This document shows positions 1 to 24,066 of a stretch of DNA of 24,066 nucleotides, one piece after another. Both the position numbers and the translations under genes were made by a program. The DNA is from a virus (lineage: Duplodnaviria; Caudoviricetes). Below the pieces are notes generated by a model. It was given only the letters and a program-made list of their open reading frames with translations. It was not told the origin of the DNA and searched no databases. The first letter of the stretch is position 1. Every line of letters starts with the position of its first letter. The stretch is from positions 1-24,066 of IMG/VR virus record IMGVR_UViG_3300020044_000655; one strand, given 5' to 3'.

Positions 1-1206
1 GGTGAATTCTTGCTGGACTTGGCTGTGGGTACAGCCTGCATGATGGTTCAGCCTGGTGACGATGTCAATCCAATCAACTTCATCCCTGTGCCACTGTTCT
101 TGGTGAGCTACGAAGAGGGTGCAAATGGTCAGGTGGACAACGTCTACCGCCGTATGCGTATGAAGGGCGAGGCTATCCAGCGCCAGTGGCCTGATGCCGA
201 GATCCCAGAAGAGATGGCTAGACGCATTGAGAACAAGCCAACAGATGAGATCGAGCTGTTGGAGGCCACCATCTATGACGCAAACCGTGGTGACTATTGC
301 TACCATGTGATTGACCGTGTCAGCAAGAACGAGATTGTCTACCGCCGCCGCAAGATGTCGCCATGGGTGATCAGCCGCTACATGAAGGTGGCTGGTGAGA
401 TCTATGGTCGTGGGCCATTGATTACTGCCCTGCCCGACATCAAGACGCTGAACAAGACCAAAGAGTTGTTGCTCAAGAACGCATCCTTGGCTGTGGCTGG
501 CGTATATACAGCGGCAGACGATGGCGTGTTGAACCCCAACACCGTCAAGATTGTCCCTGGTGCGATCATCCCAGTGGCTCGAAACGGTGGGCCACAAGGC
601 GCTGCCCTGCAACCATTGCCCAGATCAGGCGACTTCAACGTCAGCCAGTTGATCATCAATGACATGGTGCAGAACATCAAGCGCATCTTGCTGGATGAAT
701 CGTTGCCACCAGACAACATGAGCGCCCGATCTGCCACTGAGATTGTTGAGCGCATGAAGGAACTGGCTCAGAACTTGGGTTCAGCCTTTGGTCGTCTGAT
801 CAATGAAACCATGATCCCACTGGTTGCCAAGATCCTTGAGGTCATGGACGAGCGTGGTTTGATCGATATGCCTTTGCGTGTCAATGGGCTGGAGGTCAAG
901 GTTGTGCCAGTGGCTCCATTGGCTATGGCTCAGAACATGGAAGAGGTCAATGCCATCATGCAGTTTATGCAGATTGCACAAGGGCTTGGCACAGATGGTC
1001 AGTTGGCTATCAAGGGTGATGTGTTGGTCGATTACTTGGCTGACAAGCTGGGTGTACCCGCAGCGGTCAGGAATACCAAGGCTGAACGTGCTGTGCTGAT
1101 GGAAGACATGCAGAACCAGCAGATGCAACAAGCCATGGCACAGCAACAACAGATGGCTATGGAGGCTCAGGGAGCCTTGCCAGCGCCAGCAGGAGCGCCA
1201 GCTTGA
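1..1206 (+). CDS. Portal / head-tail connector protein, T7 gp8/BPP-1-like (5'-truncated)
   Basis: Frame is open from base 1. Motifs GEIYGRGP, ALPDIKTLN, SATEIVER and LGSAFGRL are typical of podoviral head-to-tail connectors, and the gene lies upstream of scaffold and capsid. Confidence 0.92.
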   Translation, partial: GEFLLDLAVGTACMMVQPGDDVNPINFIPVPLFLVSYEEGANGQVDNVYRRMRMKGEAIQRQWPDAEIPEEMARRIENKPTDEIELLEATIYDANRGDYCYHVIDRVSKNEIVYRRRKMSPWVISRYMKVAGEIYGRGPLITALPDIKTLNKTKELLLKNASLAVAGVYTAADDGVLNPNTVKIVPGAIIPVARNGGPQGAALQPLPRSGDFNVSQLIINDMVQNIKRILLDESLPPDNMSARSATEIVERMKELAQNLGSAFGRLINETMIPLVAKILEVMDERGLIDMPLRVNGLEVKVVPVAPLAMAQNMEEVNAIMQFMQIAQGLGTDGQLAIKGDVLVDYLADKLGVPAAVRNTKAERAVLMEDMQNQQMQQAMAQQQQMAMEAQGALPAPAGAPA

Positions 1207-1466
1207 GTTGGGAAGAGCTAGAGGCTATAGGCCAGCCTACGGATGTCAGGGAAGTCGAGCAAAAGAGGGATGATCTTGCCAGACTTACCCTGCGGGTCTT
1301 TGGCACTGAGGACGGCTTGAAGCTGCTTCAGTGGCTCAAGGATATGTATGTGAATGTACCTGTCGCCGTGCCAGGCACAGACCCCTCACACGCCTACTTT
1401 GCCGAAGGGCAGAGGACGGTGGTAAGGGAAATTGAAGCACGGATTAACCAAGCGAGGAAAATTTGA
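1203..1466 (+). CDS. Small conserved phage protein, Bbp19-like
   Basis: 87 aa with VFGTEDGLKLLQWL and AYFAEGQRTVV motifs. It sits between portal and scaffold, and its TTG start overlaps the portal stop (TTGA). Confidence 0.8.
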   Translation: MSWEELEAIGQPTDVREVEQKRDDLARLTLRVFGTEDGLKLLQWLKDMYVNVPVAVPGTDPSHAYFAEGQRTVVREIEARINQARKI

Positions 1467-2257
1467 CCACTGAAGCAACAACTGACCAACCCGCATCCAG
1501 CGGCCTATTGGACAATGTGCAAGTGACTGATGTAAGCACTCCATCAAACCCACAAGCCGTAGAGATTGAACACCGATCTGACACCACTGCGGCTACCAGT
1601 ACAGCGCCTACAGGGGCAGATGATCCCTTAGAGCGTCCTGACTTTTGGCCTGAGAACTTCTGGAAGAAAGACTCCAACGAGCCTGATCTAGAAGGAATTG
1701 CCAAGAGCTGGTCAGATCTGCGTAAGCAAATCAGCCAAGGCAAGCACAAAGCGCCAGCAGACGGCAATTACGACATGAAAGCCTTTGGCGACAATGCTGA
1801 AAGCAATCCAATTGCCACTACCCTGACCAACTGGGCAAAGGAAAACGGCTTATCCCAAGCGGCATTTGACGACTTGGTAGGCAACCTGCAAACCCAAGCG
1901 CAAGAGATCATGGGCGCTGACATGGTAGACCCAGCGGAGGAGCTGAAAGCCCTTGGCCCTAATGGGAAAGCCATGGTAGACGGCATGGTGAACTGGGCTA
2001 GGGGACTGGTCAACAAGGGTGTATGGTCACCTGATGATTTCGAGGAATTCAAAATCATGGGCGGTACTGCTCGTGGCATCAGGGCTTTGATGAAGGTCAG
2101 AGAGTCTTACGAAGGTAGAATTCCAATTGAGTCTGCACCGTTGCCAGGCGCAGCGAGCAAGGATGAGCTGTACCAAATGGTGCAAGATCCCAAGTACAAG
2201 ACTGACGCTGCCTACAGACAAAAGGTTGAAAAGATGTTCCAAGCGACATTTAAGTAA
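1463..2257 (+). CDS. Putative capsid scaffolding/assembly protein
   Basis: 264 aa, acidic low-complexity N-terminus, RPDFWPENFW motif and C-terminal DPKYKTDAAYRQKVEKMF, which resembles T7 gp9-type scaffold ends. Synteny agrees. Confidence 0.75.
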   Translation: MTTEATTDQPASSGLLDNVQVTDVSTPSNPQAVEIEHRSDTTAATSTAPTGADDPLERPDFWPENFWKKDSNEPDLEGIAKSWSDLRKQISQGKHKAPADGNYDMKAFGDNAESNPIATTLTNWAKENGLSQAAFDDLVGNLQTQAQEIMGADMVDPAEELKALGPNGKAMVDGMVNWARGLVNKGVWSPDDFEEFKIMGGTARGIRALMKVRESYEGRIPIESAPLPGAASKDELYQMVQDPKYKTDAAYRQKVEKMFQATFK

Positions 2258-2284
2258 AATCTCCAAGGCAAGCAGTTGCCCTTT

Positions 2285-2310
2285 GCCCCTGCTTGACAGG
2301 GGCTTTTTTT
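2285..2310 (+). terminator. Rho-independent terminator after scaffold gene
   Basis: GCCCCTG-CTTGA-CAGGGGC hairpin followed by T7. Confidence 0.85.
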
Positions 2311-2320
2311 CGGCTATACT
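2293..2320 (+). promoter_or_regulatory. Sigma70-type promoter overlapping the terminator
   Basis: TTGACA (2293-2298), 16-bp spacer, TATACT (2315-2320). The predicted start near 2326-2328 coincides with the first RNA hairpin. Confidence 0.75.
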
Positions 2321-2327
2321 CCAAACC

Positions 2328-2432
2328 GTTGTCGTGACACACAACAAGTCAGCCGCTTCATTAAGTATCTTTCCCACTGAGCAATCGTGTGGGGTGTCAC
2401 AAAGGTACTTAGTCAAGCGGCTTTTTTGTTTT
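2328..2432 (+). ncRNA. C4-antisense-like structured RNA / attenuator
   Basis: Small hairpin GTTGT/ACAAC with loop CGTGACAC. Long helix 2351-2372/2401-2422 with one C-C mismatch, apical GCAA tetraloop, and a 7-nt bulge GTGTCAC (2394-2400) exactly complementary to GTGACAC (2334-2340). U-tract follows. Confidence 0.7.
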
Positions 2433-2437
2433 CACAA

Positions 2438-2606
2438 TGACTGTTTTTTCAGATTGAAGCGTGATGTGGTGGCACGGTTGCACAATTGGTGCATCGCCTC
2501 TTCTGTGGCTACTTGTTTGAATAGCGTTTTCTAGAGCGCATGATATACATCAAGGTGTGTTAGAGGTCTATCTGGTTCGACTCCAGACAATCTGAAAAAG
2601 CAGTCA
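2438..2606 (+). ncRNA. tRNA-like element with extended closing stem and oversized variable region
   Basis: 19-bp terminal helix 2438-2456/2588-2606 (one G-U). Canonical T-arm TCTGG-TTCGACT-CCAGA (2571-2587) and D-like arm CGTG-ATGTGGTGG-CACG (2460-2476). No canonical anticodon loop and no CCA. Confidence 0.65.
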
Positions 2607-2611
2607 AGACA

Positions 2612-2888
2612 ACCGTCAGGGCGCGTTAGCTGATGGTCTGCATGGACTGAACCCAAGAAACACAGGGCTTGGATTACACCCCCAAGATAACCCTACTAGC
2701 CTGTCAGCGAGGGACTAGGGTAGATATTGGTACATGGGTGGGACAAGCCAATATTGGATGAATCGCTGCCTCAAGGGTTTACTGGGATGGTTGGCTTTGG
2801 GGGGAGTTATTAGATTAACTACCCCTTAAAGCATGACCCTCTGGGTAGGGCTGGATAGCATTGGCTACCACCCTTGGGGAAGCTATGC
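2612..2888 (+). ncRNA. Candidate large structured RNA of unknown class
   Basis: No credible ORF. Hairpin 2612-2637, long-range closing helices GCATGG/CTATGC and CCCAAG/CTTGGG, internal stems at 2723-2755, 2801-2825 and 2852-2870, and candidate pseudoknot CAGCGA/TCGCTG. Confidence 0.55.
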
Positions 2889-2899
2889 CTAAATAAATG

Positions 2900-2930
2900 T
2901 TGACACACTGGGAAAAGTGATATATATAAT
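2900..2930 (+). promoter_or_regulatory. Sigma70-type promoter for the capsid operon
   Basis: TTGACA at 2900-2905 with AT-rich upstream sequence. TATAAT at 2925-2930 (19-bp spacer) or TATATA at 2923-2928 (17-bp spacer). Confidence 0.6.
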
Positions 2931-2938
2931 GTAAGCAT

Positions 2939-3072
2939 AGGCATATCTGGCAACAGACCCTTAACCGCAGTGGATGCTGTAGATTGGCTGGCTTAACCAG
3001 CAAGCATTCGGCCCTGACTCTCAGGCTTACCGTGGCGAGAACCCTGATCAATTAACTAAACGAGGTATCCAA
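2939..3072 (+). promoter_or_regulatory. Structured 5' leader of the major capsid mRNA
   Basis: Hairpins at 2939-2961 (GCAA loop), 2987-3001 and 3009-3032. Shine-Dalgarno GAGGT at 3062-3066. Confidence 0.55.
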
Positions 3073-3915
3073 ATGAGCGTTTCTCTATCCAACGCCTTTG
3101 TTACTCTGTTCGATGCGGAAGTCAAGCAAGCCTACCAAGGTAAGGCAATGCTGGTTCCAGCGGTTCGCCAGCGTCGTGGAGTCGAAGGTTCAACTGTAAA
3201 GTTCCCTAAAGTCGGTCGTGGTGTTGCCACTGTCCGTGTTCCCCAAACTGATGTCACCCCTCTGAACGTAGCATTCAGCACCGTCACTTGTACGTTGGCT
3301 GATTACAACGCGGCTGAGTACAGCGACATCTTCTCTCAAGCTAAAGTCAACTTTGACGAGCGTCAAGAATTGGTGCAAGTTGTTGCTGGCGCTATGGGTC
3401 GCCGTCAAGACCAGATGATTCTGGACGCATTGGCTGCTTCTTCTACCAGCTTGACTGTTGCCAACAGCGTTGGTGGTGCAACCACTAACATGAACGTAGC
3501 CAAGCTGCGTGAAGCCAAGCGTTTGTTGGACAAAGGTAATGTGCCACCCGATGGTCGCAATATCATCATCCACGCTAACGGTTTGGCAAACTTGCTGTCT
3601 GAAACCAGCGTTACCAGCTCCGACTTCAACAGTGTGAAAGCATTGGTGCAAGGCGACATCAACACATTCTTGGGATTCACATTCCATGTGTTGGGTGACC
3701 GCTCTGAAGGTGGCTTGGCAATTGACGGTTCTTTGGATCGTACTTGCTTTGCATTCCACAAGGATGCAGTGGGCTACGCCGAAGGTCTTGCCATGCGTAC
3801 TGAGATCAACTACATCCCTGAGAAAACCTCTTGGTTGGTGAATGAAGTCTTCAGTGCTGGTGCAATCGCCATTGATGCGGAAGGTATCGTTCAGATCACC
3901 TGCCGTGAATCTTAA
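3073..3915 (+). CDS. Major capsid protein (BPP-1-like podovirus type)
   Basis: 280 aa, strong RBS. Motifs AFVTLFDAEVKQAYQG, TSSDFN, GDINTFLGFTF and EINYIPEK are characteristic. Position follows the scaffold. Confidence 0.9.
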   Translation: MSVSLSNAFVTLFDAEVKQAYQGKAMLVPAVRQRRGVEGSTVKFPKVGRGVATVRVPQTDVTPLNVAFSTVTCTLADYNAAEYSDIFSQAKVNFDERQELVQVVAGAMGRRQDQMILDALAASSTSLTVANSVGGATTNMNVAKLREAKRLLDKGNVPPDGRNIIIHANGLANLLSETSVTSSDFNSVKALVQGDINTFLGFTFHVLGDRSEGGLAIDGSLDRTCFAFHKDAVGYAEGLAMRTEINYIPEKTSWLVNEVFSAGAIAIDAEGIVQITCRES

Positions 3916-3929
3916 TCTAGGAGACTAAC

Positions 3930-4211
3930 ATGGCTTTTTCATCTACAGGCTTTAACGCAATTGGTGGTCAATCAAAGGCTGGCAATGCTCCCGCAATCTA
4001 TACCTACACCAGCACTGACGCTCAAAGCGTTATCCGTGCATCTGGGTATTTCAATTCGGTGGCTTCCATCCTCAAGGTTGGCGACTTGATCTTTTGCTAC
4101 TCAGCAACTGGTGGCACTCCTGTAATGTCTACCGCTTATGTGAACTCAAACACAGGTACTGTGGTTGACATCACTGACGGTGTGACCGTTACTGCAACTG
4201 ACACTGATTAA
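3930..4211 (+). CDS. Small virion protein (capsid decoration/cement candidate)
   Basis: 93 aa, beta-rich, GYFN..LKVGDLI motif, strong RBS AGGAG. Lies between capsid and the hairpin terminator. Confidence 0.65.
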   Translation: MAFSSTGFNAIGGQSKAGNAPAIYTYTSTDAQSVIRASGYFNSVASILKVGDLIFCYSATGGTPVMSTAYVNSNTGTVVDITDGVTVTATDTD

Positions 4212-4228
4212 TCGGTAGTCGACTGAGT

Positions 4229-4267
4229 AGGCCATCTTCTGGGGATTCTCGGAGGATGGCCTTTCTT
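4229..4267 (+). terminator. Long hairpin, probably a leaky terminator after the capsid genes
   Basis: 15-bp stem AGGCCATCTTCTGGG/CTCGGAGGATGGCCT (three G-U) followed by a short TTCTT tract. The position is analogous to T7 T-phi. Confidence 0.65.
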
Positions 4268-4283
4268 ACATTGAGAGGCACAT

Positions 4284-4898
4284 ATGGCAGCAGGCGATAC
4301 AGGAATTTCAATTTGCTCAGATGCATTGATCATGCTGGGAGCCAAGGCTATTACGTCTTTCAACGATGGCACTGATGAGTCCAGTGCTTGTGATCGCTTG
4401 TATGGCGACATCAGAGACTCTACGCTTGCCACCTATCCGTGGACATTTAGCTTCAAAAAGATTCAACTGGCGCAGTTGCTGACAGCACCAACTTCCGTGT
4501 GGAAGTACCAGTATCAACTGCCTGGCGACAAAATCTCCAACCCTCGTGCTGTGTACAACTCACCAAATTCTGGCAGTCCTGTGCAAAAGGATTGGGAGAT
4601 CCAAGGCGATGTCTTGTTGACCAACCTGACCAGCGTCTACATTGATTACCAGTACAGCCTTGGCGAGTACGCCATGCCCCAATACTTTGTCCAACTGCTC
4701 AAGTACATGATGGCTTGGCACTTGGCAATGCCCATTACCGAACAATCAGACAAGGCCCAATACTGGCAGCGTGTTGCCATTGGCGACATTTCAGAGAATG
4801 GTCGTGGCGGGTACTTCCGCACAGCCATGCAAATTGATGGACAGAACAACCCAGTGCGGGTGATCGAAGATTACAGCCTGATTGCAGTGAGGAACTGA
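4284..4898 (+). CDS. Tail tubular protein A (adaptor, T7 gp11-like)
   Basis: ICSDALIMLGAKAI, YPWTFS and YQYQLPGD motifs; synteny. Confidence 0.85.
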   Translation: MAAGDTGISICSDALIMLGAKAITSFNDGTDESSACDRLYGDIRDSTLATYPWTFSFKKIQLAQLLTAPTSVWKYQYQLPGDKISNPRAVYNSPNSGSPVQKDWEIQGDVLLTNLTSVYIDYQYSLGEYAMPQYFVQLLKYMMAWHLAMPITEQSDKAQYWQRVAIGDISENGRGGYFRTAMQIDGQNNPVRVIEDYSLIAVRN

Positions 4899-6883
4899 TG
4901 GCACGTTTTGTTGACGTTACCACCAACTTTTCCACAGGAGAGCTTGATCCTTTGCTCCGTGCAAGGGTGGATCTAGCTACCTACTCCAATGCGTTGGCAA
5001 AGGCGACAAACGTACTAATCCAGCCCCAAGGTGGTTTGCGCCGCAGACCAGGCTTGAAGCACATCCTAGAGCTTCCCAACAGCAGTACCCCATCAGCAGG
5101 CAATGGTGTGCGCCTTGTGCCGTTCCAGTTCTCTGTGGACGACAGCTACATGTTGTGTTTCACCCATCAGCGCATGTACGTCATCAAGGCTGGCGCTGTT
5201 GTCTCCAACATCAATGGCACTGGTAACAACTACCTGACCACCACCGTCACATCAAGCATGGTTGACGACATGTGCTGGACTCAGTCTGCCGATACGCTGA
5301 TCGTTGTCCACCCAGACTTACAGCCAGTCAAGATTGTGCGTGGCGCTTCAGATTCTTTGTGGACGGCTACATCGATCACATTTGACAGCATCCCTAAGTA
5401 TGCTTTCACGCTTACCACCACCAACCCAGCGGCGACACTGACACCAAGTGCTGTCTCTGGAAACATCACATTGACGGCATCTGCTGGTGTATTTACCGCA
5501 GGTAGCGTCAACCAATATGTGAATGTGAGTCCACAGGGTCGTGCAAGGATTGTGGCGTATACCAGCAGTACTGTTGTGAGCGCCATCACAGAATATCCAT
5601 TTTTTAGCACCGCAGCAGTTGCAAGTGGCAGCTGGGAGTATGAGTCTGGCTATGAAGATGTGTGGTCGTCTGGCAAAGGCTGGCCTAGATCGGTGACTTT
5701 CCATGAAGGTCGCCTGTACTTTGGTGGCTCCAAGTCACGCCCATCTACCGTTTGGGGTAGCAAGATTGCGCTGTTCTTTGACTTTGTGCCAACAGAGTCT
5801 TTGGATGATGATGCGGTTGAAGCCACGCTGGACACCAACGAATTGAACGTGATCACTGACATTATCAGCTCTCGTGACTTCCAAGTGTTCACGACTGGTG
5901 GTGAGTTCTATGTGCCTCAGTCTGGTACAGATCCAATCACGCCATTAACATTCACATTTAAGAACGTCAGCAGAAACGGCATCAAGCCTGGCACTCGTGT
6001 GCAGTCTGTTGACTCTGGCTCTGTGTACATCCAGCGCCAAGGCAAGTCGCTCAACGAGTTTGTGTTCTCTGACACTCAGTTGACCTACATCACTCAGCGC
6101 ATCTCGCTGTTTTCTGGTCATTTGCTGAAGAACCCTGAGCGCATTGCACTGCGCCGTGCGTCCAGCACAGAGGACGCTGATTTGCTGTTAATGACCAATA
6201 CGCAAGATGGCAGTATGGCGGCATTCAGCGTTATGCGATCACAGCAGGTCACAAGCCCATCTGAGTTCACAACCGATGGCAGATTCTTGGACGTTGGCGT
6301 AGATATCACCAACATATACACAGTCACCAAGCGCACATTCAATTCTGTTGACAGGTATTTTGTTGAGCTGTTTTCAGATACGCTGTTCACAGATTGCGCA
6401 TTCATTGGTGGTGCTGCGGCAAGCGCCAGCAGTTTGCCTCACATTGGCAAGGCTTTGAACGTGATTACCGATGGCGTGGTGCAGTCCAATGAGACTGTCA
6501 GCGGTGGTGGTTCCGTGACGTTTGACCGTGCCAGCACAACATCGTATGAGGTTGGTTTGCCAATCACTGTGTACGTCAAGACCATGCCTGTTGAGGTCAA
6601 GTTGCAGACTGGCTCTCGTTTATCGTTCAAAAAGCGCATTGTGGAGATCAGCCCAGTTGTGAAAGACACACAACACATGATCATCAACAATCAGCCAGTG
6701 GCTTTCAGGTTGTTTGACAATCCATTGCTTGATGACCCTGAGCCTACATTTACTGGCGTTAAGCGTGTGAATGGCGTACTTGGCTACAGTAGAGAACAAT
6801 CCATTGAAGTACAACAAAACCTACCCTTGAAGATGACCTTGCTTGGCTTGGACTACAGGGTGGCGGTACATCCAGGGACATAA
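4898..6883 (+). CDS. Tail tubular protein B (nozzle, T7 gp12-like)
   Basis: 661 aa with NFSTGELDPLLRAR, PQGGLRRRPG, GWPRSVTFHEGRLYFGG and C-terminal PLKMTLLGL. Confidence 0.9.
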   Translation: MARFVDVTTNFSTGELDPLLRARVDLATYSNALAKATNVLIQPQGGLRRRPGLKHILELPNSSTPSAGNGVRLVPFQFSVDDSYMLCFTHQRMYVIKAGAVVSNINGTGNNYLTTTVTSSMVDDMCWTQSADTLIVVHPDLQPVKIVRGASDSLWTATSITFDSIPKYAFTLTTTNPAATLTPSAVSGNITLTASAGVFTAGSVNQYVNVSPQGRARIVAYTSSTVVSAITEYPFFSTAAVASGSWEYESGYEDVWSSGKGWPRSVTFHEGRLYFGGSKSRPSTVWGSKIALFFDFVPTESLDDDAVEATLDTNELNVITDIISSRDFQVFTTGGEFYVPQSGTDPITPLTFTFKNVSRNGIKPGTRVQSVDSGSVYIQRQGKSLNEFVFSDTQLTYITQRISLFSGHLLKNPERIALRRASSTEDADLLLMTNTQDGSMAAFSVMRSQQVTSPSEFTTDGRFLDVGVDITNIYTVTKRTFNSVDRYFVELFSDTLFTDCAFIGGAAASASSLPHIGKALNVITDGVVQSNETVSGGGSVTFDRASTTSYEVGLPITVYVKTMPVEVKLQTGSRLSFKKRIVEISPVVKDTQHMIINNQPVAFRLFDNPLLDDPEPTFTGVKRVNGVLGYSREQSIEVQQNLPLKMTLLGLDYRVAVHPGT

Positions 6884-6886
6884 AAA

Positions 6887-7498
6887 ATGGTAACAAACTA
6901 CGAAGCAGCAGCAGGATTCATAACGGCTTATGGGCAATCACAAGCCCAGCAAGCTGCCGCTATCAATCAGCAAACTGGCTACATGGTGCAAGCCAGAGAC
7001 AACTTGGCTATTGCTGGTGTTCGTGCCGACATGGACAACCAGTACGCAGAGATCCAAGCTGGTCGTATTCTGAAGAAGGCAGAGAATGAAGCTATGAACT
7101 ACCAGATCGCTGGTAACTCATTGCTGAAGAATATGCGAGCAACCAATGCTTCCATGCGAGCAAGGGCAGCGGCAAGTGGTGTGGTTGTTGGAGAAGGATC
7201 ATTTGCTGGTGTTGCTCGTGAGAATGTAGCGGCAACCATGCGTGACGTTGGCATTGCTGATTTAAATGCGTTGACAGCCAAGGTGCTTGGCTTTGAAGAT
7301 GCAAGCGCCATGATCCAGTCAACACAGTATCAGACATTCTTGAACAACTTTGCTGCCAAGCGTCAAGCTGGTCAATACGAGATGGCGGCTTCTGCTGCTC
7401 GTACACAAGGTAATTTGCTGTCTAATTACACATTGCTAAAAGGTGGTATGGACTTGGCTAAAACTTATGTGCCATCAGCGCCTAAGAAAGGAACGTAA
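6887..7498 (+). CDS. Putative internal virion (ejection) protein, gp14-like
   Basis: Ala/Gln-rich helical protein with RARAAASGVVVGEGS motif, located after the nozzle gene. Confidence 0.7.
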   Translation: MVTNYEAAAGFITAYGQSQAQQAAAINQQTGYMVQARDNLAIAGVRADMDNQYAEIQAGRILKKAENEAMNYQIAGNSLLKNMRATNASMRARAAASGVVVGEGSFAGVARENVAATMRDVGIADLNALTAKVLGFEDASAMIQSTQYQTFLNNFAAKRQAGQYEMAASAARTQGNLLSNYTLLKGGMDLAKTYVPSAPKKGT

Positions 7499-9249
7499 TG
7501 GCTACAAGAATTGAATCAGGACAGATCCAACTGCGTAGTGCTGGTGGCGTACCTATGCAACAGATTCAGCCACAGGCTGTAGATCAGGTTGGCTTTAGAG
7601 CGCAAGCACAAACTGCTGGCACGTTGGGTCAGGTGCTTGATCGCATGAGTGGTGCATTGTTTGAGCAGGCTGGCAAGAAAGCTCAAGAGCAAGCGTTGAA
7701 TGATTACTTTAACAACTACCGTGTTACTGATCAACAAATTGAAGCTGCAAAGAATGGTATTCCTGTTGACCTGTCGCTTGGCAAAGGTTTCAGTATTTAC
7801 GATGTTGCACTGCAAAAAGCTCGTAGCTATGAGTTGTCTGGTCGCTTTGAAGTAGAAGCAAAAAACGAGTACAACTTGATCTATGACAAGCTTGTAAACA
7901 ACGAGATGTCTGTCAAAGATGCTGCCGTCAAGATGAAGAGCGTGACTGATGGATACAGTCGTGTGCTTGGCAAAGAAGATGGTGAAGCTGCTCTAAAGTT
8001 TGTCAGCTCCATGGGAATGCATGCCAGCACGATCATGGCAAAGGGATTTGAGCTTGAAGCAAAGCGTAAGCGTGAGCAAGATGTAGTCACACTTCAGCAA
8101 GCATTGTTCAACGAAATTAAATTGCTTCAGCCTACGCTGGAAGCGCCACTTGAGCTGGATGACAACGGACAGCCACGATCACCCAATGTCAAGCTTGAGG
8201 CAGTCAGATTAAAGCTTGGTCAAGTTGGTACTGCTATTGGTGGTCTTGAGCGTGGCAATGCCATGCAAGCAGACTGGGACAAAGCTGTTCGCCAAGCAAA
8301 GATTGATGTGTTGACCAAGGTCGTTATATCAGACCAGTATTTGTTGAACCCAACACAAACACTTAATGCAATTCGCAAAGGTCAGCTTGGTGACAAAACA
8401 CATATTCTGCAAGACTTGATTGCAACAGATTTGCAAGCTGTTGAAGAAGTCTCGAAAAACTACATGCAGGCATTGGCTGACCGCCGCACTTTGAATGACG
8501 ATGCTCAGAAAGAAGAGAAGCGCAAAAGAGAAGCTGATGCAAATACTTTGATGATTGAGTTTCATCAAAAGGGTACGCCAATGAAGCGCAAGGAAGATAT
8601 TGCGTTGCAAGTGGCAAAGATGGGTGTTTTTTCTATTGAGCAATTGGACAAGTACTTGAGTCCTGAGCCAAAGGATGGAGACCCATATGCGTATGCCAAT
8701 ATTGAGACACGCATTGCTTTTGGCGAGATAACTGATCCAGCAGAACTAAAGCGTATTGCAATGCGATCTGGCATGAGTGGGCCACAGTATGTGCGCTTGA
8801 ACAGCAAACTGCTAGAAGGATTCAATCAAGAAAAGTCAGATGCTATGCGCTATTTGCGCCGTGTATCTGGTGTGCCAGATGTTGCAAGCTTGTTTGCAAG
8901 CAAAGATGATGAGCATAAGATCATCAAGAACAACAAAATGAATGATCTATTTGAGTTCCAAGTGAACGCATTTAGACAAACAAACCCTGGCGTTCCAATC
9001 CCATACAAACAAATTGCTCGTCAAACAGAAGATACATACAACACAGGTGACCGTGCCGATGCTGTAAAAACAAAAGCTCGTAATCAAATAAACAATGTTG
9101 TTGGCGACTTGGTTACAAGCAAGAAACTTCCTGCTGGTACTGTCGTTGACGAAAACACAAACATTGACGACTTGGCTACACGATACAAGCTAAAAGAAGA
9201 CGATGCCAGCTATTTGCGTCAACAGCAAAAAACATTGCGTGGTAAATGA
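7498..9249 (+). CDS. Putative internal virion (ejection) protein, gp15-like position
   Basis: 583-aa charged helical ORF coupled to both neighbours. Function is assigned from synteny only. Confidence 0.6.
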   Translation: MATRIESGQIQLRSAGGVPMQQIQPQAVDQVGFRAQAQTAGTLGQVLDRMSGALFEQAGKKAQEQALNDYFNNYRVTDQQIEAAKNGIPVDLSLGKGFSIYDVALQKARSYELSGRFEVEAKNEYNLIYDKLVNNEMSVKDAAVKMKSVTDGYSRVLGKEDGEAALKFVSSMGMHASTIMAKGFELEAKRKREQDVVTLQQALFNEIKLLQPTLEAPLELDDNGQPRSPNVKLEAVRLKLGQVGTAIGGLERGNAMQADWDKAVRQAKIDVLTKVVISDQYLLNPTQTLNAIRKGQLGDKTHILQDLIATDLQAVEEVSKNYMQALADRRTLNDDAQKEEKRKREADANTLMIEFHQKGTPMKRKEDIALQVAKMGVFSIEQLDKYLSPEPKDGDPYAYANIETRIAFGEITDPAELKRIAMRSGMSGPQYVRLNSKLLEGFNQEKSDAMRYLRRVSGVPDVASLFASKDDEHKIIKNNKMNDLFEFQVNAFRQTNPGVPIPYKQIARQTEDTYNTGDRADAVKTKARNQINNVVGDLVTSKKLPAGTVVDENTNIDDLATRYKLKEDDASYLRQQQKTLRGK

Positions 9250-9686
9250 TGGCAACAAAACTTGAACAATCATTGATCGACAACTACTTGAATGCAACGT
9301 ATCCACCGTTGCCAGTGGAGTCTGCTGACTCTATGCAAACGACACCTCGCAATAAATACCAAGACGCTCTTGGTGCTATTGGTACAGCCATTCAAACTGG
9401 TGCTGAGGCAATAGATTTCAATGTGATTGGATTCCCTAATCTTGGATATCTGACATTAAAGGATTTGACTGTTGGCGACCTTGGTCGTGTGCTTGAGCAA
9501 ATCAGCTACGGTGAGTACCCAGTTGAAGGCGCTGGTGGTGTTGGCGGGACATCCAAGCTGAAGATGGAAGACACACTTGAATTACTAAATGCAGTACCAG
9601 TTGCTGGAGCTGCTGCTAAGTTGGCAATCAAGGGTGGAAAAAAGGTTGTGGAAAAAGTAGGCAAAGCTGTCATGGAGACTAAATAA
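9246..9686 (+). CDS. Hypothetical protein in the ejection-protein cluster
   Basis: 146 aa, overlaps both neighbours (ATGA, TAATG). Gly/Ala/Lys-rich amphipathic C-terminus. Confidence 0.6.
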   Translation: MMATKLEQSLIDNYLNATYPPLPVESADSMQTTPRNKYQDALGAIGTAIQTGAEAIDFNVIGFPNLGYLTLKDLTVGDLGRVLEQISYGEYPVEGAGGVGGTSKLKMEDTLELLNAVPVAGAAAKLAIKGGKKVVEKVGKAVMETK

Positions 9687-12600
9687 TGGCAAACGAATCT
9701 CTTGATCAGCGTCTAAGTCAAATCATGCCTGCTGAGGTAGAGCAACAATTGCCTGCTGATCTGCCTCGTGCTGATGTGGAACTTGCTGATGCTGGTGACG
9801 ACACCACAATCCAAGTGGCTGGTCTTGGTGACAAGATCATCAAAGGACTAACCAAGGTTGTTACAGACTTTGGTGGGCCAGCAGGTAGCAAGATTGAAAA
9901 AGCTGCGGCTGAGAAGAAATTGTTGCAAGAAAGCGAGAAGGTAATTACGCCATCGCCTACGCCAGCGGTAACGCCTGCACCTATTCCTGCCACACCAAAG
10001 CCACGCAAGATTAAGGCAGCGCCAACACCTGCACAGAATATTGGCGAACTGCCACAGAAGCTGGAAGTCTTTGAAACCAAGATTGAGACTGCGCCAGTAA
10101 CTGGAAAGCCTCCTGAAACACTAATCAATGTCGAGCGCATTGATGGCCCTGATGACTTCAAGCAGACAGTCAACGCATTGTCTGAAGCAACAGGCATCAA
10201 AGTTGACAAAATGACATGGGAAGAAACATTGGCTGCGGCTAAGGAAAAGGGCTTTGGCTCTGACATCCTTTCTGATTTACAGGCAATGAAAGAGCAATAC
10301 AACGAAATTCCTGTTGATTTATTACGTTTACGTCTTGCTAGTTACCAAAGCATGAACGATTTTTATACTTTGGCACGACAGGCATATCTGAACCCTGATG
10401 ACGCAATATTGCAAGCCAAACTATTGCGCCAGTTAAATTTGCAGGGCGCTGTTCAAGATGCTTATATTTTGTCTCGTACTCGCTCTGCACAAGGTACTGC
10501 TGTTGGTCGTATGCAGATCACTGAAGGCAAAGCTGCTGGCATTATGGATGAAACTGGCAACATCAAGATTCCATCAATTAACGATGCTGAAATGAAAAAG
10601 ATGTTGGCAGATCCAAATGTGACTGACAACTTAAAGTTAATGATTGAAAAGTTTGTGCAGTTGACAGATGAAGGGGCGCGAGAAGGATTGCTTAACAAGG
10701 TAAGCAAGGTTGGATTGATTGGCGAATTATGGGATCGTACTTGGAAGAATGGCTTGCTGTCTGCCACAGGTACTCACGTTGTTAACTTTGGATCAAACAC
10801 AAGTATGCTTGCAAGTTCTGTCGCCACACGAGCAATTGCTGGTGGCATAAGTGCAACCAAACGTGCATTTGGTGGAACTGGTGAAGTTGAGCTTGGAGAG
10901 GCTGGCGCATTAATATCTGGAATGATTCATGGCTTCAGAGATGGTATGAGCCTGAGCTGGCAAGCATTAAAGACTGGAACTACTCGTGAGCAACGTGCTG
11001 GCATGAACCTTTTAGATGATGGCGGTATGAAGCTTGAAGGCCAATACAACGTATTGGATGCTAGAGATTACGGCTTTGAAAATGAGACATTTATTAAGGG
11101 CGTAAATTACTACGCAACTTTTGGATCATTGCTTGGTGGTCGCCCAATTATGGCAATGGATGAGTTCTTCAAGACCATTGGCTATCGTGCTGAACTGAAT
11201 GCACAAGCATATCGTGCTGGCGCACAAGCACGGCGTGAGGCTATTACCAATGGCAAGACAGCAGAAGAAGCCGCACAAATTGAGTTAAAAGTAATGGGCG
11301 ACACATTGGCTAATCCACCAGCCAACATTGACGAAGCCGCCACAGACTTTGCTCAGATGATCACATTCAGCCGCAAGCTGACTGGTGCTTCCAAACAGAT
11401 ACAAGAACTGGCACAAGATCATTTGCTTGGAAGAATTACTTTGCCATTTGTTAAGACTCCGACATGGGTTTTAAGTGAGTCAATGCAACATAGTGGAATG
11501 GCATTCTTATCTAGCCAGTGGCGCAAAGACATGGCGGCTGGTGGCGCACAGCGTGAGCTTGCCATGGCTAAGTTTGGCATGGGTTCGACAATCATGCTTG
11601 GTGTTGGCTCGTATGTGGCAGATGGTCGCATCACAGGCGGTGGCCCTGGCGATACCAATTTGCGCAAGATCTATTTGGACAGTGGTTGGAAGCCATACTC
11701 GTTTGTGTTCCAGCCTGGCGAGTGGGATGCTGAGTTTGTCGATTACCTTAAGGGTATGAAGATTGACCCATCCATTGGTACTGACCAACGTCTGTATGTT
11801 CCATTCCGTGGCATTGACCCACTTGCTGGCCCATTGGCAATGACGGCTGATGCCGTTGAATATGCTCGTTATGAAGATGATGAAGACTTGGTTGGTCAGG
11901 CTATCCTTGGTGCGACATGGGGCTTGTATAGCTATGTTGGACAACAGCCTTTCCTGACTGCTATTAGCTCTCTTGCTGGAGCTTTCAGCCAAACCATACC
12001 CAACCCAAAGCAGGCATTTAAGGATGCGCTTAATCAGGTTGCATCTACTGGCTCTCAATATGCCGTTGAAGGATCTCCTGCTGGTTTGTTTAACAGCGCA
12101 AGAGCGCAGATTGAACGTATTGTTGACCCCAATAAGCGTGAGACTGCTGAATCTCCAAAAACGCCTACCGTCATCAAAGGCTTTTATGAGGGTCTGAACA
12201 AGTCGATTTCCAAAACTCCATTCTTGAGTGACTCTCTTGGCAAACAGTACGACTATCTTGGTGAAGAGATGATGGACATTGATCCAGCCAATCCATGGTT
12301 GGCATCATCCAGTGGCATCAGATTCTCCACCAGCAAACAGCGTCCTGCCGACAAGATCATCATTCAGCTTGGCATGTCGATTAAGAAGCCTGGTCGCTCT
12401 ATCACCATGGGCGATGTCAGCGTCAAGCTGGAGCCAGACGAGTACGAGTACATGATGCGTCAGTTTGGCAAGATTACTGATGGTCAAGGCATGCGTCTGA
12501 AGGATGCCATTGTGGAACGTACTCAAGCGCCAGGCTTTGACACAATGGACAAGTATGTAAGACAGCAAAATATCGCTGAAGTCTACAGTTCGTTCACGGA

Positions 12601-12709
12601 AGCGGCAAAGCAAGACTTGATAGCAAACAGCAAGTTCTCTGTTGCCATTCAGCGCCGCATAGAAACTGCACAAAACAGGCTTCCAAGGGTAGGCAAATAT
12701 GCCAAGTAA
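9686..12709 (+). CDS. Large internal virion (ejection) protein, gp16-like position
   Basis: 1007 aa with NGLLSATGTHVVN, DEFFKTIGYR, LPFVKTP, ITGGGP and GWKPYS motifs typical of large podoviral internal proteins. Directly precedes the tail fibre. Confidence 0.7.
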   Translation: MANESLDQRLSQIMPAEVEQQLPADLPRADVELADAGDDTTIQVAGLGDKIIKGLTKVVTDFGGPAGSKIEKAAAEKKLLQESEKVITPSPTPAVTPAPIPATPKPRKIKAAPTPAQNIGELPQKLEVFETKIETAPVTGKPPETLINVERIDGPDDFKQTVNALSEATGIKVDKMTWEETLAAAKEKGFGSDILSDLQAMKEQYNEIPVDLLRLRLASYQSMNDFYTLARQAYLNPDDAILQAKLLRQLNLQGAVQDAYILSRTRSAQGTAVGRMQITEGKAAGIMDETGNIKIPSINDAEMKKMLADPNVTDNLKLMIEKFVQLTDEGAREGLLNKVSKVGLIGELWDRTWKNGLLSATGTHVVNFGSNTSMLASSVATRAIAGGISATKRAFGGTGEVELGEAGALISGMIHGFRDGMSLSWQALKTGTTREQRAGMNLLDDGGMKLEGQYNVLDARDYGFENETFIKGVNYYATFGSLLGGRPIMAMDEFFKTIGYRAELNAQAYRAGAQARREAITNGKTAEEAAQIELKVMGDTLANPPANIDEAATDFAQMITFSRKLTGASKQIQELAQDHLLGRITLPFVKTPTWVLSESMQHSGMAFLSSQWRKDMAAGGAQRELAMAKFGMGSTIMLGVGSYVADGRITGGGPGDTNLRKIYLDSGWKPYSFVFQPGEWDAEFVDYLKGMKIDPSIGTDQRLYVPFRGIDPLAGPLAMTADAVEYARYEDDEDLVGQAILGATWGLYSYVGQQPFLTAISSLAGAFSQTIPNPKQAFKDALNQVASTGSQYAVEGSPAGLFNSARAQIERIVDPNKRETAESPKTPTVIKGFYEGLNKSISKTPFLSDSLGKQYDYLGEEMMDIDPANPWLASSSGIRFSTSKQRPADKIIIQLGMSIKKPGRSITMGDVSVKLEPDEYEYMMRQFGKITDGQGMRLKDAIVERTQAPGFDTMDKYVRQQNIAEVYSSFTEAAKQDLIANSKFSVAIQRRIETAQNRLPRVGKYAK

Positions 12710-12718
12710 TCGTACAAT
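12690..12718 (+). promoter_or_regulatory. Possible internal promoter for tail-fibre/lysis genes
   Basis: TAGGCA, 17-bp spacer, TACAAT, just upstream of the fibre gene start. Confidence 0.3.
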
Positions 12719-12739
12719 TTCTAAAAGGATGGACTGATC

Positions 12740-14338
12740 ATGGCGATCCCAATTTCCAACGTAACACGCCGAGTGGTATATGCAGCCAGTGGTACTGGGC
12801 CGTATAACTTTACCTTTGAGATTTTGGCTAACACCGATATTGCTGTTTACCAAGACGATACCCTGTTGACGTTGACCACAAATTACACAGTCACTATCAA
12901 CAGCAATGGCACAGGTTATGTAACCCTAACAGCATTACCAACAGGTGCAACTCAGATTGCCATTGTTGGTAACCGCACCATTCAGCGTACTACTGACTTT
13001 GTGACTGGTGGTGACTTCTTTGCCAACACTGTCAATGACGAGATGGATCAGCAGACCATCTTTGCACAGCAGAATGCTGAAGGTTTGAATAGGGCATTAA
13101 GCGCACCACAAACAGATCCAACTACCATTAACATGGTTCTTCCTCGTGCATCATTAAGAGCAAATAAAGCTCTTGGATTTGATGCTGATGGAAATCCTGC
13201 AATTGCAGATACTCTTGGCACAAACCGTGGTAACTGGGCAAGTGCAACTCAGTACTATGTACGAGACATTGTCAAAGATACCAGCAACAATAATATTTAT
13301 CAGTGCTTAACACTGCACACATCTACTGGATCGCAACCAATCAGCACAAACACTGATTCTGCAAAATGGTTTTTGTTAGTTGATGCATCAAGTGCTACAA
13401 GTTCAGCGGCAGCGGCAGCGGCTTCAGCAACCCTTGCAAATGATTGGGCAACAAAGACTTCTGGTGCTGTAGCTGGTGGAGAGTATTCTGCTAAGTATCA
13501 TGCACAAGCGGCATCTACAAGCGCCAGCAACGCAAGCACATCCGCATCAAATGCCAGCACATCAGCTTCAAATGCATCTACTTCTGCTACTAATGCAAGC
13601 AATGCACAAACTGCCGCTGAAGCTGCAAGAGATGCAACCTTGGCGGCATACGATAGCTTTGATGATCGCTACCTTGGATCAAAATCAAGCAACCCATCTG
13701 TAGACAATGATGGTAATGCACTGGTTGCTGGCGCTTTGTACTACAACACTACAGTACCTGAGATGCGCTTGTACACAGGTAGCGCATGGGTAGCTGCCTA
13801 TGTGTCTGGTGCTTCATATCTTCTGACAGCAAACAATTTGTCTGAATTGACAGCATCTGCATCAACAGTCAGATCAAACCTTGGTTTGGTAATTGGCACA
13901 AACGTGCAAGCATGGGACGCTGATCTAGATACATGGGCTGGAAAGACTGCGCCAAGTGGCACTGTTGTTGGCACATCAGATTCGCAGACATTGTCATCTA
14001 AGACGCTTACCAATCCAACTGTGAACAACTACACAGAGGGCGTTGTTGCAATTGGCAACTCAGGTACATCAAAGACAATTGATCTGACCAATGGCACTGT
14101 GCAAACTGTCACCATGACTGGCAACTGCACATTCACCATGCCAACAGCAACTGCTGGCAAATCATTTATTTTAGTCATCAGTACTGGTGCAGGTTCGTTC
14201 ACAGGAACATTCACAAGTGTGAAGTGGCCTAACAATGTCGCACCTACGATCACCACAACAGCAAGTCGTTGGGATATTCTGACATTTGTTGCGGATGGTA
14301 CAAACTGGTATGGCAACTCAGCACAGGCATACGCATAA
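12740..14338 (+). CDS. Tail fibre protein (T7 gp17-like N-terminal attachment domain)
   Basis: N-terminal GPYNFTFEIL..RTTDF..NDEMD pattern, Ala/Ser coiled-coil shaft, FDDRYLG motif and C-terminal VKWP..DILTF..DGTNWYG domain. Confidence 0.85.
   Translation: MAIPISNVTRRVVYAASGTGPYNFTFEILANTDIAVYQDDTLLTLTTNYTVTINSNGTGYVTLTALPTGATQIAIVGNRTIQRTTDFVTGGDFFANTVNDEMDQQTIFAQQNAEGLNRALSAPQTDPTTINMVLPRASLRANKALGFDADGNPAIADTLGTNRGNWASATQYYVRDIVKDTSNNNIYQCLTLHTSTGSQPISTNTDSAKWFLLVDASSATSSAAAAAASATLANDWATKTSGAVAGGEYSAKYHAQAASTSASNASTSASNASTSASNASTSATNASNAQTAAEAARDATLAAYDSFDDRYLGSKSSNPSVDNDGNALVAGALYYNTTVPEMRLYTGSAWVAAYVSGASYLLTANNLSELTASASTVRSNLGLVIGTNVQAWDADLDTWAGKTAPSGTVVGTSDSQTLSSKTLTNPTVNNYTEGVVAIGNSGTSKTIDLTNGTVQTVTMTGNCTFTMPTATAGKSFILVISTGAGSFTGTFTSVKWPNNVAPTITTTASRWDILTFVADGTNWYGNSAQAYA
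13511..13594 (+). repeat. Four tandem 21-bp coding repeats (ASTSASN x3 + ASTSATN)
   Basis: Protein-level heptad repeat with heavily diverged synonymous codons. Confidence 0.8.
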
Positions 14339-16734
14339 TGTTTGCATCTAAAGACATATTACTTGCTGCGCCAAGTGGCTACAAGATTAGCCGCAGTGTG
14401 CGAACACGAGCGTCTGCTACTGCTTATTTCAATAGGACACCTGCAAGTGCAACAAATCAAACTACATGGACTTGGAGTGGTTGGGTTAAGCGTGGGTCAT
14501 TAGGTGGTACGCAATGCTTGTTCTGCGCAGGGCCAAGTACAGCTACGACAAACACATACATTGGTTTCTCAAGCGACCAGTTTTATTTTGCAAACTATAT
14601 TTCCAGTTCTGCAAATGGATACATATTAACCACTCCTGTCTACCGTGATCCTTCGGCGTGGTATCACGTTGTTGTGGTTTGGAATACGACTGATGCAACC
14701 GCAACGAACAGACTCAAGTTTTATTTGAATGGCACTCTTATAACCAATGGAACGCCAACGCAAAATACAACGAGCGCAATAAACGCAGTTACTGCACACA
14801 GACTAGGTGTTGATACATCTGGAAATAACCAATATTTTGATGGTTACATAACAGAAATCAACTTCATTGATGGTCAAGCCTTAACACCATCATCCTTTGG
14901 CGAAATCAATCCTGTCACTGGCGTATGGCAACCTAAAAAATACACAGGCACATACGGCACAAATGGTTTTTATCTGAACTTCAGCGACAACTCTGCCGCT
15001 ACTGCCGCAGCTATTGGTAAGGACTACTCAGGCAACGGCAACAACTGGACACCCAACAACATTAGCGTGACCGCTGGTGCGACATACGACTCAATGTTGG
15101 ATGTGCCAACACCTTATGCAGATGGTGGTAATGGGCGTGGAAACTATGCAACTCTTAATCCGTTAGACACTGCTACGACAATGCAAGCCAGTCTTGCAAG
15201 CGGTAATTTAGACTTAAACGCAAATACAGCAGCAAGCGGTAATGGAAATTCAAGAGCAACCATTGCTGTAAATTCTGGTAAATGGTATTTTGAGGCCACA
15301 TTAAGCGGCTATGTTGGAAGCAGTAATTTACGAGCAGGATGGGACTTTGCTATTGCTGGCGTTGGTACAGGTAGCAGTGGTATTACTGGCGCATACAAAG
15401 ATGTGTCTTCAAACCAAACAGTAATTATTGCGGTTGATTTGGACAATCTTTTGGCATGGGTTGGTAGCAATGGAACGTGGGATGCTGGTGACCCATCTGC
15501 TGGAACAGGTGGTACTTCAATAAGTTTGTCTGGCTATCTTGCAGTTCCATTTGTTAGAGACAACTCAGCCACTGCGGGAAATGGTGGCAAGTGGTCGGTT
15601 AATTTCGGTCAACGCCCATTTAGTTATACATCACCCACAGGGTTTAAAGCACTGAACACGCAGAACCTGCCAGCGCCAACTATCAGCAATGGTGCGGCTT
15701 ACATGGCGGCAAACATATTTACTGGAAACAGTGCAACGCAAACAGTTAACAATTCAGTCAATAACGTATCGTTTCAACCTGACCTAATATGGTTTAAAAA
15801 TAGAAGCAACGCTCTTGACCACGCTATATTAGATGCTGTTCGTGGCGGTACACCACCACTATTTTTATCATCCAACTTGACTACAGCAGAAGGCAGCACA
15901 GGCGGTGGTGAGTCTATTACTTACAACAGCAATGGGTTTGCTGTAATCAGCAATAACCAGCGTATAAATTTCAGCGGACATACCTATGTCGCTTGGCAAT
16001 GGAACGCTGGAAACTCAACAGTAACCAACACCAGTGGTTCTATCTCAGCACAGGTAAGAGCGAACCCCACTGCTGGATTTAGCGTGGTGACATATACAGG
16101 TAATGGTTCAAATGGGGCAACAGTGGGACATGGACTTGGTGTTGTCCCAGCCATGATGATTATTAAATCAAGAAATTACGGATCGGTTGGGTGGGATTGG
16201 ATTGTTTATCATAGATCTTTAAATACTTCAACGGAATATTTAGTGCTTAATAGCACTGCCGCAAAAGCGACAGCCGCTGGTCTTTGGTCTACCTCTTCAA
16301 GCACGTTTGGTTTTCCAACCGCTTATTCAACAACAAATAGTGCTGGAGTCACATCGCCATATTCAAATTTTGTTGCGTACTGCTTTGCCGCAGTTGCTGG
16401 CTATTCAGCATTTGGTAGCTACACAGGCAATGGAAGTACAGATGGGCCATTCATCTATTGTGGGTTTAGACCTCGTTATTTTTGGTGCAAAAGAACAGAC
16501 TCAACTGGCTCTTGGCAACTTCATGACACTTCTCGCAGCACATATAACGCCGCCGCTGAAGAACTGTATCCTAATGCCACTGCGGCTGAAGACACCTCAT
16601 GGTTGGTGGATTTTTTATCTAATGGTGTAAAAATTCGCAGTAACTCATCTAGCACGGATAGCAATGCCACTGGCGGTACATACATTTTTGCCGCTTTTGC
16701 CGAAAACCCATTCAAGAATTCTTTAGCGAGGTAA
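14338..16734 (+). CDS. Receptor-binding/tail fibre protein with LamG/ConA-like and SPRY-like beta-sandwich domains
   Basis: Start corrected to the ATG at 14338 (TAATG overlap), giving 798 aa. Motifs include TWTWSGWVKR, YRDPSAWYHVV, GKWYFEA, NFGQRPF, FQPDLIWFKNR and repeated YTGNG. Confidence 0.8.
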   Translation: MFASKDILLAAPSGYKISRSVRTRASATAYFNRTPASATNQTTWTWSGWVKRGSLGGTQCLFCAGPSTATTNTYIGFSSDQFYFANYISSSANGYILTTPVYRDPSAWYHVVVVWNTTDATATNRLKFYLNGTLITNGTPTQNTTSAINAVTAHRLGVDTSGNNQYFDGYITEINFIDGQALTPSSFGEINPVTGVWQPKKYTGTYGTNGFYLNFSDNSAATAAAIGKDYSGNGNNWTPNNISVTAGATYDSMLDVPTPYADGGNGRGNYATLNPLDTATTMQASLASGNLDLNANTAASGNGNSRATIAVNSGKWYFEATLSGYVGSSNLRAGWDFAIAGVGTGSSGITGAYKDVSSNQTVIIAVDLDNLLAWVGSNGTWDAGDPSAGTGGTSISLSGYLAVPFVRDNSATAGNGGKWSVNFGQRPFSYTSPTGFKALNTQNLPAPTISNGAAYMAANIFTGNSATQTVNNSVNNVSFQPDLIWFKNRSNALDHAILDAVRGGTPPLFLSSNLTTAEGSTGGGESITYNSNGFAVISNNQRINFSGHTYVAWQWNAGNSTVTNTSGSISAQVRANPTAGFSVVTYTGNGSNGATVGHGLGVVPAMMIIKSRNYGSVGWDWIVYHRSLNTSTEYLVLNSTAAKATAAGLWSTSSSTFGFPTAYSTTNSAGVTSPYSNFVAYCFAAVAGYSAFGSYTGNGSTDGPFIYCGFRPRYFWCKRTDSTGSWQLHDTSRSTYNAAAEELYPNATAAEDTSWLVDFLSNGVKIRSNSSSTDSNATGGTYIFAAFAENPFKNSLAR

Positions 16735-16737
16735 CTC

Positions 16738-17172
16738 ATGTTTTTACTGAACGGCAACCCTTTACCCATCGACACACCATTTGAGATAGATGGCACAAGC
16801 TATCCATCCAATTGGTTGCGCCTAACAAGTATTGCAGAAAAGAATGCTGTTGGTATCACAGAGGTAGAAGACAATCAAGCCACATACGATGATCGCTTTT
16901 ATTGGGGTGTAGACAATCCTAAAGACTTAGACATGCTTAAGTCGAATTGGACTGCGGCAGTAAAAGACACAGCCAACAAGTTGCTGGCTCAGTCTGACTG
17001 GATGGTTATCCGCAAGGTTGAGCGCAGCATTGATGTACCTGCTAACACAGCCACCTATCGTTCCGCTGTGATTACAGAATGCACACGACTGACGGCAGCC
17101 ATTGCTGCTTGCTCTGATGTGCCAGCTCTGATAGCTGTGGTAACTGCACAAGGATGGCCTGCAAATGAGTGA
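16738..17172 (+). CDS. Tail fibre assembly chaperone-like protein
   Basis: YPSNWLRL and ANKLLAQSDWMVIR motifs; immediately follows the fibre genes. Confidence 0.65.
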   Translation: MFLLNGNPLPIDTPFEIDGTSYPSNWLRLTSIAEKNAVGITEVEDNQATYDDRFYWGVDNPKDLDMLKSNWTAAVKDTANKLLAQSDWMVIRKVERSIDVPANTATYRSAVITECTRLTAAIAACSDVPALIAVVTAQGWPANE

Positions 17173-17359
17173 TCTTGAAAAGAACTTTGCCGTACATGAA
17201 GCTATCTGCGCACAGCGGTACGAGAGCATAGACAAGTCTTTGCGTGAGGGTGACCGCCGAATGACCAAGATTGAGTACCTAATCTACGCTGTGATGTTGT
17301 GCGTGTTGTTTGGGCCTGGCGTTGCTGGCGAGTTTGTCAAGAAAATCCTGGGGCTATAA
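17165..17359 (+). CDS. Small coiled-coil plus C-terminal TM protein (holin/antiholin-like)
   Basis: 64 aa with HEAICAQRY motif and hydrophobic YLIYAVMLCVLFGPGVAG; first gene of the lysis region. Confidence 0.65.
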   Translation: MSDLEKNFAVHEAICAQRYESIDKSLREGDRRMTKIEYLIYAVMLCVLFGPGVAGEFVKKILGL

Positions 17360-18049
17360 ATTGATCCGATCAGCATCTGCCTCCTTGCGGCTGGCCTTGT
17401 TAAAAACATCCAAGCTGGGTGTGATCTTTACAAGCAAGCCAAGGAATCTTTTGTTGAAATTAAGCGCACTGCTGATGAAGTTGTTGCCATTGGCAAAGAG
17501 GTCAAAGGAATCTGGGGAACACTTGTTGGGTTCTTTAATGGCAAGCCTAAGGCTCAAACTGCAAAGCCTACTGCCAAGAGTAAGAAAGCAGACTATGTTG
17601 CTGTTGACGAGACTCAAGTCAAAGCTGACATTGTCAAAAACCTCACTGAGTTCTTCAAGTTACAGGAGCAATTAGAAGCGCACATCAGGGAATCTGAAGA
17701 GAAGGCTAGGACTGTTGTTTTCTCTGATGATGTGAACCTGATGGAAGAAGCACTCAACAGAGTGCTGGCGCAACAAGAGATGGAAAGGTTGGTTGTTCAG
17801 ATCAGAGAGTGCATGGTCTACCAGTCGCCACCAGAAATGGGCGCTCTGTATTCAGAAGTTTTCAGCATGAGGGACATCATTGCTGGTGAACAAGAGAAGG
17901 CAAGGAAGAAGCGGGATGCAGAAGCATGGCAACGAAAGGAAAGAGAACGACTCCTGCTAGAAAAACAAGCATACCTGTTGGCAGCTTTCCTGTTCCTCCT
18001 GTATCTTTGGATGCTAATCGGACTCATAAGCAAGATTGGGAGAGCGTGA
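17360..18049 (+). CDS. Membrane-anchored coiled-coil protein, 229 codons, probable ATT start
   Basis: The frame of ORF 17732..18049 stays open back to 17360 (IDPISICLLAAGLVKNIQAGCDLYKQAKESF...). It has no ATG/GTG/TTG until 17732 and ends in a TM helix. Confidence 0.7.
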   Translation: MDPISICLLAAGLVKNIQAGCDLYKQAKESFVEIKRTADEVVAIGKEVKGIWGTLVGFFNGKPKAQTAKPTAKSKKADYVAVDETQVKADIVKNLTEFFKLQEQLEAHIRESEEKARTVVFSDDVNLMEEALNRVLAQQEMERLVVQIRECMVYQSPPEMGALYSEVFSMRDIIAGEQEKARKKRDAEAWQRKERERLLLEKQAYLLAAFLFLLYLWMLIGLISKIGRA

Positions 18050-18213
18050 TGGGTTGGATTGCAGCTTGTGTTCTTGTCGTATTCTTGTTGCCAATCATGG
18101 GTATTATCCTGATGGACTTGCTTGAGACAAAGCATGAGGTTAAGCAACAGGTTGAGAAGGTTGAGAAGTTAAGAAGACAGGTTGAACAAAAGCAAAGGGA
18201 AAAAGAGAAATGA
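18049..18213 (+). CDS. Small N-terminal TM plus coiled-coil protein
   Basis: Start corrected to the TGATG overlap. MGWIAACVLVVFLLPIMGIILM is followed by a Lys/Glu/Gln-rich helix (54 aa). Confidence 0.65.
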   Translation: MGWIAACVLVVFLLPIMGIILMDLLETKHEVKQQVEKVEKLRRQVEQKQREKEK

Positions 18214-18395
18214 ACATCTACTGCATTTGGGGTTTGTCAATACTGTTGGTTCTGCTGACAGGTTGTGAAGATCGCTTTCGTTACCCATGCCAAGATCCTC
18301 AGAATTGGGAGAATGCTGAATGCAAACCCCCAGTATGCACTGCCACTGGCACATGTCCTGACCAACTAATAGCCATCGAAAAGGAGAAGAAATGA
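18210..18395 (+). CDS. Small Cys-rich lipoprotein
   Basis: Signal peptide with lipobox LTGC. The mature part has four further Cys (YPCQDP, ECKPPVCTATGTCP). Confidence 0.75.
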   Translation: MNIYCIWGLSILLVLLTGCEDRFRYPCQDPQNWENAECKPPVCTATGTCPDQLIAIEKEKK

Positions 18396-18730
18396 CAACC
18401 ATCGGATACAAACCTGTGAAGCCTCGCATGAATCCTGACGAGATTGAAGTCCGTGTATGGGCATGGGTCATCTTTGTGATCTCCATTATCCTGCTTGGCT
18501 CGTGCTTCAGCTTTATCTATTCGGTGACATGGGTGACTCAGCCTATGAGTGGCATGGCTCCCATTGACAAGGTGTACACCAAGATGATCAATGACATCAT
18601 GTTGCTGTGTACTGGTGTGCTTGGTGGCGTGGCTGGACGCAAGGTAATCTCTGCTGCCACTGCTGTTGCCACTGCCAAAGCGGAGGCGGTTGACAATGAT
18701 CCTGAACCTAAGCTGGAAGCTAAGGAATGA
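18392..18730 (+). CDS. Two-TM membrane protein (holin candidate)
   Basis: Two hydrophobic segments and a charged C-terminal tail, within the lysis cassette. Confidence 0.6.
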   Translation: MTTIGYKPVKPRMNPDEIEVRVWAWVIFVISIILLGSCFSFIYSVTWVTQPMSGMAPIDKVYTKMINDIMLLCTGVLGGVAGRKVISAATAVATAKAEAVDNDPEPKLEAKE

Positions 18731-19209
18731 GTCTGTTCAATCCATGGGTACTGCTGGGTATCGTCTTGGCTGTTCTTGGCGCAGGCACAAGCGGATATTT
18801 CAAGGGAAGTGCAGATGAGTTTGATCGCCAGCAACTTGAGATAGCCGCACTGAATGCCAAGGCAAGAGAGACAGAACAGAAGTTACAAGCAGACGCACAA
18901 GAGACTGCTGCCAAACTAAGGAAACAAAACGATGAAGCATCCAAACGCATTGCGAATCTCAAGTCTGATCTTGATTCTGGCAAACGCAAGCTGTTCATTC
19001 CTGTCAAAGCCCCCGACTGCCCCGTATCAACCGCCACAGATGCCACCCCTGCCGCCAGAGATAGCGTTCAAGCAGGAGCCGAACTTGACGGAAAGACTGC
19101 TCAAGCTCTTGTCGCCATCACAGATGACGGAGACAAAGCAATCCGACAATTGAATGCGTGTATCGATGCGTATAACACTGTTTACCAAACCATGAAAGGA
19201 ATCAAATGA
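18727..19209 (+). CDS. Rz: Inner-membrane spanin (Rz-like)
   Basis: N-terminal TM, coiled coil, DLDSGKRKLFIPV and DGDKAIRQLNACIDAY motifs; adjacent to the endolysin. Confidence 0.8.
   Translation: MSLFNPWVLLGIVLAVLGAGTSGYFKGSADEFDRQQLEIAALNAKARETEQKLQADAQETAAKLRKQNDEASKRIANLKSDLDSGKRKLFIPVKAPDCPVSTATDATPAARDSVQAGAELDGKTAQALVAITDDGDKAIRQLNACIDAYNTVYQTMKGIK
18932..19153 (+). CDS. Rz1: Outer-membrane spanin (Rz1-like) nested in the +1 frame of Rz
   Basis: Signal peptide ending in an imperfect lipobox LANASC, then a Pro-rich segment (KPPTAPYQPPQMPPLPP). Fully embedded at a +1 frame offset, as for lambda Rz1. Confidence 0.65.
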   Translation: MKHPNALRISSLILILANASCSFLSKPPTAPYQPPQMPPLPPEIAFKQEPNLTERLLKLLSPSQMTETKQSDN

Positions 19210-19814
19210 ACTCTGAACAGTTGGCACAAGCTTTAAAAATCACGCCTGCAAAGGCAGAGGAGTGGATAGATGCAATCAATGAAACCTGTGATCGCTTTGA
19301 CATTAGCACAACTGAAAGACAAGCTGCGTTCTTGGGTCAGTGCGCTCACGAGTCTGCTAACTTCACTGCGCTCAAAGAAAACCTCAACTACTCAGCAGAA
19401 GGATTGACCAAGGTTTGGCCTAAGCGGTTCCCATCTTTGGATGCCGCACAACCATACCACCGCAACCCTGAGAAGATCGCCAACAAAGTCTATGCTGATC
19501 GCATGGGCAACGGTGACGAAGCATCAGGTGAAGGGTTCAAGTACCGTGGTCGTGGCTTGATCCAATTGACTGGCAAGACAAACTACCAGTTGGCTAGTGA
19601 CTCTTTAGGTGTTGACTTTATTGAAGAGCCTGACTTGGTAAGCACACCTAAATATGCTGCGCTCACAGCAGGTTGGTTCTGGGATAAGAATAATCTGAAC
19701 GAGCTGGCTGACGCACAGAATTGGACAGCCTTAACCAAGAAAATTAATGGTGGGACACACGGTCTTGATGACCGTATTGCCCGCACCGATAACGCTATGT
19801 CTGCTTTGGCTTAA
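19206..19814 (+). CDS. Endolysin, glycoside hydrolase family 19 (chitinase-like)
   Basis: AAFLGQCAHES, ENLNYS, YRGRGLIQLTGKTNY and TKKINGG motifs. Confidence 0.93.
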   Translation: MNSEQLAQALKITPAKAEEWIDAINETCDRFDISTTERQAAFLGQCAHESANFTALKENLNYSAEGLTKVWPKRFPSLDAAQPYHRNPEKIANKVYADRMGNGDEASGEGFKYRGRGLIQLTGKTNYQLASDSLGVDFIEEPDLVSTPKYAALTAGWFWDKNNLNELADAQNWTALTKKINGGTHGLDDRIARTDNAMSALA

Positions 19815-19930
19815 TCAATACCAAGCAACCAAATGTGAAAGTCTACAGGGGGTTTGCCAGCGATTTGACATTGTTGACAATACTCCCTGTACTCTTCATC
19901 TAATTTATTCCAGTCCTCCATCTCCATCAT
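19811..19930 (-). CDS. Small hypothetical protein (about 39 aa, CxxC)
   Basis: MMEMEDWNKLDEEYREYCQQCQIAGKPPVDFHIWLLGID. RBS GAGGAG lies inside the end of the ERF gene, and the ORF fills the gap to the endolysin stop. Confidence 0.55.
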   Translation of the reverse strand: MMEMEDWNKLDEEYREYCQQCQIAGKPPVDFHIWLLGID

Positions 19931-20618
19931 CTTTCTCCTCAAGTTGTGCGCCCAGTCTCTTTAGGCGCAGTTGGTAATCCCCAAGCAACTTGGCTTTATG
20001 CTCAGGGTTCAGCTTGTTAACCTGTTCCTCGTTGGCATCTTTGAGTTCCCTAAGCTTAGTCATTTTTGTGCGTGTTGCCAAGGATGATTTCTCTACTTTT
20101 TCCCGCAGTTCAATGGAGCCATTGGTGTAGGCATCTGAGTCTGCGTACTGGCGTGATTCTTTGCCAGGTATCGTCAGCACATATGGAAGGGTGGCTGGCG
20201 CTGGTGGCTTGATAGCATCCAGCGGGTTGGCTGCTGGCGCTAACTTACGGCTACCAGCGTTGCCATCGTCATCTTCAGGTGCAATGCCACAGGCTGACAT
20301 CAGGCTGTACCTGCGAGCGTAGGTCAATGCACTGGCATACCCCTGTGGATCTTGCTTGACAGCAGGAAAGTGGACAATGCCGCACTCCAGCATTTCGCCT
20401 GACTCGTGGACAAACACTGTCTCACACATGATGCCATCACTACAGTCGTAATTTTTTTGGAGCAAAAAGATACCATTCTCATTGAGTGCATCTATCACTG
20501 CTTCCACGCATGCTGACAGGTCAGCGTATCGGCTACGGAAATGAGGGTTGGTGCTGGTCTTCAGAGCAGGGCCAAAGGCACGTTGGGCTTTGACAAGGGC
20601 TGATGCGATCTGTTTCAT
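19905..20618 (-). CDS. erf: ERF-family single-strand annealing recombinase
   Basis: NPHFRSRYADL, PQGYASALTYARRYSL and EDDDGN motifs. Confidence 0.92.
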   Translation of the reverse strand: MKQIASALVKAQRAFGPALKTSTNPHFRSRYADLSACVEAVIDALNENGIFLLQKNYDCSDGIMCETVFVHESGEMLECGIVHFPAVKQDPQGYASALTYARRYSLMSACGIAPEDDDGNAGSRKLAPAANPLDAIKPPAPATLPYVLTIPGKESRQYADSDAYTNGSIELREKVEKSSLATRTKMTKLRELKDANEEQVNKLNPEHKAKLLGDYQLRLKRLGAQLEEKDDGDGGLE

Positions 20619-21565
20619 TTTGCTTCCTTAATAGTGAGCGTTGACTGACGGATTGAGTAGGCTTCCTTGGCAGGTGTGGTCTTTTCAGGTTGTGCTTTAA
20701 AGTGACGCATAGGCCACTTAACTGTCCAGCCACCAGCAACTGCGCTGGCGCTGTCTTTCATCATGGACTTGAGGGCTGTTTCCCACTGGTCGATATCCTC
20801 TTGTAGGCTTGCCATCTTCTGCTTGGCAATGACAATCTCAGCGACAAGATCCTCGCCATCAATGCCCAAGTCGATCTCGTCTTCTTTGGCTGTCGCCCAT
20901 ACCCTGTTGGCATCCTTGGTGTTGGCGGCTGGGTAGTAGTCAATCTCGCCAGTCTCTTCAAAGGTTGTCAGTCGGTTGGCAAAGTCTGTTGCTTTGCTTT
21001 CAATCTGCTCTTTGGTTTCGCCATGGGGTTTGAACAGGAAGATGCGCAACTCCACACCTGAGTACAGGCAACCGATAGCTGCCCAGTCCAAGCCAGTACA
21101 CATCATCACGCCCTGCACTTGGATTGGCCCACGGTACAGGGGTAACTGATCCTCTGGATGACCACGAGTCAGTTTGGATTCCAGCACTCCGTTGCCAATC
21201 AGAGCAATGCTGTCAGCGCCAACCACATAGATACCCTTGCTGGGATCATGCTGGATGACCACGTTGTCCTCTGGTGTACCGATGGCATCAGCACTGGCGG
21301 CAAGTGGCAGGTGCGGGTTGGTGAAGGCAGTGTCGGGCATGACATAGCTCTTCAGTCCAAGGCGCTTTGCCATCTCAGCAATGATGGCTGGCTCCAAGGC
21401 ATTGCCCCAGTCTGCCGCTTCCCCTGCTGGGGTACGAGGATCTTCACCCCGCATGGCTTTTATGCAGAAGGTGAGGACATCGTTGGGTGTGCTGTAAGGA
21501 CTGACACCAAACAGGCTGGGTAATTGTGAACAGGACAGCATGGTGTCCGAGGTTAATTTAGGCAT
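20615..21565 (-). CDS. YqaJ-like (lambda-exonuclease-family) nuclease
   Basis: SCSQLPSLFGVSPYSTP, WGNALEP, ASADA, LESK and IQVQGVM motifs; paired with ERF. Confidence 0.85.
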   Translation of the reverse strand: MPKLTSDTMLSCSQLPSLFGVSPYSTPNDVLTFCIKAMRGEDPRTPAGEAADWGNALEPAIIAEMAKRLGLKSYVMPDTAFTNPHLPLAASADAIGTPEDNVVIQHDPSKGIYVVGADSIALIGNGVLESKLTRGHPEDQLPLYRGPIQVQGVMMCTGLDWAAIGCLYSGVELRIFLFKPHGETKEQIESKATDFANRLTTFEETGEIDYYPAANTKDANRVWATAKEDEIDLGIDGEDLVAEIVIAKQKMASLQEDIDQWETALKSMMKDSASAVAGGWTVKWPMRHFKAQPEKTTPAKEAYSIRQSTLTIKEAK

Positions 21566-21797
21566 GATTTTCCTTTGGTTGATTAATTGTTTCTCTTGCT
21601 TTCAGCATTGCGTCTGCTTGGTTATATGCGGCATAAGCCGTATCGGAAAAGTCCATATCTATTCTCCATTCAGGGTCAGAATACAAACCTTGCATAGCCT
21701 TTGCAGCAAAATAGTCCCGCAAGGTCATTCCATGCGATGCGTATTTGCCATCGCCATAGTTGTGCATGGTTGTTGGGAATGCTGGTGGGTTGTTCAT
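21558..21797 (-). CDS. Conserved small phage hypothetical protein
   Basis: PAFP..GMTLRDYFAAKAMQG..AY..ADAML.AR pattern; RBS AAGGAG. Confidence 0.8.
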   Translation of the reverse strand: MNNPPAFPTTMHNYGDGKYASHGMTLRDYFAAKAMQGLYSDPEWRIDMDFSDTAYAAYNQADAMLKARETINQPKENHA

Positions 21798-21798
21798 T

Positions 21799-22098
21799 TC
21801 AATGCTCCTTGATGATTAAGACCCGCTGTTTTCTTCCTGATCGACCAGGGCGGGTAAGCCCAGTGTCAATGATGTAACCCTTGTCCAGCAAAGACTTGAA
21901 TCGGGCTGTCACTGTAGAGTAGGGGTAGCTCGACAGATGAGCTAGTACCTCATCCTGAATGCATCCCTGTGGATAACCTGCGATCACCTCGTAGACAATC
22001 TGCTCCATGCTGGTCGTGTTGACCTTTTGAGCTGCTTCCTGACTGGTGTGGGGGTCGTTGCGGCGTACAAGTTTTTTCCAAATTGTGCCGAATTCCAT
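21799..22098 (-). CDS. Winged-helix DNA-binding protein
   Basis: Start corrected to ATG 22098 (RBS AAGGAG), 99 aa. Motifs RRNDPHTSQEAA and STVTARFKSLLDKGYIIDTG..GRKQRV. Confidence 0.7.
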   Translation of the reverse strand: MEFGTIWKKLVRRNDPHTSQEAAQKVNTTSMEQIVYEVIAGYPQGCIQDEVLAHLSSYPYSTVTARFKSLLDKGYIIDTGLTRPGRSGRKQRVLIIKEH

Positions 22099-22232
22099 TG
22101 AACTCTCCTTAATAGGTAGGTTGTTTGCCTTGCATGATTGCAAAGTGATAGCATCATACAACACCAATGAATGCTGGGTTTGTAGGTAGTTTCCCTAGTT
22201 GCACAGAATTAATGTGATATAGAATTGATAGC
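22099..22232. promoter_or_regulatory. Divergent control region
   Basis: Intergenic stretch between divergent units. TGATAGCAT occurs at 22146-22154 and 22226-22234, TTGCA-N4-TGCAA at 22130-22143, and TAGAAT at 22220-22225. Confidence 0.6.
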
Positions 22233-22442
22233 ATGAAACACACATTTACCAAACCCAAGATTGAGACTCAACAATTGCTTGTACGGATCAGACCGCATGC
22301 CAAGGTGCTGTTGCAAAAAGCCGCCATTGACCAGCGTAAAAGTCAGTCAGCCATCGTTGAGACTTTGATAATTGATGGCTTGTCTGCCGTCTATTCATCT
22401 TCTGACGACAGGATTCAAGCTTTTTTAAAGGGATCAGTATGA
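22233..22442 (+). CDS. Ribbon-helix-helix (Arc/CopG-like) regulator
   Basis: Beta-strand QLLVRI followed by two helices (LLQKAAIDQRKSQSAIVETLI); first gene of the divergent unit. Confidence 0.7.
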   Translation: MKHTFTKPKIETQQLLVRIRPHAKVLLQKAAIDQRKSQSAIVETLIIDGLSAVYSSSDDRIQAFLKGSV

Positions 22443-22648
22443 ACCAATGGATGCCACCCGAAGGAACCAAGATCACTATGCCCAGTGTGCGTGTGACTTC
22501 TGACAATTTCAAGTACCAGCGTGGTGCTGATGTGCAGGCTACATGGCGCAAGGCTGGGTGGACACCACCATCTGCCAATTTGCCACCTCCACCACCTGAA
22601 AAGGAAGTGGATCTGCCATTCATCAAGCCACTGAGGGCTGTCAAATGA
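22439..22648 (+). CDS. Hypothetical protein
   Basis: 69 aa with ATGA overlaps on both sides; FKYQRGADVQATWRKAGWTPP motif. Confidence 0.65.
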   Translation: MNQWMPPEGTKITMPSVRVTSDNFKYQRGADVQATWRKAGWTPPSANLPPPPPEKEVDLPFIKPLRAVK

Positions 22649-22905
22649 CGTTTGAGGATGCCAAGCGCATCTTGGATAGCGTGAAAGAAGGTAGGCCAGT
22701 ACCAGACAGCGTGGTCAACCGAGCCATGCAAATAACAGGGGATCTTGATGACTTTGATGGTGAATTTTGTCGTTTGTGGAGAGCCTGTGGGGAAAGGCAG
22801 ACCGAGATTCGCTCGTCAAGGGGGATTCGTCAAGACATATACCCCCAAGAAGACAGCGGATTGGGAGAAGGAGATAGCGCAAGCAGCGAAGCATGCCATG
22901 GGTAG
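22645..22905 (+). CDS. Hypothetical protein overlapping the rusA 5' end
   Basis: ATGA-coupled start and a plausible helical N-terminal 35 aa. The remainder overlaps rusA in another frame. Confidence 0.45.
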   Translation: MTFEDAKRILDSVKEGRPVPDSVVNRAMQITGDLDDFDGEFCRLWRACGERQTEIRSSRGIRQDIYPQEDSGLGEGDSASSEACHG

Positions 22906-23173
22906 CCAAGATCCTTTGGAAACGCCTGTAGCCCTGTCTGTGCGGGTGTACAAGACTATCCCTGTCAGTTGGTCAAAGGCCAAGCGCCAGCAAGCTGAGT
23001 CTGGAGAGCAAAGACCAGTAGGCAAGCCTGATTTGGACAACTACATCAAGGCAATCATGGACGCTGGCAACGGCATTTTGTGGCTGGATGACAGTCAGGT
23101 GTGCGAGTTGCACAGTAGCAAAGCATATGGATCGCCTCGCATTGAGGTAACAGTATTGGAGTTATTGCCATGA
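22748..23173 (+). CDS. rusA: RusA-family Holliday junction resolvase
   Basis: GEPVGKGRPRF, KPDLDNYIKAIMD and DDSQV catalytic motifs. Confidence 0.92.
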   Translation: MTLMVNFVVCGEPVGKGRPRFARQGGFVKTYTPKKTADWEKEIAQAAKHAMGSQDPLETPVALSVRVYKTIPVSWSKAKRQQAESGEQRPVGKPDLDNYIKAIMDAGNGILWLDDSQVCELHSSKAYGSPRIEVTVLELLP

Positions 23174-23334
23174 TTGAAGAGACATTGGAGCAGCGCATCT
23201 CCCATCTTGAACAGCAGATTGAGCAAATTGCAGAAGCATTCAGCGCCAATGCTCAGGTGATGGTCATGCTGGCACGAGAGATTAAGTACATCAGGGAGTG
23301 TTTTATTGATGAAGATCCGATGGGGTTGCAATGA
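23170..23334 (+). CDS. Small coiled-coil hypothetical protein (54 aa)
   Basis: MIEETLEQRISHLEQQIEQIAEAF...; ATGA overlaps with both neighbours. Not in the ORF track. Confidence 0.65.
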   Translation: MIEETLEQRISHLEQQIEQIAEAFSANAQVMVMLAREIKYIRECFIDEDPMGLQ

Positions 23335-23531
23335 TAGGTGGAGCCAGGAAAGGATCAGGTCGCAAGCCGATCCAAATTGACGAGCGCAGAGCATTTAGTC
23401 TGTATGACCAAGGCTTCAGCAAGAAAGAGATTGCTGCTAGGTTTGGTGTCAATTACAACAGTCTGAGGACAATCTTTCGCAAGGCTGGCAAGTTCACAGA
23501 GTCAGCCAAGAGGAAACCAAATGGAACTTAA
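23331..23531 (+). CDS. HTH DNA-binding protein with N-terminal GGARKGSGRKP motif
   Basis: AT-hook-like segment plus GFSKKEIAARFGVNYNSLRTIF helix-turn-helix. Confidence 0.75.
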   Translation: MIGGARKGSGRKPIQIDERRAFSLYDQGFSKKEIAARFGVNYNSLRTIFRKAGKFTESAKRKPNGT

Positions 23532-23808
23532 CGACTGGGAAACAGGCAGTGTGTCTCGCAGGTTGGCTGTTGAGTATTCGCTTAACCGCAAGCGACAGAT
23601 AGATGTACTGATTAACTTGGAGACAAGAATGGCAGAGTTAAAGCAGCGTGTTGAGCAGGAGATCAAAACAGTAACAGCACAAGCGTTTTACGAGATGTTG
23701 CGCAACACAGTCATTGAAGAAGTGGCGGAAGAGATAGAGAAGATGACTGGCTTTGGTCAAGACACCATAGACAGTTTGGCGATATACATAAGAGGAATGA
23801 AGAAATGA
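23521..23808 (+). CDS. Hypothetical protein
   Basis: 95 aa, overlaps neighbours; LRNTVIEEVA..FGQDTIDSLAIYIRGMK. Confidence 0.7.
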   Translation: MELNDWETGSVSRRLAVEYSLNRKRQIDVLINLETRMAELKQRVEQEIKTVTAQAFYEMLRNTVIEEVAEEIEKMTGFGQDTIDSLAIYIRGMKK

Positions 23809-24066
23809 CACAAGATGAAATCAAGTTTTATACCTATGTTCATTTTAAAAAAGACGATTCAACAATTTTTTACATTGGGAAAGGAAAAAAAGGCAGAGAA
23901 AATGTGCGCCAAGGAAGAAACAAGCATTGGGTAAATACTGTAAATAAGCATGGGCTAAATTCTCAAATTCTTGCTGAATGGAAAACAGAAAAAGAGGCTT
24001 TCGAACACGAAAAATTTTTGATTTTGTGTTTTAAAGATATGAATTTCAAACTAGTAAATATGACTG
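23805..24066 (+). CDS. GIY-YIG-superfamily (homing-type) endonuclease, 3'-truncated
   Basis: MTQDEIKFYTYVH..IFYIGKG..R..EAFEHEKFLI..LVNMT. Open to the window end and visibly more AT-rich than its neighbours. Confidence 0.75.
   Translation, partial: MTQDEIKFYTYVHFKKDDSTIFYIGKGKKGRENVRQGRNKHWVNTVNKHGLNSQILAEWKTEKEAFEHEKFLILCFKDMNFKLVNMT

What the first reader, a model, noticed from the sequence alone, without database searches (positions are those of the whole stretch)
2258..3072. Self-contained multi-module non-coding RNA locus between scaffold and major capsid genes
Seen: almost every gene in the window abuts or overlaps its neighbour, yet 815 bp with no credible ORF separates scaffold from capsid. 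The block is bounded by a terminator plus promoter on the left and a second TTGACA promoter on the right. Nearly all of it folds into three distinct modules (C4-like, tRNA-like, large multi-helix). Known: scaffold and capsid genes are normally close neighbours in T7-type morphogenesis clusters, and P1 C4 and P4 CI RNAs are matured by RNase P. Inference: this is a ~560-nt host-polymerase transcript, possibly processed into several RNAs, in which the antisense switch controls read-through into the tRNA mimic and large RNA. It is the best candidate for an undescribed system in the window.
Basis: partly seen in the sequence, partly recalled or inferred. Interest (0 to 1): 0.9.

Follow-up and report, generated by a model that had tools for sequence, protein, structure and literature searches.

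The report
RNA module replacing phage replication origin
This gene-free stretch is a movable, self-promoted, elaborately folded RNA module that in related aquatic phages turns up where the usual protein-bound replication origin has been lost, so it is likely an RNA-based start site for phage DNA replication, though this is untested at the bench.

Summary
The 815-bp gap is real but is two things: a ~570-bp optional insertion (2315-2893) and an ordinary capsid promoter with its own conserved leader RNA. Relatives normally have a ~245-bp gap (67 of 75).

The insertion holds a promoter, a C4-like leader with a variable 7-8-nt pairing code (38 of 38 parsed), an optional tRNA-like cassette, and a ~280-nt doubly pseudoknotted core with compensatory changes. 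No Rfam match.

Context points to replication. In 56 of 82 loci the core lies beside a gene encoding only the C-terminal half of a phage initiator. In this phage family all 8 carriers have a short, iteron-less initiator-like gene, against 3 of 22 non-carriers. Two unrelated cores fill the same slot. Short likenesses to ColE1 origin sequences are suggestive only.

Best reading (0.6): a host-enzyme-dependent RNA origin. Against: at least 3 carriers keep initiator and helicase; a fixed start codon at the 3' end fits a translational switch; no homology to RNA II; this contig lacks its own initiator region. RNA origins are known in mycobacteriophage prophages. The scan noted similar modules on other DNA (e1-6276359, judged not a primer).

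The parts
2285..2310 (+). Intrinsic terminator after the scaffold gene; its loop carries the -35 hexamer of the module's promoter
   Evidence: a terminator at this place is kept in empty-slot relatives
2293..2320 (+). Sigma-70-type promoter of the module (TTGACA-16-TATACT); start inferred near 2327
   Evidence: a -10-like hexamer precedes the leader in the homologues printed
2328..2345 (+). 5' leader hairpin with the variable 7-nt code (2334-2340)
   Evidence: code complementary to own downstream hairpin in 38 of 38 parsed leaders, 18 codes, 5% in cross pairs
2351..2429 (+). C4-like long hairpin with the complementary bulge (2394-2400), ending in a U run (predicted attenuator)
2439..2605 (+). 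Optional tRNA-like cassette: acceptor stem 2450-2456/2588-2594, D-like arm, T loop 2576-2582, enlarged middle, inside a closing stem
   Evidence: acceptor stem changes on both sides in L087, L156; not called by ARAGORN; absent from most carriers
2608..2654 (+). Exchangeable 5' module of the core; 2608-2630 matches a stretch of ColE1 near oriT (22 of 25 columns), recalled as the ssiB/pas-BH region
   Evidence: score 34, best of 60 shuffles 30; same motif in an IncF plasmid; the label ssiB is recalled, not confirmed by a call
2656..2775 (+). Conserved core: P2 with CACCC loop, P3, pseudoknot 1 (2703-2710 with 2763-2769), P4 with GGTGG loop (2736-2742)
2781..2845 (+). Variable hairpin
2846..2896 (+). 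3' end: CCACC (2868-2872, partner of the P4 loop), purine-rich stretch, fixed ATG (2885-2887, here a 3-codon minigene), A-rich tail; no terminator
2900..2930 (+). Capsid promoter (TTGACA...TATAAT), not part of the insertion
   Evidence: sequence; kept in empty-slot relatives
2939..3060 (+). Separate conserved structured leader of the capsid gene
   Evidence: 16 of 25 pairs with two-sided changes, 95% of cells paired; Rfam none

Best explanation
The 2315-2893 block is a mobile, self-promoted, folded RNA module that is likely an initiator-independent origin of phage DNA replication. Host RNA polymerase would start near 2327; pairing of the leader's 7-nt code (in cis, or with a sister phage's C4-like RNA in trans) would decide whether transcription stops at the U run or reads on. 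The read-through RNA would fold into the pseudoknotted core, stay hybridised to the DNA near 2870-2895 and, after RNase H trimming, prime DNA polymerase I, with the host restart primosome loading DnaB on the displaced strand, as in ColE1. Shown here: anatomy, covariation, mobility and the co-occurrence with loss of the origin-binding domain or iterons. Inferred: every biochemical step.
For: (1) Slot: 56 of 82 loci (duplicates included) have, within the flanks, a ~120-aa gene matching only the C-terminal half of phage initiators; in 12 of 12 whole records with a match it covers profile positions 170-270 of 288 only. (2) Converse: 72 of 74 new loci of that half-initiator carry exactly one of three mutually unrelated structured cores (22/22/28); the other two are cut within 120 nt; none in 98 control loci or pieces, 1.08 Mb; 0 of 18 full-initiator records match the core model, control 5 of 5. 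(3) Own family: 8 of 8 carriers have a 204-219-aa HTH_36 initiator-like gene with no iterons; 19 of 22 non-carriers have a 308-341-aa form, 18 of them with iterons, often DnaA-like boxes and an AT-rich stretch. The 3 exceptions have a DnaA-box array or another promoter-led element beside the gene. Carriers are one clade on the initiator tree but need 3 changes on capsid and terminase trees, so the link has survived exchange of the genes between them. (4) No primase, polymerase or other initiator among 96 of 131 remaining protein clusters from nine near-complete carriers; no DnaB in 23 of 24 carriers. (5) One copy per genome. (6) A matrix of 48 3' ends ranks the ColE1 site at 1179 first of 13,254 positions (that this is the RNA-DNA switch is recalled). 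(7) Precedent: non-RepA mycobacteriophage prophages (PMC7157519, passages).
Against: At least 3 carriers (L094, L115, L139) keep a DUF1376 initiator with repeats and a DnaB-like helicase, with the module in a later slot; 5 of 82 viral loci and up to 13 of 80 metagenome loci lie in that slot. A start codon sits at a fixed place at the 3' end in 67 of 67 distinct ends and opens an ORF of 15 codons or more in 24 of 44 non-capsid loci. No homology to ColE1 RNA II: no profile hit, alignment z -0.65 to 2.65, window 0.35. The 3'-end test was chosen after seeing the likeness, its runner-up is an upstream-purine + ATG site, and without the A-rich tail the ColE1 site leaves the top five. The short initiator arose once, and carriers have lower GC (0.42 vs 0.62 at fourfold sites), so host lineage confounds the link. 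The 9 iteron-type genomes also lack DnaB. This contig ends before its own initiator-like gene.
Confidence: 0.6

Rival explanations
1. A cis-acting expression switch: an attenuator plus a long-range pseudoknot that frees a ribosome-binding site for the next gene, as for repZ of IncI-alpha plasmids.
For: P4 loop and the 5 nt just upstream of the purine-rich stretch and start codon covary perfectly (GGTGG/CCACC 67, GGTGA/TCACC 4, of 71). The codon varies only among ATG, GTG, TTG and often starts the half-initiator. Mechanism described in PMC8383071 (passage).
Against: In the capsid slot 22 of 23 such ORFs are under 15 codons and the capsid gene has its own promoter and leader. The downstream gene differs among loci, and in many the half-initiator lies upstream. 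It does not explain the iteron loss 8 kb away, nor where these phages would start replication.
Confidence: 0.17
2. A stand-alone trans-acting large RNA (GOLLD/ROOL-like), perhaps partnered with the half-initiator protein, with no primer role.
For: Own promoter, ornate fold, moves as a unit among at least three slots, carries optional tRNA-like cassettes; RNA contigs of relatives from two studies end 10 and 43 nt past the core (weak).
Against: No 3' terminator; three unrelated cores are mutually exclusive in one slot, as expected of interchangeable cis elements; absent from iteron-type relatives.
Confidence: 0.1
3. An origin that works as folded single-stranded DNA: transcription only opens the duplex, and host PriA/primase recognise the displaced strand.
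For: Same genomic associations as the best explanation; the 5' module matches a ColE1 stretch recalled as a primosome assembly site.
Against: UNCG- and GNRA-type tetraloops and G-U pairs in the homologues favour RNA; the 5' module is exchangeable for unrelated ones.
Confidence: 0.08
4. A selfish mobile RNA element or ribozyme that inserts behind terminators and promoters.
For: Patchy presence in close relatives; an HNH-like ORF accompanies a different core in the same slot of L247; the 3' helix has a bulged A like group II intron domain 6 (likeness recalled).
Against: One copy per genome, no domain-5 or group I core motif seen by eye, no Rfam intron or ribozyme hit, never inside a gene in the loci examined.
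Confidence: 0.05

Closest known systems
ColE1 RNA II / RNA I replicon
   Same: About 560-nt host-promoter transcript, no origin-binding protein, G-rich 3' part without terminator, a similar 19-nt 3' end, a pas-like stretch, an antisense-type specificity code.
   Different: No detectable homology to RNA II; control is by a C4-like leader, with no counter-promoter for an RNA I found; two pseudoknots; the pas-like stretch is inside the transcript; often paired with a half-initiator protein; on phage genomes.
RNA-based origins of non-RepA cluster A mycobacteriophage prophages (PMC7157519, passages read)
   Same: Phage relatives with either a protein initiator or a ~600-bp non-coding transcribed region in its place.
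   Different: No sequence match to those phages; no parABS beside the module in the loci annotated; there the origin serves only the plasmid prophage, here no other replication system is evident, so it would have to serve lytic growth.
C4 antisense RNA of P1/P7 (Rfam RF01695) and CI RNA of P4
   Same: Leader target plus downstream hairpin with a variable 7-8-nt complementary loop, near cro in most carriers.
   Different: No Rfam hit even at E 10; predicted as one long bulged hairpin, not three stem-loops; no second target in this contig; what follows is a non-coding core, not icd/ant.
IncI-alpha ColIb-P9 repZ leader (PMC8383071, passage read)
   Same: Long-range loop pairing with a short sequence just upstream of a ribosome-binding site, often before a replication gene.
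   Different: Much larger fold; kept where no gene follows; no leader peptide or Inc RNA identified.

Membership tests
ColE1-type RNA-primed origin | Sequence homology to RNA II | tested here: not met
ColE1-type RNA-primed origin | No replicon-encoded origin-binding initiator needed | tested here: inconclusive
   met in early-slot carriers; capsid-slot carriers keep a short HTH protein; at least 3 carriers keep a full initiator
ColE1-type RNA-primed origin | Counter-transcribed RNA I | tested here: inconclusive
   no minus-strand promoter inside the module by consensus scan; one weak hit at 2953-2926
ColE1-type RNA-primed origin | Persistent RNA-DNA hybrid, RNase H cut, polymerase I extension, PriA loading | not testable with these tools
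   only indirect: 3'-end likeness, G skew positive in 69 of 72
C4 antisense RNA (RF01695) | Scores against the Rfam model | tested here: not met
C4 antisense RNA (RF01695) | Variable 7-11-nt specificity loop complementary to an upstream target | tested here: met
   feature as described in PMC5320573
C4 antisense RNA (RF01695) | Second loop pairing with a ribosome-binding site, and a downstream target pair | tested here: inconclusive
   the 7-nt code occurs once and its complement once in the 24-kb partial genome; the second loop was not tested
C4 antisense RNA (RF01695) | Maturation by RNase P | not testable with these tools
   only assembled contigs were available
tRNA gene (cassette 2450-2595) | Standard cloverleaf called by ARAGORN/Rfam | tested here: not met
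   146 nt, no CCA, no 7-nt anticodon loop
tRNA gene (cassette 2450-2595) | 7-bp acceptor stem stacked on a 5-bp T arm with a 7-nt loop | tested here: met
   sequence; two-sided changes
Group I/II intron or known ribozyme | Catalytic core motifs / Rfam model | tested here: not met
   alignment inspected by eye

The most novel reading that the evidence does not exclude
A widespread group of aquatic tailed phages has replaced the lambda-type protein-bound origin with plug-in RNA origins: at least three unrelated pseudoknotted primer RNAs, interchangeable behind a C4-like leader whose 7-nt code sets incompatibility, drive lytic replication with host enzymes alone, helped by a stand-alone half-initiator that would act as a helicase-loading adaptor.
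Probability: 0.45. Interest if true: 0.9.

Novelty: new variant of a known kind. Interest (0 to 1): 0.78.

Why it matters
Many small uncultured phages have no recognisable replication gene, and how they start DNA synthesis is unexplained. This gives a concrete candidate of under 600 bp that can be cloned and tested directly, plus two more unrelated RNA families in the same slot. If right, it extends RNA-primed initiation from ColE1 plasmids and mycobacterial plasmid prophages to lytic growth of common aquatic phages, and offers small origins with a programmable 7-nt compatibility code.

Tried and rejected
Rfam at gathering and E 10, and on five other loci: nothing real. BLAST of the block against GenBank phages: one uncultured record; against plasmids: chance only. 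Two pattern scans of GTDB genomes: no host or prophage copy. First metagenome pattern was mis-spaced and found nothing; the second gave 90 stretches, the 80 examined all phage-like, none plasmid-like. Homology to ColE1 RNA II, suggested by ordered short motifs seen by eye, failed both tests. Strand skew as a sign of replication direction: slightly higher G and T skew in carriers but not per gene, and confounded by GC content. Fold of the half-initiator: model pLDDT 72.6, best Z 5.1, within noise; DnaD-domain and G39P rows at Z 2.7-3.1 are not evidence. RNA runs: contigs only, all of relatives, no DNA control; neighbouring genes are covered too, so transcription of this block is not shown. The ssiB label for the ColE1 match could not be confirmed in print. 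Nine literature searches showed no description of this RNA. The alignment archives of PMC10690425 (over ten thousand viral RNA candidates) could not be read, so these motifs may be listed there without a function.

Full report
Observation. The window is a 24-kb partial podophage contig. The gap 2258-3072 between scaffold and capsid genes is real, and 2320-2900 folds far better than shuffles (z -5.55). Rfam and ARAGORN report nothing. No reading frame is conserved across 96 homologous cores.

The gap is an insertion plus a normal capsid control region. Of 80 capsid relatives, 75 had both genes measurable: 67 have a gap of 193-315 bp (median 245) and 8 have 615-713 bp. The short form is terminator, promoter and a ~125-nt leader. 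That leader (2939-3060) is its own conserved RNA: 16 of 25 pairs change on both sides in 25 sequences, 0 of 500 shuffles as high, slid controls far lower. The extra ~570 bp is the finding proper.

Anatomy. A promoter (2293-2320) precedes a small hairpin whose 7-8-nt loop is complementary to a bulge in the long hairpin that follows and ends in a U run. This holds in 38 of 38 leaders my pattern parsed, with 18 different codes and 5% chance-level cross pairing; 20 leaders escaped the pattern and 18 are of another type. Next is a tRNA-like cassette with a standard acceptor stem and T arm and an enlarged middle. It is optional: 5 of 38 parsed leaders carry a 190-212-nt insert, not all alike. Then comes a ~280-nt core, found by an exact 35-nt pattern in 81 viral and 90 metagenome stretches. 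In 71 distinct parsed cores (7 loci did not parse) P2, P3, P4 and a pseudoknot pair better with their own partner than with another sequence's (0 of 500 permutations each; relatedness not controlled). A second long-range pairing joins the P4 loop to the 3' end and covaries without exception (67 + 4 of 71). The first 50 nt of the core are exchangeable: another 5' module occurs on the same core in 18 loci and on an unrelated core.

Context 1: the replication slot. Among 82 loci (duplicates included), 56 have a ~120-aa gene matching only the C-terminal half of phage replication initiators, typically with cro upstream and RusA downstream; 16 are in the capsid slot; 5 are in a later slot; 5 are cut short or other. 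In whole records the match covers profile positions 170-270 of 288 only (12 of 12 matches among 32 records). Conversely, of 74 new loci of this half-initiator (best 80 of 520), 72 carry exactly one of three unrelated structured cores, and two are cut too close (the model for the third core was built from six of these loci). None of the three occurs in 98 control loci or pieces. The first core is absent from 18 of 18 full-initiator records, 8 of them at least 90% complete, with a 5 of 5 positive control. In nine near-complete carriers, 96 of 131 remaining protein clusters of 125 aa or more were scanned and none is an initiator, primase, helicase or polymerase; DnaB is absent from 23 of 24 carriers, but also from 9 of 9 iteron-type genomes.

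Context 2: this phage's own family. About 8 kb upstream of the capsid slot lies an HTH_36 gene matching O-like initiators. In 19 of 22 relatives with an empty slot it is 308-341 aa, and 18 of those contain inverted-repeat iterons, often with DnaA-like boxes and an AT-rich stretch. In 8 of 8 carriers it is 204-219 aa from the first conserved motif with no iteron, and the iteron motif is absent from the six carrier genomes scanned whole. One carrier has an unrelated core in the slot. The three short, empty cases have a DnaA-box array or another promoter-led element beside the gene. Fisher's p is 3e-5, but the cases are not independent: carriers form one clade on the initiator tree. They need three changes on the capsid tree and on a quick terminase tree (two forced by strong branches), so the pairing has persisted while the genes between were exchanged. 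This contig ends before its own copy of that gene, so its state is inferred.

Likeness to ColE1. The best local match of the whole module to ColE1 is 22 of 25 columns at 2608-2630, score 34 against at most 30 in 60 shuffles, and the motif recurs in an IncF plasmid. I recall this ColE1 stretch as the ssiB primosome site; PMC3167613 (passages, five supplements searched) says only that ssiB lies further downstream. A matrix of 48 3' ends ranks ColE1 position 1179 first of 13,254; I recall that as the RNA-DNA switch. The test was post hoc and depends on the A-rich tail, and there is no overall homology to RNA II.

Evidence against. Three carriers keep a DUF1376 initiator with repeats and a helicase, so the module does not always replace an origin; a second origin is possible but unshown. 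The fixed start codon at the 3' end (67 of 67; a long ORF in 24 of 44 non-capsid loci, 1 of 23 capsid loci), next to the pseudoknot partner, fits a repZ-type translational switch (PMC8383071, passage). Carriers have lower GC, so host lineage may drive the co-occurrence. Skew and RNA-contig data are inconclusive. No host was found.

Mechanism. I commit to an RNA-based, initiator-independent origin (0.6): transcription, code-controlled read-through, folding, hybrid formation at the 3' end, RNase H and polymerase I priming, PriA-type helicase loading. The ColE1 steps are established knowledge (passages in PMC3167613, PMC5778457, PMC11253446, PMC4743918); their use here is inference. The switch and origin readings are not exclusive: one RNA could couple priming to translation of the half-initiator.

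Comparison and novelty. It works like ColE1 RNA II and like the RNA origins of non-RepA mycobacteriophage prophages (PMC7157519, passages) but is a member of neither by sequence. The leader works like C4 (PMC5320573, passages) but fails the Rfam model. I found no description in nine searches; the alignments of PMC10690425 could not be read and may list these motifs. The origin idea was noted, before earlier scan notes were seen; one of them read a similar module as not a primer, and I did not test whether it is the same family. Verdict: new variant of a known kind, interest 0.78.

Noticed in passing
window 2939-3060: Conserved four-hairpin leader RNA in front of the capsid gene throughout this family, strongly covarying, not in Rfam; a candidate for capsid autoregulation or antitermination.
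   Followed up: partly
L247 capsid slot; L032, L050; 22 loci among L335-L408: A second, unrelated ~230-nt structured core in the same slots; in L247 it is followed by an HNH-like ORF.
   Followed up: partly
L344, L353, L359, L373, L382-L388 (upstream of the half-initiator gene): A third core ending in a long G-rich tract, reminiscent of R-loop or G-quadruplex-forming primer ends.
   Followed up: partly
G028:~19850, G029:~24950, G023:~31370: A fourth promoter-led structured element, beside short iteron-less initiator-like genes in G028 and G029; not found in the iteron-type or module-bearing genomes scanned.
   Followed up: partly
L052:~1030-1130: Dense array of DnaA-box-like repeats right after a short initiator-like gene, a possible oriC-like phage origin.
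   Followed up: no
L090, L092, L096, L099, L103, L112, L113 (leader): An alternative leader RNA, unrelated to the C4-like one, precedes the same core in 18 distinct loci.
   Followed up: no
L083, L088, L093, L054 (between leader and core): Other unrelated folded cassettes, some tRNA-like, occupy the place of this window's tRNA-like insert.
   Followed up: no
window 21799-23173: The divergent early region runs from a cro-like gene to RusA with no replication gene between them.
   Followed up: yes
window 23805-24066: AT-rich ORF cut by the contig end with a weak GIY-YIG match (E 0.008), probably a homing endonuclease.
   Followed up: no
L085, L122, L125, L151 (downstream of the module): Queuine tRNA-ribosyltransferase-like genes lie close to the module in several carriers.
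   Followed up: no

Follow-up and report, generated by a model that had tools for sequence, protein, structure and literature searches.

The put RNA of phage HK022 measures ~70 nt, and the c4 and CI immunity RNAs of phages P1/P7 and P4 are small, with a promoter of their own and a loop-loop pairing. PMC9378689 describes put as a nascent-RNA antiterminator of a lambdoid phage. RNA can also start replication: the relevant passages of PMC3035462 (2010) name only the ColE1 and MRB plasmid families as doing so without a Rep protein, and sections of PMC5778457 report that restart proteins initiate replication at R-loops, also on some phage and plasmid DNA.

Here we analyzed 24,066 nt of an uncultured phage (IMG/VR record IMGVR_UViG_3300020044_000655; this whole stretch is called the window), in which a preliminary description had pointed out a candidate structured RNA. 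The element, at positions 2614-2887, is genuine and belongs to an uncatalogued family of heavily knotted folds. It likely helps to start the copying of phage DNA, because it is often placed where the DNA-binding half of an initiator is missing. Our best reading, which we give about an even chance of being right, is that it is a transcription-dependent replication origin acting through a primer or R-loop in the manner of ColE1 RNA II, with which it is not homologous.

Results

Setting of the element

CheckV rates the window, a podovirus-like phage fragment, as 71% complete. Its genes run from a portal-like adaptor (10-1206) and a scaffold-like gene (1463-2257) to the major capsid gene, followed by tail, lysis and recombination genes. 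The element sits in the 816-nt gap between the scaffold-like and capsid genes, with these neighbors:

2285-2311, + strand: hairpin with a T run, resembling an intrinsic terminator, behind the scaffold-like gene; it contains the -35 box of the next promoter
2293-2320, + strand: sigma-70-like promoter, 11/12 consensus with a 16-nt spacer (consensus match only)
2328-2430, + strand: leader module resembling a small RNA, a short hairpin and then a long hairpin ending in a T run
2438-2606, + strand: optional folded insert with a 19-bp closing stem (2438-2456/2588-2606)
2900-2930, + strand: promoter-like boxes of the capsid gene directly after the element, read from the sequence, with similar boxes in relatives
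3073-3915, + strand: major capsid protein gene (phrog_3437, E 7e-60)

Transcription from the 2293-2320 promoter is predicted to start near 2327, ~560 nt ahead of the end of the element. The boxes at 2900-2930 were missed by the promoter scan because their spacer is 19 nt here. Downstream of the element, the window shows nothing like a terminator. On the minus strand, the only candidate promoter for an antisense RNA I is a promoter-like site (9/12 consensus) at 2953-2926. The stretch from the capsid promoter to the capsid start (2935-3072) is itself a conserved, structured-looking leader and is covered by contigs from RNA runs.

Most homologs are preceded by an equivalent leader module, and a promoter followed by a leader hairpin with a T run is the usual arrangement upstream. 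In the window the leader region (2324-2610) folds at z -6.38, and the loop of the short hairpin (2334-2340) complements 2394-2400 within the long one. This loop-loop pairing changes in step among relatives; the layout of the module is like that of c4 and CI RNAs, and it has no Rfam match. The insert at 2438-2606 is present in a few relatives only (L005, L032, L050 and L059).

A conserved multi-pseudoknot fold

The + strand of the element folds better than shuffled controls (z -3.62, 1 of 200 shuffles as good), and the - strand folds at z -2.20. We aligned 55 homologs, excluding seven long or divergent copies. The resulting covariation model has 55 pairs, with 95.0% of cells paired and two-sided change at 40 pairs. 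No shuffle out of 500 reached its score of 0.516, and slid controls scored 0.035-0.082; the per-pair counts outweigh the total score because the model was derived from the same alignment. What emerges is a conserved fold with several pseudoknots, in which five pairings cross; its parts are:

2614-2662, + strand: 5' core, a double pseudoknot in which all helices are 100% paired
2664-2694, + strand: P4 hairpin with an internal loop and a conserved loop, two-sided change at 8/8 pairs
2696-2718, + strand: P5 hairpin, covarying, whose loop (2705-2710) forms PK1
2705-2768, + strand: PK1, pairing 2705-2710 with 2763-2768
2723-2755, + strand: P6 hairpin, covarying
2769-2846, + strand: P7 triloop hairpin (2769-2777), P8 (2781-2787/2839-2846) and the variable arm P9 (~2788-2837)
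2852-2876, + strand: P10 hairpin and a 3' strand that pairs locally or with the P6 loop, a possible switch
2877-2897, + strand: conserved tail of a purine tract, CTATG (2883-2887) and an A run; its ATG opens a 3-codon frame only

Each of the two core hairpins, H1 (2614-2616/2623-2625) and H2 (2634-2638/2645-2649), engages its loop in a further pairing, 2619-2621 with 2652-2654 and 2643-2644 with 2661-2662, respectively. The GGG/CCC loop pairing of the core is invariant in the alignment and is swapped in step in variant cores that were found without using it. PK1 is the best-supported helix, with three to five pair types per position among the 55 homologs. This pairing of CAGCGA with TCGCTG had been singled out in the preliminary description, and all six pairs form in 55/55 homologs, each with two-sided changes. 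Two local stems proposed at the same time are also borne out by the alignment: the CTAG stem (2696-2699/2715-2718) is 100% paired with two-sided change at 4/4 pairs, and 2723-2731/2747-2755 is 95% paired with two-sided change at 7/7 counted pairs. Within P7, the tertiary pair 2772/2784 is CG in 48 homologs and UA in 7. Wobble pairs fall on the + strand.

The loop of P6 pairs twice with the 3' strand, 2737-2741 with 2868-2872 (PK2) and 2744-2747 with 2873-2876 (PK3). The fifth pair of PK2 is GC in 98, AU in 41, GU in 11 and AC in 6 of 156 sequences, and 141 of these 156 have the PK3 partner. A local P10 hairpin covers the shared 3' bases in 126/156, again with matching changes. The same 3' bases therefore have two covarying alternatives, which suggests that the 3' strand may act as a switch, pairing either within P10 or with the loop of P6.

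All the segments named in the preliminary description stand where it placed them; judged by the alignment, the closure that it proposed is mostly wrong. Its outer helix GCATGG/CTATGC has two-sided change at 0/6 pairs, and only 2641-2642/2886-2887 always pair; CCCAAG/CTTGGG likewise has 0/6, with 2652/2878 paired in 22/55; and the 8-bp hairpin that it placed ahead of the closure (2612-2637) has a single two-sided cell, with 2617/2632 paired in 34/51. The bases of these three helices take part in other, covarying pairings instead. As for its two remaining stems, 2801-2825 falls in the variable arm, which is missing from most homologs, and 2852-2870 is conserved, yet its bases are shared with a long-range pairing.

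Distribution and modular construction

About 150 distinct viral and metagenome homologs of the element were parsed. Short patterns returned 65 and 119 IMG/VR loci (the 119 include a few chance matches), a looser core pattern returned 62 further IMG/VR loci, and a metagenome search returned 120 loci. The first two scans yielded 166 element copies, of which 97 were distinct and 62 lay below 93% identity. A first GTDB scan found no element match. The second gave 15 matches, 13 of them by chance; the two genuine ones, on a short contig of a Betaproteobacteria MAG and in a Gallionella MAG, lead us to infer a betaproteobacterial host. Annotated phages provided a single 54-nt match (MW202484), and no plasmid was found to carry the element, its core or type E (described below). 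One IMG/VR record (L263) is pBR322-like vector DNA.

At the gathering threshold, Rfam had 0 matches in the window, and thus none to RNase P, tmRNA, SRP, 6S, group I/II introns, ribozymes, riboswitches, ARRPOF, GOLLD or ROOL; at a loose threshold, the best E in the window was only 0.46. Three homolog loci gave one weak terminator-type match, 14 sister-type loci gave only a tRNA, and a tRNA/tmRNA search of the window found none. The expectation of a large, ornate, pseudoknotted element outside the known families, voiced in the preliminary description, is supported both by the Rfam searches and by the covariation score. We found no account of the element in the searchable literature, from which the phage form of the core letters is likewise absent. 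The part of PMC10690425 that was searched held no match; the remainder may contain pieces of the family.

The family is modular. The same 5' core is joined to several different 3' domains, and the 3' domain of the element also occurs with variant cores. Further 3' domains on the same core, several of them uncatalogued types, were seen at L205, L208, L212, L222, L209, L236, L370, L397 and L416. Three terminase-context copies (L089, L095 and L190) have the 5' core tandemly duplicated. In L036 and L278 the core is joined to the tail with the middle lost, still before the stand-alone gene described below, either by natural deletion or as an assembly artefact.

Slots without type A, the element studied here, hold one of two other folded elements of 230-330 nt (types D and E). 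Type D (L319:1580-1790 and 21 similar loci) has a related core, a T-loop-like motif and a G-rich 3' tract, and is not in Rfam. Type E (L342, ~2630-2850, and 11 similar loci) has a different 5' module and an A run at its end. DnaA-box 9-mers stand just after type E in 4/15 cases (5 nt past the A run), after type D in 0/25, and after type A in 8/102, mostly in the capsid leader of one clade.

RNA or DNA

The 167 distinct tetraloop stems of all core-bearing types comprise 21 GNRA, 6 GNYA and 5 reverse-complement GNRA loops (P 0.006 for the GNRA excess, counted over relatives that are not independent). Because GNRA exceeds GNYA, an action as RNA rather than DNA is favored. Contigs of relatives that span little beyond the element were found in two of four metatranscriptome runs (307 nt over 2635-2893; 466 nt at depth 38) and did not occur in the other two, with strand and ends not readable from the contigs. 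The element was not covered in RNA runs X5 and X8, and four further runs were set aside as probably DNA or only guessed RNA.

These contigs lend weak support to a ribozyme or free structured RNA, a role that the preliminary description had raised, in which the 5' core would meet the 3' tail in a centre for catalysis or binding, the domains between them serving as exchangeable scaffolds. The most invariant bases do lie in core and tail, and the joining of one core to several 3' domains would suit such a plan. Even at loose thresholds, however, Rfam has no ribozyme or intron match, the loop letters of the core can change provided that pairing is kept, and the element lacks a terminator of its own. 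With neither flanking exons nor a match to a catalytic family, we consider this role improbable. A self-splicing intron was rejected: the flanks are intergenic and unconserved, so nothing would be restored by splicing, and they differ between contexts.

Alternatively, the fold could form in a displaced single DNA strand and act as a priming or primosome-loading signal. The first block of the core matches ColE1 1549-1531, between the origin and the nick site (E 0.0044 and 0.00027), and in ColE1 (L187:1549-1491, minus strand, upstream of the nick site) a hairpin and CCC come after this core-like block, just as they do in the core. We take this region of ColE1 to be the primosome site ssiB. Passages of PMC3167613 place ssiB downstream of the origin and give no sequence for it. 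The block is absent, however, from phiX174, F (30-80 kb), ColE9-J and CloDF13, and occurs in only 2/6 other Col-type plasmid stretches, in which it doubles as an arm of an inverted repeat. Since it is so patchy among Col plasmids, the match is a lead only. No general pas consensus was found, ColE1 being the only one of these sequences to have the block outside those stretches. Together with the GNRA excess, the T-loop-like motifs of the sister types favor RNA, and we regard a DNA fold as very improbable.

Association with headless initiators

We tabulated the surroundings of 77 distinct type A copies that had been found by pattern and had sufficient flanking sequence. For 34 of them a short replication gene is no more than 2.6 kb away, on the downstream side of the element in 23 cases and on the upstream side in 11. 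The others are found before the capsid gene (16), after the terminase (10), near recombination or nin-type genes (6) or elsewhere (11). The short gene encodes a ~120-aa stand-alone protein that matches only profile positions ~170-260 of the initiator/primosomal families phrog_9474, 270 and 9327, and a Cro-like gene is often upstream. At such loci, the element occupies the cro-origin-initiator slot of lambdoid phages. The Gallionella MAG locus (L198, ~3500-4800) follows the lambdoid order, with ORFs that resemble repressors, an element bearing the core, three DnaA-box 9-mers and a stand-alone initiator domain of 86 aa.

The best 80 homologs of the stand-alone protein are all short stand-alone frames (105-176 aa stop to stop). 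At 75 of these 80 loci, exactly one of the folded elements A, D and E is upstream, and none has two; the five misses are four contig ends and one internal deletion. Among the 35 distinct full-flank loci, 15 have D, 12 have E, 8 have A, and 0 have none or two, the D and E profiles having been built from the same loci in which they are counted. As an independent control, we sampled initiator genes by a peptide motif, obtaining 75 distinct rows, of which 59 were kept (8 were cut by contig ends and 8 had <1,200 nt upstream). The element is present at 11/15 stand-alone genes versus 0/44 full-length initiators. The Fisher P of 5e-9 is inflated, because the 11 positive loci represent about two related groups. 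By eye the matches are true members, and reversed controls gave 0; a control seeded with the Gallionella protein returned one locus only. The element is thus shown to be linked to initiator genes without the N-terminal origin-binding domain, and this gene context points to replication initiation, which the preliminary description had not considered.

In five near-complete genomes (96-100%) with the stand-alone gene, neither an HTH_36 nor a DnaB_C match was found, and 79/119 ORFs from four such loci showed genes for recombination, RusA and packaging but none for a polymerase, a primase or a helicase. The structure model of the stand-alone protein has a pLDDT of 71. We assign it no fold, because Foldseek gave no match, the best VIA Z was 4.1, and no PDB sequence matched. 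Its nearest named family in the Atlas, Phg_2220_C (0.93, 140 shared features), is a lead only.

Copies in the morphogenesis region

The copy in the window, between scaffold-like and capsid genes, belongs to a different context, and the window has no stand-alone gene. All four complete or near-complete genomes with a morphogenesis-region copy (G001-G003 and G011) carry a gene for an N-terminal winged-helix initiator-like protein and no stand-alone domain. In three of them, relatives whose copy precedes the capsid gene, the protein is HTH_36 initiator-like; in the fourth, of 56 kb and with its copy behind the terminase, the gene was identified through PHROG by a match to the N-terminal region of primosomal families. 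Judging by gene order, the winged-helix gene of the phage in the window would lie beyond the contig end. Because the window and its relatives are without the stand-alone gene and the relatives have their own initiator-like gene, an origin role for the window's copy is an extension from the family. Behind the winged-helix gene of two relatives lies a long non-coding stretch that is conserved and has a C-rich tract (L357:7450-8100 and L358:14400-15070, minus strand); it is possibly a protein-run origin or another RNA.

These varied contexts, in all of which the element leads a gene block and lies on its coding strand, would suit a portable cis-acting leader RNA. Such a leader could make polymerase terminator-resistant, for which put is the precedent, or use the P10/PK2 switch to mask and release a start codon with its ribosome-binding site. 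The two covarying partners of the 3' bases fit the latter version, as does the tail, with a purine tract and ATG, GTG or TTG in 134/145. The conserved start, however, opens at least 45 codons in only 37/134 and at most 15 in 83/134, and its frame differs between close relatives. With 37/134 long frames and 3 codons in the window, a start-codon reading of the tail (a translational cis-regulator) was rejected as not general. Against a leader also stand the new promoter immediately after the element in the capsid context, the position of the element after, not before, the first terminator-like hairpin, and the lack of a common function among the downstream genes. The link to headless initiators would be left unexplained. 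We regard a leader role as the main rival to an origin, though an unlikely one.

Discussion

If the element is a transcription-dependent origin, RNA polymerase would initiate at the promoter upstream, and the frequency with which it passes the leader hairpin and its T run would determine how often the element is made. The transcript would then fold, remain hybridised to the template near the 3' tail, and open the DNA or prime its synthesis, as ColE1 RNA II does, with the 3' strand swapping the local P10 hairpin for the P6 loop during R-loop formation. Host RNase H, Pol I and the PriA route, together with the stand-alone C-terminal domain of the initiator, would load the host helicase. Phages of the window's type would then have two origins, one initiated by protein and a second formed by the copy ahead of the capsid gene. 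Besides the morphogenesis-region copies, the terminator-like hairpin between promoter and element counts against an origin, and so does the likeness of the tail to a ribosome-binding site followed by ATG.

A bolder version, which we consider rather unlikely, is that temperate-type aquatic phages swapped the origin-binding half of their initiator for a folded RNA at least three times (types A, D and E). The RNA would open the origin, the P6 loop would grip the displaced strand, and the leftover domain would load the host helicase. Such an initiator would be split between RNA and protein, with RNA modules that can be exchanged.

Should the element be a transcription-dependent origin, it would represent a third, unrelated kind of RNA-started replicon, found in phages, and would explain the replication of many small aquatic phages without a recognisable initiator, helicase or primase. 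Whatever its role, the element offers a compact fold from nature that combines five crossing pairings with a swappable core and a covarying switch.

How does the element compare with known systems? Like the RNA II of ColE1 (and of MRB), it would involve several hundred nucleotides transcribed from a predicted upstream promoter, with heavy folding, alternative pairings and no 3' terminator, and it is often found where an origin-binding protein domain is absent. Unlike ColE1 RNA II, it resides in phages, has five crossing pairings and a same-strand leader hairpin with a T run, and often accompanies a stand-alone initiator domain. Homology between the two was ruled out (mean z 0.2 for 55 members, no profile match in RNA II). 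The tail, with its purines, CTATG and A run, resembles the end of the CloDF13 origin, which scores highest among 19,890 sequence windows. Its profile is generic, though, and does not place the end of the ColE1 origin among the top five.

The P1/P7 c4 and P4 CI immunity RNAs fit the upstream leader module (2328-2430) and not the 2614-2887 element, and Rfam C4 has no match in the window. Like HK022 put, the element is a structured, probably RNA, feature that can occupy the early lambdoid operon after cro; unlike put, it is much longer and pseudoknotted, follows a terminator-like hairpin, and also occurs directly before a new promoter. With ARRPOF, GOLLD, ROOL and OLE it shares the character of a large, covarying, multi-pseudoknot non-coding element on mobile DNA. 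It differs from them in its size of ~240-320 nt, in a modular 5' core that is found across 3' domains, and in being tied to initiator loss.
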